Shown here: positions 1-64,000 of the stretch, piece by piece
How positions within the stretch are numbered: the stretch's first letter is position 1
Layout: every line of letters begins with the position of its first letter
Assembly: GCA_041640595.1 (NCBI GenBank)
Contig: JBEPZY010000001.1
Location: 544,001-608,000, forward strand
Direction of reading: 5' to 3'
From: Gemmatales bacterium
GTDB lineage: Bacteria; Planctomycetota; Planctomycetia; Gemmatales; HRBIN36
DNA length: 64,000 nt
The notes under the pieces: generated by a model
Told to the model about the DNA's origin: nothing
What the model saw: only the letters and a program-made list of their open reading frames with translations
Databases searched by the model: none
Made by a program: the position numbers and the translations under genes

Positions 1-2778
1 TTGCTCACGCTGCGTTTGCCGTTGCCGGGTTAGCTCGGCAATCATGCGGCGGCATTCGTAAATACGCCGTTCTGCTTCCTCCTTTCTCCGAGCCGCTTCC
101 GCCCATTCCTGACCTGCCCGAAGAGCAGCCAGCAGGGCGACACAGGTTCGTTCTTCCAGAGCCTGGCATTGTGCGGCCACCGAATGAATGGTTTGGCGGC
201 GCTCCTGGAGTTCGCGTGTGGCTTGCTGCAACTGATGTTCTGCGGAGCGGGCACGTTCTTCAGCGGCTGCCAGTGCCGACTGAGCCTCTCGCAGGGTTTG
301 CTCTTGGGCCTGTTGCTGATGGAGTAGCTGACTTATCTCGGCTTCCAGTTCTTCCAGGTGCTTGTGCCAGGCTTGCAATTGCTGCTCGGTTTGAGTTTGC
401 TGCTGCTGGGCTTGTTGTTGCTGCCGGGCAAGTTCCTGCAGTTCCTGCTCCAGATGTGTCAGTTCGAGCTGGCCAAGCTCAATTTCTTCGCGCAGGCTTT
501 GCTGTCGCTGACGCTGCTGCTGCAACCGCGACCGCAGATCCGCCGCTTGCTCCATCAGAACACGCAGCTCCTGTTGCGCTTCCTCGTCGAGTTGTTCCAA
601 TCGTAGCCACTGCTGGCGCTGTTCTTCAATTTGCGACTGAAGCTGGGCGATCTGTTCGTCGCGATCGGCTAGAAGTTGCTGCAATTCTCGCAAGGCGCTT
701 TTGCGCGAGAGTAACCCGGTATCGCTTCCCTGACCGCGAACAGTCAGCGAACCATCAGCTTCCAGCAGTTCTCCTTGCAAGGTTACGAAACGAAAACCCG
801 GCAACAGAGCGGCCAGTTGTTGGGCAGCCGGCAAATCGCGCACGACCAGAGTGTGATACAAAAGCTGCCAGGGCAAATCGGCTAACTCAGGGTGCGAGGC
901 GTGTAGCAGCTGAGCAGCGCAGGCCAGTAAATCAGGGTGATTCGGCAAACCGTCTGGCAAACGGGGATAGTTCACCGGCAGTTGCTGCAACAGTGCTTGG
1001 CGTCGCCTGGCGATTTCCTCATGGGAAAAGAGCGGCAGGAACGTAACCGGACCCGTCAACGTCGCCGCCAGTTCCGCTTTGCAGGCTTCCCACGCTTGCA
1101 GGTCGCGGACCAAAATGGCTTCTGCGGTACGCCCCAGCGCCAGTTCGACAATCGGCGCGTACTCGCGGGAAACGCTGACCAGATCGGCCACCAGACCGAT
1201 GATGGTCTGCCCGGCAGGATCATGTTCCCTCGCCCATTGCAAAACCTGTCGAACCCCCGCTCCTACGCCTTCCAGAGAAGTTTCGAGAGCCTGCAGCATC
1301 TCCGCCTGAGCAGCATAGGCGGAGCGTTGCTCTTTGAGCTGAGCCAGGGCCTGGTTGAGTTGTTCGATACGCTGGCGGGTTTCATCCCGGCGTTGGCGTA
1401 CTTCCTGACAGGTTTGCCGAGCTGCTGCCAGGACGTTTTGCATTTCTGATTCCGCCCTTTCGAGGGCTCGGCTCTCAGAATCGATCTGCTCGAGGGACTG
1501 CGAGGTTTGCGTGTGTCGATCCCGCAACCGTTCCCGTTGGGCCAGGAGACTTTTACGCTGAGCTTCCAGGCTGACGACCTCGTTGGCCCAGTGTGCGGCT
1601 TGCCGCATCAGTTCCAGCAACTGGTTTTTATCTTCCTGAAGCTGACGGCGGCGATCTGCCAGCGTGTCAACGATTTGTCTCAGTGCTTGCTGACTCGCGG
1701 CAACCAACGTGCGACGTTGCTCTGCCTCCTGTCGGCGTCGGTGATACTCTTCCTGGCATCGCTGGTAGGTTTGCTCGGCACTGGCAAGTAAACGGTCGCC
1801 GTGAACATACTGTTCGGCCAGTTGCAGAGTTTGCTCGCGCAACTGCTGGGCGACGCGGCTCTCGTGTTCGGCTGCGGTACGGGCACTGGCGATGCCTTGC
1901 CGAGCCTGCGAGACTGTCTCCTCTTCCTGATGAAGCCTGAGTTCCTGTTGCTGTAATGCCTGTTCCAGCTGGGCGATTGCTTCCTCCGCCTGGGTGACGC
2001 TGGCAGCGAAGGTTTCGAGTTGCTGGCGTAGCTGGTCTCCTTCGACCTGTGCCTGCTGCCACTGGGTATAGGTCTCGTGGCAATCGAGTAAGCTGAGCTG
2101 GACACGCTTGTCGCGCAACAGCTGCATCCATTCACGGTAGCGTTGTGCCTTACCAGCCTGTTGGCGCACGTTGCGCAATTGCCGTTCTACTTCCGCGTGA
2201 ATGTCCTGCAGTCGCTGGAGATTTTCCTGCACCCGTTCGAGTTTTCGCAGGGCTTCCTGTTTTTTGGCTTTGAAACGGCTGATACCGGCGGCTTCCTCAA
2301 AAAAAGCCCGGCGTTCCGTGGGCGAGGCCGCCAGGAAAAGGTCCACTTTGCCCTGTTCGATGATGCAATAGGTGTCGCCACCCAGACCGCTACCGAGGAA
2401 CAATTCCTTGATGTCGCGCAAACGTGCCGGCTGACGGTTGATGAGATACTCTCCATGTCCGTCACGGTAAACCCGCCGGGTAATTGCCACTTCGTCGCTA
2501 TCCACGGGCAACAGCCGTCGGGAGTTATCCAGGGTGAGCGTTACCTCGGCCATACCTAAACTGCGGCGAGTCGGGGAACCGTTGAAAATCACATCGGTCA
2601 TTTCGCCCCCCCGCAAACTCTTGGCACTCTGCTCACCGAGAATCCAGCGGACAGCATCCACGATGTTGCTTTTGCCACTGCCATTAGGCCCCACAATGGC
2701 AGTGATGCCTGGGCCAAACTCCAGGACCGTTTTATCCGCAAAGCTCTTGAAGCCGATTAACTCCAGACGCTTGAGCAT
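1..2778 (-). CDS. smc: Chromosome segregation protein SMC (3' part runs off the window)
   Basis: Not in the ORF track. Manual translation from the ATG at 2778 gives MLKRLELIGFKSFADKT...IVGPNGSGKSNIVDAVRWILGEQSAKSLRGGEMTDVIFNGS (SMC head, Walker A). The same frame gives a hinge-like EGVGAGVRQVL...IIGLVADLVSVSREYAPIVELALG near 1130-1275 and Q/E/R/L-rich coiled coil. The frame was spot-checked, not read codon by codon. Confidence 0.95.
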   Translation of the reverse strand, partial: MLKRLELIGFKSFADKTVLEFGPGITAIVGPNGSGKSNIVDAVRWILGEQSAKSLRGGEMTDVIFNGSPTRRSLGMAEVTLTLDNSRRLLPVDSDEVAITRRVYRDGHGEYLINRQPARLRDIKELFLGSGLGGDTYCIIEQGKVDLFLAASPTERRAFFEEAAGISRFKAKKQEALRKLERVQENLQRLQDIHAEVERQLRNVRQQAGKAQRYREWMQLLRDKRVQLSLLDCHETYTQWQQAQVEGDQLRQQLETFAASVTQAEEAIAQLEQALQQQELRLHQEEETVSQARQGIASARTAAEHESRVAQQLREQTLQLAEQYVHGDRLLASAEQTYQRCQEEYHRRRQEAEQRRTLVAASQQALRQIVDTLADRRRQLQEDKNQLLELMRQAAHWANEVVSLEAQRKSLLAQRERLRDRHTQTSQSLEQIDSESRALERAESEMQNVLAAARQTCQEVRQRRDETRQRIEQLNQALAQLKEQRSAYAAQAEMLQALETSLEGVGAGVRQVLQWAREHDPAGQTIIGLVADLVSVSREYAPIVELALGRTAEAILVRDLQAWEACKAELAATLTGPVTFLPLFSHEEIARRRQALLQQLPVNYPRLPDGLPNHPDLLACAAQLLHASHPELADLPWQLLYHTLVVRDLPAAQQLAALLPGFRFVTLQGELLEADGSLTVRGQGSDTGLLSRKSALRELQQLLADRDEQIAQLQSQIEEQRQQWLRLEQLDEEAQQELRVLMEQAADLRSRLQQQRQRQQSLREEIELGQLELTHLEQELQELARQQQQAQQQQTQTEQQLQAWHKHLEELEAEISQLLHQQQAQEQTLREAQSALAAAEERARSAEHQLQQATRELQERRQTIHSVAAQCQALEERTCVALLAALRAGQEWAEAARRKEEAERRIYECRRMIAELTRQRQTQREQ

Positions 2779-2939
2779 TGCTTGCCGGGCTCCGATTCCA
2801 TCAGTGCTCCAGTAAGGGTTTTCGATGCATCATACGCCAACCACAGATTTTGCCTACGGCTTTTTTGCTCAGCCTGCAACTGCATAAACTTCCAGGCTAG
2901 TTGCGTTGTATGAAATCTGACCCAGGCGAACGCTTTTGT

Positions 2940-4730
2940 CTAGCGCTGAAGCTCGGCGTCGTTACGGCGGATGCGAAACGGATTGAAGAACAGGTTGGGC
3001 AGGGCTCCCAGTGTGGATTCGCTCTCCTGATCAGCAGCAGTGTCCTGCGTGGAAAGAATTCCAGCCAGCGCCAGTTCCCGGACGGACACGGCTTCTGGCA
3101 GCGCGTCAATGGCCAGGCGGCAGGACAGGCACTTGCTCCTCTCCGCCTGCACCAGAAACTCCACTATATCGGGATAAGTCGCCCCAAGGGAAGCCAGTGT
3201 GTGAATTACATCTTCCACCTGAAGCGAACTGTACTCCCGCCGCGGGCCGCCTTCAACGGAAAATCGAGAAACAATGCACCGATCGTCATTCGCGCGGGCG
3301 GTGACAGCATATTCCTGACCCGCCTGCAAACTGAACGGCGGAATCAATACCGGAGACTCTCCGAAAATGACTACTTCTGCCCGACTGGTAGTGGAAATGT
3401 GTACCATTCCTGGAGAATCTGGTGCGACGCGATGCAGATAAAAACTGTTGTTCAAATGCTCTCCCTGCAACGTTGGATCGCGTGCGTCCAGGTGACGTAA
3501 AGCGCGGAAAGCGCCGTAACGCACGCTGGCAGCTGGATGGTGCATGAGTTCCTGGAGTTTTACCCGACTGATAGCCTCGTCCAGGCTCGCCAGAGCAGCT
3601 AAAGCATAAGCCTGGAAAAGCGGCTCATCGGCAACGCACCGGGCCAGCACTTCACCCGCCGCTGCCTCGCCCAAATAAGCGAGAGATTCTGCGGCAGCAA
3701 ACCTTACCAGCGGATGCTGAGCTTCCAGAGCCGTCTTCAACACGGGCACTGCTTCCGGGCCTATCGCTTCCAGTTTCAATGCCGCCGCAATGCACTTGGC
3801 TGGGTTGTGCAGGTCGTCTCGGAGTTGTTCCAGGGTTTGCGTACGCGAGGCGGAGCTGTGCAGCGGTATTTGTCGCACTACCCGCAGATAACGGGGCCAG
3901 TTGAGTTGATAGGTGAGCGGTACTTTGAGAAAGACCTGCAAATTGTTCTTAGCGGTCGCCATGCCGCGCACGCCGCCACGAAATGGCCCGTAAAAACGCT
4001 CATTGATACGGTCAGCAACGATCTTGGCAATGCGGCCATCCTGGTAGTCTTTCTGCAACAACAGCACGAAATCTCGATCCACCAGCGACCGACCACCGCT
4101 CCAGATTCGTCCCGCGCGAAGCCGATTGGACGCACCGTTTCCATCCAGACCAACCAGAACAGGCCCTTGAGCCACGGCTAGGGCATGCCCTCGAATAGCA
4201 CCGCCTGGGCCTTCGCCACCGCGAAGCATGCGGGCATCGGCAAACTCGTACAATTCGCATCGTCGCAACACGCCGCCTCGCAAACTGGTGGTGCGATCTT
4301 TTTCCGGCACAGCCACAGCCACATCAATGCGGTCGCCCTTGTGAATACCGGGCATCAGAACGGCCGAGACCACGACAACGGCTGTATTGCCACTGGCGAG
4401 AAAGCGAGCCGGGTCCTCGATGCCTTGCTGCTTGAGCAGGTGGATCGCCTGGCGGCGAAGTTCTCCGGGTGGAGGGTCGCTGCCGGTGCCCGGTAAGTTT
4501 TCGATTACGCCAACGCCGTAAACGGTGACCGGCTGGGCGCCCCAAACTACGGTTACATCGCCGATAGTTTTACCAGCAACGCGTGGCGGTTTGTCGGGCG
4601 GCTTTGCTGCTTCATCCCCAGGCCAGTGAAACATCGGTGCAGTGCAGCCGACCATCACAGCCAGCGCTATCAGCAGCGCATTGAGAGCAATATGACAGGC
4701 AAGGTTCGATTTCCTGATTTCTCCGCTCAT
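2940..4730 (-). CDS. FlgI (P-ring)-domain lipoprotein with HEAT-like repeats
   Basis: Lipobox-like LAVMVGC; FlgI-like N-terminal segment (VYGVGVIENLPGTGSD, NTAVVVVSAVL, GDRIDVAV, TTSLRGGVL); HEAT/PBS-like repeats (ALKLEAIG, VRFAAAESLAYLG, VRYGAFRALR). Confidence 0.75.
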   Translation of the reverse strand: MSGEIRKSNLACHIALNALLIALAVMVGCTAPMFHWPGDEAAKPPDKPPRVAGKTIGDVTVVWGAQPVTVYGVGVIENLPGTGSDPPPGELRRQAIHLLKQQGIEDPARFLASGNTAVVVVSAVLMPGIHKGDRIDVAVAVPEKDRTTSLRGGVLRRCELYEFADARMLRGGEGPGGAIRGHALAVAQGPVLVGLDGNGASNRLRAGRIWSGGRSLVDRDFVLLLQKDYQDGRIAKIVADRINERFYGPFRGGVRGMATAKNNLQVFLKVPLTYQLNWPRYLRVVRQIPLHSSASRTQTLEQLRDDLHNPAKCIAAALKLEAIGPEAVPVLKTALEAQHPLVRFAAAESLAYLGEAAAGEVLARCVADEPLFQAYALAALASLDEAISRVKLQELMHHPAASVRYGAFRALRHLDARDPTLQGEHLNNSFYLHRVAPDSPGMVHISTTSRAEVVIFGESPVLIPPFSLQAGQEYAVTARANDDRCIVSRFSVEGGPRREYSSLQVEDVIHTLASLGATYPDIVEFLVQAERSKCLSCRLAIDALPEAVSVRELALAGILSTQDTAADQESESTLGALPNLFFNPFRIRRNDAELQR

Positions 4731-5251
4731 AGGTTCGCCACGCTCATAACTAATTTCCCTCGCCCGTCAAGCCATTTCGGCGAATACTCTCGTTCATCTC
4801 GTGAATTGAACCACGTGGGCAGCTTAGCTGGGCGAATGGTGCGTATCTGACGGCACTGCAGGACCGCCGATTCGCTCCGGAAACACCAGAATTCGACTGC
4901 CTGCGACCTTTCGATCCAACGCGGAAGGTGGCACCCAGTCTGCGTAGAGATGGCGTCAACGTCTTGCGGAACGCTTGCCGCCTTCGATTGGTTCGGGATT
5001 CGGCGGATTTGACCGTTTGGCAGTTACACTCCTCAGTAGCTTGCACGCTCATAAACCACTGGCGAGTCGGTAGAATGGACTGTCTGGCGGGCTTGCCACT
5101 CGCAACAGGGCAGGCTGTCTTATTAGCCGAGACCTGCGCTCGACCTGAAAAACCGGAAAAACGGACAAGCTGATAGCTGCTGCGAATGACAATCGGTCAG
5201 ACGGGCTTGCCAACCCAGTGGGTCTGGTTAGGATTAATACGCACCAAAGAT

Positions 5252-5326
5252 GGTGAGAGTAGCTCAACTGGTTAGAGCACCAGACTGTGGATCTGGGGGT
5301 TGGGGGTTCGAGTCCCCTCTCTCACC
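5252..5326 (+). tRNA. tRNA-His (GTG), with G-1; CCA not encoded
   Basis: Cloverleaf: acceptor GTGAGAG/CTCTCAC, D arm GCTC..GAGC, anticodon arm CCAGA-CTGTGGA-TCTGG, T loop TTCGAGT. Extra 5' G and C discriminator are typical of tRNA-His. Confidence 0.96.
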
Positions 5327-5348
5327 CTGAGCAATTGCGGAAGCACTT

Positions 5349-7226
5349 ATGGGCAAGGATGCCACTGCGAGCTGTACGCCAACCTGCTGGGACATGCTGG
5401 CGATCGTGTTGACTGCCAGCATGTGTTTGTTTCCAAACCTCGGCGAGCACAGTTTGTGGGACGTTGACGAGGCCCGTAATGCCGAGTGTGCCCGAGAAAT
5501 GTGGGAGGCTGGTGATTGGATTGTGCCCACGTTTAACTTCGAGTTGCGCACCGATAAACCCATCCTACCCTACTGGGCCATGATGCTTGCTTTCGCCTGC
5601 GGTGGCGTGAATGAATGGATGGCCCGGTTACCGTCAGCATTTGCGGCGCTGGCAACGAGTTTGCTGACCTGGTGGCTTGGGCGGGAGATGTTCGGTCGTT
5701 GGGCCGGATTGCTGGCGGGCCTGTTATTACCAGGAGCCGTGCTATTCAACGTTTTGGGTCACGCAGTAACGCCAGATGCTCTGTTGATTTTGTGGACCAC
5801 TGCCGCGCTCACCAGTGCCTGGTGGGGAACTGAATATGGAAACAGAAGCTGGCTGGCCTGGTTCGGTTTGTTTACGGGACTGGCCACGCTTACGAAAGGA
5901 CTGGTCGGCGTGTTACTGCCGATGACCGCGGTGGGCCTGTTTCTCATCTGGGAAAGGAAACTGTCTATACTTGCCAGCCGCTGGCTTATTTTGGGTGTCG
6001 GGATTTTGCTGACAGTAGCTTTGCCGTGGTACATAGCCGTCGGGGTGGCGACCAAAGGTGACTGGCTGATTGGCTTTTTCGGTCGCCATCATCTGGAGCG
6101 ATTCACCAGTCCTCTGGAGGGCCACAGTGGCGGCATCTGGTATCATCCGCTGATGCTGCAATTCGGATTTGCTCCCTGGTCTGGATGGTTGCTGGTGGCC
6201 TTATGGTTGGCTTTGCGAGAATTATGGCGCTGGCGGCGTGCCGTTGCTGAGGCAGGCTTGTTTTCGGGTGAGCTGACCGAGAGGCTGACTCAAAAGCAAG
6301 TTCGTTCACTGCGTTTCCTGCTTTGCTGGATCGCCACATGGATAATCTTCTTCTCCTGTGCGCAGACGAAGTTGCCCAATTACATCGCCCCCATTTACCC
6401 GGCACTGGCACTACTCTGCGGATGGTGGCTGGCATTCTGGACAGATTACCGCCTGAGTGTTCCCGACTGGCTCCTGGGTATAACGTTGCTGGGTTTGGGC
6501 ATAGTTGGTCTGGTGGTCTCCGCCGGATTGGTGCTGGCTTGTGGATGGATACCGCTGGAGGTATTGCAGGGGCGCACGATTCCTGGCCTGGCCTGGCTTA
6601 CCTGGCTGGGAGCGGTACCGATACTCGGTGCTGGTTACGCATGGAAATCGTGGCGTGCCGACCGCCGTCGGTCAGCGATTCTGGGTGCGATTGTGAGTGG
6701 TTTGCTATTCGTTGCTGTCGGAGCGGCGTTTGGGCCGGTGCTCGTGGATTCCGCCAAAATCTCCCATCGCCTCGGTCAAGCTATCGCTGCACAACAAAAG
6801 GAGCCGGAAATCCGCGTGGCCTGTTACGGATGGTTCCAGCCCAGCGTCGTTTTTTACGTTGGCCGACCGATTGCCAACTTACGTCAAAGCGAGCATGCTC
6901 GTGATTGGCTGGAACATCCGCTGGAGAGCTACCTGATAGTGTCCGAACCCTGGTGGGAAGAACGACTTCTCCCTGAATTGCGGAGCCCTTACACAGTTCT
7001 GGGATGCTACTGGGACTTCAGCCGTCGGCGTGCCGTCTTGCTGGTGGTAAATCGGCCAGAGCCAGTAAAGGCCGAGCTGGAAGCCGGCATTACTCCGCCA
7101 GCAGGCAATACAGTTGCGCGAGATGATGCCAGGCGGAAACGCCAGGCAGAGCCGCCGCTGCTTGCGCCAGGGCTTCACGAGCACTGCGTAAACGACCTAG
7201 AAGTAGCAGGGAAAGGCCGCGATTGA
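5349..7226 (+). CDS. ArnT/PMT-like GT-C glycosyltransferase
   Basis: WDVDEARNAECAREM, DKPILPYW, ARLPSA, LTKGLVG and TKLPNYIAPIYPALALL motifs; many hydrophobic segments. Start uncertain. Confidence 0.88.
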   Translation: MGKDATASCTPTCWDMLAIVLTASMCLFPNLGEHSLWDVDEARNAECAREMWEAGDWIVPTFNFELRTDKPILPYWAMMLAFACGGVNEWMARLPSAFAALATSLLTWWLGREMFGRWAGLLAGLLLPGAVLFNVLGHAVTPDALLILWTTAALTSAWWGTEYGNRSWLAWFGLFTGLATLTKGLVGVLLPMTAVGLFLIWERKLSILASRWLILGVGILLTVALPWYIAVGVATKGDWLIGFFGRHHLERFTSPLEGHSGGIWYHPLMLQFGFAPWSGWLLVALWLALRELWRWRRAVAEAGLFSGELTERLTQKQVRSLRFLLCWIATWIIFFSCAQTKLPNYIAPIYPALALLCGWWLAFWTDYRLSVPDWLLGITLLGLGIVGLVVSAGLVLACGWIPLEVLQGRTIPGLAWLTWLGAVPILGAGYAWKSWRADRRRSAILGAIVSGLLFVAVGAAFGPVLVDSAKISHRLGQAIAAQQKEPEIRVACYGWFQPSVVFYVGRPIANLRQSEHARDWLEHPLESYLIVSEPWWEERLLPELRSPYTVLGCYWDFSRRRAVLLVVNRPEPVKAELEAGITPPAGNTVARDDARRKRQAEPPLLAPGLHEHCVNDLEVAGKGRD

Positions 7227-7896
7227 AATTAACAGGCGGAAGCGGTTCGAGCCGGTTGAAAATATCGAGCGCGGTTTGGAAATCGCCTTCTTGCCAGGCC
7301 AGTGCAGCATCTTCGTTGGCCAGCAGCAAACGCCAGCTCGGCGGTGCCTGACTTTTGATGGCGCGGAATAACTGGCGAGCCTCGCTGGTCTGGCCAAGCA
7401 AGCGTAATACCGCAGCTGCGAACAGGGCTTCTGCCGGCCGACGGTGCATGAGCATCAACTCGCCCCAGTCCCACAAGCCGGTACTGCTCAGATTGGAGAC
7501 TGGCGGTTTCCAGTTTTGCCAGGTTTCGGGCGACACATCGGACAGTTCTCGCACCAGCTGCGGAAAATAACCCAAGGCCATCGGCACAAAAGGCATCGGT
7601 TCGACTCGCCGCACGATAATACTCCAATTCGGCAAGTCCCGCATTTGCCGGGCTTGAAACTGGGCACGCTCCGATGCTTCTTCGAGTAACCAGTTCGCCG
7701 ATGCCAGAGCGTCTTCCAGGGCAGTCCGTGGTTCAAGCAGGTTGACTTCGCCCGGATGGTATGGCTCTACTTCAGAATCGCCACTCGCGCAGGAACAACC
7801 TTCCAACACCTGCACCATCTGGAGACGTTTCAGGTAGTTGGTCAGCAGATGCGGCAATGGTGGCGGAGCTGCGTTTACTTTAGCCGGTTCGTACAT
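7090..7896 (-). CDS. Hypothetical protein with C-terminal TPR-like helices
   Basis: Start moved to the ATG at 7896 (GGAG RBS upstream). TPR-like LANEDAALAWQEGDFQTA and FNRGLSLLLLGR segments. Confidence 0.65.
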   Translation of the reverse strand: MYEPAKVNAAPPPLPHLLTNYLKRLQMVQVLEGCSCASGDSEVEPYHPGEVNLLEPRTALEDALASANWLLEEASERAQFQARQMRDLPNWSIIVRRVEPMPFVPMALGYFPQLVRELSDVSPETWQNWKPPVSNLSSTGLWDWGELMLMHRRPAEALFAAAVLRLLGQTSEARQLFRAIKSQAPPSWRLLLANEDAALAWQEGDFQTALDIFNRLEPLPPVNFNRGLSLLLLGRLRSAREALAQAAAALPGVSAWHHLAQLYCLLAE

Positions 7897-8343
7897 GGTC
7901 TTTCTCCAAAACTCAAAATCCCAGCCATGCCGGGCCAGTGGCAAGCACTGGTCAAAGCTTCTGTTCTAATCAATCCTCCGTAGATGGAAGGGCAACCGGG
8001 CTTTACAAGCATTCGTTATCGATCCCGTCTTGATAGGGATTGTTGCTTCGCATGTTGGCCCGTCGGAAAGAGGCGTATTCGAATGTAGCCGTTCCTGCGC
8101 TGCGAGCCAGAGCCACTTTCGCGGTCCTCACGACTACCAATTCATGATGGTCGCCCGTATAGAAAACGTGCACGGCGACCCGGCTTGCGCAGATTGCAAG
8201 CGCTTCAGAAAAATTCCGATGCAATGTGGAAACAACACCTCGGGCGAGATCGCTTGGCGACCCAATGACAGCTAACAGGCCAGCGGTTTTCGTGAGCGAT
8301 TTAGTGCTGTCCCCGCTTCCGTAATAGGCACCCGCTGACAGGC

Positions 8344-9789
8344 TCAGGCGGGGATTTCGAAGCCTTTGCGGTATTCGCGGGAGAGCAGTGCGTTGGCTTC
8401 GTTGTTGCCGACGAAGCGCTCTACTTTCGGGTCGAACTTCAGCAGTGGTCCTACCCGCAGCAGCTCCAGTTGCGTTACCTGGTTTTCGCGCAGATGTTCC
8501 ACCATTCGGGCAAAAGCTTCCTGGCCTTCCTTTGTGAGCTCCTTTTCAGCGCCCGGATAATAAGGTTTGCCCAAACGGTAACTGATATTGCCCAGGTGGC
8601 ACAGAGCGCTGGATAGATGGCCCTCCTCGATGTCGGCATGGAGGTCACTGGCTTTACGACTCTTGACGGCCTGGATGAAGTTGGCGAAATGATTGCCGCC
8701 TCCCTGGAACTTCTTGATCAGCTGGCCGTCCGGTGTGAACGCCGCCCCGCTGTTATAGTTCGTGCTGACGACGTAGCCCTTATCGCCATACCAGATGTTA
8801 CCGATGCGGCAGCCCAGCAAATCTTTGGTGGGCAAACCCCGCACTTCGAAAATGAGCTGGCTGTCGCCGTAGTCAAACACGCAAATTTGCGTATTGGCGG
8901 TTTCCCCGGCATCTTCGTAACCGACGCGACCACCGATGGAAATGACAGCCTGGCAGAGCGTGTTCTTTTGCAAGCCCCAGCGGGCCTTGTCCATTTCGTG
9001 AATGCCCTGATTGCCCAGATCGCCGTTGCCGTAATCCCAGAACCAGTGCCAATCGTAATGGAACCGTTTCCGCAGCACGGGTTTTTTCGGAGCAGGACCT
9101 AACCACAGGTCGTAATCCACCGTGCTGGGAGGCTCCGCAGTAACCCTGGGGCCGATGCTTGGCCTCGGTTTGTAACATAGACCGCGCGCCAGTGTAACCT
9201 TCCCAATGCCGCCGCTATGGATGAAAGCAAGGGTTTCACGCATTCCAGCCATAGACCGGCTTTGCGTTCCGGTTTGCACAATGCGGTTGTATTTACGGGC
9301 GAAATCCACTATCCGTCGGCCTTCCCAAACATTGTGGCTCACCGGCTTTTCGACGTAAACGTCTTTGCCCGCCTGAATCGCCCAGATAGCAGCTAGGGCA
9401 TGCCAGTGGTTCGGCGTGGCAATGGAAACCACGTCCACGTCTTTGCGCTCCAGCACCCGGCGAAGGTCCTGCACAAACTCAGGCACAAAACCCTGGCGAG
9501 CTTCTACTTCGGCCAACGTCTTTTTGACGTGTTCCATGCCGGGAACAGCTTTATCACAATCGCACATGACGGTCACGACCGTATCGGGCAACGCTGCATA
9601 TCCCGACAAGTGAGCGCGGCCCTGGCCATGGAAGCCGATAACCGCGACGCGAATGCGATCATTCGGGCCAGCTTTCCTGGCAGCGGCCTTTTCCTGGCTT
9701 GAGGCAGGCGTATCACCTGCGAAAACGGCGGCTGCTGACGCAAATACCACTGCATCCCGCACAAATTCTCGCCGATTGCCAAACCACAT
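8344..9789 (-). CDS. Gfo/Idh/MocA family oxidoreductase, Tat-exported
   Basis: Start at 9789 (AAGGAG RBS). Twin-arginine NRREFV; IATPNHWH, GKDVYVEKP and GDLGNQGIHEMD motifs. Confidence 0.92.
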   Translation of the reverse strand: MWFGNRREFVRDAVVFASAAAVFAGDTPASSQEKAAARKAGPNDRIRVAVIGFHGQGRAHLSGYAALPDTVVTVMCDCDKAVPGMEHVKKTLAEVEARQGFVPEFVQDLRRVLERKDVDVVSIATPNHWHALAAIWAIQAGKDVYVEKPVSHNVWEGRRIVDFARKYNRIVQTGTQSRSMAGMRETLAFIHSGGIGKVTLARGLCYKPRPSIGPRVTAEPPSTVDYDLWLGPAPKKPVLRKRFHYDWHWFWDYGNGDLGNQGIHEMDKARWGLQKNTLCQAVISIGGRVGYEDAGETANTQICVFDYGDSQLIFEVRGLPTKDLLGCRIGNIWYGDKGYVVSTNYNSGAAFTPDGQLIKKFQGGGNHFANFIQAVKSRKASDLHADIEEGHLSSALCHLGNISYRLGKPYYPGAEKELTKEGQEAFARMVEHLRENQVTQLELLRVGPLLKFDPKVERFVGNNEANALLSREYRKGFEIPA

Positions 9790-10017
9790 GATTCTTCTCC
9801 TTTTGCTGGGGGGAAGCAAGGGGAAGGTACCGTGCAAACTTAAGTAGTACTGCCGAGTGATACACATGGCAATGGTGACGACACTTGCTGAGGAACTGCT
9901 GTCCGGCCTAAAAAGTTGTAACTTCCGGCAAAATCTGCCACCGAACCACGTGTGCAAATGAAGGCGGCGCGCTTCCCCAATCAGGCCAACTGGCTATGTT
10001 TTGCACGAGATTTCCCG

Positions 10018-10656
10018 CTAGCGCAGGCGGGACAAGATTTGCAGCACCTTGGGCGGCCCTAAGATTTCACGCAACAAAAAGGCGGCTTGCAGATCTTCGC
10101 GGTTTTGCAGATACCTGGAGATAAAGACCAGGGCAGGAGGCGGAGCACGTCGGGTTGCCTGGGCTGGCGGCGAGTGGAACTCGAGAGCGGCTGGACTCAC
10201 CGACAAACCCGCTGTTGATGGTGTCGGAAATGCTCGCGATGGCGGAGGAGCAACGATCGCGCTGGGAGGAAGTACGAAAACAGGCTCCACAGGAACATCC
10301 ACAGGGCCAACTGGTGCCGGACGTTCTGGCGTGCCGACCGGAACGGTCGTGGACGGTGCGGATGGGAGACGACGCGGGCGCGTTACTGGCGAGGGCCGTT
10401 GTTGCTTGCGCCGTCGCTCCAAAAATTCCTTGAGCCGGTCGCTCGACTTCGGCGGTGCGCTGACCGGCTGCACTACCGGAACGTCTTGCGGTGCTGACTG
10501 GCCGGCTGGAAAGACCACGGGTTCGGCGTCCGTTCGGCGGTTCGGACGTGCTACTGGTGGAGGCGGTTGTTGCGGTCGCAGAGCTGTGGATAGCAAATAC
10601 ACCAGAAAAGCAATGACCGGAATCAGGTAAATGACCCAGTCCCCGGCGGCGAGCAT
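10018..10656 (-). CDS. Single-pass, proline-rich membrane protein downstream of floA
   Basis: N-terminal TM helix, Pro-rich linker, C-terminal LQAAFLLREILGPP motif; 18 bp after floA on the same strand. Confidence 0.7.
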   Translation of the reverse strand: MLAAGDWVIYLIPVIAFLVYLLSTALRPQQPPPPVARPNRRTDAEPVVFPAGQSAPQDVPVVQPVSAPPKSSDRLKEFLERRRKQQRPSPVTRPRRLPSAPSTTVPVGTPERPAPVGPVDVPVEPVFVLPPSAIVAPPPSRAFPTPSTAGLSVSPAALEFHSPPAQATRRAPPPALVFISRYLQNREDLQAAFLLREILGPPKVLQILSRLR

Positions 10657-10674
10657 GGAAAATCTCCTGAATGA

Positions 10675-11745
10675 TTATTGCGATTGCGTCGGCCCGCGAT
10701 CAGGCTCCCGGCGTGAGCCAATGCCGGCCACTGCCGAGCGCATTTCCGTATCGGCCTGCAAATTCCGCAAAGCGTAGTAGTCCATAACACCGAGTCGGCC
10801 TTCGCGCAAGGCCACCGCAATGGCGCGAGGGATTTCCGCCTCGGCTTCCACGAGTTTGGCGCGATTTTCTTCGACCTTCGCACGCATTTCTTGCTCAAGA
10901 GCGACAGCGGCAGCCCGACGCTGCTCGGCCTGAGCCTGGGCGACACGCAGATCCGCAGCCGCCTGGTCGGCACGGAGTTTCGCCCCTACGTTTTCGCCCA
11001 CCTCCACATCGGCAATATCCACCGAGACAATGTCGAAAGCGGTCTGGGCATCCAACCCCATCGCCAGCACTTCCTTGGAAATGATGCTGGGGTTGGCCAG
11101 CACCTGCTTGTAGTCATCGGCCTGACCGATGGCCGATACGATACCCTGACCAACGCGGGCGATGATAGTTTCCTCGGTAGCTCCACCCACCAGCCGTTCG
11201 AGTTTCGTTCGCACAGTTACACGAGCCTTGACACGTAGCTGAATACCGTCTTTGGCAACGGCGTCGAGAGTGCGCGTCCCCTTACTGGGATCAGGGCAAT
11301 CAATAACCTTCGGATTGACACTGGTGCGTACCGCGTCGAGAACATCCCGGCCAGCCAGATCAATCGCCGCTGCCCGATTCCACGGTAAATCAATCCCGGC
11401 CTTGTAGGCGGCGATAACGGCTGCGGCTGTTTTCGGCACGTTGCCACGCGCCAGGTAATGGGCTTCCAGATCGCGGGTTTCCACACGGATGCCTGCCTGC
11501 ACCAGGGCAATTTTCTGCTGCACGATCAGTTGGTAATTCACCTTCCGCAGCATCATGCCGATCATGTCGAAGATGCCGACGCCGGCACCGGTTAGCCAGG
11601 ACTGAATCCACAAATTGAAGAAGCGGAAAAACAGCAGCAGGAAAATAACGCCGATAATCCCGGCGACCGCTAACAGAATCCAGACCCAGATCATTTGGTC
11701 TGCACCCGCACGTTGTGCCAGGATCAGCCCAGCCGTTGCGAACAT
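10675..11745 (-). CDS. floA: Flotillin-like protein FloA (YqfA/UPF0365)
   Basis: [51 protein letters not shown] and [14 protein letters not shown] motifs; AAGGAG RBS. Confidence 0.95.
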
Positions 11746-12033
11746 GGTAAGTCGCTCCTTGATGTTTCGCTTCCTCGGTCAGAATCACCTGATTGCCGGA
11801 TACTCCCAGTGGACTCGCTACCCGTTAATCGCCGACGATTGCCCGCTATTGTTGTAGGAAAAACGGGCACCGGCGGACTCAGGTTTACCGTCCGTCGCGG
11901 AATTTGCTTGTGAACTCGGCAATTCCGTGTGAGTGGCCATAAGAAGGACGGGGATAACAGTACGTGATTTCCGGGTTTCTGCAATGACCCCGGCTGGAGG
12001 CGGAATGGTTTGCGTGCCCACAGGGAATTGTGA

Positions 12034-12576
12034 TCATCCTGTTTCTTCGGCCAGCTGGATTTCGTCGGGGCCGACAGGACGAACAATCACATAGCCGGGT
12101 CGCGCATCCACCACGCGGACGTATTGTCCTGCCTCGACGTAAACGCCCTCGGTTTCAGCGTCAATACGCCGGCCCTGTATCAGCACAATTCCACTGGGAC
12201 GAAGCGGAGACACCGCACGTCCAATCTGCCCTTTCAAAGTGGAATAATCCGCCCGACTGGGGAAAGCTTGCTGTGTCGGTTCTTCCTGAGGCTCCGGAGC
12301 TGCCAGGATAAATCGCTTGCCCAAAGGCGTTTTCGGCCAGTAATAAAAGGCGATTCCCACCACCACGGGAATGAGCACGAAGACAATGGCCACAGTAACC
12401 AGGCCAGCGGTGACACCTCCGCCTCGCGATTCGGGGATGAAGAAAATCATGCCGATGCCCACGATCAGCGAGACCAGCGCCAGCACAAACAGCACGCCCC
12501 CAGACGGAATAAACACTTCCGCTGCCAGCAGAATAAATCCGAGAATGATCAGGCCAATCGGTAGTAGCCAGTCCAT
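12034..12576 (-). CDS. Short NfeD family protein (TM helices + OB-fold)
   Basis: AEVFIPSGG hydrophobic N-terminus; C-terminal GRAVSPLRPSG..I.GRRIDA..EG.YV..GQYVRVV NfeD OB-fold motif. Confidence 0.88.
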   Translation of the reverse strand: MDWLLPIGLIILGFILLAAEVFIPSGGVLFVLALVSLIVGIGMIFFIPESRGGGVTAGLVTVAIVFVLIPVVVGIAFYYWPKTPLGKRFILAAPEPQEEPTQQAFPSRADYSTLKGQIGRAVSPLRPSGIVLIQGRRIDAETEGVYVEAGQYVRVVDARPGYVIVRPVGPDEIQLAEETG

Positions 12577-12740
12577 ACCACACTAGGTACGTTTTGAATC
12601 CTCACTATTAGTTTAGCGACCAGGAAACTGAACGGAAGCGCACATGGGATGAATTTGTCGGCCTGGAAAGCACCGGCCCTTTCAGCATCCGGCACACCGA
12701 GGCTTATGTGGCTTTTGCACTTTGCCATGCCGTCTCGTCG

Positions 12741-14975
12741 TCACGGCGAGGGCAAAGCCTGAACTACGATGCGAGTACCTTCCACCTGGACTACCTGCAC
12801 TCGCGTTCCCGCTTCGAGGTACTGGCCCTCTGCTATGACGTCAAGCTGAACGTCGCCAAAACGAGCCTTTCCAGCCGGGCGCAATGCCGTCGTCGCTACG
12901 CCGACCGCGCCCACATATTGCTGATACTCCTGCACAGGAACCGCTGTGGTTTCCGTCGGGCTGACAGGTTCCGGTGGGGGCAGGACTAATCCTTTCAAGA
13001 ACGGCACACTCGGCAGATGCCGACCGATTAAGAAGGCCAGGGCGATTGCCGCCACCAGTCCGCCTCCCAGAATGCCCAAATACTTCGCCAGATTGAAATA
13101 TTCCTCGGTAGATTGCGGCCAGTGTTGCACCAGCAGCAAGGCGACACTGCAAATCACCAGCAGCACGCCACTGAACCCTGCCACGACCATGCCCGGCAAT
13201 ACAAACAACTCGACCAGCAACAGCACCAACCCCAGCATGAATAGCAGAATCGCCAGCGAATTGACTTCTCGAGCCAGCCAGGAATGGGCCCAGAACATCA
13301 ACACGAAGCATACCGCCGCAATTACCGCTGGCAGTCCAATCCCTCCTGTTTTGAATTCCAGCAGCAGACACGTGAATCCGAGGATGAAAAGAAACACGGT
13401 CGTTACGGGATGGGCAATGATGTTGACCAGTTCGTCGAGCCAATCGCTCCGCATTTCCACCGTATTCTCTCGTTTCAGGCCAAACAGATTGAGCACCGCT
13501 TCTCGGGAGGCGTCGTCAGGCAACACAAAGCGACTAACTCCCAGGGCCCGGGCTTGCTGGCCGGTCACCGTAAGCAAGCGAAACGGCCTGTCGAGAATTT
13601 CGAATTCCGCACGTCGCCGTTCGGCTTCGTCCCGTCGGAGAACGAAAGTCGCACCGGCACCGGGAACCTCCTTTTTAGCACGCACCCGTACCAGCTCCAG
13701 CTCCGGATCGAACAGCGCCTCGGCAAGTGCTTCTCCACCGTGGAAGCGGGTGAGTTCGCGTAGGCTTCGCACATACGGTTCAAGTTCGAGAGGGCTGAGG
13801 ACTCGCCGGCCACTGCCACGAACCTGCTGCATATCGCCCAGCTCTGCCGATTGGCACAAAACGATTTCCCGACAGGCAAAGGCCAGGTACGTTGCTGCTC
13901 CGCTGGCACGCTTAGGAATATAGGCTACCGTAAGCACTTTGCCCTGCTCGCGTTGAATGTCCTGAATGAGGCGAGCTACCTCCTGAGCTCCACGAGCATT
14001 GCCGCCAGCACCAATTTCGAAAACAACGCAGCCAGCGTTCAACTTTTGTACGGCCCGTTCCCACTTCCGCCGTAAAGTGCTCACCGTTCCCGCATCGAGG
14101 TCGTTGCTCACGACGATCCAGGCGACTTTGCTTTCCGGGTTTACCGCCACGCTGCCGAGCAAAACGGCCCGGTCTAAGTGCAATTGGTCCACAAGTTCCT
14201 CCAGACCACTGACTTTGCCGGAGACCAGGCGAAATTCCCGGGCCGCCTGTTCGGCACTGATGACGCTGGCCCCTTCGCCGCCTGGAATAACCAGTTGTCC
14301 GCCTTCGCCAGCTCCGATCAACAAATCCGGCGGAATTTCCAGCTGACGCGCCAGCGGTGTGTCTTCCAGCTTGTAGGTGCGTTGACCGTTTTCGATTACC
14401 TGGTACACACTGAGCGGCTGATAAATCAGGCGCAGAACAACGGCCAGGTACAACCCGCGCCCGCGTGCGATTTCTTCATAGATGGCACGGTCGGCTTTGC
14501 TGAGCGGTGCTTCCTGGCCGACGGTAACTTTCCCCAGGGCACCTTCGGGACCAAGCCAGCGATACTCCGCTGCCAGAAATGGCAATATCAGATGGCCGGA
14601 AAGCGGTTTATCCGCGTAAGCGTGAATGTTCGCGCGACCTCGAATTTCGCGGAACAGGTAGTTGGCCAGGTCGCGGGCTACTCCCAACGAACTGGGGGCA
14701 CCAGGCTGGAAATGCAGGATAATCTTGCGAACGCCCAGGCCGATGTGGTGTTCGACCTCGTTGCGGAGCTGGTTGACGGCTTCCGAGCTGAGCGGACTGC
14801 GGACTACCAGATAGGCACCACTTTCACGCTCCGGTTGGCTCCACGAGACATGCACCGCTGCCGACAGCATCCATAGAAAGCTTGCCAGTGCAGCGCAACG
14901 CAGGGCAACCGAAGCTGACAGCTTCCCTGCCAGACCGAGCCTCCGCTCAGTTTGTTGCTGTGCAACCTGCCTCAT
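12741..14975 (-). CDS. Long NfeD family protein with two ClpP/crotonase-like domains
   Basis: Start moved to about 14975 to avoid overlap with addB. Signal-like segment, two ClpP-like repeats, TM block (LLEFKT.G.G, LLVELFVLPG), C-terminal OB-fold (TTALRPAGKARFG). Confidence 0.85.
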   Translation of the reverse strand: MRQVAQQQTERRLGLAGKLSASVALRCAALASFLWMLSAAVHVSWSQPERESGAYLVVRSPLSSEAVNQLRNEVEHHIGLGVRKIILHFQPGAPSSLGVARDLANYLFREIRGRANIHAYADKPLSGHLILPFLAAEYRWLGPEGALGKVTVGQEAPLSKADRAIYEEIARGRGLYLAVVLRLIYQPLSVYQVIENGQRTYKLEDTPLARQLEIPPDLLIGAGEGGQLVIPGGEGASVISAEQAAREFRLVSGKVSGLEELVDQLHLDRAVLLGSVAVNPESKVAWIVVSNDLDAGTVSTLRRKWERAVQKLNAGCVVFEIGAGGNARGAQEVARLIQDIQREQGKVLTVAYIPKRASGAATYLAFACREIVLCQSAELGDMQQVRGSGRRVLSPLELEPYVRSLRELTRFHGGEALAEALFDPELELVRVRAKKEVPGAGATFVLRRDEAERRRAEFEILDRPFRLLTVTGQQARALGVSRFVLPDDASREAVLNLFGLKRENTVEMRSDWLDELVNIIAHPVTTVFLFILGFTCLLLEFKTGGIGLPAVIAAVCFVLMFWAHSWLAREVNSLAILLFMLGLVLLLVELFVLPGMVVAGFSGVLLVICSVALLLVQHWPQSTEEYFNLAKYLGILGGGLVAAIALAFLIGRHLPSVPFLKGLVLPPPEPVSPTETTAVPVQEYQQYVGAVGVATTALRPAGKARFGDVQLDVIAEGQYLEAGTRVQVVQVEGTRIVVQALPSP

Positions 14976-15096
14976 ACCCGTCCCAACCTCAAGCGCGCCA
15001 ATAGGTGTATTTCTCCTTGGCCAAATCCGCCATTGTTCTGTGATGATTATAGAATGGTCAAAAATTCCCGTCAAAAGCGCACACAGGGTAACGATC

Positions 15097-18000
15097 ATGG
15101 TCGCCAGGAAGCTTCGACGAGTGCGCTTCTTGCTGGGCCGGGCTGGTTCTGGCAAGACTTTTCGCTGTTTGCAGGAAATTCGTGAAGAGGCCAAACGCGA
15201 GCCGCTCGGGCCGCCCTTGATTCTTCTGGTGCCGGAGCAGGCGACTTATCAAATGGACCGTGCCCTGCTCGAAGGCGATTCGCTTTCGGCAACGTTACGC
15301 TGCCAGGTTCTGTCCTTTCGCCGACTGGCGCACCTGGTGCTGGAGGAAAGTCTTAACCGCAGGCGCGTTCTCAGCGATGTTGGCCGGCAAATGGTCGTGC
15401 AAGCGTTGCTTTATCGGTATCGCTCGGAATGGCGTTTTTTTGACACGCACGGGATTCGTCCGGGCCTGACCGCCCACCTGAGCCGAATCCTCCACGAATT
15501 TCGCCAGTATCGCGTTACACCCGAGATGCTTCAGCGGGTGATAGCCCAGCTAACGAGCCAGCATGGAACCGACTGGCCCTTAGTCCGCAAGCTTACCGAT
15601 CTGGCTCGATTAGCTGCCGCCTACCAGGAATTCATCACCCAGCATTGTTACGATGGGGACGACATCGCCATCATGCTCCGCCAGGCCATTCCGAAAACGG
15701 TCTGGCTGTGCCATGCCAGGCTGTGGGTTGACAGTTTCGGCGACTTTACGAAGCAGGAGTACGAATTGCTCGAGGCCTTGCTTGAGGTAGTTAGCGAAGC
15801 CACCTTTTCGCTCTGCCTGGACCCGCAGGTTCTCGAACTAAATGAGAACAGTGTGGACACGACGCGGTTGTTTCACCGTGCTGAAGAAACCTATCGCCGG
15901 CTACGTCAGTTAGTTCCTGGTCAGACACGTGTGGAGATCGTTCGCCTGCCCCAGGAAGACTTTTGTCCACGGTTTCGGACTGCGGAACTGGCATGGATTG
16001 AACAACGAATGTTTGCCGACCTGGTAACTACGTCGCCAGTGCCGCAAGCCCCTACGGATGGTTCAGGAGTCACCGCTGTGGTAAATAACACGGCGGGGCA
16101 GCAGGCCGGTTCCACCAGTGTGGCTCCGAGTTTAGCGCAAATGCCGCATGAGACCGAAACCATTTCTTGCAAGGACAGCGTTACCTGCGTCCATCTGGTT
16201 GAAGCTACCACTCGCCGAGCCGAGGTCGAATATGCCGCCCGCACCATTCGCCGACTGGTTATGGAAGAAGGTTGGCGCTACCGGCAAATTGCCGTGATTG
16301 TGCGGGAGCTGGACGATTACCGGTCATTAATCGAGGCCGTTTTCCCCGATTACGGTATTCCCTTCTTTACCGACCAGCGGCGCAGTGTTCGTCATCATCC
16401 GCTCGTGGAGTTCGTGCGATCAGCTCTTCGCGTAGCTCTGGACAACTGGCGCCGCACCGATGTCGTTCGCTGGTTGCGAACGGAGTTTCCGATGACTGTT
16501 TCCGAACGTTCCGAGGTTCGGGAGATCGTTGACCGTTTGGAGCAATACGCTGAGGAACACGGGCTGGATGGTGCGATTTGGCGCAAACGACAATGGCGAA
16601 TCCGTCAGCCGGCAGGAGACAACCTTCCCGACTACTTGCGGCCGGAAATCCTCAATCGCGAGCGACTCCGTCTGACCGAGCCACTGCAGGAATTTTGCCA
16701 CCAGGTGGCAAATGAGTCGAACGCCCGAGAAAGCCGAGTGCCGCAAGCAATACCAGTACGGAAAGCCTTGCTGGCCTTGTGGCAAATGTTCGAGCGGTTA
16801 CGCGTCGCGGAAACGCTGGAACGATGGCAGGAACAAGCGCGTCAGGCTGGCCGACTTGACGAGGCTGCCGAGCACGTTCAGGTTTGGGAAAATCTCCTGG
16901 AATTGCTGCAGGAGATGCACTTGGCCCTGGGCGATGTCGAGCTTTCCCTGGAAGAGCTGGTGGCGGTACTCGAGGCCGGACTGGACAGCCTGACTTTGGG
17001 AATTGTTCCCCCGGCACTGGATGAGGTGCTGATCGGTGCTATTGAACGGTCACGACAACCGGAATTACGCGGCGTCTTCTTGCTCGGTGTCAACGAGGGT
17101 GTCTTTCCCCGTTTAGGCCAGGATGACCCGGTGTTGAGCGACCGCGATCGGGAGATGCTCAAGAGGCAGGGCATCGAACTGGCACCGACCAGTGAGGCGC
17201 GGCATCTTCAGGAACAGTATCTCGGCTACATTGCGTTTACGCGGGCTTCCGAGCGACTTTGGGTCAGTTACGCCCTGACGGATGACAGTAACCGGCCTTT
17301 GTTGCCATCGTCGTTCGTCGAGCGTTTGCATCGGCTCTTTCCGAATCTGAAGCCACAACGGGCAGACACAATCTCGCCGGCCAGCGAACCGTCCGCAGTG
17401 ATAACCTGGCACGAGCTGGCGACTGCTCTGGCAATCCAGGGCCGAAATCGCTCGGCTACCCGACGAACCATAATCCCAAGCGCCGAAATGTCTCCGGCTA
17501 CGGAGCGCGTCTGGTCACAGTTACGCGAAAGTTGTCGGCATCACCCGCATCTTCCTCAAGTGGTCCGCATGGCCCTGAAAGCTCCGGACTACACAAACGA
17601 GGTGGAACTGCCGACGGAGTTGGCACAGCGGCTTTTTTTGACGGGTCAGCAATTGCTTCTGACGGTGTCGGAACTGGAAAGTTACGCGTGGTGCCCCTTT
17701 CAATTTTTCGCCAGCAGCGGGTTGCGGTTGCGACCCCGGCAATCCTTTCGCTTATCCCGTCAGGATTTGGGGCAGCTTCTGCACCATGTGTTACAGTGTT
17801 TCCTGAACCGCTACGTGCTGGAGTTTCCCCTCGGTGGAGACTCTCTTGAAGAACACAGTAAGGCCAAAACGAGCGCGGAGTCTCAGACCGAAAGGGAGCA
17901 ACGCCTGTTAAAAGTGCTGCACGAGGTTGCGGAGGCGGTAATCCAGGAACTCGACGACGACCGGTTCCAACAAACTGCTCGCCGAAAATACGTCTGGCGT

Positions 18001-18891
18001 CAGGCCTGCCGCATCCTGAGCAGTTACGTACTGGCTCTCGATGCCCAATTGCGCGCGGGGGCGTTTGTTCCTCATCGGTGGGAATTACCATTCGGCCACA
18101 ATCAGCCAGGCTCCGCGTTTTTTAGCGTAACACTCACTGAGACAGGCGAGAATGACCCAGGCGAATCCTGGGTACTCATTCCGCGTGGTCGGGTAGATCG
18201 AATTGATGTGGTTCCCAGTCCGGCGACTGGTTCACCGCTGGAAGCAACCGAGCAGAACGAACCTTTGGGCAGTGAGAAGTCGCAATCGGCCGCCTGGCTT
18301 CGTGTGGTGGATTACAAACTCTCCCCGTCTAAGCTGTACCTGGATCGCGTTTATTACGGGCTGGACTTGCAGCTCATGATGTATTTGTTGGTAGCGCAGC
18401 AGTTGTACGGTGAGCAGGTGCGATTGGCTGGGGCGTTTTATGCACCGCTGCGATCGCCCGGGCAGAGCGTGTCCGAACGCAGAGAAAGTAGCTGGCGAGA
18501 ATGGTTACGCGGTTACCGTTTGCGTGGCGTCCTCGTGACCGAAGCGGCGTCGCTATTTGATTTGAAATCCGAATCGGGTTGGTCGCCGTATGTCCAGCTT
18601 TTCTGGAAGAAAGACGGTACTTTGGGGTATGAATCGAATTCGGACACGCTCAACGGGGCTCTGTTGCAAGGTCTTGCCGGGCATGTGCGCAACCAGCTTC
18701 GACAGATCGGGCTAAGCATCCTGCAAGGCCGAATCGCAGTGCAGCCAGCTTTCCATCGGGACCACCTCCCTTGCACACTGTGTGCCCTGGCCAGTGTTTG
18801 CCGTTTCGATCGCAGTTTGGATACCTACCGGCGTTTGCCAACCCGGAACAAGAACGAAATCATCCAGGAGCTCGAGGGTTCTGCATCATGA
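15097..18891 (+). CDS. addB: ATP-dependent helicase/nuclease subunit B (AddB-like)
   Basis: GRAGSGKT, LLVPEQATYQM, QVLSFRRLA, YIAFTRASERL; Fe-S staple cysteines WCPF and PCTLCALASVCRFD; nuclease RGRVDRID...VDYK. Confidence 0.92.
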   Translation: MVARKLRRVRFLLGRAGSGKTFRCLQEIREEAKREPLGPPLILLVPEQATYQMDRALLEGDSLSATLRCQVLSFRRLAHLVLEESLNRRRVLSDVGRQMVVQALLYRYRSEWRFFDTHGIRPGLTAHLSRILHEFRQYRVTPEMLQRVIAQLTSQHGTDWPLVRKLTDLARLAAAYQEFITQHCYDGDDIAIMLRQAIPKTVWLCHARLWVDSFGDFTKQEYELLEALLEVVSEATFSLCLDPQVLELNENSVDTTRLFHRAEETYRRLRQLVPGQTRVEIVRLPQEDFCPRFRTAELAWIEQRMFADLVTTSPVPQAPTDGSGVTAVVNNTAGQQAGSTSVAPSLAQMPHETETISCKDSVTCVHLVEATTRRAEVEYAARTIRRLVMEEGWRYRQIAVIVRELDDYRSLIEAVFPDYGIPFFTDQRRSVRHHPLVEFVRSALRVALDNWRRTDVVRWLRTEFPMTVSERSEVREIVDRLEQYAEEHGLDGAIWRKRQWRIRQPAGDNLPDYLRPEILNRERLRLTEPLQEFCHQVANESNARESRVPQAIPVRKALLALWQMFERLRVAETLERWQEQARQAGRLDEAAEHVQVWENLLELLQEMHLALGDVELSLEELVAVLEAGLDSLTLGIVPPALDEVLIGAIERSRQPELRGVFLLGVNEGVFPRLGQDDPVLSDRDREMLKRQGIELAPTSEARHLQEQYLGYIAFTRASERLWVSYALTDDSNRPLLPSSFVERLHRLFPNLKPQRADTISPASEPSAVITWHELATALAIQGRNRSATRRTIIPSAEMSPATERVWSQLRESCRHHPHLPQVVRMALKAPDYTNEVELPTELAQRLFLTGQQLLLTVSELESYAWCPFQFFASSGLRLRPRQSFRLSRQDLGQLLHHVLQCFLNRYVLEFPLGGDSLEEHSKAKTSAESQTEREQRLLKVLHEVAEAVIQELDDDRFQQTARRKYVWRQACRILSSYVLALDAQLRAGAFVPHRWELPFGHNQPGSAFFSVTLTETGENDPGESWVLIPRGRVDRIDVVPSPATGSPLEATEQNEPLGSEKSQSAAWLRVVDYKLSPSKLYLDRVYYGLDLQLMMYLLVAQQLYGEQVRLAGAFYAPLRSPGQSVSERRESSWREWLRGYRLRGVLVTEAASLFDLKSESGWSPYVQLFWKKDGTLGYESNSDTLNGALLQGLAGHVRNQLRQIGLSILQGRIAVQPAFHRDHLPCTLCALASVCRFDRSLDTYRRLPTRNKNEIIQELEGSAS

Positions 18892-21800
18892 TCGAATTGA
18901 CACCCGAGCAACGCATGGCAGTTTATCTCGACTGTCCCCGCTTGCTGGTCAGCGCCAGCGCTGGCACGGGCAAGACTCAGGTTCTGACGCAACGCTATTT
19001 GCGGTTGGTGCTGGAGCGTCAAGTCGAAGTCGGGCAGATCGTAGCGGTAACCTTCACCGAAGCGGCAGCGGCGGAAATGCGCTCCAGAATCGGCCAGGCG
19101 TTGCGAAGTCGTTTGCAGTCGCCCGGCGCGGGAATTCAGGCCGATTGGTTGCGGCGACAACTGCTGCTATTGGAACGGGCTCCGATATGCACGCTGCATA
19201 GTTTTTGCCTGCGGATGGTGCGGGAATTTTTCTTTTTGCTGGATCTCGACCCGGACTTTTCGGTTCTGGATGCCGCTGAAGCGGCCGTGCTGAAAGCGGA
19301 CGTCCTGGAAGATACGCTGGAGCGATGGTTTGAACAATGCCCTGACGGGGTTGACGACGAAGCGTTTCACCGGCTGGTGGACGAATACGGGGGCCTCCTG
19401 GCCGGCGAGCATTTGTCCCATCTATTGCTGGAACTCGATGCGTTCCTGAATACTTTGCCGGACGCTCAAGCCTGGTGGGACGATGTTGTTTCGCTTCACG
19501 AAAAACCCGACCCGCTATCGGCAAAAACAGAGCGGCTCCGGCTGATCTGGAAGACTATTCCCGCTGAGCAGCACCAGGAAGCTATCGAGGAACTGCGTCA
19601 GCTCGCTCCACTGGTGCGTGTGCTCCGTGCCTTACATGCCGAGTTTGCCGAGACGTACTGGAAGCGGAAATTGCAAAGGGCCTGCGTGGATTTCGACGAC
19701 CTGGAAAAGCTCGCCTGGAAACTTCTCCGCGAACATCCCCGAATTCGAGACGAATTGCGACACCGTTACCGGCACATTCTGGTGGACGAGTACCAGGACA
19801 TCAATCCGCTCCAGAACGCCATTCTGGAATGTTTGCACGGAAATGACCCTCATAACCAATGGTTCATGGTGGGCGATGTGAAACAAAGTATTTACGGTTT
19901 CCGGTTGGCTTGTCCGGCCTTATTTCAGGAAAAGGTGCTTCGGTATCTTCGGGTATCGCCATCGCCGGAAGCCAGCTCGCCAGCACAGTGCGATTTGCCG
20001 CAATTATTGGACAAAGACCTGCCCGGCATACGTGTAGCGTTGACCAAGAATTTCCGGAGCCGACGTACCGTTCTCGATACGATCAACGCCGTCTTTGAGC
20101 AGATCGCTGCCGGTGGTGCCTTTGGTATGCAATACGATGAATCGGAGCAGTTGCACTATGCGTCGGAATACTACGAATCAGCTGGCGAATCGAGCCACGA
20201 AGAACCGGTTTCGCTTCACCTTGTGCCCGGCGCAGCCGAAGAGCAGAATGAATCCGAGGGGGACGAGGCGTCAGCAAATCCGTGGCGAGTGTGGGAGCGG
20301 TTGGAAAACGAGGCTACGGTTGCGGCTGACCTTATTCGCCAGTGGGTTGGTCAGCGTCTCATTTGGGATGTGGAAAAGCGACAATTTCGCCCCGCGGAGT
20401 TTCGCGACATCGCTATTCTGATGCGAGCGGTGCAGGGCAAGGCCGGGACGGTGGTGCGGGCGCTTCGGCAAAACGGTATCCCGGTGCATGCGGAGTTACG
20501 CTCCGGTTTCTGGGAAGCCCTGGAGGTTCGGGACATGCTGGCGGTGCTCGAATTGTTGCGCAATCCTCTGGACGATGTGCCCCTGGCTGCGGTGTTGCGT
20601 TCGCCCTTAGTGGGACTGAGTGCGGCCGAGTTGGCGGAAATTCGCCTGGGTCAGCGCGACGGTCCGTTTTATGTCGCGGTGCACCGTTACGCTCACCACG
20701 AAAGCGGTCCAGTGGCGGAACGGTTACGCACGTTTTTAGGTCAGTTGCAGATGTGGCGAGAACGTGCGTGCCGGCAATCTATTGCGCGCTTGCTTTGGGA
20801 CATTTATCGCGAGACCGGGTATCTCGCTTTCGTACAAGGATTGCCTGATGGTGCAGCCCGGTATGCCAATTTGATCGCGCTGCACGACCGCGCTCGACAG
20901 TTCGAAGCTGGTTCGGGAGGGGATGTCGCACGCTTTCTGCACTACCTGGAACGGTTGCGGCAGCAGGAACAGGATTTCGGCACGGCTTCGGTCTCCGTGC
21001 CGGCGGAAAACGTCGTTCGGCTCATGAGCATCCATCAAAGCAAAGGGCTGGAGTTTCCCATTGTGCTGATCCTGGACATCGGCAGTCAGTTCAATGAGGA
21101 ATCGCTCCGGGGATCGCTTTTGTTCCATCGGGACTTGTTACTGGGAGCGAGGGTGCAGGATGAACGCGGTGTCTATCGCTGGCCGAGCCGACTTTACGAA
21201 CAGATCCAGGCCCAGCTGCGCCGGGATTTGCTGGCAGAGGAACTGCGTTTGCTTTATGTGGCCATGACCCGGGCCCGCGAATGCCTGGCATTGATCGGGA
21301 CGCAAACTCGTTCAACTCAAGCGAGCAAGAGTCGAACAAAAACCGCCAGCAACGCCGCGAAACGAACTGCTACCGATACGGGTAATTCCAACCAATCGGA
21401 CGGTAACGTTGATTCAGAGAAACTTCCGCCGCCGGAGAAACTGCGTTCCCATCTCGAGTGGGTGCTTCCCGTCTTCAAGAGGCTCTCCACGCAACTGAGC
21501 ACTCTGGCTCTTCGCGAATGGAACAGTCTGGAACTGGCGGAGATGAGGCAACGTCTCAGTGCATCCTGGGCAGTCAAAGCCGATGGGGAGACGGTAACTG
21601 ATGCGAACCCGGATTTGCCGTCCGAAGCAACCCGGATGACCGAGACCGATGCGGCGCGGCTGGCGAACGAGACCTTGCGGCGAGTGACGTGGCAATATCC
21701 GTATTTGGCTGCCACGCGATTACCGGGCAAAACCTCGCCGACACGCTGGCGACTGTGGCTGCAACTGGATCCCGAGACGGTCACCTGGCCACAGGTCGTG

Positions 21801-22418
21801 CACCGTTGTCGCACTGTGCCGGCGCCTTCGTTCGTCGCTGCCACAAAGCCCACTCTCTCCGCTGTCGAACGAGGTCTGTTGACGCATCGGTTTTTGCGGC
21901 ATTTGCAACTGACTGGTCGGCCAGTTCATCAGGTCGAGGAACTTCAGCGCCAACTCCGAGTCATGCAGGAGCAGGGCATCTTTAGCGAGCCGGAACTGGC
22001 AGGCGTGGACCTGGAAGCGGTCGCTGCTTTCTTTGCCCGACCGTTGGGCCAACGGCTGGTCAAGGCCTCGCGTTTTCGGCGGGAAATTCCTTTCAGCCTG
22101 GTGGTTCCCGCCATTGCCATGCCCGAATTGGGAAAACTTATCTCCGTTTCGGCCAAAGAATCCGAAACGCTCTCCGAGGAAAAAATCCTTGTTCAAGGCA
22201 TCATGGACGCGCTTTTTTGGGAACGGGGTACCAGTGGGCCGGTTTTGCTTGACTATAAAACGGACGTCCTTGCTCCAGATCAAGTGATTCAGGCAGCTGA
22301 GAGCTATCGGCCGCAATTATCGCTATATGCCCGAGCGGTTCACGAGGCTTTAGGAGAAATATGCCGCGAAATCTGGGCAGTCTTCCTGACGGCCCGGCAG
22401 GATATTCGCTTGCTGTGA
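18888..22418 (+). CDS. addA: ATP-dependent helicase/nuclease subunit A (AddA)
   Basis: ATG at 18888 overlaps the addB stop (ATGA). SASAGTGKT, DEYQD, VGDVKQSIYGFR, NFRS, SIHQSKGLEF, LLYVAMTRA; C-terminal QGIMD...LLDYKTD nuclease. Confidence 0.94.
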   Translation: MIELTPEQRMAVYLDCPRLLVSASAGTGKTQVLTQRYLRLVLERQVEVGQIVAVTFTEAAAAEMRSRIGQALRSRLQSPGAGIQADWLRRQLLLLERAPICTLHSFCLRMVREFFFLLDLDPDFSVLDAAEAAVLKADVLEDTLERWFEQCPDGVDDEAFHRLVDEYGGLLAGEHLSHLLLELDAFLNTLPDAQAWWDDVVSLHEKPDPLSAKTERLRLIWKTIPAEQHQEAIEELRQLAPLVRVLRALHAEFAETYWKRKLQRACVDFDDLEKLAWKLLREHPRIRDELRHRYRHILVDEYQDINPLQNAILECLHGNDPHNQWFMVGDVKQSIYGFRLACPALFQEKVLRYLRVSPSPEASSPAQCDLPQLLDKDLPGIRVALTKNFRSRRTVLDTINAVFEQIAAGGAFGMQYDESEQLHYASEYYESAGESSHEEPVSLHLVPGAAEEQNESEGDEASANPWRVWERLENEATVAADLIRQWVGQRLIWDVEKRQFRPAEFRDIAILMRAVQGKAGTVVRALRQNGIPVHAELRSGFWEALEVRDMLAVLELLRNPLDDVPLAAVLRSPLVGLSAAELAEIRLGQRDGPFYVAVHRYAHHESGPVAERLRTFLGQLQMWRERACRQSIARLLWDIYRETGYLAFVQGLPDGAARYANLIALHDRARQFEAGSGGDVARFLHYLERLRQQEQDFGTASVSVPAENVVRLMSIHQSKGLEFPIVLILDIGSQFNEESLRGSLLFHRDLLLGARVQDERGVYRWPSRLYEQIQAQLRRDLLAEELRLLYVAMTRARECLALIGTQTRSTQASKSRTKTASNAAKRTATDTGNSNQSDGNVDSEKLPPPEKLRSHLEWVLPVFKRLSTQLSTLALREWNSLELAEMRQRLSASWAVKADGETVTDANPDLPSEATRMTETDAARLANETLRRVTWQYPYLAATRLPGKTSPTRWRLWLQLDPETVTWPQVVHRCRTVPAPSFVAATKPTLSAVERGLLTHRFLRHLQLTGRPVHQVEELQRQLRVMQEQGIFSEPELAGVDLEAVAAFFARPLGQRLVKASRFRREIPFSLVVPAIAMPELGKLISVSAKESETLSEEKILVQGIMDALFWERGTSGPVLLDYKTDVLAPDQVIQAAESYRPQLSLYARAVHEALGEICREIWAVFLTARQDIRLL

Positions 22419-22478
22419 AGCTTCCGGCGTAGGTGAACAATACCACTTGCCGACATACGCAAAGATTGGAAAATCGCC

Positions 22479-23171
22479 GTGTTTGCCGCACTGACAGCTC
22501 TAGCGATGACCGCCGCTACTGGTTTGTTGTGCGCTATGAGCCTGGCGGCTCGGGATAGCCATCCTGCAGCGGTACTGGTTTGGTTCGCGGTCGGGAGTAC
22601 CGGTGGGTTGTGCGGCGGTGTGGCATTCGCCTGGTTGGTTGCCCAGCTGAGGCAATTCACCGCTCCTCACCGCGGACAAAGGCGACCGGTTACTGGACAG
22701 ACATCTGGTTCGGTTAAGCGTCCCGATACAGCCGTCACCGAGACCGCGCTCAATCCAGGCAACTCCCTGACGGACGCTTCTCGAATGCCCGCGTGGAACG
22801 GTGAAAGCGACGATGGGAAACGTGTCCCATGGGAAGTATTAGCTGCCTGGGCGGATACAGGCTGGACGCTGGGATTAGCCGCGGTCATTGCATTAGATGC
22901 AAACGATTGGCTTACCTCGGATGACGCCTACATCTATTCGGCCATACTGCCGGTAGCAGCGGCTGGTGTTGCTGTTGCCTGGGGCGTCTTGAAGATGCGT
23001 CGCCGAGGGTTATGCCTTTCACCCGGGCGTACCGCTCTGGCTTTGGTCTGCGGATTGCTGACCGGCATGCTAGTAATAGCCGGCTGGGCTGGTCTGGGCG
23101 ATTTGATGCGTGGCATGCTGGCGGTAGTTGTCGGCGTTCATCTGGCAGTAACTTTCGCCACTATTGCGTAA
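22479..23171 (+). CDS. Hypothetical membrane protein
   Basis: About six hydrophobic segments with a polar loop; fills the gap between addA and the DoxX gene; no family recognised. Confidence 0.5.
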   Translation: MFAALTALAMTAATGLLCAMSLAARDSHPAAVLVWFAVGSTGGLCGGVAFAWLVAQLRQFTAPHRGQRRPVTGQTSGSVKRPDTAVTETALNPGNSLTDASRMPAWNGESDDGKRVPWEVLAAWADTGWTLGLAAVIALDANDWLTSDDAYIYSAILPVAAAGVAVAWGVLKMRRRGLCLSPGRTALALVCGLLTGMLVIAGWAGLGDLMRGMLAVVVGVHLAVTFATIA

Positions 23172-23380
23172 TGGTTTATCGAAACACGACCCGGCGACTT
23201 TAGCGCACTGTGAAGTGAGCCAGTAGAAACACCGGCCGGGTTCACGAAGGTGGTCGGCTTGGGCAACCACTAATCTACGGCGTGTCGGCATCTGGAAGGA
23301 AATCACTGCTCCGGGCCAGCCTCCTTCACCGCTGGCACAACCGTGCCTTTTTCACCGCTGCTGTCGCATAGTGGGAACCA

Positions 23381-24538
23381 ATGTCATTCACCTTGACCGC
23401 TGGCACGATCCTGGCCGCATTCTACAATAGCAATGCCATGAACGCGAGCTTGCGAACTTTGCTGGTACTGTTGCGACTGGCCATCGGCTGGCATTTGCTG
23501 GTCGAAGGTTACGTGAAGCTCCATTCTATCTGGACTGGGCCGACCGACTCGAAACAGCCCTTTACCAGCCGATCCTATTTGCAGCAATCCCACGGGCCTT
23601 TCAGCGGATTTTTCAAATGGCTGGCCGGGGATGATCCGGACGATTTGCTGGTGCAGCGCTTGACCCTAGAGGGAGAAGGTGAGCAGCCTCGCCTTAGCCG
23701 ACCTATGCGCACTTACTGGGAACAGTATCTGGAAAACTTTGTTCGCACGTATCAAGTGGAAGGCAAGGATGTGCTCGAATTGCGTAAAAAGCTCGAAGAG
23801 CATACCATTCAGTTGATAGGTTGGATACGTAGGGGTGAAGAGCAATGGGAAATGCCCACCGATTGGGGCCCGGTTAGAAGGAAACAGAAAGTAAAGGCCT
23901 GGCTTGACGAATATGTTCGCACGCTGTCCGAACTGCGTGAACTGGAAGGGCGAGAACGACAGTATTTTGAACACCCTGTCGGTATCGAACGAGCGAACCG
24001 CTTGCGTCGCCAGGTCGCATGGTATCGTGAGCAATTTACCACGGCCCTGAATAGTCGGACCCAGGATTTGTTGCGAGCGTGGCGAGAGATACTGCCTCCG
24101 GAAAAACGCAGTACTCGCTCGGCCGTGACTATTCCTGAGCCGGTTACCAATCCCGTATGGCTGGGCCGACCGGTAATCTGGTGGGTAGATCGAGCTACTG
24201 CCTGGGGCCTGACTGTTTCCGGGTTGCTTTTGCTCTTTGGCCTATGGAGTCGCCTGGGGGCATGGCTCGGTGCCTTGCTGGTATTGATGTTCTACCTGTG
24301 CCAACCACCGTTACCCTGGGTGCCTTTACCGGAGCGAGCCGAGGGGTATTATCTCTACGTGAACAAAAACCTGATCGAGGCACTGGCTCTCGCGGTGCTT
24401 GGTGTGGTGCCCAGCGGACGATGGTTTGGTTTAGACGGACTGATTCACGCAATTTTCGGGAAACGGACGAATCAAACCGCTGCGGTAACGAGTGCAGGAA
24501 CAGCAACACCACCTGCGCAAGAGCGAACCCCAGGCTAG
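23381..24538 (+). CDS. DoxX/DoxD family membrane protein with large soluble insertion
   Basis: LLRLAIGWHLLVEGYVK at the N-terminus; GLLLLFGLWSRLG...YVNKNLIEALAL...GRWFGLDG at the C-terminus. Confidence 0.85.
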   Translation: MSFTLTAGTILAAFYNSNAMNASLRTLLVLLRLAIGWHLLVEGYVKLHSIWTGPTDSKQPFTSRSYLQQSHGPFSGFFKWLAGDDPDDLLVQRLTLEGEGEQPRLSRPMRTYWEQYLENFVRTYQVEGKDVLELRKKLEEHTIQLIGWIRRGEEQWEMPTDWGPVRRKQKVKAWLDEYVRTLSELRELEGRERQYFEHPVGIERANRLRRQVAWYREQFTTALNSRTQDLLRAWREILPPEKRSTRSAVTIPEPVTNPVWLGRPVIWWVDRATAWGLTVSGLLLLFGLWSRLGAWLGALLVLMFYLCQPPLPWVPLPERAEGYYLYVNKNLIEALALAVLGVVPSGRWFGLDGLIHAIFGKRTNQTAAVTSAGTATPPAQERTPG

Positions 24539-24623
24539 GCTCGCGGATAAATCAACAGGCCGACGTGATCCTGGGGAAAAAATAGCTGACGAGGCTAAAT
24601 AGTCCCAGACGGAGGAAATCGCA

Positions 24624-26318
24624 ATGGCGATGTATTTGTCCCCCGAAAAGCGAGAGCAGGGCCGGCAAAATTTCGCTGTCGAGGTTGGTAAGCAAGTCAA
24701 AGGGGAAATCACTCGCCGGCAGTTTATGAAAGGCCTGCTGGCTGCTGGCGCTGCGGTGCCGGTCTCGGCTGCGCTTTACTACGGGTACGACAAGTTTCAC
24801 GGCGAACCAGTGCGAGCGGCGTTGATTGGTTGCGGCGACGAAGGCGGAGTGCTGGTTGGCGAGCACAATCCGGACTACCTGCGATTCGTAGCGGTGTGCG
24901 ATATTCGTCCGTCCAATTTGAACCGGATTTTCGAAGGCGAGGAGAGAGGTCCGCGCAAGGGACTGAAGCGCAAGTATGGCAGCAACGTACGCAAAGAGGT
25001 TGAGGTTTTCACAGATTACCGTGAGATGCTGGAAAAGCGGAAGGATATCCAGGCGGTGGTGATTGCCGTTCCGCTGCACCTGCACGCCAAGATTGCCATT
25101 GACTGTATGCGAGCCGGCAAGCACGTGCTGTGCGAAAAACTCATGGCGTGGAACGTGCGGCAATGCAAGGAAATGATCCGCACCGCTCGGGAAACGGATC
25201 GCGTTCTTTCGATTGGCCATCAGCGGCATTACAGTTTGCTGTATGCCTATGCCGTCGAGTTGGTTCGCTCCGGTGCTCTGGGCGACATCAAACACATCCG
25301 GGCATTGTGGCATCGTAATAACACTTGGCCTCTGCGGGATGAACACGGAAAAATTATCAAGGATGAGAATGGTCAGATTCAGTTGCGGGACAGTTGGCGT
25401 CCTGAGATCAAGAAGGCCGACGCTGACGATGCCAAGCTTCGCGATCCGAGCTTTCTGGCTCGGCACGGCTATCGGAGCCTCGAAGAGCTGGTGCGATGGC
25501 GGCTCTACCTGCGCACGGGCGGAGGACTCATGGCCGAACTGGGCAGCCACCAGCTTGATGCGTGCAGCATCTTCCTGGGCAAAGTTCATCCGCTGGCCGT
25601 GACCGCGATAGGCGGCAAATACTTTTACCGGGACGACCGTGAAGTGGAAGACCACGTCTATTGCACATACGAGTTTCCCGGGCCTAACTACTACGAACGC
25701 GACGACCAGGGACAAATCGTTTACGAAGTTCGCGACGGTCGCCGCTTGCCGAAAGTGAAAGACCGCAATGACATCGTTGTGGTAACTTATTCCAGCATCA
25801 ACACCAATGCGTTTGAAGAATACGGCGAGTGCGTGATGGGTACCCGCGGCACGTTGATGGTGTTGCGCGAACAAGACGCGCTGTTTTATCCGGAGCCGGA
25901 TCCCTATGGCCGTGGTAGTGGTGGGCAGACGACCGTCCAGGTGACCCAGGCTGCTGCGGGCAAACCAGCGGTAGAATCTTCGGCTTCAGAACCGCGCGAA
26001 CAGTATCTGAAACAGGGGCAAGCCGTTCTCCCGCGGGAAGTCAGTCGCGGATACCGCGAGGAAATGGAACACTTTGCCTACTGCGTCAAGATGTGGGAAG
26101 ACCGGAACGTCAAACCGGAAGAGCGTCCCTGGCCTCGTTGCCACGGCGAGGTGGCTATGGCGGATGCCATCGTTGCCCTGGCCGCTAACGTAGCGATGCG
26201 CGGAGTCGAAGGGAGTGGCCCACGGCGCATCGAGTTCCAACCTGAATGGTTCGACCCGAACAATCTGGGGGCATTGCCGGACGCTCATGTGAAACAGTGG
26301 GGCCCCCCATTCGAGTAG
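24624..26318 (+). CDS. Gfo/Idh/MocA family oxidoreductase with Tat-like motif
   Basis: GGAGG RBS; ITRRQFMKG; LIGCGDEG, AVPLHLH, GKHVLCEKLM and GGGLMAELGSHQLD motifs. Confidence 0.9.
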   Translation: MAMYLSPEKREQGRQNFAVEVGKQVKGEITRRQFMKGLLAAGAAVPVSAALYYGYDKFHGEPVRAALIGCGDEGGVLVGEHNPDYLRFVAVCDIRPSNLNRIFEGEERGPRKGLKRKYGSNVRKEVEVFTDYREMLEKRKDIQAVVIAVPLHLHAKIAIDCMRAGKHVLCEKLMAWNVRQCKEMIRTARETDRVLSIGHQRHYSLLYAYAVELVRSGALGDIKHIRALWHRNNTWPLRDEHGKIIKDENGQIQLRDSWRPEIKKADADDAKLRDPSFLARHGYRSLEELVRWRLYLRTGGGLMAELGSHQLDACSIFLGKVHPLAVTAIGGKYFYRDDREVEDHVYCTYEFPGPNYYERDDQGQIVYEVRDGRRLPKVKDRNDIVVVTYSSINTNAFEEYGECVMGTRGTLMVLREQDALFYPEPDPYGRGSGGQTTVQVTQAAAGKPAVESSASEPREQYLKQGQAVLPREVSRGYREEMEHFAYCVKMWEDRNVKPEERPWPRCHGEVAMADAIVALAANVAMRGVEGSGPRRIEFQPEWFDPNNLGALPDAHVKQWGPPFE

Positions 26319-26723
26319 CAACAATTCGGCCAGCGTGTGAATGGTGTCCGCGATTGGGCATTAGGCATATCGTGAACAGTCGGCCGAACTGCTAGTGGAA
26401 CGAGCTCCGGAATAGCGACTTAGCGAAGTAGTGCGTCCGTGGCCGGGGCTGGCCATCAGCCCGAGCAAATTCGCGGGTATGTCAGGGCTGACGAGGGTGC
26501 CCACGCAAGCGAGTTGGTCTTGTAGAATATGTGGCGGTTGGTAGGAAAGAGCGGCAGGCTGGTCCGCACACCGAACCAGCTCCGATTACCGGACGACCGG
26601 CTGGCCAGCACAAATATGCCTTCTTGCAGCCAACCTGGCGCTGGCGACGCCATAGCCAATGCTCTCTTGAGAGGGGCAGGCTAATCGCCAGCTTCGACCG
26701 CATGGCAGATTGAGGCGATCAGC

Positions 26724-27299
26724 TCAACAATGACGGGATGGCCCACGATTTACGAACGAACTGAAATCATCCAAAACCATCGGGGCGTAGCTCAGCTTGG
26801 CGAGAGCGCCTGGTTTGGGACCAGGAGGTCGCAGGTTCGAATCCTGTCGCCCCGATTTGAGCTGACCCACTCCGAACGCGGGCACTCGAAATAGTCGAAA
26901 CCAGCCACTGCAAGGAACAAACGGCAATAGCTGCGGTCGGCGGAAAACAAAGCCATACATGCAAGGCGGAGCAAACCACTCCGGCAGGTTCCAGTGCAGG
27001 GCACTGTCCAATACGAATTGTTCCCGGTCGCAATATTGCAAACAGTCCACCAGTTCAACCCTACCGAGGATGCCACCACACAATTCCGCCAGCCGTCGGG
27101 CATTGTCGGGAATAGGCCACGGCACCGAGCGCGTATCCGGCTGACGGGCCGCATGAATCAATAACGCTCCGCGATACGATGTCGTCCACGTTCGGACTTC
27201 GATAGTCTTGTAGCCCAGGACCACCAGAGCGGCCCACGGTTGCTTCAGCGACAGGGCAATCGGCGCATTCTTCTGGTTACGGCGTGCGGAGCTGGGCAT
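26724..27299 (-). CDS. ASCH domain protein
   Basis: ALSLKQPWA..V..GYKTIEVR.W.T.YRGALLIHA, GGILGRVELVDC, PFVPCSG (ASCH GxKxxExR motif). The C-terminal tail overlaps tRNA-Pro antisense. Confidence 0.85.
   Translation of the reverse strand: MPSSARRNQKNAPIALSLKQPWAALVVLGYKTIEVRTWTTSYRGALLIHAARQPDTRSVPWPIPDNARRLAELCGGILGRVELVDCLQYCDREQFVLDSALHWNLPEWFAPPCMYGFVFRRPQLLPFVPCSGWFRLFRVPAFGVGQLKSGRQDSNLRPPGPKPGALAKLSYAPMVLDDFSSFVNRGPSRHC
26781..26855 (+). tRNA. tRNA-Pro (TGG); CCA not encoded
   Basis: Acceptor CGGGGCG/CGCCCCG, anticodon arm CCTGG-TTTGGGA-CCAGG, T arm GCAGG-TTCGAAT-CCTGT, discriminator A. Confidence 0.96.
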
Positions 27300-27610
27300 G
27301 ACAGAGTCCGGTTCATCCCAGGAGAGAAGTTTTTGCTGAGAATATGCGACGTAACGGATAAGACAAGTTTGCAGAGGATTCAGGCGTGAGCTAAACTTGA
27401 ACGGCTACTCTGCGACAAGCAAGCCAATACGGGACGAACGGCATGTTACGCTTGCCGTAGCTTCGGGGCCGAACCAGGCCGCTCAGGGCAACCACAACGG
27501 AAAGTGATGTCCCGGACCTGGCTTCAGGCTCGATTGCACTGAGCGCACAAGCACAACTGGACCGCGGAGCTTGGAAACTCTCCCAGCTGAGAAGAAACCC
27601 AGGAGGAAGC

Positions 27611-30600
27611 ATGCCGGTGCGCATCGAAACTGGTGCTGAGCCCATTCCCGGCTACCGCCTCCTGAACCGGATTGGCGGAGGAGGATTTGGAGAGGTCTGG
27701 CGTGCCGAGGCGCCAGGCGGTCTATTGAAGGCTATCAAGTTCGTTTATGGCGATTTGCAAATTTCCGGCGACGCCGATAGCAATCGCGCCCAGCAGGAGC
27801 TAAAAGCTCTCGCCCGTGTCCGTAAGGTACGGCACCCCTTTATCCTTTCACTCGAACGGTTTGATATTGTGGACGGGCAGTTGATCATCGTGATGGAACT
27901 GGCTGACCGCAACCTGTGGGATCGCTTTCGTGAATGTCGCAGCAAAGGATTACCTGGCATCCCGCGTTCGGAATTGCTCGGTTACATGGAAGAGGCGGCG
28001 GAAGCGCTCGACTTAATGAACATTCAATACGACCTGCAGCATCTGGACATCAAACCACAAAATCTCTTTCTCATCCACAATCACGTCAAGGTGGCCGACT
28101 TTGGCCTGGTAAAAGACCTGCAAGGCCTGGCAGCGTCGGTAACAGGCGGGGTTACGCCTGTTTATGCGGCGCCCGAAACCTTCGACGGCTGGGTGAGCCG
28201 TTACAGCGACCAGTATAGTTTGGCCATCGTGTATCAGGAACTGTTGACTGGAGTACGCCCGTTTCGTGCGAACACCACTCAGCAACTCATCCAGCTCCAT
28301 CTGACCGGTAAACCCGATCTGTCACCGTTGCCACCCGGGGATCGGCCCGTAATAGCCCGAGCGCTGGCTAAAACGCCGCACGAACGCCATCCGAGTTGCC
28401 TGGAAATGGTGCAGGCTTTGCGACAGGCCGGTGGTGAGTCTCGCCGCGTCTTGTTGCCCGGCTTCGTCGAAAACCTCGGGGACACTTCGCAGGCGGAATA
28501 CACGGCCAGCGCTGAAGAGCAGCAGCGCACCAACCCGGCTGCTCCTCTGCCTGAACAAGAGGCTGTCCCCGCCGATGCCAGCCGCACGCACGCAGTGGGA
28601 ATCGCTACGCAAGCCATGGAACGCCGCAGCGAGCGGCTAGGAAAGGGCGTGATCGTCCCGGCTTTGGTAGTGGGTGTGGGAGGCTGGGGATTGGCCGTGC
28701 TGCGACAACTGACACGGCGTCTGGCAGATCGATTTGGTTCCGTGCGGGAATTGCCACACCTGCGGTTGCTGCATCTGGATACCGATTCGGAGTCCCAGCG
28801 GGGTTGGGGTGAAGAGTTTCTTCTCCATGGTGGTGAAAGCTTGCTGATGCGGTTGCAGCGACCCGCGCGCTACCTGCGACCCAAAGATAATCTGCCCGAC
28901 ATCACCGAATGGCTCGACCCGCAGATGCTATACCGCATGCCGCGCAGTCAATTAACGGGCGGGATGCGGGCATTGGGGAGATTGGCGTTCGTCGAACACT
29001 ATCGCAATGTGCGTTCTCGCCTGCAACAGGCCTTAGAAGCCATCACGCAGCCCGATGCGTTGAACCAGGCGGTTAGTCGTTGCCAGCTGGAAATGCGTTC
29101 GGATTGGCCGCTGGTTTTTGTGGTCGCTCATCTGGGCGGTGGAACGGGAAGTGGGATGCTGCTGGATTTGGCGTATCTTGTCCGCCAGCTCTTACTGGAG
29201 CAGGGTTATTTACCGCCGCGGGTGATTGCCCTGCTTGGGTTAACGGACCCTGAAGCTGCACGGGCGTCGTTGTTACCCCTGGCCAATACTTATGCGGCCT
29301 TGAAAGAGCTGGAGTTTTTCCAGGCTGGGGGCAGGCGTTTCACGGCCCGCTACGAAGCGAAGGGCAGCGTAATCCAGGATGTTTCTCCCCCATTCACCCG
29401 GTGTTTCCTGACCAGCGCAGCAGACGAACGAAATGCGGGCGATGACGAAGCTGATGCCTCACTGAATAGCTCCACCCAGGCTGCCGATTGGCTGTATCGG
29501 GAACTTTTCACTCCCCTGGGCCGACAGGCCGAGCTGATTCGGTCTCTGGACGACTCGCCGCGTGACGGTGTCCGGGGTGTAGCGGATCCCGGCGGACTCA
29601 CTGACGGAGCTAATCAGCCAGATGAGCCGGCCCGAGCGTCAACGTTATCCCTTTTCGGCCTGGCATCGCTCGAACATCCGTGGCGGCAGATTGTTCACGG
29701 CGTGGCCACCTATTTGGCCGGACGCCTGGTGCGGCAATGGTGCGAAAGTTCAGATGAAAACGCAGTCGCCGAGCTGGAACAGCACTGGCAAACGCTGACC
29801 GAATCCCTGGGAATTACCCCGGAGACACTTCAGGTTGCTCTCGAGCAGCGAGCCGCAGAGACTCTTGGTCAGGATTTTGCCCAGGCAGTCAGTCGGACTT
29901 TGAAGGAATTGCGACAGCAACATCAGGATGCTGCTGCTTACGTCTGCGATGCGCTGGCTTGCTGGCATAACTGGCTTGGCAATCCTGACGAGTCGGCCGG
30001 ATCGTGGCGTACATTTGCGCTGGTGGAATGCTGGGAGAAGTTTCTCGAAGCAGTTTTGCAACAGGCATCGGAGGCTTTGCTCAACTGGGTCTGGCAATTT
30101 GTGGAAGTCCCTGGAGCTCGGTTACCTGCCGCAGAAAATGCACTGCGTCTGGCCATGACAAAGTGCGATTCCTGGCTCCAGGTTTTGGAAGCCCAGCAAA
30201 GCGAAGCCATAGGCAATCAACATGCCGCTGAAAAGGAGCTGGAAGAAGCTTTGCGGGAGTGGGAACGGGGCAGCCGTGTCTGGATGCTCGAACGGCGGAG
30301 CGAACATCGCCAGCTGGCGTTGTGGGAGCGTCTGCGCTCGGCTCTCGAACAACTGGCCCTGGCCCGATTTCGCCGCGTGGCTTGCGAGCAACTGGTGCGA
30401 ATGTATCTGAGCTTGCGGGGCGAGATGTCCGATCAGGTGAAAGAACTCAATTTCTGCCGCCGAAGACTCCGTCAGTTGGCCGACCAGCTCGACCAGGCAT
30501 TTCAGCAGTTGCCGCGACTACCCACCAAGCACGGTTACCTGTATCTGCGTGGGGAAAGTTTGCCGCAGGCAGTCGAGCACGCTCTGGCTGGATTGCCCGC

Positions 30601-31162
30601 GGAAATCACGCGGCAGCTGGACGAATACTTCCAGGAACGACTGCATCGCGAAGGAGCAACCCTTCAGCAATTCTGCACCGCCAGTGGCGATGCTTTGCGG
30701 CCATTGTGTGAGGCCATTGTCAGGGAGATAGAAAACTGGCTCGAAGCCAATTGGCCCACGTGCGACGTGGCCGACTTGCTGCTGCGACGGGGCAATGGTG
30801 AGCCGTCCATTCGAGCTACTATACAGCGTCTCTTCCAGCTTGCGGCTCCGTCCGCTGTGGCATCCCTGCCCGACTCAGGGCGCAGTTTCACGGTACTAGC
30901 CTTGCCCAACTCCGAAGCCGGCCGCCAACTGGCCCAGGTAGTCGGTGCGGTTTTACCGGAAGACACGGTATTTGTGGCAGGTGAGCCTCAGGAATTGATG
31001 CTGTATCGCGAATGGATGGGGGTTCGGTTCGAAGACCTGCCACAGCTGGGCCAGGAGGCTCGCCAGGCGTATGAGCAGGTTTGTTCCCTGGAGCATTTCA
31101 CGCCCCACAGTCGTCTCGACATTCCGGCTTTTCGCAACCACACGGAGGCTCTGGCCCCGTAA
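27611..31162 (+). CDS. Ser/Thr protein kinase fused to a tubulin/FtsZ-like domain and helical C-terminus
   Basis: AGGAGG RBS. Kinase IGGGGFGEVW, AIK, HLDIKPQN, DFG, YAAPE; then VGVGGWG, HLDTD, GMRALGRLAF, AHLGGGTGSGMLLDLAY, ANTYAALKEL. Confidence 0.9.
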   Translation: MPVRIETGAEPIPGYRLLNRIGGGGFGEVWRAEAPGGLLKAIKFVYGDLQISGDADSNRAQQELKALARVRKVRHPFILSLERFDIVDGQLIIVMELADRNLWDRFRECRSKGLPGIPRSELLGYMEEAAEALDLMNIQYDLQHLDIKPQNLFLIHNHVKVADFGLVKDLQGLAASVTGGVTPVYAAPETFDGWVSRYSDQYSLAIVYQELLTGVRPFRANTTQQLIQLHLTGKPDLSPLPPGDRPVIARALAKTPHERHPSCLEMVQALRQAGGESRRVLLPGFVENLGDTSQAEYTASAEEQQRTNPAAPLPEQEAVPADASRTHAVGIATQAMERRSERLGKGVIVPALVVGVGGWGLAVLRQLTRRLADRFGSVRELPHLRLLHLDTDSESQRGWGEEFLLHGGESLLMRLQRPARYLRPKDNLPDITEWLDPQMLYRMPRSQLTGGMRALGRLAFVEHYRNVRSRLQQALEAITQPDALNQAVSRCQLEMRSDWPLVFVVAHLGGGTGSGMLLDLAYLVRQLLLEQGYLPPRVIALLGLTDPEAARASLLPLANTYAALKELEFFQAGGRRFTARYEAKGSVIQDVSPPFTRCFLTSAADERNAGDDEADASLNSSTQAADWLYRELFTPLGRQAELIRSLDDSPRDGVRGVADPGGLTDGANQPDEPARASTLSLFGLASLEHPWRQIVHGVATYLAGRLVRQWCESSDENAVAELEQHWQTLTESLGITPETLQVALEQRAAETLGQDFAQAVSRTLKELRQQHQDAAAYVCDALACWHNWLGNPDESAGSWRTFALVECWEKFLEAVLQQASEALLNWVWQFVEVPGARLPAAENALRLAMTKCDSWLQVLEAQQSEAIGNQHAAEKELEEALREWERGSRVWMLERRSEHRQLALWERLRSALEQLALARFRRVACEQLVRMYLSLRGEMSDQVKELNFCRRRLRQLADQLDQAFQQLPRLPTKHGYLYLRGESLPQAVEHALAGLPAEITRQLDEYFQERLHREGATLQQFCTASGDALRPLCEAIVREIENWLEANWPTCDVADLLLRRGNGEPSIRATIQRLFQLAAPSAVASLPDSGRSFTVLALPNSEAGRQLAQVVGAVLPEDTVFVAGEPQELMLYREWMGVRFEDLPQLGQEARQAYEQVCSLEHFTPHSRLDIPAFRNHTEALAP

Positions 31163-31224
31163 GCAGCTTTTTCGCTTACTCGAATTTACCACGTGTTCAG
31201 CCGAACCGGCTGCCGCTTCGACAT

Positions 31225-32001
31225 TCACCGCGTGCCTGGAAACATCGGAGGTGTCTGTTTGCTGGTTTGCGTCTCGCTAGCCGAGGGCGGTTGGGCCTCG
31301 GGACTGTTTCCGCCCTCGAAGTCACGCCAGCGGTAACCGACGCCCCGCACGGTCTCAATGTTCGATCCAGCCTCGCCAAGTTTTCGGCGAAGCGACTTGA
31401 TATGCACGTCCACCGTGCGTTCCAGGACCATGTCTGCATCCCCGCCGGCTGCTTCCAGCAATTCCGTGCGGTTGAAGGCTCGCCCTGGCTGTTGGAGAAA
31501 CACTTCCAGGAGCCGGAACTCCGTCGGCGTGAGATGCACCGGCTGGTCACGAACGAACGCACGCCTGCTGCGTCGGTCGAGACGCACTATTCCGTGCACG
31601 AATACCTGCACTCCTTCTTCGCTGCCAGCCCGTCGCAGCAATGCTCGTATTCGCTGAATGAGCACCTTGACGCTGAACGGTTTGGTCACGTAATCATCTG
31701 CTCCGGCCGCCAGGCCGACAATCTGGTCCACTTCTTCACTGCGGGCGGTCAGCATCAGAATGGGCACTCGAGTGGTCGCCGGGTCCTGACGCAGCAGACG
31801 ACAGACTTCCACACCATCGAGGCCGGGCAACATCAAATCCAAGATAACCACATCCGGCGGTTGCAGTTGTGCCATGCGCACTGCTTCACGTCCATCTCCA
31901 CACCACATAACCTCGAAGTTCTCTCGCGTCAGGTTGTAGCGTAACACCTCAACCAGCCCGGGGTCATCTTCTACGAGTAAAATCCGTGCCGGCATGACCA
32001 A
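31225..32001 (-). CDS. phoB: OmpR/PhoB family response regulator, probably PhoB
   Basis: LLVEDD, ILDLMLP, GADDYVTKPF, LTPTEFRLL, RTVDVHIKSLRRKL, IETVRGVGY; follows phoU directly. Confidence 0.85.
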   Translation of the reverse strand: MVMPARILLVEDDPGLVEVLRYNLTRENFEVMWCGDGREAVRMAQLQPPDVVILDLMLPGLDGVEVCRLLRQDPATTRVPILMLTARSEEVDQIVGLAAGADDYVTKPFSVKVLIQRIRALLRRAGSEEGVQVFVHGIVRLDRRSRRAFVRDQPVHLTPTEFRLLEVFLQQPGRAFNRTELLEAAGGDADMVLERTVDVHIKSLRRKLGEAGSNIETVRGVGYRWRDFEGGNSPEAQPPSASETQTSKQTPPMFPGTR

Positions 32002-32020
32002 AAGCTCCCGATTTGGCTTA

Positions 32021-32701
32021 TCATGGCCTTTCGATCAGTGCTTCCGGATGATGGCGAATAATTTGCCCTTCCACCATATACACTACGTCTTCAGCGATAT
32101 TGGTGGCGTGGTCGGCTATTCGCTCCAGATGCCGCGATGCTGAAAAAAGGTTCAAGCCCGGTTCGATGTTGTCCGGTGATTGTTTCATCATCTGAATAAG
32201 GTGCTGAATAATCTCGCGGTTGACGCCATCCACCTGCTCATCCATACGGCAGATTTCTCGGGCCAGATGTGCATCCATGCGAACAAAAGAATCCAGACTT
32301 TCTCGCACCATGTAGGTAGCCATGTCGGTCATACGACGAAATTGCGGCGGGATGGGGAGCAAAACCGCTCCACGCAGGAAGGCAACTGCACGTTCGGCAA
32401 TGTTAATGGCCAGATCGCCCATACGCTCCAGGTCGGTGTTGATTTTGAGAATACCCGCAGTTCGGCGTAAATCGCGCGCCACCGGCTGATGCAGCGCCAG
32501 AATCTTCAAACATTCCTCCTCAACCGCATTCTCCTCCAAATCAATTTCGGTATCCACGTCTCGCTCCAACAATTCAATGGCCAGCTCGATCTGTCTTTCG
32601 CACAATGCCCGAACGGCCTGTTCCACGGTATCCACGACCTTCCAGGCCAGCTTGGTAATACGTTCCTGCAGCTTTTCCAGGTCGCGTTGCAAATGAACCA
32701 T
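32021..32701 (-). CDS. phoU: Phosphate signalling protein PhoU
   Basis: LALHQPVARDLR, DLERMGDLAINIAE and HLERIADHATNIAEDVVY repeats. Confidence 0.96.
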   Translation of the reverse strand: MVHLQRDLEKLQERITKLAWKVVDTVEQAVRALCERQIELAIELLERDVDTEIDLEENAVEEECLKILALHQPVARDLRRTAGILKINTDLERMGDLAINIAERAVAFLRGAVLLPIPPQFRRMTDMATYMVRESLDSFVRMDAHLAREICRMDEQVDGVNREIIQHLIQMMKQSPDNIEPGLNLFSASRHLERIADHATNIAEDVVYMVEGQIIRHHPEALIERP

Positions 32702-32732
32702 CTTTTGTGTTCCTTAGTTGTCGTTCCAATAA

Positions 32733-32767
32733 CCACCGGTCACCGGCCACTAGTCACCGGCCACTGG
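32733..32767. repeat. Tandem heptamer array, 5 x YCACYRG
   Basis: CCACCGG TCACCGG CCACTAG TCACCGG CCACTGG read directly from the sequence. Confidence 0.85.
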
Positions 32768-33040
32768 TCTTCGCTCCGGGTTGCTCGAGCTGACAACGGC
32801 ACAGGTCAGCCCGGGCATTTTATCCGATTCTCCGACTGGCCGCACCCCTGCAGCTAGACCGCTGGTCAGCAGTCATCCGAGGGTTATTGCTATGGCTCAG
32901 TCTGAGGGCTCACCTTTGATTTACGCAGCCGGGCAAGCCGTGGCATTATTTGTGTGCTTCTGGGACTGTGTGGAAGACGATTTTGCTTAGTCCTGCGGGC
33001 AAATAACACCCCGGATGTTCAGGGCAGAACAACCGCAGGC

Positions 33041-33877
33041 CTAGCCGAACCTCCCGGTAATGTAATCTTCCGTTTCTTTGCGCGTGGGACGGGTGAAAAG
33101 TTGATCGGTTGGCCCCATTTCGATAAGTCGGCCATTGTAAAAGAAGGCAGTTTCGTCAGAGATCCGGGCTGCCTGCTGCATATTGTGCGTCACTATGACA
33201 ATGGTGTAGTTAGCCTTGAGCTCGAAAATCAGGTCTTCGATTTTTGCCGTGGATGTCGGGTCCAGAGCCGAGGCTGGTTCGTCCATCAGTAAAACTTCCG
33301 GGTCAGTCGCCAGTGCACGGGCAATGCACAACCGCTGCTGCTGACCACCGGAGAGAATCATTGCCGACTGGTGCAAACGGTCTTTTACCTCGTCCCATAG
33401 CGCTGCTTTACGCAGGCAGTGCTCCACGATTTGCTCGAGCTGACGACGGTCGCGTATGCCAGCAATTCGCGGACCGTAAGCAACGTTCTCGAAAATGCTT
33501 TTCGGGAACGGATTGGACTTTTGGAACACCATGCCTACGCGGCGCCGGAGCGTAACCACGTCCATGCTGCGGTGATAAATATCCTGCCCGTCAAGCAATA
33601 CAGTACCGCTGAACCGGGTATTTTCCAGAACCTCATTCATGCGGTTGAGTAAACGCAGAAACGTGGATTTGCCACAACCGGACGGCCCTATAAGGGCTGT
33701 AACGCGGTTCTCCCGAATGTCCATGTTGATGTCGAACAGTACCTGCGTCTCTCCGTACCAGAAATTGGCGTCGCGAACGCTGATTTTCACCCTGGACGGG
33801 ACCGAAGAGTTTTCTGTCGCATCCTGGGCTTGGAGGCGTACGATCGGAGGCAAGGAGATTGGCACACTGGACCTCAT
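33041..33877 (-). CDS. pstB: Phosphate ABC transporter ATP-binding protein PstB
   Basis: [66 protein letters not shown]. Confidence 0.97.
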
Positions 33878-34037
33878 CGTCAGGCAGAGAGCTTACCACC
33901 ATCCATTTCGCCTATCGCTCCCATCGGCGTGTCTGCTTCACGACCGCATAAAGCAAATGCGATTCTTCCTGCCGGGGCCTCACATTTCGGCTTACGGGTT
34001 GACCCAGGGTGAGTATATAGACATTAGCCGCAGCATG

Positions 34038-34066
34038 TGTGAAGATATTGTGTAAACATTGTGAAG
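34038..34066 (-). promoter_or_regulatory. Pho-box-like triple direct repeat upstream of pstB
   Basis: Minus strand reads CTTCACA-atgt-TTACACA-atat-CTTCACA (exact 11-bp period), about 160 bp upstream of pstB. Candidate -10 hexamers TAATGT (34021-34026) and TATACT (34012-34017) lie downstream. Confidence 0.7.
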
Positions 34067-34351
34067 ATGCGGTTCCGGCTGGCCAGCAAAGAACTTGCGT
34101 TTCGGGGTTAACACAACCTTTGCGGTGCTTTGGCCGTTGGCAACCCGCCTTTTATTTACAGCCAGCGAGAGGTTGCATCTCTGAATAAGGGCGACGCTTT
34201 CCCGATTTCCAACACGGTTGTATTTTGTATTTTCTCGATTTGCCATTGACAGGGCACAAACTCACAGTATGTGCGGGGCTGAATATCGCAGCATCTCGAG
34301 CAGTTGGTCAGCACAACTTCACAACCGCCAAAAATGGAGGAAATAGCCACG

Positions 34352-34729
34352 ATGAAGAGGATTTTTGTCATTCTGGCAATATGGGCACTGTCGGAAGGAC
34401 TAGCTAATGCGCAAAATGTGGCGACTCCTGGTCGGGCACCGCGTCTGGAAACGGGAGCTGCAGCATCGGCGAACACGCTGATCGGTTCCGCACCGCGGTT
34501 AGGGCCGGTATCCGGCCGCACGGGTACCGTGAACGTTCCTGTGGATGTAACTCGCAACAGTGTGGTGCCTCTCCACCTGGTGCAGGGAAGAACAGTATCA
34601 CCGCGACCGCCGACGCTACTGGATCGGTTGGCACAATTGCTGCCTTTTGCCGCTCGCACCGGTGCTTCCGTGGTAGCACCGGAAGCCGTTATCCTCCACG
34701 ACAGCCTGCCCAATGTTACCATCAAATAG
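34352..34729 (+). CDS. Hypothetical secreted protein
   Basis: GGAGG RBS; signal-peptide-like MKRIFVILAIWALSEGLANA; low-complexity mature part. Confidence 0.6.
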   Translation: MKRIFVILAIWALSEGLANAQNVATPGRAPRLETGAAASANTLIGSAPRLGPVSGRTGTVNVPVDVTRNSVVPLHLVQGRTVSPRPPTLLDRLAQLLPFAARTGASVVAPEAVILHDSLPNVTIK

Positions 34730-34821
34730 GGCTTCTATGGGCCTTACGGCAGCTCCGCAGCCACGGCAGTTCCACGGATTGACACCTAGAATACTTGACG
34801 GACGCTGCGGAGGTGGTCAGC

Positions 34822-35400
34822 ATGCCGTATTATGTCCGGATTATCGGAGGGGAGTTGCGCGGTCGCCGGTTGCGTGTGGTAACCGAGCCGCCAGAATTAC
34901 GCCCGATTGCCGACCGTGCCCGCGAAGGATTGTTTAACATTCTGCGTCGCTGGGATACTGAGCGCCCGTTTGTGGATGTGTTCGCCGGTAGTGGCTCTGT
35001 TGGAATCGAGGCTTTGAGCCGTGGTGCGAAAGAAGTGCTATTTGTCGAACAACATCCTCGCCTGACGCGGCTACTGCAGGAGCAATTACAGGAGTTGCAG
35101 CTGGAGCAGCGCGGCTGGGTGTTGCGTGCGGATGCCTATCGCTGGGCCAGGCATTGGATACCTCCCTCCGAACCGGTTACTGTTTTTCTCGGCCCGCCGT
35201 ATGCCGACTTCGTACGCCGTAGCGACGAAATACTGGAGTTGATTCGTACATTGCAACAGAAGCTACCGCCCGACTCGGTTCTGGTCGTGCAGACCGACCG
35301 ACTGTATCCAGCGCAGAACCTGCCGGACTCGCAACACTGGGACGTCCGTTGCTACGGAAGAACCCAGATCTGCCTGTGGCACAAACCAGAACATGTCTGA
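34822..35400 (+). CDS. rsmD: RsmD family 16S rRNA m2G966 methyltransferase
   Basis: GGAGGT RBS; VRIIGGELRGRRL, LRP..DRAREGLFNIL, DVFAGSGSVGIEALSRGA, FLGPPY, RCYGRT. Confidence 0.88.
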   Translation: MPYYVRIIGGELRGRRLRVVTEPPELRPIADRAREGLFNILRRWDTERPFVDVFAGSGSVGIEALSRGAKEVLFVEQHPRLTRLLQEQLQELQLEQRGWVLRADAYRWARHWIPPSEPVTVFLGPPYADFVRRSDEILELIRTLQQKLPPDSVLVVQTDRLYPAQNLPDSQHWDVRCYGRTQICLWHKPEHV

Positions 35401-36997
35401 CAACCCGTCGGCATTACCAAATTCAACGCGTTCTTCAGGAAACGACACCCGCGGTGGGGCGGACGAACGTGTTTCGTCTCAGCGCGATGAACAGGCGAGG
35501 CAGTTTGCTCTACAGGTGGTTCGGCGCTTGCGTGAAGCTGGATACGAAGCATACTGGGCTGGGGGTTGTGTTCGCGATTATCTCCTTGGACTGACGCCTC
35601 ATGACTATGACGTAGCCACAAGTGCCAGGCCTGAAGAAGTGCAGCGTTTGTTCCGCCGCACCGTGACCGTTGGAGCCAGTTTCGGAGTGGTCGAAGTATT
35701 AGGGCCTCGAGTGGATGGCGAAACCATTAGCGTTCAGGTAGCCACTTTCCGCAGTGAAGGCCCGTATTCGGACGGTCGGCATCCGGATTCGGTCATTTTT
35801 ACCAACGCCGTACAGGACGCTCAGCGCCGGGATTTTACCATCAACGGTCTGTTCTACGACCCGCTCACGGGTCAGGTACTGGATTACGTGGGCGGCAAGC
35901 AGGACTTGCAAGCCCGTATATTGCGAGCCATAGGCAATCCTCGAGAGAGGTTCCAGGAAGATAAGTTGCGCATATTGCGGGCGGTACGCCTGGCAGCCCA
36001 GTTTAACCTCACTATTGAGGGAGAAACCGCCGAGGCTATTCGGGCGATGGCTGACCAGATCACCGTCGTCAGTGCCGAAAGAATTGCGGAGGAGTTACGC
36101 CGGCTTCTGACCGGTGCCGGGCGGGTTCGCGGTCTGGAATTGTTGCATGAGTTGGGGTTGCTGTCGCCGATTTTTCCAGAACTCGCCGACATGCCGAAGG
36201 TAATCCTGCCGCAACCGATTGCAGGGCAATCTCGCGTGGATCATCCCCCGGAAGCTCAGGCTGGGTCTTTATCCCAAGACGAATCAACGAGCCAGACGAC
36301 GTTAGCGATTCCTGCCGCAGCAGAACAGGCTGAGAAGACGCTGGAGGGGAAGTGTGATGCTGGGCCAGGGTCGCAAACCCTCTGGGAACACACGTTGCGT
36401 GTGGTCGGATGGTTGCGTGAGCCAGGGTTTCCGCTTTCTTTAGCCGCTTTGTTTCACGACGCCGGCAAGGCAAAGATGGCATCATCCTCGCTCGTGGATA
36501 TGTCCGGCAAGCACAGCGTCCAAAATTCAGCTTTTCCGGAGCACGAAAAAATTGGTGCCGAACTGGTCGAACATGCCGGTCGCCGACTGCGACTGGCTAA
36601 CGCTGAGTGGCAGCGTGCGGCCTGGCTCGTTGCTCACCATCACGCTCTGGACGCACCGTGGAACTTACCGATGCATGTTTTGAAACCCCTGCTGGCCCAC
36701 CCAGCGATCCACGAATTGCTCGAGTTAATCCGGGCCAACCTGCTGGCCCACAATCGGTCTTTGCAACCGATCGCGTTTTGTGAAACCAAACTGCAGGAAT
36801 GGCCGCGGGAGGTGCTGGACCCACCGCCACTGGTGAGCGGAGACGACCTCATTGCCCTCGGCTTGAAACCAGGCCCGATTTTCAAACAACTATTGCAACA
36901 TGTGCGAGAGGCCCAGCTGGACGGCATTATAGCAAGCCGGGAAGAAGCTCTCGAAATGCTTCGCCAGTGGTTACCACAAAATCGGCCATCCGGTTAG
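35393..36997 (+). CDS. cca: Class II tRNA nucleotidyltransferase (CCA-adding) with HD domain
   Basis: GGCVRDYLLG..PHDYDVAT, FRSE..YSDGRHP loop, RRDFTINGL, EDKLRILRA, SAERIAEEL; HD motif HTL...FHDAGK. Confidence 0.88.
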   Translation: MSDNPSALPNSTRSSGNDTRGGADERVSSQRDEQARQFALQVVRRLREAGYEAYWAGGCVRDYLLGLTPHDYDVATSARPEEVQRLFRRTVTVGASFGVVEVLGPRVDGETISVQVATFRSEGPYSDGRHPDSVIFTNAVQDAQRRDFTINGLFYDPLTGQVLDYVGGKQDLQARILRAIGNPRERFQEDKLRILRAVRLAAQFNLTIEGETAEAIRAMADQITVVSAERIAEELRRLLTGAGRVRGLELLHELGLLSPIFPELADMPKVILPQPIAGQSRVDHPPEAQAGSLSQDESTSQTTLAIPAAAEQAEKTLEGKCDAGPGSQTLWEHTLRVVGWLREPGFPLSLAALFHDAGKAKMASSSLVDMSGKHSVQNSAFPEHEKIGAELVEHAGRRLRLANAEWQRAAWLVAHHHALDAPWNLPMHVLKPLLAHPAIHELLELIRANLLAHNRSLQPIAFCETKLQEWPREVLDPPPLVSGDDLIALGLKPGPIFKQLLQHVREAQLDGIIASREEALEMLRQWLPQNRPSG

Positions 36998-37036
36998 TGG
37001 CGCAGACCAACGCAGTGGCAAAGACCGGCTGCCTTT

Positions 37037-37231
37037 TCAACATCGGGTCGGTCCCGGCTTGACGTGAGGCGGCTCAGCCTGCAGCAATTCGAGGTCTTTG
37101 CGAGCCATCTCATCGTGGATGACCTGGTGCCAGTCGGGGGAGCGTAGCTCCGGCGGTACATAGTTTTCCCGAGCCCAACGGCGTAGGCGTAGTTCCTCGA
37201 TCAGATCAAGCGGTTCGTTGCGGGTGTACAT
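37037..37231 (-). CDS. Small hypothetical protein (64 aa)
   Basis: ATG at 37231 with GAGG RBS; compact motif DLIEELRLRRWARENYVP...WHQVIHDEMARKD, resembling small planctomycete proteins I recall (not verified by search). Confidence 0.7.
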   Translation of the reverse strand: MYTRNEPLDLIEELRLRRWARENYVPPELRSPDWHQVIHDEMARKDLELLQAEPPHVKPGPTRC

Positions 37232-37577
37232 AGCAGACCTCAAATATGTCGCACTTCCAGAATATGGACTCGCAATTCTAGCTGTTCTTCTTCGGTTAGC
37301 AAGAGGGGGACAAAAATTTTCAGCAGTTGAGGCTGCCTCGAAGGTCATCGCTGGCCGCGCTGTCGGTAAAGACGTTGTTTTTGACCGGTTATTACTCGTG
37401 TGGCGAAGCCTGGCACGGGTCGGCGAACGATTGTTTTGCGGATGGGTTCAGCAGCGTATTGATGCGGTGATGCTAATTCACCGCCAGTTGCGTATAAACT
37501 CACGAGGAACCGAAAATCAGTTCGACAGCCTCTTTTTGGGCCTTCAGAAACCGAACAGGGGTGCAAATGGAGCGGCT

Positions 37578-37949
37578 ATGAGCGTTGGTATCGTGCTCAT
37601 TGCACATGGTAGCAGGCGACCTGAGGCGAACGCTGAACTGGAATGGGTTGCCAACCAGCTTCGACAGCGGCATCCGCACTGGTTGGTGCAGTGCGCCTAC
37701 CTGGAAATTGCCGAGCCAACGATCCCGCAAGCCATTGCTTGTTGCGTTGAGAGCGGAGCCGAACAAATCTTACTGGTGCCTTACTTTCTCTCGGCAGGCC
37801 GCCACGTCAGCCAGGACCTGGAGCGTATCCGCAGCCAGGCACAGGAGCAATATCGCAACGTGAATTTCACTCTGGGCAAACCGCTGGGACCCCACGAACT
37901 GCTGGTGCAGCTGTTAGAGCAACGCATTGATGAGGCCCTGAAGAACTAG
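37578..37949 (+). CDS. Small CbiX/SirB family chelatase
   Basis: Start at 37578 (GGAG RBS); LIAHGSR, AYLE...PTI, PYFLSAGRHV..DL and PLGPHELL motifs. Confidence 0.88.
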   Translation: MSVGIVLIAHGSRRPEANAELEWVANQLRQRHPHWLVQCAYLEIAEPTIPQAIACCVESGAEQILLVPYFLSAGRHVSQDLERIRSQAQEQYRNVNFTLGKPLGPHELLVQLLEQRIDEALKN

Positions 37950-38288
37950 CAGGCACATACCGGAACCCGGTAGAAGATAAACACGACGCCATCCTCGACA
38001 GCAACACAATGAAGATGCCATCCGGCAGCAGCATCGGGTATTCAAACCCTGTCGCATAAGTAAAACAGCCGTGCTCGGCGACACTCGTGCGGCTCTGCGA
38101 CGTGCCGGGATGTGCGAATTCCCTCCGGCCGGTTCACCGCCAGGTATCAGCCATTCGCATCACCTGGAGCGCGTCCGGTCTTATGTTTATGGGACGAAGG
38201 CATATACTTCCTTAGACCCGGTGAATTGCAAATTGCAGCGATACCTGGGCGGTAACGCCTGACCAATCAGGTAAAGGGAAAAACGGGC

Positions 38289-40625
38289 ATGCCGGACCAG
38301 AAACGCACAAACACATGGTTTCCTTCGGACTGGCGGCGGATGATTCTGCTGTGGTTCGCCGGGTTGTTATGCCTGACGCTTTCCGAAGCCCATGAGGATG
38401 AGCATGAGTCGGCTTTGGCTAACAAAGGGGTGCATGTCGAACGTGATATCGTTCTGCTGGAAAAACCGGCTTACGAAGCTCTGGGGCCGGAACTGGCGTC
38501 GGTGCAAAGACGCACGTTGACCCGAACAGTATTGGCTACGGGGAATCTGGTAGTTTCCCCCGCTGCACGGGCCTGGATTAGCACCTGGCTCCCAGGCCGA
38601 GTCGAGCAAATTGCCGTTGAATTAGGCCAGTCGGTAAAGGCCGGGCAAATTGTTGCCTGGATCCGCAGCAGCGAGTGGGAACGGCTTGTCGCCAATTTAT
38701 CCGTGGCGGCTACGGAAGAAGAAGCGGCCCGATTGGAATGGCAAAGGATAGATGGCTTGTATCGCGACGGTCTCGCCTCACGCCGTGAATGGTTAGAAGC
38801 GCGGGCACGCTGGCAGGAAAAGCAAAATACCGTTCTGGTCAATCGGCTGCAGGTAATGGCGGTGGCAGGAGAATTGGCAAATCCCGGCTCGTTCCTGCCA
38901 GTTCGCAGTCCGATCACTGGGCGTGTCGTTCGGATTTTCAGTGCAGTAGGCCGCGAAGTCGAGCCACAACATCCGATTATGGAAATCCTCGGTGACCAGC
39001 CTTTATGGTTTCGAGCGCAGGTACCCCAGTATTACACGCCGCTGGTGCAAATCGGACAAACGGCTCGGGTGCGATTACGGGCGATGGGCCAGGCCGAACC
39101 GTGGCAGGCAACGGTTTTCGCATGCAGCGGGCGTATCGATCCAAAAACCCTGACCGAAACCGTCTGGCTCAGTTTTACTTCGCAGCCGAAAGTCAATCTC
39201 CAGGCTGGCCTGCAAGGCATCGCCCAAATCGAGGTCGAGCGGCGGGAGAATGTACTGGCGGTACCCGCTTCCGCTGTGGTTCGCGAAGGGATGGAAACTT
39301 ACGTTTTTGTGCGCAGAAATCCCGAGGAATGCCCCGATTGTTGTCCTGAACCAGACCACTCACACTCCCCTAATCATGCCACATTTCAGCCGGAAGCTGC
39401 ATTTGAGCGTGTTGCTTTCCTGGCCGGGCTGGAAACCCCGGACTGGGTCGAAGTGAAAGAAGGCCTGTCTGAAAGCCAGCAGGTGGTACTGACGGGTCGT
39501 CACCAATTGGCGGTGCTGCTACCACCCCAGGGAGACGGGGAGTTTCGCGTCAGCAATCTGGCCTGGAAACAAAGCGGTTTGCGTGTCGAACCGGTCAGTT
39601 TCCAGGTGATATCGCCCACGGTCAGCCTGGAAGCTCGCATAGCCGCTCTGCCGACGGCATTGCAGGCAATCCACCTGCCGCTAGCCGGGAAACTGCATCG
39701 TTTGCTGTTGACGACCCCAACGCCGGTACGAGCGGGGCAACCGATAGCGGAGTTTCAAAGCCTGGAATCGCAGCAATGGCAACTGGCCTGGTTGCAAGCA
39801 GAACTGACCGCTCGAGCGCAACGGGAAATCGTCAAGGGTTACCGCGAGCTCCTGGCTGCAGGAGCACCTTTACCAGAACAAGTAGTCCGAAACGCCGAAC
39901 TGGCAGCTCAATCGGCGGAAACCCAGGCAGCCAGCTGGAAACATCGTTTGACGCAGTGGCTGGGCCTAGACGAGGCACAACTCGAGGCCGTGCTTCAAAA
40001 GCGAGAGTTAATCCCATTGCTCACACTACGTGCACCGCGAGATGGTTGGCTGATCCCTGCCGAGCTGGCCATGGGCCAGTTCGTGAGCCCGAACGAGTCC
40101 GTAGCCGAACTTCTACCTATGCAGGGCTGGCATGTTCGCGCTCGGGTGCCAGAACCGATGTGGAACCTGCTGCGGCCTGGAGCTAAGGCAAGGTTTCGTC
40201 CCGCACTCACTGGACGGCCTACCTGGCTGGCGCAGGTCACACGCCTGGAAGACCTCGCGGATGAGAATGGCCAGCGTTTGGCCTGGGTACAGCTACTGGA
40301 TGCACCGGCGTCGGTGCCTGAAAACCTCGCCGGTATGCTGAGCGTCGAACTTCCAGAAAACGGTCAGGCCAGATTGGCTGTGCCGATATCGGCAATCTGG
40401 TGGGAAGGCAGCGAATCTGCCGTATTCGTTTATCACCGTGATCGCGATATTTTCGAGTACCGTCCAGTGCGAATTGGACAGCGAAACGATATGTGGGCCG
40501 AGATTATTCACGGATTGCATGCTGGCGAGGAGATTGCCGTCACGTGCATTCCCGACTTGCGTCGCCACTACGGACGATTGCGCTTATCCGGTCAAGGGGT
40601 TTATCGTGACCACTGCCGCGACTGA
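38289..40625 (+). CDS. RND efflux periplasmic adaptor with two tandem MFP modules
   Basis: Two repeats of the MFP pattern (GRVEQI.VELGQSVKAGQ / VRSPITG / AVPASAVV...VFV / EVKEGL; then GKLHRL..VRAGQPI / LRAPRDG / AVPISAI...VFV / EIIHGL). Confidence 0.85.
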   Translation: MPDQKRTNTWFPSDWRRMILLWFAGLLCLTLSEAHEDEHESALANKGVHVERDIVLLEKPAYEALGPELASVQRRTLTRTVLATGNLVVSPAARAWISTWLPGRVEQIAVELGQSVKAGQIVAWIRSSEWERLVANLSVAATEEEAARLEWQRIDGLYRDGLASRREWLEARARWQEKQNTVLVNRLQVMAVAGELANPGSFLPVRSPITGRVVRIFSAVGREVEPQHPIMEILGDQPLWFRAQVPQYYTPLVQIGQTARVRLRAMGQAEPWQATVFACSGRIDPKTLTETVWLSFTSQPKVNLQAGLQGIAQIEVERRENVLAVPASAVVREGMETYVFVRRNPEECPDCCPEPDHSHSPNHATFQPEAAFERVAFLAGLETPDWVEVKEGLSESQQVVLTGRHQLAVLLPPQGDGEFRVSNLAWKQSGLRVEPVSFQVISPTVSLEARIAALPTALQAIHLPLAGKLHRLLLTTPTPVRAGQPIAEFQSLESQQWQLAWLQAELTARAQREIVKGYRELLAAGAPLPEQVVRNAELAAQSAETQAASWKHRLTQWLGLDEAQLEAVLQKRELIPLLTLRAPRDGWLIPAELAMGQFVSPNESVAELLPMQGWHVRARVPEPMWNLLRPGAKARFRPALTGRPTWLAQVTRLEDLADENGQRLAWVQLLDAPASVPENLAGMLSVELPENGQARLAVPISAIWWEGSESAVFVYHRDRDIFEYRPVRIGQRNDMWAEIIHGLHAGEEIAVTCIPDLRRHYGRLRLSGQGVYRDHCRD

Positions 40626-40668
40626 TTAGACCTGGTGGTGCGGCTAATACTTCCACGGAGCCGACGCT

Positions 40669-43600
40669 ATGTTCGACTGGATTATTGGAGCTTCCTTACG
40701 TAACCGTCAGCTGGTGCTTTTAGGAGCACTGGTGGTAGCTATTCTGGGCGGTTACTTGCTCGTAAACGCCTCCGTGGACATTTTCCCGGAACTGAATCGG
40801 CCCACCGTTCCTGTTGTCGTGGAGTATCCCGGTCGAGCACCCGAGGAAGTGGAACAGGATGTGACTCGCCCGCTTACTGCTTCTCTCCAGGGGGCTCCCG
40901 GGGTTCAGCAAATTATCGGGGGATCTTACCAGGGCGTGTCAGCAGTACAGGTGATCTTCGATTGGAACGTGGAACCGTTGGTTTGCCAGCAAATCGTGTC
41001 GCAGCGGATACCGTCGGCACGTTTGCCCAGCGATGCTACGGTGAATGTTTTGCCACCGTCAGCTATCCTCAACGACGTCTTTATTATCGGTTTGCGGTCG
41101 CGTAAATCCCCAGCCTCTTCCCAGGAAGTTCTGGCAACGCAGTTATTGATGCGCACTCTGGCCGATTGGCACATCCGACCAAAGCTATTTGTGCCCGGCG
41201 TCGCCAATGTGTTTGTCATCGGCGGCCTGGTTCGGCAATATCAGGTGCTTACAGACCCTGAGCGCCTGGCCCTCAACGACATCACGCTCGAAGACCTCAC
41301 CAAAGCCGTAGCCGCTGCATACGCAGCGACAGGCGGCGGACCGTTCATTGAACCACAGTCCGAAAAACTCACCCGGATCAGTGGGCCGATCCGACAGCCA
41401 CAGGATTTGGAACAAATCGCCATTCCTCGCCGCGATGGGTCAATCGTTCGGCTCAAGGAGGTGGCCGACGTCGTGGTTGCTGGGCCTATTCCGCGGGGCA
41501 GTGCTGCTCTGCATTACCGCCAGCACGATCCGGACGGCTCCATTCTCATAGACAATAGCCCGGCCATTACCATTGAGGTTCAGCGTCAGCCGGGGGCCAA
41601 CATCCTGGAAGTTACTCGCCGCCTCGAAACGGTTGTCCAGGAACTCCGTCAGGAAATTCAACGGATGTATCCGGATTTGCAGCTGGAGCTGGACGACCGA
41701 TTGTTTCGTCAGGCTGACTTTATCGAAGCCGCGATCTTCAACGTCAAAGAATCTCTGCGGGATGGCTTAGCCCTGGTGTGTGTCGTGCTGATTTTGTTTC
41801 TGGCTAATATCCGCACGGCACTGGTTACGCTCACAGCCCTGCCGTTATCCCTGGCGTTGTTCGCCGTGATCTTCGGTTTTCACAATGGGCAATGGAAACT
41901 GGTTATCAACACCATGACCCTGGGGGGTATCGCCATTGCGGTGGGGGAACTGGTAGATGACGCCATCGTGGACGTGGAAAACATCTTCCGCCGACTCAAG
42001 CAAAACCGCCAGTCCTCCGATCCCCGACCGGTTTTGGATGTGGTGCTGGATGCCTCGAAGGAAATCCGCAGCTCTATCGTCTATGCCACCATGATCGTGT
42101 GCCTGGTGGTGGCTCCGTTGTTGTTGCTGCCCGGGCTAACCGGAGCGATGTTCGCTCCGCTGGGACTGGCCTACGCTTCCTCGCTTATGGCATCGTTGCT
42201 GGTATCGCTCACGGTTACACCGGCGCTGGCATCTTACCTGCTCCCCTCGGCTCGCATCATGCATAAGCCAGGGGATTCATTCGTGGTTCGCTGGCTGAAA
42301 AAACTGGTACGTCCGTGCGTGCAGGCGGCGTTACGTCGCCCACGCTTAGTCCTGTCCATGGTCGGCGTGCTGGCCGTGGCAGCATTACTGGTGCTACCGT
42401 TTCTCGGCGGAACCTTTCTACCGCCTTTCAACGAGGATAACCTGGCCATCACCGTTACCGCTCCTTTAGGCGTTAGTCTGGATGAAGCGGCACGCATCGG
42501 GGATCGGGTGGCTCAAAGCTTGTTACAGGTGCCGGAAGTCGTTGCAGTCGCGCGTTACACTGGTCGAGCAGAGCAGGACGAAGAAGTAGCACCGATTAAC
42601 CTATCCCACCTGCAAGTCCGGCTGCTGCCCACACGCCGACCCAAGGAAGGGTGGTACTACCAAGTGCTGCGGTGGTTTCCCATCCTCGACAGATTCGGCT
42701 ACGAACATCCTGGTCGGCCCCGCGAGCAGGTTCTGGAAGATATACGCGACCGGCTGGCCTATTTTCCAGGAGTAGCCATCAACTTGGGTGGCCCCATCTC
42801 GCATCAGCTTGATCACGTCATTGCAGGCACCGAAGCAGCAGTAGCTATCCGCGTTTACGGTCCCGACCTGGCAACGTTACGGTTACTTGCTGAACGCATT
42901 CTGAACATCTTGCGGCAAACGCCTGGCGTGGTTGACGCCCGCCCAGCTCAGCCCATCGAGGAGATGGATCAGATTCGCATCCGTGTCAATCAGCAACTGG
43001 CCGGGCAGTACGGCCGCAGCAGTGCTGAAATCGCACAGCTATTGGAGACCGCTCTGGCTGGTCGGAAAGTGCAGTTCATTCCCGAAGGTAATGCACGCAC
43101 CGCATTGGTGGTCTGGTACACCCCGGAAGCTCGCCGGCACTTTGACGTCATTCGCCAGACCCTCGTAGATACGCCCTTTGGCCGTGTACCGCTGGAACAG
43201 CTGGCCGACGTCGAATACGTCAGCGGGGCCTTTTCCCTGTATCTGGAAAAACAGCAGCGCCGGCTTATGCTGGCATGCAACATTGCAGCAGCCGATATGA
43301 CCAGCGTCGTTGAGGAGATTAAACGCCGCGTGGCCGAGCTGGAGTTCCCGCCAGGTTATTCCGTGGAGTATAGCGGCCAATACGAAGAGCGCGAGAAAGC
43401 CGGTCGCTATATATGGTTTTTGTACCCAGTTGTTCTGCTGGCCATTGTGGTATTACTGTGGCGGTGTCTCGGTTCCTGGCGTGCGGCTTTTCTGGTCATG
43501 ACTAACGTCCCTCTCGCCTGCATTGGTGCCATCATCACATTGCTAGCTTTGCATCCGCCGACCTGGCAGGAGTTGCAAAGTCACGCTTGGACGGAGTGGC

Positions 43601-44295
43601 TCGACCTCTGGTTCAGCAAAACCAGTCTGTCACTGGCGCACTGGATCGGTTTTATCACGCTGACCGGAATCGTCAGCCGCAACGGGATCATGATGATCTC
43701 CCACTACCTTCACCTTATGCGTTACGAAGGCGAGAGCTTCGACGAGAAAATGATTATACGCGGAACACTGGAACGCTTAGTGCCGATGCTCATGACAGCT
43801 CTAACTACTGTTCTCGGGCTGACCCCTCTACTGCTGGGTGCGAATGAACCGGGCCGGGAGATACTTCATCCTTTGGCTGTTGTTGTAGCCAGCGGCCTGC
43901 TCTGGGCGACCGTCTTGGATCAAATCGTCACACCTGCTTTGTTTTTCGTGTTTGGTCGCAAAGTTTATTCAAACATCGCAGCTCAGGCGTCGCCTAAAGA
44001 GGTTGCGGCCACCACCCCCGCTAAGGGTACATACCAGGACAGTGCAAAGTCTGCACTTCCACAAACCGGTTCGCCAATATCACCGGAACCACTTGCCAGC
44101 GATTCACAAAAAAGTCCAGCATATACGTCGGGTGGGCAAACTACCGGCGACGAACAGCCGGCTGCTGCTATACCCGCTCCTCCTGCTGCTGAGTCTGTTG
44201 CCGAAAATGGGCAGCCGCAAGTAGCGAATCAGCCCGCTACTAAGAACCAAACCGCCGAAAATACCGGCTGCGGAGACAAATCGGATGTCCGCTAA
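40669..44295 (+). CDS. CusA/CzcA family heavy-metal RND efflux permease
   Basis: VDIFPELNRPTV, INTMTLGGIAIAVGELVDDAIVDVENI, FLPPFNE, IGFITLTGIVSRNGIMMI, ERLVPMLMTA. Confidence 0.93.
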   Translation: MFDWIIGASLRNRQLVLLGALVVAILGGYLLVNASVDIFPELNRPTVPVVVEYPGRAPEEVEQDVTRPLTASLQGAPGVQQIIGGSYQGVSAVQVIFDWNVEPLVCQQIVSQRIPSARLPSDATVNVLPPSAILNDVFIIGLRSRKSPASSQEVLATQLLMRTLADWHIRPKLFVPGVANVFVIGGLVRQYQVLTDPERLALNDITLEDLTKAVAAAYAATGGGPFIEPQSEKLTRISGPIRQPQDLEQIAIPRRDGSIVRLKEVADVVVAGPIPRGSAALHYRQHDPDGSILIDNSPAITIEVQRQPGANILEVTRRLETVVQELRQEIQRMYPDLQLELDDRLFRQADFIEAAIFNVKESLRDGLALVCVVLILFLANIRTALVTLTALPLSLALFAVIFGFHNGQWKLVINTMTLGGIAIAVGELVDDAIVDVENIFRRLKQNRQSSDPRPVLDVVLDASKEIRSSIVYATMIVCLVVAPLLLLPGLTGAMFAPLGLAYASSLMASLLVSLTVTPALASYLLPSARIMHKPGDSFVVRWLKKLVRPCVQAALRRPRLVLSMVGVLAVAALLVLPFLGGTFLPPFNEDNLAITVTAPLGVSLDEAARIGDRVAQSLLQVPEVVAVARYTGRAEQDEEVAPINLSHLQVRLLPTRRPKEGWYYQVLRWFPILDRFGYEHPGRPREQVLEDIRDRLAYFPGVAINLGGPISHQLDHVIAGTEAAVAIRVYGPDLATLRLLAERILNILRQTPGVVDARPAQPIEEMDQIRIRVNQQLAGQYGRSSAEIAQLLETALAGRKVQFIPEGNARTALVVWYTPEARRHFDVIRQTLVDTPFGRVPLEQLADVEYVSGAFSLYLEKQQRRLMLACNIAAADMTSVVEEIKRRVAELEFPPGYSVEYSGQYEEREKAGRYIWFLYPVVLLAIVVLLWRCLGSWRAAFLVMTNVPLACIGAIITLLALHPPTWQELQSHAWTEWLDLWFSKTSLSLAHWIGFITLTGIVSRNGIMMISHYLHLMRYEGESFDEKMIIRGTLERLVPMLMTALTTVLGLTPLLLGANEPGREILHPLAVVVASGLLWATVLDQIVTPALFFVFGRKVYSNIAAQASPKEVAATTPAKGTYQDSAKSALPQTGSPISPEPLASDSQKSPAYTSGGQTTGDEQPAAAIPAPPAAESVAENGQPQVANQPATKNQTAENTGCGDKSDVR

Positions 44296-45886
44296 TTCGC
44301 CTGCAAACCTAAAGCGGCGATGGATTGATCGCTTCCTGGACGCGATTCAATGGGCGGGCAACAAGCTTCCTGACCCGGCACTGATTTTCCTGTGGGCTTT
44401 GCTTCTGGTATGGGTGTTATCCGCGTTGCTATCACCTATAGAGTTCAAATATGTGGACCCGCGAACAGCAGGCCCGGGAAAAGAACCGCAGCCGATTCGC
44501 GTCCAGAATCAACTTAGTGGAACTGCGTTAACTGATTTCCTGGTCAACTTAGTGGACACTTTTGTTCGCTTTCCACCTCTGGGCGTAGTCTTGGTCGCTT
44601 TATTAGGTGTCGGCGTTGCCGAACATACAGGTTTTATTAGTGCGCTGATCAAGGCCTTGTTGGCGATCACCCCGAAGCGGCTGCTCACACCCATGCTGTT
44701 AGTTGTGGCGATCATGAGCCATTCCGCTGGTGATACGGGCTATGTGCTGGTTATTCCGCTGGGCGGCATGATCTTCGCAGCAGCTGGTCGGCACCCATTG
44801 GCAGGTATTGTCTGCGCGTTCGCTGGTGTTTCGGGTGGCTTTAGTGCGAATTTCCTTCCTTCCGGGCTGGACCCGCTTTTACAAGGTTTTACACAGTCGG
44901 CAGCGCAAATCATTGAACCGGGGCGCCAGGTTAATCCCTTGTGTAATTACTGGTTTATGTCCGGCTCCTCAATCTTGATTGTGCTGGCGGGCTGGTATAT
45001 CACCGACCGCATTATTGAACCGCGCCTGGCGAACTTTTCGATCGAGCAGGAACAACCGGATACGCCCAGACTGGATTTCTTGAGTCCGCAGGAGCGCCGC
45101 GGACTGGTAGCAGGAATTTTGACCGTTCTAATAGGGGCAGTCGCGTTGATCTTAGCCTGCGTACTGCCCGAAAAATCTCCGTTGGCTTCACCAAGGGGTA
45201 GTTTTTCCGATCATGACGCCCCACTGATGAAAGCGATAGTGCCATTGATTTTCCTGTTTTTCCTATTCCCTGGTGTCATTTACGGAATAGTGGCAGGTAC
45301 GGTGAAATCGCATCGGGATATCATTCAGGGCATGTCGAAGTCTATGCAAACTATGGGATATTATCTTGTCCTTGCGTTTTTCGCAGCACAGTTTACTTAT
45401 GCGTTTGCCAGGTCTAATCTTGGAGCATTGCTGGCAATATCCGGTGCGGAATTCCTCAAGGACCTGCGTATGCCGAACCAACTAACTCTGGTCGGCATTA
45501 TCATCCTTTCGACTACAGTCAACCTGCTAATCGGCTCAGCCTCAGCCAAATGGGCGATTTTGAGTCCGATTTTTGTTCCGATGCTTATGCAACTTGGTGT
45601 CTCGCCAGAGCTAACGCAGGCGGCTTACCGTATCGGCGACTCCAGCACGAACATCATAACTCCGCTATTGCCTTATTTTCCCCTTATAGTGGCTTATGCC
45701 CAGCGCTATGTCAAGCAGGTCGGCGTTGGCACCTTGATTTCGCTAATGCTTCCTTACGCGATGACTTTCCTGGTCGCCTGGACAGTTTTGCTCATGATCT
45801 GGTGGCAGCTTGGCTTACCATTGGGGTTACCAACAGTTTGGGGACCGCAAGGTTATACTTACTCGTCGCCCGTGCATGGCCAATAA
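44285..45886 (+). CDS. abgT: AbgT family transporter
   Basis: GNKLPDP, FPPLGVVLVALLGVGVAE, GRHPLAG, GVSGGFSAN, GSASAKW, YRIGDSSTNIITPL; overlaps the RND stop by 11 bp. Confidence 0.92.
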   Translation: MSANSPANLKRRWIDRFLDAIQWAGNKLPDPALIFLWALLLVWVLSALLSPIEFKYVDPRTAGPGKEPQPIRVQNQLSGTALTDFLVNLVDTFVRFPPLGVVLVALLGVGVAEHTGFISALIKALLAITPKRLLTPMLLVVAIMSHSAGDTGYVLVIPLGGMIFAAAGRHPLAGIVCAFAGVSGGFSANFLPSGLDPLLQGFTQSAAQIIEPGRQVNPLCNYWFMSGSSILIVLAGWYITDRIIEPRLANFSIEQEQPDTPRLDFLSPQERRGLVAGILTVLIGAVALILACVLPEKSPLASPRGSFSDHDAPLMKAIVPLIFLFFLFPGVIYGIVAGTVKSHRDIIQGMSKSMQTMGYYLVLAFFAAQFTYAFARSNLGALLAISGAEFLKDLRMPNQLTLVGIIILSTTVNLLIGSASAKWAILSPIFVPMLMQLGVSPELTQAAYRIGDSSTNIITPLLPYFPLIVAYAQRYVKQVGVGTLISLMLPYAMTFLVAWTVLLMIWWQLGLPLGLPTVWGPQGYTYSSPVHGQ

Positions 45887-46133
45887 AACGCACAATTTTC
45901 GCCTCGCAGAAAAATTTCACCCGTAGGCTAAGCCTGCTCCGACCGTTTTCACCGATTTTTGCCTGACCAAAGTTTGCGTTCTAATCTTTTGCAGAAGCAT
46001 ATTGCCGATCTGATAGCAAGCATCAGCAGCGGAATTAGCCTGATGCTTCTGCCGCCAACGACTGCATCTTTGGTCCTGGTTCGCAAATTATTCCGACCAT
46101 AATGCCGCAACGAAAGGTCAAAGCAGGAACGCC

Positions 46134-48479
46134 ATGAACGTCGGCTCAAAGCATGAATTAGCCTCTAGCCGTTCGTCATCTTTACTGCGCCGCGGCTCTC
46201 TCACGGGAGAACCGTTGGGTAACCCAACGGCCGCATCTAAGTGCGCTGCACAAGGCCAAACCGTTATTGTCAACCCTGCTCAACTGTTGCTTCAAGAGCT
46301 AATGCGAGAAAAGTTGCTGCTGCCTGACGACCTGGATAGTTTAAATGAAGACCAGTTGACGGCTCTATACAGGACAACGGAAAGGGAGCAAGCTCTAGCA
46401 CAACTGGTCGAATTTGGCCTTTTGACGCCCTACCAGGCGGAACGTATCGAGTCGGGTAAACTTCACGGTTTGGTTCTGGGCAATTATCGTGTTCTGGACC
46501 GGATCGGCTCAGGGGGTATGGGCACGGTTTATAAGGCTGAGCATATACAATTGCGTCAGCTGGCGGCAGTTAAAGTCGTGGCCATACATACGGAACGTGG
46601 GGACTGGCAACGGCTATTAATGCGGTTTCGCTCAGAAATTCGTGCAGTAGCACAGCTTCGTCATCCTAATATCGTGCAGGCTCTGGACGCCGGTGAAATA
46701 CCACCCCCTGATAGCGAATCCCCGGCGTTATGTTATTACGTCATGGAATTCGTTCAGGGACAGGACTTGGAAACATTAGTAAGTCAGCAAGGGCCTTTGC
46801 CAATCGGGCAGGCATGCGAGATCATTTATCAGGTTGCCTCAGCGCTTCACGAAATCCACTGTCATCGTCTGGTGCATAGGGACATTAAACCCTCTAATAT
46901 TATTCTCACCGCTGAAGGCAAAGCTAAGTTGCTGGATTTCGGACTGGTTCGGCATTTGCGGCACCGAGTAACAGAAGTGGGCACGGTGCTGGGAACTATT
47001 GATTACATGGCCCCCGAACAGGCTTCCGACGCCAGCAGTGTTGACATTCGTGCTGACATATATAGTCTCGGTGGCACGTTGTTCTGGTGCTTAACCGGCC
47101 GACAACCCTTCCCCTCGCAGGGGAATCTGGCAGAAGATTTACTGCTTCGGCGAAAGCAGATGCCGCCTTCTGCGCGAGCATTACGACCGGAGATACCGCC
47201 TGCTCTCGATGCGGTGATTGCTACCATGCTGCATCCGGATCGGGAAAAGCGATATCCCGAACCGAAGGCGGTCATGAACGCACTATTGCCCTATCTTCGT
47301 TTGGAACAGGTGTCGGCAGTGCTGCATCCAACGCATCCGGGTGATAGTGGGAAGGCGAACCCTGCTAGCTCGCAGCAGACGAAACGGATTCTAATCATTG
47401 ACGATGAACTACCAATTCGAGAGTTTTGTCGGCACGCCTTACAGCAGGGCGGTTTTGCCTGTGAAACAGCGGAGAATGCTAGCCAGGGACTCGCTATGAT
47501 CTCCAGCAAGCCTTTCGATCTGATTCTCCTGGACTGGAATTTGCCCGATATAGAAGGTCCAGAAGTGGTTGCTCGTGTTAGAGCTATGTCTGTGTCTCCA
47601 TACCTGAAAATCGTTATGATTTCCGGCCGTATCAGTGGCGAGGAATTGTCGCAGGCCTTGATGCGCGGTGCCGATGATTATTTGTGCAAGCCTTTTAGTT
47701 TACAGGAGATGCTCAGTCGTGTCAAAGCTGCGTTAGCATTGAAAGAGGCTCAGGAAACCATGCAAACCATGATGAGCTACCTTGCTGATGCTAACGCGCG
47801 GCTGGAACAAAACTTGACCAGTACGAGCGGCGAGTTGGCGCAGTTGCAGAATATCTTCGTACAAGTGATGGCTTTGGCGACTAATTACCGCGATACAAAT
47901 GCCCGCCGGCATCCTCAGCGTATGGCACGATATGCTCGCCGGCTTGCGGAGGCAGCTTCCTTACTTCCAGCTTTTGCAGGTGAAATTGACGAGCAATATA
48001 TTCGCCGCCTCGAAGTCGCTATCCCTTTGCATGATTTAGGCAAGGTCGGATTGCCTGACCACATACGTTTCAAGGATACCTTATTGAGTCCGGAAGAACG
48101 GTTGCTTATGCAAACGCACACTATTATCGGGCACGAAATATTGACCGAGGTAGCTAAACAATACCAGGGTCGTGCTTTTGATTTCATTCGCATGGCTGCC
48201 GAGATTGCCCGTCATCATCATGAACGATTCGATGGCAACGGGTATCCAGACGGCCTGGCCGGTAAAGATATCCCGTTATCGGCACGCATCACTGCTATCT
48301 GCGATACCTATGACGCCTTATGTTCGCCGCGACCTTATCGTCCGGCTTTACCCCATGAAACTGCCGTGCTTATGATCCTGAAAAACTCGCCTGGACAGTT
48401 CGATCCTGATTTACTCATAGCATTCGAACAAGTTGCGGCAGATTTCGCCGCTATTTTCCGAGAATTACCACCCAACTAA
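46134..48479 (+). CDS. Ser/Thr kinase - receiver (REC) - HD-GYP phosphodiesterase fusion
   Basis: Kinase IGSGGMG, HRDIKPSN, DFG, YMAPE; REC IIDDE, LILLDW, DDYLCKPF; HD-GYP LHDLGK, HHERFDGNGYP, DTYDAL...RPY. Confidence 0.92.
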   Translation: MNVGSKHELASSRSSSLLRRGSLTGEPLGNPTAASKCAAQGQTVIVNPAQLLLQELMREKLLLPDDLDSLNEDQLTALYRTTEREQALAQLVEFGLLTPYQAERIESGKLHGLVLGNYRVLDRIGSGGMGTVYKAEHIQLRQLAAVKVVAIHTERGDWQRLLMRFRSEIRAVAQLRHPNIVQALDAGEIPPPDSESPALCYYVMEFVQGQDLETLVSQQGPLPIGQACEIIYQVASALHEIHCHRLVHRDIKPSNIILTAEGKAKLLDFGLVRHLRHRVTEVGTVLGTIDYMAPEQASDASSVDIRADIYSLGGTLFWCLTGRQPFPSQGNLAEDLLLRRKQMPPSARALRPEIPPALDAVIATMLHPDREKRYPEPKAVMNALLPYLRLEQVSAVLHPTHPGDSGKANPASSQQTKRILIIDDELPIREFCRHALQQGGFACETAENASQGLAMISSKPFDLILLDWNLPDIEGPEVVARVRAMSVSPYLKIVMISGRISGEELSQALMRGADDYLCKPFSLQEMLSRVKAALALKEAQETMQTMMSYLADANARLEQNLTSTSGELAQLQNIFVQVMALATNYRDTNARRHPQRMARYARRLAEAASLLPAFAGEIDEQYIRRLEVAIPLHDLGKVGLPDHIRFKDTLLSPEERLLMQTHTIIGHEILTEVAKQYQGRAFDFIRMAAEIARHHHERFDGNGYPDGLAGKDIPLSARITAICDTYDALCSPRPYRPALPHETAVLMILKNSPGQFDPDLLIAFEQVAADFAAIFRELPPN

Positions 48480-48656
48480 CCACTTAGGCAATACCCTGTG
48501 ATAGCATCCTTGAATGTGGATCAGTTTAGCTGATAAGAACCACGGTCCAAGTCACAAAATCCGGCTATGGTCAGAAAACGCACAGGTGATTAAGTGGACT
48601 TTCCAAAAAGCAAATTAGGAAGGAAATTATTCGCCGTTAGCGTTTCGCACGGAAGT

Positions 48657-50252
48657 TCATTTTCGTACAGGTTGATGGCGGATTGGCTTGCCTGGCAGGT
48701 TATTGAGATACTTGCCATCTGCAAGCACAGGTTGGCCGTTTACGAAGAGATAGTGTACCCCTTTGGCATACTGGTGGGGTTTCTCATAGGTGGCAGTGTC
48801 GCGGAATGTTTTGGGGTCGAAGACAACAATGTCGGCATAATAACCAACGCGCAAATAGCCACGCTGAGGTAAACCCAGTATATCCGCCGGCAAGCCACTC
48901 GCAGACCGAATCGCTTGTTCAAGCGATATAAGCTTCTCTTCGATAGCGTAACGTCCGATCTTTCGCGGGAAGGTACCGTAGTGGCGTGGATGAATTACTG
49001 CAGGTGAGGGAAGTGTGGCGCTTCCATCACTCGCGGTAGCCACCCATTCTTGTTGCATATACAGGCGAACATCCTCCTCGTTCATACCGAAATTGACTAC
49101 CGAGGCCCCGCCGTTGCGTTCTATTTCGACGACCAGGTCTAAGACAGGGCGCTTTTCTTCTCGTGCTATCTGGGCAAGCGATTTTCCATTCCACTCCGGC
49201 CGTTTTGCGTAGTTGGCGATTCTGACGGATTCGCCATCCTGGTGACGCTCGATACTTCGCTGAATCGCTTGCCGCATCTTGGGCCCATGCTCTGAATCAT
49301 CCAGGCGTTTCAACATATCCTGACGGGAGCCTTCACGATATAGGGGCGGGATCAAGGTGGCTGCCAGCGATGTGCTACTTGCGATATAGGGATACTGGTC
49401 GGCAGTGACGCGCAGGCCCGAATCTCGCGCTTTGCGAATCAGCTGAATTGCATCAGCAGCCTTACCCCAGGCAAGGCGGCCGGAGCACTTGATATGCGAT
49501 ATATGTACAGGAAGCCCCGCCTTATAACCTATGGTGATCGCTTCTTGAATGGCCTCTAATAAACCAGCACCTTCGTCGCGGATATGACTCGCATAGATAC
49601 CCTGATGGCGAGCTACCACGCTTGCCAGAGCAATAAGCTCATCGGTTCGCGCATAACACCCGGGATTGTAAATCAGGCCTGTCGAGATTCCCCAAGCACC
49701 ATCCAGCATAGCTCGCTCCACCAGTTCCTGCATTCGGCGGAGTTCTTCCGCTGAAGGGGGCCGGTTAACATTGCCCATGACGTAACTTCGCAAGCTATTA
49801 TGGGGAATCAGATGACAGACATTCGTGCCGGCTCCGTTTTTCTCGATCTCGCCATAATATTCGGCTACGCGAATTGGACCTGAGCCGCAATTCCCCGTAA
49901 CGATCGTTGTGACACCTTGATACAGATAATTGAGGTTGGAGCGTGTGTTTTTTTGCAGAATAGAATTATCGCTGTGCGTATGCAGGTCTATAAAACCGGG
50001 AGCGACCACCATTCCCTGAGCGTGGATTGTCTTCGGCGCTCCTTTTACCTGAAAGCGCCCGATGGCCACAATGCGTCCGTCTTTGATAGCCAGATCGGCT
50101 ATTATCGGCTTGGCTCCACTGCCGTCGTAGAGTGTTCCGCCAACTAAGACATAGTCGGCTTCTACTTCCGGCAATGCCTGGGCGCAGGCGAATATGGCCA
50201 TCAGCAGGGAAAGCAAGGTCGCCAGGCTCACACCTATCTGTCGCATGCTCAT
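48657..50252 (-). CDS. N-acyl-D-amino-acid deacylase family amidohydrolase, secreted
   Basis: AGGAGG RBS, signal peptide; PGFIDLHTHSD, QGVTT.VTGNCG, SHIRDEG, HISHIK, DQYPY, HPRHYGTFPR, ADIVVFDP. Confidence 0.9.
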   Translation of the reverse strand: MSMRQIGVSLATLLSLLMAIFACAQALPEVEADYVLVGGTLYDGSGAKPIIADLAIKDGRIVAIGRFQVKGAPKTIHAQGMVVAPGFIDLHTHSDNSILQKNTRSNLNYLYQGVTTIVTGNCGSGPIRVAEYYGEIEKNGAGTNVCHLIPHNSLRSYVMGNVNRPPSAEELRRMQELVERAMLDGAWGISTGLIYNPGCYARTDELIALASVVARHQGIYASHIRDEGAGLLEAIQEAITIGYKAGLPVHISHIKCSGRLAWGKAADAIQLIRKARDSGLRVTADQYPYIASSTSLAATLIPPLYREGSRQDMLKRLDDSEHGPKMRQAIQRSIERHQDGESVRIANYAKRPEWNGKSLAQIAREEKRPVLDLVVEIERNGGASVVNFGMNEEDVRLYMQQEWVATASDGSATLPSPAVIHPRHYGTFPRKIGRYAIEEKLISLEQAIRSASGLPADILGLPQRGYLRVGYYADIVVFDPKTFRDTATYEKPHQYAKGVHYLFVNGQPVLADGKYLNNLPGKPIRHQPVRK

Positions 50253-50450
50253 ACGCTGGCTCCTCCTTTGCGAGTGGTTCGGATAGATTCATGGTAGCTG
50301 AACTGATGCAAATCAGCCAGCGGCGTGAAAGAAAATGCTTGGAGCACCTTACGCGGGAAGTTCGACAATGACATTTACGTACCTCACAAGGTGTATTAGA
50401 ATGGCAATCAGGCGTGCAAGGGAATGAGAGGGCTCAAAGGAGGGTTAAGC

Positions 50451-51293
50451 ATGCAACGGCGAATGGCTCCAGCGCTGCTATTGTGGTACTTGATGCTGGC
50501 GATTAGCTGGCAGGTTTCCGCGCAGGAAAAGACCGCGCGTAAAGGAAGCTCAACTATAGAAGTCATGGGCACAGGTGTGGTTCGGTTGCCGGCAGAAGGA
50601 GCCAGGCTTTTTGTGAGTATCCGCATTCGTATGCCCACCCTGAAAGAAACGGCCGCTCAAGAAGAGCGCATGGTAGCTAAGCTGGAAGAAGCGTGGAAAC
50701 AGTGGAAAACCGGAACACTGACCTGGCGTCTGCTGGATCAGCAAATGCAAGCGTTGCGGCAATCGGATCCCAATCTGCCGGAAACGGACATTAGTGAGAT
50801 GCCGGTGGTCGGTTATGCAGCCTTGCGGCTGTACCAGCTGGAGCTTACCGGTTTGCAGGGACGGGATTTGCAGGAGGCAGTACGCAACCTGCAAAAGCTG
50901 GCTTTGGAACATGGGGCTACACCGGGATTTCTTCCTCGAACGCCATCAAGCGTAGTGCGAATTATCGAACCGGATCACCTGGCCAAAGCTCGTGAGGTGG
51001 TTTACTTTGTCAGGGATGCTGAGGCTGCTTACAGAGAAGCGTTGAAAAAAGCCCAGGCCAATGCTTTAGCCAAAGTGCAGGCGTTAGTCGGGAACCGCTC
51101 CCCGACTCAGATAACTATCGAGGAGGAAATGGGGCGAAATTTTATCGACGGACATGTGTCCGGTATTACGGAGCAATTAACCTTAGAGCAGCTTGGTTTT
51201 GCCGATGAATCGGTTGGTCGAGGTTCCGAGCGTGTCTCGAGTACGCCGGAGATCGAGATTATTGCGAGAGTGCGAGTAACTTGCGAATTCTGA
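50451..51293 (+). CDS. SIMPL (DUF541)-like periplasmic protein
   Basis: Signal peptide; TIEVMGTGVV...P, AYREALKKAQANALAK, EIEIIARVRVTCEF pattern; divergent. Confidence 0.6.
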   Translation: MQRRMAPALLLWYLMLAISWQVSAQEKTARKGSSTIEVMGTGVVRLPAEGARLFVSIRIRMPTLKETAAQEERMVAKLEEAWKQWKTGTLTWRLLDQQMQALRQSDPNLPETDISEMPVVGYAALRLYQLELTGLQGRDLQEAVRNLQKLALEHGATPGFLPRTPSSVVRIIEPDHLAKAREVVYFVRDAEAAYREALKKAQANALAKVQALVGNRSPTQITIEEEMGRNFIDGHVSGITEQLTLEQLGFADESVGRGSERVSSTPEIEIIARVRVTCEF

Positions 51294-51557
51294 CCTGCGG
51301 CGACGGAACAAATTGCGCCTCTAAAAAGCTACTGGGAAGAATCGCCTCATCATCCGAAGATGGCATTACTGTCTCGCCCTTAATGGGGAAGTCCTGAGGT
51401 TACAGCGGCCCTCTTTACGTGATGTGCCTTAGGGGACGGTTCTGAATAGTGGGATGACCGACAACACTTACCGTACTGTCTGCCCGCTTGGGGGATGCTT
51501 TCGGCAACGGTCCGAGGAGGTGATTCAGCAACAAGCGAAGTGGAACCAGTTACTGCG

Positions 51558-51986
51558 TCAGTCCACCTCTTCCTCGACCAGGGCCTCTTCGAGTAGCGTA
51601 ACCTGAAACTTACGTTCCGTGAGGAGGTGGTCGTTCACTAACAACTGGAACCGATATTCTCCGGGTTCAGGAAACTCGCAACCGCAAAAGCCAACGTTCA
51701 GCTCAACGACTGCTAATGGGTCAGGGAACTCGATGCGCTGGGTGGTGCTGAAGAGAACTTCGTTATCGGCAGCCTTAACGCAACGAATGGTCACCTGTTT
51801 TCGTCCCCGGCCTTCGGTCAGCGTAACATAAACATGCAACTCGTTTATGACGCAAGGCAGGTGTGTCGTTCCAATGGCGTCAAAAATACCGATGAGGCTT
51901 TTCTTATTCGAGATGCGATCGTCTATGACGGTATCGCAAATGACCATAGCTAAAACTTGGGGTAAGCAGCTACATTCACGAGACAT
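51558..51986 (-). CDS. Conserved hypothetical beta-rich protein (DUF6941-like)
   Basis: AMVICDTVIDD..SNKKSLIGIFD...FPEPGEYRFQLLVN pattern; acidic tail. Confidence 0.7.
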   Translation of the reverse strand: MSRECSCLPQVLAMVICDTVIDDRISNKKSLIGIFDAIGTTHLPCVINELHVYVTLTEGRGRKQVTIRCVKAADNEVLFSTTQRIEFPDPLAVVELNVGFCGCEFPEPGEYRFQLLVNDHLLTERKFQVTLLEEALVEEEVD

Positions 51987-52155
51987 AGCGAAAATCCTCT
52001 GTGCGACCGGCGTGAAGATTTTTCCGGAACACTCTGGGCCAGCATGTAACGCCGGCCGAGACTTCTGTAAAGAGCAGTTTGGTTATCGCAGCGCCACATA
52101 GCAATCAGCCGTATGATTCCCTGCAGCCAGGTTCGTTAGAATTATACCGACCACT

Positions 52156-55100
52156 ATGGACAAGATGTCAACAATTTCCGCAAAAATGTGCCAAAAGGAT
52201 CTGAGCTTTTTGGTGGACAGTTTGCGCGGTAGTTTGTGGTGGAAGCAAAATTTGCTGTGCTGGAGCGGAGAGATTGTGGTCAGTGGTGTTTGGGGGTCCA
52301 GCGCGGCTTTGCTGATTGCGGGGTTGTTGCGAGAAAACATCGGCAGGCCGTTGGTCGTGGTTCTTGCGCGTAGTGCCGATTTAGAAAGCTGGTGCGGAGA
52401 CCTGGCGATTTTCACAGGAAAGTCCCCAATAGTTTTTCCAGCACTGGGAAGCCTGCGGCGTCACGAAGAATTGCCTGAGGTAGCGGAGTTGCAACGGCTT
52501 GCTGTTTTACGAGTGCTGGCTCGCAATGAGGTCCCGGAGGTAATCCTGACCACGCCCGCGGCTTTGATGCAGGGCGTCCCGGCGCCCGAACGCTGGCAAA
52601 CGCAGCAATTAACGCTGCGACCGGGAGATGCCATATCACCGGAAACAGTGTGCCAGTGGCTGGTGGAACACGGCTACGCCCACCGCGAAGTTGTGGAGCT
52701 TCCGGGGGAGTTTGCGCGGCGCGGCGGCATTGTGGATGTGTATCCGCTGACAGCGGCTGCTCCGGTACGATTGGAGTGGTTCGGCGATGAACTGGAGAGT
52801 TTGCGAGCCTTTGATCCGGAGACGCAACGCAGCCGACAGGCAGTGGATTCCGTGGAAGTTGCCGCCGCGCTGACACGCGATGCACCGAGCCTGGAAAGCG
52901 CAACCTGTCTGGATAGCACTTTGTTCGACTGGCTACCCGCCGGTACCCGGGTAGTGCTGGTAGAGGCGGCTGATGTGGACGAACAGGCCCGGCATTACTG
53001 GGATGGTGCAGAGGCTCGTGCTGGCCTGGTTTCGCCAACAGAACTATTCCGAAGGTTGCAGCCATTTCAGCCGCTGCACCTAACTGCCTGGCCAGCCACT
53101 GCGGACGACAAAACCGTCACGTTTCCGGTCAAATCGGTGGAACGCTTCAGTGGCGAATTGCAGCGTATTTGTTCCGAGTTACAGGCTGTAGCCACAGAAG
53201 CGGAAGTGTGGATTGTTTGCCAGAGTGTCGCGGAACAACAGCGGATGGCACAATTGTTCGGATTGCTAAATGAAGCTTCCGAGCGTCTGGTATCTGACCA
53301 GGCTGGCGCGGAAGAAGTTTCACAAGAAGCGAATGCACCGCAGCCAGTATCGCGGTCAGGCTTACCAGCAGTGCATCTGTGCGTGGGCCAGTTACGGCAA
53401 GGGTTTCGTTTACCGCCAGAGTTACTTGCTTCGGAATGCAAGCGTGAAGTGCTGGTCTTGAGCGCTGGCGAGCTACTCGGACGGGCAAAACTGCCAGCAC
53501 GCACCCGACCGGTCTGGGTCCGCCGTTACGAAGCGCGGGCGATTGATAGTTTCCTCGACCTGAATCCCGGCGATTATGTGGTCCATCGGGAACACGGTAT
53601 CGCTCGCTATCGGGGCCTGCGCAAAATACGCAAAGGTGGACGGGAAGAAGAGCATCTGACACTGGAGTTCGCCGGTGGCTCCTTGCTGTATGTGCCGGTG
53701 TCTCGGATTGAGCTGGTGCAAAAGTACGTGGGTACCGGCGAGCGCGTGCCAGCACTGTCCGAACTGGGTGGTACTGCCTGGCAGAAACGCAAGGCACGGG
53801 CCCAGGCAGCTGTTTGGGAACTTGCACTGGAACTGCTGGAAATCCAAGCCAGACGGCAGGCGGAGCCGGGCATTGCTTATCCGCCTGATAGCAGTTGGCA
53901 GGCTGAGTTTGAGGCGTCTTTCCCGTATCCGGAAACCCCAGATCAGCTGGCAGCACTGAGCGACATCAAACGGGATATGGAGAGACCTCGCCCCATGGAT
54001 CGGCTTCTATGTGGGGACGTGGGTTTCGGCAAAACGGAACTGGCGTTGCGGGCAGCGTTCAAAGCCATGGAGTTCGGCAAACAGGTGGCAGTGTTAGTGC
54101 CCACTACCGTGCTGGCTGAACAACACTTTCGCACCTTCCGTAGCCGATTGGCTCCCTATCCGTTCGTCGTCGAATGCTTGAGCCGCTTTCGTACCACTGC
54201 TGAGCAACGCGACATCGTGCAACGCCTGGCAGAAGGACGCGTTGACCTAGTCGTGGGCACGCATCGTTTACTCAGTGCGGATGTGCGGTTCAAAGACCTG
54301 GGCCTGGTTATCATAGACGAGGAACAACGCTTCGGCGTAGAACACAAAGAACGGCTCAAAAAGTTGCGAGCCACTGTGGATGTGTTGACGCTCTCCGCCA
54401 CACCCATTCCCCGCACATTACACATGGCTCTGGTCGGCTTGCGAGACATCAGTTGCCTGGAAACTCCGCCTCTGGACAGGCATGCCATTGAGACGCAAAT
54501 CATCCCATTCGATCCGGAACGCATTCGGCAGGCAATTCTGCGAGAATTGCTCCGCGACGGCCAGGTGTTTTTTGTGCACAACCGGGTGGAGAGCATCGAA
54601 AAAATCGCGTTTCAGCTAAGCCAGATAGTTCCCGAGGCACGCATCGGCATCGCTCATGGACAAATGCCGGAAGAACAACTCGAAGAAGCCATGTGCCGTT
54701 TCCTCGAACGCCGGTACGACGTTTTGGTGGCAACGACGATCATTGAAAACGGTCTGGACATTCCATCAGCTAACACGATTTTCATTCATCGGCCGGAGTT
54801 ATTCGGTCTGGCGGACCTGCACCAGTTGCGTGGCCGGGTGGGACGCTCCCAGGTTCGGGCCTATTGCTACCTTGTTGTGGACAATTTCACCAGTATTTCA
54901 CCACAGGCGTATCGCCGTATCAAAGCTATCGAGGAATACAGCGAACTGGGTGCCGGTTTCAAAATAGCCTTACGGGACTTAGAAATTCGGGGGGCCGGCA
55001 ATATTCTGGGGCCGGAACAAAGTGGCCACATTGCTGCCGTCGGGTACGAGCTTTACTGCGAAATGCTCGAAGAAGCAGTTCGCCGCTTGAAACAGCAACC

Positions 55101-55548
55101 AGTCCGCACCCGCATTGAAGTACAGATAGACTTGCCGTGGAGGGCGTGGATTCCCACCGAGTATGTCGGGCAGATGCGATTGAAAATGGAACTGTATCGT
55201 CGCCTGAGTCGGGTTCGTACCTGGCGGCAGCTGGAGCAGTTTCGTCAGGAACTCCGCGACCGTTTCGGTCCCATTCCAGAACCCGCCGAGTGGCTGTTAC
55301 GGCAGCAGGAAATTCGCTTGCTCGCCGAACGCTGGCGGATCGCTTCGCTGCATCTGGACGGTCCGGATGTCGTGCTGGGCTACCGCAGCCACCGGCACAT
55401 CCAAAAACTGGCCAGCAGATTTCCTAAGCGTTTGCGGATCGTGGATGAAACTACCGCTTATTTTCGTTTGCAGCCACCACAAGTGACTGGCGAATCGGTT
55501 TATCGCCAGCTAAAAGCGCTGTTGCAAAGCTCTCCCGATGCGTTATGA
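52156..55548 (+). CDS. mfd: Transcription-repair coupling factor Mfd
   Basis: GEFARRGGIVDVY, GDYVVH.EHGIARY, ETPDQ, MDRLLCGDVGFGKTE, DEEQRFG, SATPIPRT, QLRGRVGR, DLEIRGAGNILG. Start uncertain. Confidence 0.96.
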   Translation: MDKMSTISAKMCQKDLSFLVDSLRGSLWWKQNLLCWSGEIVVSGVWGSSAALLIAGLLRENIGRPLVVVLARSADLESWCGDLAIFTGKSPIVFPALGSLRRHEELPEVAELQRLAVLRVLARNEVPEVILTTPAALMQGVPAPERWQTQQLTLRPGDAISPETVCQWLVEHGYAHREVVELPGEFARRGGIVDVYPLTAAAPVRLEWFGDELESLRAFDPETQRSRQAVDSVEVAAALTRDAPSLESATCLDSTLFDWLPAGTRVVLVEAADVDEQARHYWDGAEARAGLVSPTELFRRLQPFQPLHLTAWPATADDKTVTFPVKSVERFSGELQRICSELQAVATEAEVWIVCQSVAEQQRMAQLFGLLNEASERLVSDQAGAEEVSQEANAPQPVSRSGLPAVHLCVGQLRQGFRLPPELLASECKREVLVLSAGELLGRAKLPARTRPVWVRRYEARAIDSFLDLNPGDYVVHREHGIARYRGLRKIRKGGREEEHLTLEFAGGSLLYVPVSRIELVQKYVGTGERVPALSELGGTAWQKRKARAQAAVWELALELLEIQARRQAEPGIAYPPDSSWQAEFEASFPYPETPDQLAALSDIKRDMERPRPMDRLLCGDVGFGKTELALRAAFKAMEFGKQVAVLVPTTVLAEQHFRTFRSRLAPYPFVVECLSRFRTTAEQRDIVQRLAEGRVDLVVGTHRLLSADVRFKDLGLVIIDEEQRFGVEHKERLKKLRATVDVLTLSATPIPRTLHMALVGLRDISCLETPPLDRHAIETQIIPFDPERIRQAILRELLRDGQVFFVHNRVESIEKIAFQLSQIVPEARIGIAHGQMPEEQLEEAMCRFLERRYDVLVATTIIENGLDIPSANTIFIHRPELFGLADLHQLRGRVGRSQVRAYCYLVVDNFTSISPQAYRRIKAIEEYSELGAGFKIALRDLEIRGAGNILGPEQSGHIAAVGYELYCEMLEEAVRRLKQQPVRTRIEVQIDLPWRAWIPTEYVGQMRLKMELYRRLSRVRTWRQLEQFRQELRDRFGPIPEPAEWLLRQQEIRLLAERWRIASLHLDGPDVVLGYRSHRHIQKLASRFPKRLRIVDETTAYFRLQPPQVTGESVYRQLKALLQSSPDAL

Positions 55549-55606
55549 ATGCCACGCCGGGAGGAAGCCGATAATCTCGCTGGAACTCAGAGTGCGAGGA
55601 GCGCGG

Positions 55607-56971
55607 ATGCTGCGGATAAACGTGTTTGGGCTGGCCGCAAGCCTGGCGGTATGGGGTTGCCTCAGTGGTGCCGACCTCACTGGGTTTCAGCACGTCGTAA
55701 GGATTTGCGAACCCGACAAGCCCGCGTGTGCTTCGGTGTCATCTAATGGTCAGCTCGAAAACACATTCGCCCTGGGGGCAGCTCAGCAAATCAATGCGGT
55801 CGGCAGCGGGTCGGTTAGCGTTCGTGGTCGTGATGATCGTCATGATCAGTACGCCGATGGTTTCGGCTCTGGATGGAACAATGCACTGGTTCAAGGTCCA
55901 CCACCAGTGCCGAAAACCACTCCGACTGTTGACGCACCTCAGGAGGGAAAGTCCCGGCTGGCCACGCAACCGCTCAGTGGCGTGATGGTTCGTGTCAATG
56001 GTGTGCCCATCCTCGAACAGGAAGTGCGATCCCTTGCCCGCTGGATGATGGAGGATTATTTGCAGCGTGTCCGCCCCGCGTCCCTCAACGACGAAAATGA
56101 GCGTCGAGCCATTGAAGCAGAAGTTTCCCGATATTTGCCCGAAGTCGTACGGCAGCTAATCGACCGGGAGTTGCTGTACCAGGAGGCTGAGAAACGTGTC
56201 CCTCCTCGCGGGATGGAGTTGGTGCGGAAGGCAGCTCAGCAAGAGATTGACAAACAGCTACGCCGGCGTCGCCAGCAGTTGGGCTTTCGCTCCGAAGATG
56301 AGTTGCGGGAATATCTCGAACGACAGAACATTTCGCTGGAAATGCTGCGGCGACAGGTGGAAAGAAGTCTGATCGCCGACGAATACCTCCGCACTCTGGT
56401 GCGTCCCAAGTTTGAACAGATTGACCGGGCACAGCTCTGGGATTATTACCAGCGTAATCTCAAAAAGTTTGAGCGACCAGAACGTGTGGAGTGGCAGTAC
56501 ATATTCATTTCTGCGCGGGAAGGTGCTCGCTACCTGCAACCGGGAGAGGCACCGAATCCGGCCAAGGCACGCGCACAGGCGGAAATGGTCTATGCGCTGG
56601 CGCAAAAGGCGAAGACAGCGGAAGAGTTTGCTCGTATAGCCGAACAGTACTCCGATGGGCCAAGCCGTACCGGCGACGGGGAAGGGCACGACCTGGCCAG
56701 CATCCGACCAGCGGAGATTGCTGAACTGGTCTGGAAAACACCTCCCGGTCAGGTCGGACCGCTGGTGCCTGCTCAGGATGGACGGGGTTATCACATATTT
56801 CGCGTCAACAAACACGAACCAGCCCGGATCGTCCCATTCGAGGAGGCTTGTTTGGAAATTCGCCGTGAGTTACAGAATCAGATTTTTCAGGCGGAACGAG
56901 AGCGGATTCTCCGCGAGCTTCGCGCCAAAGCCCACATCGAATATCCCGGTTCGTACAAGCCATCGCGTTAG
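55607..56971 (+). CDS. SurA/PrsA-like parvulin peptidyl-prolyl isomerase
   Basis: Probable start 55607 (GAGGAG RBS, signal-like N-terminus); VRVNGVPIL, F..IAEQYSDGP, GQVGPLV...GYHIFRV, ELRAKAHIE. Confidence 0.82.
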   Translation: MLRINVFGLAASLAVWGCLSGADLTGFQHVVRICEPDKPACASVSSNGQLENTFALGAAQQINAVGSGSVSVRGRDDRHDQYADGFGSGWNNALVQGPPPVPKTTPTVDAPQEGKSRLATQPLSGVMVRVNGVPILEQEVRSLARWMMEDYLQRVRPASLNDENERRAIEAEVSRYLPEVVRQLIDRELLYQEAEKRVPPRGMELVRKAAQQEIDKQLRRRRQQLGFRSEDELREYLERQNISLEMLRRQVERSLIADEYLRTLVRPKFEQIDRAQLWDYYQRNLKKFERPERVEWQYIFISAREGARYLQPGEAPNPAKARAQAEMVYALAQKAKTAEEFARIAEQYSDGPSRTGDGEGHDLASIRPAEIAELVWKTPPGQVGPLVPAQDGRGYHIFRVNKHEPARIVPFEEACLEIRRELQNQIFQAERERILRELRAKAHIEYPGSYKPSR

Positions 56972-58875
56972 CCCGATGCTGGCTCTTCGGGGTAGGGCAT
57001 TAAGATGGGCGGCTCGGTAACACCCTGCAAAGCGGGGAATCGCCGATCGAGCACCAGTTCTGCCAGCTGACGGGCGACCCGTACATCTGCATCGCGGATG
57101 CGGCGACCGCTCCACCGTCGGCGTAGCTCACGGCAAACGACGTCTGCGGCGAGAATCCAGGCTTCATCGCCTTGCTGATCCGCCCATAACGCCGTCACCA
57201 GAACGGTAACTGTGTCCTGGATGCGTTGCGACAACTCCATCATTTTTACCTGACGATCGGCTAGACGTAACTGGTACCGCCGCAGCATCGCGCTGATTTC
57301 CTCTGCATAACGCGGGAAAACCGATTCCGCCCACTGCACGTGGGGCCGCAGTTGACGATGCACTGGTGGCACTCGGGTGACAATATGCGGACGCAATCGC
57401 CGGCCCAGCCACCACTTTCCATAAGCCCACAATTCTCGACGCAGACGCCACAGGTGAAGCGGATTCCATGGCTGCAACCGGCGGAGGTGGGCTTCGGAAA
57501 GCCGTTGCCCGATCGGCTCGAAAAATTGTCGGCCATGTTCCTTAGCCAGCGCTTTGAAAAAGGCCAGGGCCAGCATCTGGCCTTCTCCCTCGTAAATACA
57601 GGGCGCTAAAAAGTCGTGCACATTGTCTCCGAACAGATGGCCGTGCAAAAACGACCGACCCCCGTGGGTTTTCATCAGGATATCAACGGCTGCCTCTTTC
57701 ATCGCTTCGCTGCCGAAAATCTTGGCTACAATCCCTTCGAGCTCTCCGCGATAACCGAGGTCGAGCAACCAGGAACCCCATTGGGTGAGGGCATCTGCCG
57801 CAGCAATATAGCCGGCAAGTTTCGCAATGCGAAATTGCACCAATTCACGAGCACCGATCGGCTCCCCGTAAGTCCGCCGAAAATGCACCCACGGCAATAA
57901 AGAAGCGAGCATCACTCGCATGCTGCCGGCAGCCAGTGCACACAGGGCTAACCGGCCGCGGTTCAGACCGTGATAAGCAATCAGCAACCCGTCTCCAGTC
58001 GGCGGCTGAAGCAGATTCTCCGCAGGCACAAAAAATCGATCGAACAGCAACCCGTTATTGTAATTGTGCGCCAGCGCATATAGTCCGTACCGTACGAGCC
58101 GAAAGCGGTCATTTTCCGTCCCAGGCAACTCGACAATGAAAACAGCGGGACGGTTTTCCAGCAAAGCTACCAGGGCGATTATACGCCCCGGAATCGCGTT
58201 CGTGATAAAAAGTTTTTGTCCGGAAAGCTCGTAACCCCCAGGTACAGGGCAGGCGCGGGTGCGAAGAGCCGTCAGGTCGGAGCCCGCATTCGGTTCGGTC
58301 AGGGCAAAGCCGGAGAGCGCTTCGCCACTGGCCAATCGCGGCAGGAAACGGGCCTTTTGCTCCGGCGTGCCAAACGTCATCAGCGGGTCCACGGCGCCAA
58401 TACAACCATGCACGGAAGCAAGCCCCGCGACTGTAGCATCCAATGTGGCCATCCGCGTCAAAAACGGTGCAAACTTGGCGAAGGGTACTCCGCTGCCACC
58501 GTATTCCCGACCGATCAGCAAACCCCAGTATCCAGCTTCAGCCAACTCGTGCAACAATTGTTCAGATACTTTTCCCTGTTCGTTCCAGAGCCGGTTTTCC
58601 TCTCGGGCTCGCCGCAACACTTCGTAGCAACGCTCCAGCACCGCGTCGCATTCGGCAGCTTCCGGTTTAGGGGATCGAAATCCCCCAAGCGGGAAGTGCC
58701 AATCCCAAACAGCCCGATGAACGGGACTGTTTTTCGTCTGATATTGTGGATGGAACAGGCGTTCCAGTTGCTCGTCGGCGCGATCGACAGCACCAAGTCG
58801 GCGCACCTCTTCAGCGCTTTTGCCTGCCTGTGCCAGAGCTGTTTCCGCAAAACTCGGCTGACCCGTATCGGCCAT
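56968..58875 (-). CDS. Acyl-CoA dehydrogenase family protein
   Basis: Start moved to 58875; YGGSG, GFALTEPNAGSD, LSGQKLFITN, LNRGRL, CIYEGEG. Confidence 0.92.
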   Translation of the reverse strand: MADTGQPSFAETALAQAGKSAEEVRRLGAVDRADEQLERLFHPQYQTKNSPVHRAVWDWHFPLGGFRSPKPEAAECDAVLERCYEVLRRAREENRLWNEQGKVSEQLLHELAEAGYWGLLIGREYGGSGVPFAKFAPFLTRMATLDATVAGLASVHGCIGAVDPLMTFGTPEQKARFLPRLASGEALSGFALTEPNAGSDLTALRTRACPVPGGYELSGQKLFITNAIPGRIIALVALLENRPAVFIVELPGTENDRFRLVRYGLYALAHNYNNGLLFDRFFVPAENLLQPPTGDGLLIAYHGLNRGRLALCALAAGSMRVMLASLLPWVHFRRTYGEPIGARELVQFRIAKLAGYIAAADALTQWGSWLLDLGYRGELEGIVAKIFGSEAMKEAAVDILMKTHGGRSFLHGHLFGDNVHDFLAPCIYEGEGQMLALAFFKALAKEHGRQFFEPIGQRLSEAHLRRLQPWNPLHLWRLRRELWAYGKWWLGRRLRPHIVTRVPPVHRQLRPHVQWAESVFPRYAEEISAMLRRYQLRLADRQVKMMELSQRIQDTVTVLVTALWADQQGDEAWILAADVVCRELRRRWSGRRIRDADVRVARQLAELVLDRRFPALQGVTEPPILMPYPEEPASG

Positions 58876-58927
58876 AGTGCCTTTCCTGACGTCCACTCCA
58901 TTTTTTGCTGTGTCATTTCTTACTAAA

Positions 58928-60436
58928 TTATTGAGCCAGCCAACGCAGGAACACCCAGGCAAGCACAGCGCCAAAGGCCAGACCAAAAATGGTGGCTAAC
59001 CATACCGCCCACCGCGAACAAAGTCCCTTCTCGGCGCCAATTTTTTCCTTCACCGGCGCGGCACTGGCAGTGTTACTCCGCCTTACACCGGACGGGTGGG
59101 AACTTGCTGCTGTTATGGATTTGGCCGAGACCGGAGCATCGGAACGCAGCGAACGATGTTCCTTATCCGCCGTGGTCTCACGAGTCGGCTTGCTTGAAGT
59201 TACGTCTTGACTTTCCGAAGAATAACCGCTGATCTCGGTTTCCCCGCTCTTGCCAAGTTGCGACGAGGATGGTGCCGACTTTTGAAGGGACGGGTGCGAA
59301 CCCGACATGCTCGAGCTGGAAGACACGGTTACCAGGAGATGGTCGGTGGAAGCAGCACTGCTGACATTGGCCGGCAGAGGCACGGCACCTGGTGGTGGTA
59401 TCAGCCGAGTGAGATCCACTAAGTGTTGGAGAGCTTGCGCGACTTCCTCCGGTGTCTGGGGACGGTCCTGCGGTTTTTTCGCCAGCATACGTTGCAGCAA
59501 CTCAGCGACTTCCCGAGGCACATCCGGACGCAACTGGGAAATCGGTTCGGGCATCTTTGTCTGATGCCAGATCAGCTTTTGTGCGACGGTGCCTTCGGGA
59601 AATGGCGGACGACCTGCCAGGGCAAAGTAAAACGTAGCTCCCAGGCTGTAAATATCCGCGCGAATGTCCACCACATGGCTGTCAATGGCTTGCTCCGGAG
59701 CCAGATAGTCGGCAGTCCCCAGAACTTTTTCGTCGTACTTGCGTGTCAAAATGTCCTGCTCATCGAGGAAAAACCTGGCCAGTCCCAGGTCGAGCAGTTT
59801 TACCAGCCCCGCGCGATTGACAAGCAGGTTGGCAGGCTTAATGTCGCGGTGAATCAAGCCCACGCTGAATGCGTGTTGCAATCCTTTGGCCGCCTGGTAA
59901 AGGTAATGCACAGCCCGCGGCACATCGAACGGGCCATAGGCCTTCACCAAGTCCTGCAAACTTACCCCGTCCACGTATTCCATCACCAGGAAGTGCAAAT
60001 CTCCTTCCTGGTCCAAATCGTAGGCACGCACGACATTGGGGTGATCCAGAGCGGCGATCGCTTTCGCTTCGCGATAAAAGCGTTCCAGAGCTGAACTGTC
60101 AGCCGACCGTGACCGCGGCAATACTTTGATCGCCACCAAACGTTTCATCAACCTGTGTTCGGCAAGAAACACCGTTCCCATTCCACCGCTGCCGAGCCTT
60201 TGCAGGATTTTGTACTTACCGATGAAAAACCCCTTCCAGCGACCAGCCAGCAATTGATCCGCCTGAAAGGAAGTCAGCACGCCACGTTCCACCAGTGTCT
60301 TTGCCAACCCGGCCGGTTCATCGGACCACTTTTGGCTTGCGCGCAGGTCTTCCAGTAAGCTGTCCAGTCGTTCAGGCTCGACCAGACCGCTCCGCCGCAA
60401 CAAATCTACAAACGCTTCCGCGCTCGCCAGTGCCAT
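58928..60436 (-). CDS. Ser/Thr protein kinase with C-terminal TM anchor
   Basis: LGSGGMG, VAIK, HRDIKPAN, DLGLAR, GTADYLAPE; Ser-rich linker; hydrophobic C-terminal helix. Confidence 0.94.
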   Translation of the reverse strand: MALASAEAFVDLLRRSGLVEPERLDSLLEDLRASQKWSDEPAGLAKTLVERGVLTSFQADQLLAGRWKGFFIGKYKILQRLGSGGMGTVFLAEHRLMKRLVAIKVLPRSRSADSSALERFYREAKAIAALDHPNVVRAYDLDQEGDLHFLVMEYVDGVSLQDLVKAYGPFDVPRAVHYLYQAAKGLQHAFSVGLIHRDIKPANLLVNRAGLVKLLDLGLARFFLDEQDILTRKYDEKVLGTADYLAPEQAIDSHVVDIRADIYSLGATFYFALAGRPPFPEGTVAQKLIWHQTKMPEPISQLRPDVPREVAELLQRMLAKKPQDRPQTPEEVAQALQHLVDLTRLIPPPGAVPLPANVSSAASTDHLLVTVSSSSSMSGSHPSLQKSAPSSSQLGKSGETEISGYSSESQDVTSSKPTRETTADKEHRSLRSDAPVSAKSITAASSHPSGVRRSNTASAAPVKEKIGAEKGLCSRWAVWLATIFGLAFGAVLAWVFLRWLAQ

Positions 60437-60890
60437 GTTATTCCCGCGGTAATAGCGTTTAGCGAATGTCCGCCCTTTTGTTTTGTGGATTTCCTACTGG
60501 AGCAGCTTTCGTGCCGATTGCGTTCTCTATCCGCTCAATTTGTGCGAAACCCTGGCCGCGAGTGTTCTCTATCTAGTATAGGCATCTCATCCTAAACTGC
60601 GCGACATTTTCGAGGAAACTGCTGGCGCAAGCCAACCTGACGGCAAAACAATCGTTACGGGCTGTGTGTAAACAGACATAGAAACGCTGAGATTCTAAAG
60701 TCGGCCAGCGGTAGAGCCTCTTTTTCACGGATATTGACGCGTTTGACATGTTAGAATGCCACGGCGATTCGTGAGTTGTCTTCGTATTTCACCGATCCCT
60801 GTGCAGAGTTGCCAATAAATTTCAGAGTCTCAGAACAACACTGGAAGGACTCGTAATGGATTCACGACTATGCCCGCAATGGCAGGCATC

Positions 60891-60951
60891 ACAAGAACAA
60901 GACCGGCCCAGCCATTGGCCACCTTGAATAGGTGCCCACCAATGCTGGGCC
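60891..60951 (-). terminator. Probable intrinsic terminator downstream of the cytochrome c gene
   Basis: Long imperfect inverted repeat GGCCCAGCCATTGG...CCAATGCTGGGCC (60905-60951), followed on the minus strand by GGTCTTGTTCTTGT. Confidence 0.5.
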
Positions 60952-61072
60952 AAGCATGGAAAGCATTTTTCTATTGTTGCCGTGGTCGAGTAATCAGAAT
61001 CGCAAGCTTACGCAAACGCGCTACCGTGAAAAGTGACGCGTATCCGCGCCGTTTCCCTCCAGGGATTTCTGA

Positions 61073-61483
61073 TCAGGGCCGGTGCTTATCGTGGCATTCA
61101 TCACATTTTTTGTCGAGGTTCTTTAAGGCCGCCAGCACGGCCTTGGCATCCTTTTGCTTCACAGCTGCTTCCACCTGCATTGCGTCTTGCGTATACTCTT
61201 TCGATAGTTTGATCCAGCTGGCTTTGGGGCCTTTTGGTGGATCGTTTTTCTCGAGCAAACTAATCAGGCGAGTAAACTCCTTCGCGCTTTTTTCGAGCTT
61301 TGCCCAGTCTGGTTTGGGCTTCTTGGCCTCGGCTTCTATCACGTCTTTGAGGCCTTTTTTGGGTTTGTGTGTGATCTCCATAATTTCATCCACGCCGGGA
61401 ATTTCATCCTTCAGCGCCACGGCCAAGCCGCTGAATGCCACAAGCGTAATCCCCAGCACCAGCCAAGATGCGGTCTGCTTCAT
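61073..61483 (-). CDS. Class II (four-helix, c'-like) cytochrome c
   Basis: AGGAGG RBS, signal peptide, helical Lys-rich body, single C-terminal CDECH heme motif. Confidence 0.85.
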   Translation of the reverse strand: MKQTASWLVLGITLVAFSGLAVALKDEIPGVDEIMEITHKPKKGLKDVIEAEAKKPKPDWAKLEKSAKEFTRLISLLEKNDPPKGPKASWIKLSKEYTQDAMQVEAAVKQKDAKAVLAALKNLDKKCDECHDKHRP

Positions 61484-61614
61484 TCAGAATCCTCCTGTAG
61501 GTTTGAGTGGTCTCGGAGATGCACAAGCAACCAAGCTGCAGGGGAGCGTTCGTGGGTGGGTGTCAATCATCATTACGAAATTGCTACACAGGCGTCAATA
61601 GTTGGTGCGTTTTC

Positions 61615-63540
61615 TCATTCACTTTTTCCGTTTTGCGGATTAATTTGCAGCACCAACACAACATCACTGGGGTCTTCGCATTGCCCGCGGAGCGCCCGTA
61701 ACGGTACCACATACTGGCCGGACTTTACATGGCCAGGAACAGCGACTGATAAATCGTGCCGGGTCGCTTTCGCGGAGCTGAACGTTATGCTTTCGCGTGT
61801 TGGCTCCTCTGACCATGGCCAGTAGCACTCCACGGTCAATGTTTCGGTTCTTGACGATGGATTCTCCACTTGCAGCTGGCAGCGGATTTGTTGACCCGCG
61901 TGGCAACTTATCACGAATGGGACTACGGCAACCCGATGCGGATTCCAGTCCCGCCTGTGGTCACCGCTGATGCATAAATCGTCGGCTGCCGCTATCGCCG
62001 CCTCAGCCCAGCGTACACGTCGGCGGAAGTCTTCGAGGTTAAACTCCATAGCGCTACCGTGCTCAGCTAAAATCCAATCCGGGGCTATGTTCAACACCAG
62101 CCGGGCACTTTCCAGGTACCCGCCGGGCAGTCCCCTGTTCAAACCCATCCATCCACCGCTTCCGCTGTACTGGTCATGGTGAAACCAATTGTCACCGGTA
62201 AACAGACACCGTTTCTGGTCAATGGTTACTTCTACTCCCATGGTGAAATAGGTTTGGCCCGGCAGATGGTGGAAACGAAAAGAATACTCTCGCCAATGCA
62301 GGGTGTCTCCCGGCTTGGGTGTGTGCGTGATTCGCAGTGGTCGAGCATCTAGAAACGGATGCCGTAACCGAAGCGGCTGCTGCAACGGCTCAGCTACCAC
62401 GTCCAGCGTCCAGACCTGACAGTGGCGGTATTCCGGCAACTCGTACAGCCCGTCGTAATGGTCGTAATGTGCGTGCGAAATCATTACTACTTCTACCGCC
62501 CCTAGCTTTTTCTCGCGCTGCAACTTGGCAATTTGCTCCGCACTTCGTTTACCCCAGGGATCCACAACCAGGATACCACCTTGCTTGGAGACTAAAACAT
62601 ACGTGTTTCCAGTGAGATATAAATGAGGCGATAGTTGCGACCAGGGTTTTTCTCCAGCAGTCGCTGACTGTTCCGGGGCTAAAAAACGATAAGAGGGCGG
62701 ATTACCTAGAACGTGCTTAGTGTAAAACTCGAAGCTTTTCAACCGGGCCGCTTTTTCAACTCGTTGCGCTGTTAGTTCCAAAGCCTCAACTGGGGCATCT
62801 AATATCGGTTGTCCACGGGCGGGCAGTAACGCTTTAGGTTTTTGCGATGCCAGCAGTCTCAAAGATTCTGCCAATTTCTTCAGACCTGCATCGGTCCAGT
62901 GATCCCAGTCTGTCGTGTAAGGCGTCCAAATTTTCCCAGGGCCGGCAAGGCAATCTCCACAAAAAGCAATGACAGAGTTTTCCTCTAGACGTCTGGCCAA
63001 ATAGCAAGTGTGGTCCGGGGTATGTCCGGGAGTTGCCAGCACTTGAATTTCCCAGTTGCGCCAAGGAATTTTCTGACCATTTTCCAAGCTAAGGTCTAAG
63101 CGTTCTACCCCTTTAGGCAATACCAGGTAAGCGGTGCGAGAAGTTCTTAGTGGAATAGCCTGCTTCCAATAATTTTCGACGCCCTCAGGAGTAAGCCAGG
63201 GTGCGGATGCCTTGGGGCCTCTAATATGGACGCCCTTCTTTATCAGGTTGTTCACTTGCCAGCAAGTGTCGCGATGATGATGCGTAAGCAGGACAAAGTC
63301 AATCTGCCTCACGCCGTGTTTCGTCAAGTCTTCTATATTTGCTCCCAAAGGCGCATCAATCAAGATCGCATGTCCCTGGTCAACAAGCATATAGCCTGCT
63401 GGTTCTCCCTGACAGCGATAAACAGCAGGCAACACTTCCCGCCAGCTGGTTGTTTCGCCACTACTTAGGAAAACAGAAGCCCAGTAGCTTGATAACAATG
63501 CACCCAGCGATGGCAATAAAAATAATAGTTTTCTCAGCAT
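61615..63540 (-). CDS. Secreted tandem metallo-beta-lactamase-fold hydrolase
   Basis: Domain 1 THHHRDT, PGHTPDH, FCGD; domain 2 SHAHYDH, PGQT, FTGD; beta-rich C-terminal domain; N-terminal hydrophobic segment. Confidence 0.85.
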   Translation of the reverse strand: MLRKLLFLLPSLGALLSSYWASVFLSSGETTSWREVLPAVYRCQGEPAGYMLVDQGHAILIDAPLGANIEDLTKHGVRQIDFVLLTHHHRDTCWQVNNLIKKGVHIRGPKASAPWLTPEGVENYWKQAIPLRTSRTAYLVLPKGVERLDLSLENGQKIPWRNWEIQVLATPGHTPDHTCYLARRLEENSVIAFCGDCLAGPGKIWTPYTTDWDHWTDAGLKKLAESLRLLASQKPKALLPARGQPILDAPVEALELTAQRVEKAARLKSFEFYTKHVLGNPPSYRFLAPEQSATAGEKPWSQLSPHLYLTGNTYVLVSKQGGILVVDPWGKRSAEQIAKLQREKKLGAVEVVMISHAHYDHYDGLYELPEYRHCQVWTLDVVAEPLQQPLRLRHPFLDARPLRITHTPKPGDTLHWREYSFRFHHLPGQTYFTMGVEVTIDQKRCLFTGDNWFHHDQYSGSGGWMGLNRGLPGGYLESARLVLNIAPDWILAEHGSAMEFNLEDFRRRVRWAEAAIAAADDLCISGDHRRDWNPHRVAVVPFVISCHAGQQIRCQLQVENPSSRTETLTVECYWPWSEEPTRESITFSSAKATRHDLSVAVPGHVKSGQYVVPLRALRGQCEDPSDVVLVLQINPQNGKSE

Positions 63541-63639
63541 GATGGTCTCCGCAGTAAGTGTAATTTAACGCCGGTCGCTAAATAGCCTGGTTCTTACTGG
63601 GAATAATTTTCAATACAAGTGGTAATCGGACAAATAGCC

Positions 63640-64000
63640 TTATTCGCCTACCACATCAGCAAATTCAATTTTCGGCCTCTTAGGGAGCAGGTTCTTCTCG
63701 TAAGCCTCACGCAGTAAATGTTGCACCGCCATACGCTCTTTGGGACCAGCGACCAGTGTATGGTCGTTGACATACATCTTGACAAATCGGCGGGTATCCT
63801 CTCGGTTCAGGCCCCGAGCAAACTGCAGTGCGTAGTCTAGAGCTTCATCCTCATGACTGAGAGCGTAGCGAATACTTTGCTCGAGAAGCCGGCAAACGAT
63901 CGCAATTGTGTCGCGTCCTAAATCCCGCCGAATTACGTTCGCACCAAGTGGCAGCGGTAAACCGGTGTGTTCTTGCCACCACTTTCCCAGGTCAACCACC
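63640..64000 (-). CDS. mqnD: 1,4-dihydroxy-6-naphthoate synthase MqnD (5' part outside the window)
   Basis: DLGKWW...TGLPLPLG.NVIRRDLG, YALQFARGL and FVKMYVN.HT motifs of the MqnA/MqnD family. Confidence 0.85.
   Translation of the reverse strand, partial: VVDLGKWWQEHTGLPLPLGANVIRRDLGRDTIAIVCRLLEQSIRYALSHEDEALDYALQFARGLNREDTRRFVKMYVNDHTLVAGPKERMAVQHLLREAYEKNLLPKRPKIEFADVVGE

Follow-up and report, generated by a model that had tools for sequence, protein, structure and literature searches.

A kinase-fused FtsZl1 protein of a Gemmatales bacterium with a predicted tubulin fold, split by a helical arm and lacking the T7 motif

INTRODUCTION

What does a tubulin-like GTPase do when it is joined to a Ser/Thr kinase in bacteria that lack ftsZ (PMC12673574)? 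A gene raising this question lies in a stretch of 64,000 nucleotides (the window) from a contig of a Gemmatales bacterium, probably a hot-spring dweller. The kinase-tubulin fusion itself has been known since 2010: the planctomycete branch of kinase-fused FtsZl1 proteins was described by Makarova and Koonin, with members from Gemmata, Pirellula, Blastopirellula, and Rhodopirellula in their supplement (PMC2875224), and is likewise mentioned in PMC9871819 and PMC11032199. No FtsZ/tubulin C-terminal domain was found in the FtsZl1 papers, and T6-H7 could not be placed (PMC2875224).

RESULTS

The fusion gene and its family

27601..27606, + strand: Shine-Dalgarno-like AGGAGG, 4 nt 5' of the ATG, seen in the sequence
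27611..31162, + strand: kinase-FtsZl1 fusion gene, 1183 aa; 112 of the 120 homologs listed carry both domains

The reading frame from 27611 to 31162 (+) contains no internal stop, and the M1 column is Met in 95% of 112 aligned homologs. Pfam Pkinase matched aa 15-232 (E 3e-27) and Tubulin_2 (PF13809) matched aa 352-707 (E 2e-47, 162.6 bits against a curated cut-off of 27), spanning positions 1-355 of the 356-position model. Together with the full-length frame, these matches bore out the intact kinase and tubulin-superfamily ORF of the initial annotation, and the motifs it listed, HLD at 144-146, GxGGxG at 355-360, and GGGTGSG at 509-515, are all present in the translation. The possibility of an assembly artefact was checked and the fusion held, given the two-domain homologs (the other 8 of the 120 listed, without both domains, are 752-958 aa long) and a contig of RNA run X1 at 28339-29004 that runs from the end of the kinase into the start of the tubulin domain; no indel was listed for the gene. 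Run X1 covered 30/30 bins evenly, intergenic DNA included, and this even depth marks the presence of the strain rather than transcription; runs X2 to X4 covered little of the gene. The promoter and terminator scan was at chance level (1 versus 2.0 expected; 8 versus 5.2 +/- 2.0 expected). A transmembrane helix is lacking, as first reported; the sole hydrophobic window (346-364, KD 2.1) corresponds to strand 1 of the GTPase domain and its glycine loop.

That the protein belongs to clade A of the kinase-fused FtsZl1 proteins is close to certain, and its earlier placement among kinase-fused FtsZl1/Tubulin_2 proteins, known by computation and without demonstrated function, was right according to Pfam and the 2010 paper. 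It is not a canonical FtsZ, with Tubulin (PF00091) unlisted for the protein and the T7 motif absent. No match to PF00091 was found in the genome (95% complete), whereas 13 of 14 controls matched.

The kinase keeps its catalytic residues and is of the non-RD type

27638..28429, + strand: Hanks Ser/Thr kinase, aa 10-273, non-RD (H144-L145-D146); Pfam, conservation, and PknB fold match
28439..28609, + strand: flexible linker, aa 277-333; pLDDT below 50, variable

The residues K43, E63, D146, K148, N151, and D163 are all present, giving the full set of an active Hanks kinase (Lys-Glu pair, catalytic Asp, Asn, DFG Asp, and APE). H144, D146, K148, N151, the DFG Asp D163, and the APE residues P188 and E189 occur in 112/112 homologs, K43 in 110/112, and E63 in 109/112, and the activation segment carries conserved T178 and T182. 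The residue before the catalytic Asp is L in 108, M in 3, W in 1, and R in none of the 112, so HLD is a family-wide trait (108/112) and the kinase is not RD-type; among the 30 kinase motifs of this genome, 27 read HRD. The kinase model matched PknB (PDB 1mru) with Z 28.9 and rmsd 2.6 over 253/269 aligned residues, and the NCBIfam PknB score was 88.5, below the cut-off of 450. Median identity was 73% for the kinase, 44% for the GTPase domain, 21% for the arm described below, and 13% for the linker, which leaves 54-146 aa between the domains (109 sequences). The kinase being the best conserved part is what would be expected if it is the output.

The tubulin fold is predicted to be complete but interrupted

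28652..29419, + strand: tubulin/FtsZ-type nucleotide-binding domain, aa 348-603; PF13809 and fold searches
28673..28690, + strand: T1 glycine loop G355-V-G-G-W-G360; conservation and weak HHalign to E. coli FtsZ
28955..28981, + strand: T3-like loop T449-x-G451-x-R453-x-x-G456-R457; conservation, labeled by position
29135..29155, + strand: T4 signature GGGTGSG, aa 509-515; sequence
29468..29674, + strand: H7-H8-S7 equivalents, aa 620-688; DSSP of both models
29681..30841, + strand: predicted helical arm, aa 691-1077, inserted into the tubulin C-terminal domain; models
30881..31147, + strand: predicted second part of the split tubulin C-terminal domain and conserved end motif; whole-chain fold matches

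The nucleotide loops are strongly conserved. In T1, G357 occurs in 133/133 and G360 in 126/133 sequences; in T4, G515 in 133/133 and T512 in 117/133. The segment 449-457, taken as T3 from its position, has R453, G456, and R457 in 133/133 and T449 in 89/133, T449 replacing the first Gly of the GAG found in other Tubulin_2 proteins. Sequence comparison reached little further: with E. coli FtsZ, HHalign covered T1/T2 alone (49 columns, probability 35%), a PDB sequence search gave FtsZ only at E 2.2, and the kinase-less profile against PDB returned coiled-coil noise (E > 0.02).

Two AlphaFold models were used, full-length (pTM 0.72) and without the kinase (pTM 0.85). Foldseek with the full-length model returned kinases only; the tubulin matches came with the kinase-less model, for which the top 17 of 48161 chains all belonged to the tubulin/FtsZ superfamily, in 16 cases with a match over most of the chain, and the next unrelated chain had Z 9.4.

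PDB 3zid (CetZ): Z 26.5, rmsd 3.5, 300/342 aligned
PDB 4b45 (CetZ): Z 25.1, rmsd 3.7, 313/334 aligned
PDB 4ei7: Z 22.4, rmsd 5.2, 331/382 aligned
PDB 2bto: Z 21.6, rmsd 3.7, 325/413 aligned
PDB 2vaw (FtsZ): Z 20.9, rmsd 4.2, 279/315 aligned

The two-domain superfamily fold (GTPase domain, H7, and C-terminal domain) is found in the predicted model, which suggests that the tubulin fold is complete, its C-terminal domain being split by an arm of about 390 residues and finished near 1091-1160. The second half has predicted strands at 1091-1099, 1120-1124, and 1128-1138 and an end motif of R1133, H1166, R1168, and D1170, with R1168 and D1170 in 133/133. The arm is 369-445 aa long (median 390 in 109 sequences), and its Atlas look-alikes were mostly Tubulin_2 clusters with scores below 0.9. 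The tubulin fold proposed around residues 345-620 agrees with PF13809 and the predicted fold matches. Of the tail of about 500 aa first described as helical, some 390 aa are helical in the models, as the insert, but the last 90 aa or so are alpha/beta and appear to complete the tubulin fold. Covariation by MI-APC (327 sequences) mainly reflected clade membership and showed no clear strand pairing of S7 with the C-terminal strands. No description of a split C-terminal domain of FtsZl1 was found in the literature searched.

The T7 motif is missing

The motif NxDxxD/E of the T7 loop is the hydrolysis element (PMC12583498). In the models, helices 620-633 and 635-648 abut at T634, which leaves no room for the T7 loop; no NxD follows H7, and the helix spacing is the same in 108/109 sequences. 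The T7 register was read from DSSP and a by-eye comparison with E. coli FtsZ rather than a residue-level superposition, and on these models the hydrolysis motif is missing. Residue 641 is D or E in 115/133 sequences, with S, N, and A in the three congeners. An acid at this position might take the place of FtsZ D212, and the invariant R453 might work in cis, so that some hydrolysis may persist.

The absence of T7 weakens the dynamic FtsZ-type polymer suggested in the initial annotation, and a phosphorylation-linked GTP module is plausible. A dynamic GTP-hydrolysing filament, switched by its own kinase and shaping the inner membranes of Gemmatales, would depend for hydrolysis on R453 acting in cis or on the acidic residue 641, and we consider it rather unlikely. 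A membrane-remodelling filament was the proposal of Makarova and Koonin (PMC2875224), and the predicted complete fold with CetZ as its nearest match, the invariant R453 and R457, tandem and paired paralogs recalling heteropolymers, and a detergent-insoluble homolog in Tuwongella speak for it. This last point is weak because the Tuwongella study, which detected the homologs as protein, recovered over half of all cytoplasmic proteins solely in the SDS fraction. The C-terminal domain of tubulins forms the filament contact. The insert falls within this domain, T7 is absent, no membrane anchor and no conserved membrane-protein neighbor among the scanned neighbor clusters was found, and a single copy suffices in this genus, all of which count against such a filament.

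Intact T1 and T4 without T7 would also suit a monomeric or dimeric sensor, in which the tubulin core senses GTP, GDP, or ppGpp and, without a polymer, regulates the kinase by touching it directly. The pTM of the full-length model, somewhat above a rough free-kinase estimate, hints at docking; however, the linker is long, disordered, and variable, the conserved arm would be left unexplained, and all characterised members of the superfamily form filaments according to the 2010 authors (PMC2875224), which makes this reading distinctly unlikely.

Neighborhood

26724..27299, - strand: ASCH gene, divergent; Pfam, a conserved neighbor of this paralog clade
26780..26856, + strand: tRNA-Pro(TGG), which the oppositely oriented ASCH ORF overlaps with its 3' end
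31225..32001, - strand: phoB, convergent; Pfam, incidental neighbor

The flanking genes were as first described, ASCH divergent and phoB convergent. The ASCH gene adjoins 19/52 loci that are neither clade B nor Pirellulales, 0/9 clade B loci, and 0/14 Pirellulales-type loci; in 2/2 congeners both ASCH and tRNA-Pro are adjacent. A link to phoB was rejected, since the gene is absent from 7/7 family loci and a PhoB match occurred in 1/75 loci. That the gene stands alone without vWA/FHA-type partners was right as to the neighbors, but this is not odd: 0/61 non-Pirellulales loci had AAA or FHA-EAL, in contrast to Pirellulales-type loci with an AAA partner in 14/14 and FHA-EAL in 11/14, and a crude MIDAS scan gave vWA-type ORFs in 4/76 loci. 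Standing alone is normal for the order, and the ASCH neighbor is conserved while phoB is not. No EAL match was found in the genome, and a trans link to its AAA homolog found no support, this homolog sitting among Tad pilus genes, so that the Pirellulales partners need not apply here.

Distribution and paralogs

Within the order, 140/151 genomes carried Tubulin_2, mostly as 2-4 copies, and 11/151 gave no match; in the class it was present in 135/301 genomes and not found in 166/301; in the phylum sample it was not found in 287/301. Two large families had it in 4/60 and 13/78 genomes, which weakens the idea of a budding role for the whole class. Trees built from planctomycete fusions only separated two old paralog clades, A and B (SH-aLRT 97 and 100); tandem and paired paralogs exist, and the present genus keeps a single copy, one of the two ancient paralogs. 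In 10/16 clade B members the T4 loop lacks one residue, indicating that the gene can persist as its nucleotide chemistry erodes.

A gene near-core in the order but patchy in the class is unlikely to be a division protein or a mobile defence gene. Replacement of FtsZ in budding division would fit a genome without PF00091 in an FtsZ-less phylum and the near-core status of the gene; with the many genomes lacking it, no division genes nearby, and T7 absent, it is the least probable reading and very improbable. A switch in phage defence or biological conflict whose effector is the kinase, resembling GAP1-N2/DO-GTPase systems with tubulin, is only slightly less remote. GAP1-N2 systems can include tubulin-coiled-coil genes (Kaur et al. 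2020, PMC7159879), non-RD kinases are tied to immunity across kingdoms (PMC8463890), and this genome carries a GTPase-GAP1-N2 pair elsewhere. Nevertheless, the gene occupies a conserved site without variable effectors, the GAP1-N2 tubulin theme is known only from Firmicutes and Actinobacteria (PMC7159879), and the PADLOC matches were to the generic kinase domain only, with none on the tubulin part. GAP1-N2 lies on contig C8, a weak DO-GTPase2 match on C9, and the fusion on C1, so no neighborhood is shared. A GAP1-N2 link was also rejected on distribution, which does not match that of Tubulin_2 over the same 301 genomes (44/60 versus 4/60 in family f96; 5/17 versus 15/17 in f101).

DISCUSSION

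The explanation we favor, tentatively and at a little under an even chance, is a cytoplasmic GTP-binding scaffold poor in hydrolysis whose own assembly switches on the kinase. The core would bind GTP and lack the usual assembly-triggered hydrolysis. The protein might build stable oligomers by contacts of the arm or of the tubulin surfaces, either among its own copies or, in genomes that have one, with a clade B paralog, and assembly would crowd the tethered kinases, leading to phosphorylation in trans at T178 and T182, and perhaps also at T449 beside the gamma-phosphate site. FHA proteins might read the phosphorylation and, in Pirellulales, pass it to c-di-GMP control.

The question left in 2010, whether filament elements are absent or unrecognisable, is answered by the models in that the C-terminal domain appears present, though split by the arm, and only the T7 trigger gone. 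D146, T512, R453, T449, E641, and the arm are the informative sites to which the models point, in a near-core gene of an FtsZ-less order with complex membranes, whose single-copy version is handy for structure and biochemistry. A bolder, doubtful extension is that FtsZ-less Gemmatales possess an unrecognised kinase-bearing tubulin-fold cytoskeleton with 390-residue arms and no T7 trigger, phospho-switched at T449, in which clades A and B co-assemble like alpha/beta tubulin. If so, it would organise the folded inner membranes, with the T449 switch acting instead of, or atop, GTP hydrolysis, and the single-copy hot-spring protein would be its minimal form. No 'tubulin' or 'PF13809' string occurred in the P. 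limnophila TnSeq paper and its supplements or in the accessible part of the PMC11032199 supplement.

Compared with known systems, the kinase shares with M. tuberculosis PknB (PDB 1mru) the fold and the full catalytic set; unlike PknB it is non-RD and cytoplasmic, without a TM helix or PASTA sensor. In GAP1-N2/DO-GTPase systems (PMC7159879), tubulin is joined to a coiled-coil/helical region as in the fusion, which has no adjacent DO-GTPase, GAP1, FNIII, or vWA. The predicted core has the whole two-domain fold in common with CetZ, TubZ, BtubA, FtsZ, and tubulin structures, but at 10-18% identity, and differs in the 390-residue insert, the fused kinase, and the lack of the T7 NxDxxD/E. The closest likeness is to FtsZl1 (PMC2875224), with the N-terminal kinase, the FtsZ-like domain with GGGTG(S/T)G, and the long coiled-coil/helical region all matched. 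The vWA/GTPase operon, a majority but not universal trait in the 2010 paper, is lacking here, as is OmpA, and the single copy of this genus contrasts with 2-4 in most of the order. Unlike the descriptions in the FtsZl1 papers, the present models show H7, H8, and a C-terminal sheet, split by the insert.

A genuine kinase-FtsZl1 fusion of a known family

27611-31162 (+), open reading frame of 1183 aa with a Shine-Dalgarno-like site found on sequence inspection, encoding the kinase-FtsZl1 fusion

Pfam matched Pkinase at aa 15-232 (E 3e-27) and Tubulin_2, PF13809, at aa 352-707 (E 2e-47) of the fusion protein. The HLD, GxGGxG, and GGGTGSG motifs were all located where the initial annotation had put them, and no transmembrane helix was present, as it had stated, the sole hydrophobic window (aa 346-364) corresponding to the opening strand of the GTPase domain and its glycine loop. 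With residues 345-1180 as the query and 8000 candidates scored, 173 proteins were returned at E ≤1e-10, and 112 of the 120 homologs listed carried both kinase and tubulin domains; a second homolog search gave 361 representatives at E ≤1e-30. Relatives with names were chiefly Gemmatales and Pirellulales. The suspicion of an assembly artefact was checked against a contig from an independent hot-spring run, which spanned the kinase-tubulin junction, and no indel was listed within the gene. Because both domains are common in homologs and the junction is bridged independently, the fusion is genuine.

In the accessible text of PMC2875224, Makarova and Koonin defined FtsZl1 as an FtsZ-like domain combined with a coiled-coil stretch and a helical terminus, pointed out the N-terminal kinase of planctomycete members, and could place neither T6-H7 nor an FtsZ-like C-terminal domain; the available part of PMC9871819 restates the kinase fusion and the unplaced regions. 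Both agree with the earlier description of a family known computationally, without demonstrated function. The tubulin-like domain is reported as the commonest accessory domain among those limited to cytoplasmic planctomycete kinases (PMC11032199, accessible text). A literature search covering few subscription papers found no functional or structural study of a kinase-FtsZl1 protein, and the accessible sections of PMC5147048, PMC6952346, PMC10632474, PMC12673574, and PMC10936438 do not discuss one. The gene is a new member of a known family, and the fusion itself is not novel.

Three proteins with PF00069 and PF13809 are given for the Tuwongella immobilis proteome in the accessible text of PMC8567305, which shows that homologs are expressed. 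Their insolubility is shown only weakly, since the SDS-fraction-only behavior of the first of the three is shared by more than half of the cytoplasmic proteins (PMC8567305). Judged by gene arrangement, the weakly detected pair is probably co-orthologous to this gene. In the source strain, coverage by the hot-spring run was even and extended into intergenic DNA, which indicates that the strain was there but not that the fusion is transcribed.

The helical region as an insert in a tubulin fold

Predicted structures were obtained for the full-length protein (pTM 0.72, mean pLDDT 88.9) and a kinase-less version (pTM 0.85, mean pLDDT 91.1). Downstream of the GTPase domain the models ordered helices 620-633 and 635-648, strand 679-688, about 390 helical residues, and strands 1091-1099, 1120-1124, and 1128-1138. 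Against 48161 chains, the full-length model matched CetZ 3zid across aa 348-1161 (Z 26.0, rmsd 3.3, 297/342). The top 17 matches of the kinase-less model were all tubulin-superfamily chains, 16 of them over most of the chain, including CetZ2 (Z 25.1, rmsd 3.7, 313/334 aligned) and Pseudomonas FtsZ (Z 20.9, rmsd 4.2, 279/315, chain residues 8-316), compared to Z 9.4 for the best unrelated match; the Foldseek matches listed were tubulin-superfamily members throughout. The long helical tail of the initial annotation is thus not a plain tail: these whole-chain matches point to a predicted insert within the tubulin C-terminal domain, followed by the rest of that domain. Covariation analysis added no support for the split fold.

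Kinase domain

Conservation was analyzed in 112 sequences of 1050-1310 aa, out of 121 including the query. H144, D146, K148, N151, D163, P188, and E189 were invariant, K43 was kept in 110/112 and E63 in 109/112, and position 145 was Leu in 108/112 and Arg in none. With Leu145 so constant and the catalytic residues invariant, HLD reads as characteristic of this non-RD kinase family, not as decay; HRD was found in 27 of the 30 kinase motifs of this genome. T178 was kept in 99/109 sequences and T182 in 108/109. By median identity, conservation was highest in the kinase (73%), ahead of the GTPase domain (44%), C-terminal part (35%), and insert (21%).

Gene neighborhood

26780-26856 (+), tRNA-Pro gene, overrun by the ASCH ORF on the opposite strand
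26724-27299 (-), ASCH ORF
22479-23171 (+), 230-aa membrane-like ORF between addA and a DoxX gene, without Pfam match

Neighbors were compared at 75 related loci: 14 Pirellulales-type, 9 of clade B, and 52 others, including fragments outside any tree. An AAA ATPase occurred at 14/14 Pirellulales-type loci and an FHA-EAL gene at 11/14, the latter neighbor also appearing in the accessible supplement of PMC2875224. No AAA ATPase, FHA-EAL, or ASCH gene was found at the 9 clade B loci. Among the remaining 52, ASCH and 4-HFC-P synthase genes each occurred in 19 and FHA-domain ORFs in 2; within 2.5 kb upstream of the fusion, in the 38 with enough flank, ASCH occurred in 13 and 4-HFC-P synthase in 16. 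ASCH and tRNA-Pro flanked the fusion in 2/2 congeners and 0/5 other family loci. From these counts, isolation of the fusion gene is normal for the order, and ASCH marks an old gene order, any functional link to the fusion being hypothetical. The lone setting reported earlier therefore stands, but not as an oddity. PhoB, beside the fusion in none of 7 family loci, was rejected as a linked neighbor and is incidental.

Upstream of the fusion at L026, L029, L033, L041, L051, and other numbered loci, the gene after ASCH is often 4-HFC-P synthase, with hydantoinase-like and amino-acid-kinase genes following in some cases; we take these to be methanofuran-pathway genes. Homologs of these ASCH-linked genes are scattered in this genome.

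Distribution and paralogs

Profile search of this genome (95% complete) gave one Tubulin_2 match and none to PF00091 or EAL. Tubulin_2 was found in 140 of the order's 151 genomes (2-4 matches in most), in 15/15 genomes of the family, 135/301 of the class, and 14/301 of a phylum-wide sample; the samples are not independent of one another, and misses mean "not found". Within the class the spread was strongly patchy by survey family (f94, 65/71; f101, 15/17; f3, 20/33; f2, 13/78; f96, 4/60), which argues against the fusion acting in cell division.

Trees of 62 and 88 sequences, the larger including three duplicate pairs, split the Gemmatales sequences into two clades. Clade A has 59 tips (SH-aLRT 97), among them this gene and the Gemmataceae tandem pairs; clade B has 16 (SH-aLRT 100), and in 10 of these the T4 loop is shorter by one residue. 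Sister genera carry both clades; all 4 genomes of the source genus (78-95% complete) carry only A. Full-length tandem pairs occur at L021, L025, L027, L030, L044, L048, and L063, with first and second copies in separate subclades and scpA next in some loci. The fusion is also carried by "uncultured Alcaligenaceae" records L021, L054, L062, L064, and L068; the four in the tree all nest among Gemmataceae, so these labels are probably wrong. Gemmatales genus g240 matched Tubulin_2 only weakly (E 1e-7 to 1e-11), which suggests a decayed or very divergent copy.

Other c-di-GMP, pilus, and GTPase genes

L133:2751-4547 (-), contig C1, PilZ-fused pseudokinase lacking the catalytic and DFG Asp motifs
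L093:6554-7933 (-), contig C3, 41.5% homolog of the Pirellulales fusion-flanking AAA ATPase, adjoining TadB/TadC-like and CpaE-like pilus genes
L135:7246-9771 (+), contig C8 end, Zn-ribbon P-loop GTPase then GAP1-N2 gene, adjoining a response regulator-GGDEF gene
L136:7984-10959 (+), contig C9, P-loop protein of 992 aa, matching DO-GTPase2 weakly (E 4e-8)

The PilZ pseudokinase, at 135 bits in a near tie with 130, 129, and 127, was one of the closest paralogs of the kinase in the fusion and is a possible c-di-GMP input; this genome has two GGDEF genes. The L135 pair forms a separate GAP1-N2-type system, interrupted by the contig end. That the fusion is itself part of a conflict system would fit the association of non-RD kinases with immunity (accessible text of PMC8463890), but the tubulin genes of GAP1-N2 systems are placed in Firmicutes and Actinobacteria (PMC7159879, accessible text), the GTPase-GAP1-N2 pair here lies on a contig other than the fusion's, and GAP1-N2 (159/301 genomes) does not follow Tubulin_2 family by family.

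Nucleotide site and proposed mechanism

T1-T7, H7, H8, and S7 labels on the fusion protein follow the usual tubulin nomenclature, unless a source is given. The T1 and T4 loops were intact, with G357 and G515 in 133/133 sequences and T512 in 117/133. In the T3-like loop R453 was invariant and Thr occupied 449 in 89/133; in other planctomycete Tubulin_2 proteins this loop was G-A/S-G/R-x-x-R in 6/13 loci, the six in which the pattern detected it, and was missed in the other seven. The NxDxxD/E motif, the hydrolysis motif after H7 in FtsZ (PMC12583498, accessible text), is absent after the H7 equivalent of the fusion protein. Read from these residues, the core likely binds GTP, and FtsZ-style assembly-triggered hydrolysis is unlikely.

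Of the mechanisms weighed, the front-runner, held at somewhat short of even confidence, is a GTP-binding, hydrolysis-poor scaffold: GTP binding with poor hydrolysis would let the core form a scaffold, whose assembly would activate its own tethered kinase. A dynamic membrane-shaping filament, acting via R453 or E641, is possible. The split fold, missing T7 motif, two paralog clades, and single-copy state make the fusion a well-defined study target.

Aligned by eye, FtsZ ELIT-RP-G204-LMNVDF-AD212 corresponds to ELFT-PL-G637-RQ-AE641 in the fusion, which is four residues shorter, a spacing constant in 108/109 sequences. An acidic residue occupies position 641 in 115/133 sequences and might stand for FtsZ D212, but the three congeners have S, N, and A there, and only 1/13 Pirellulales-type sequences has an acid.
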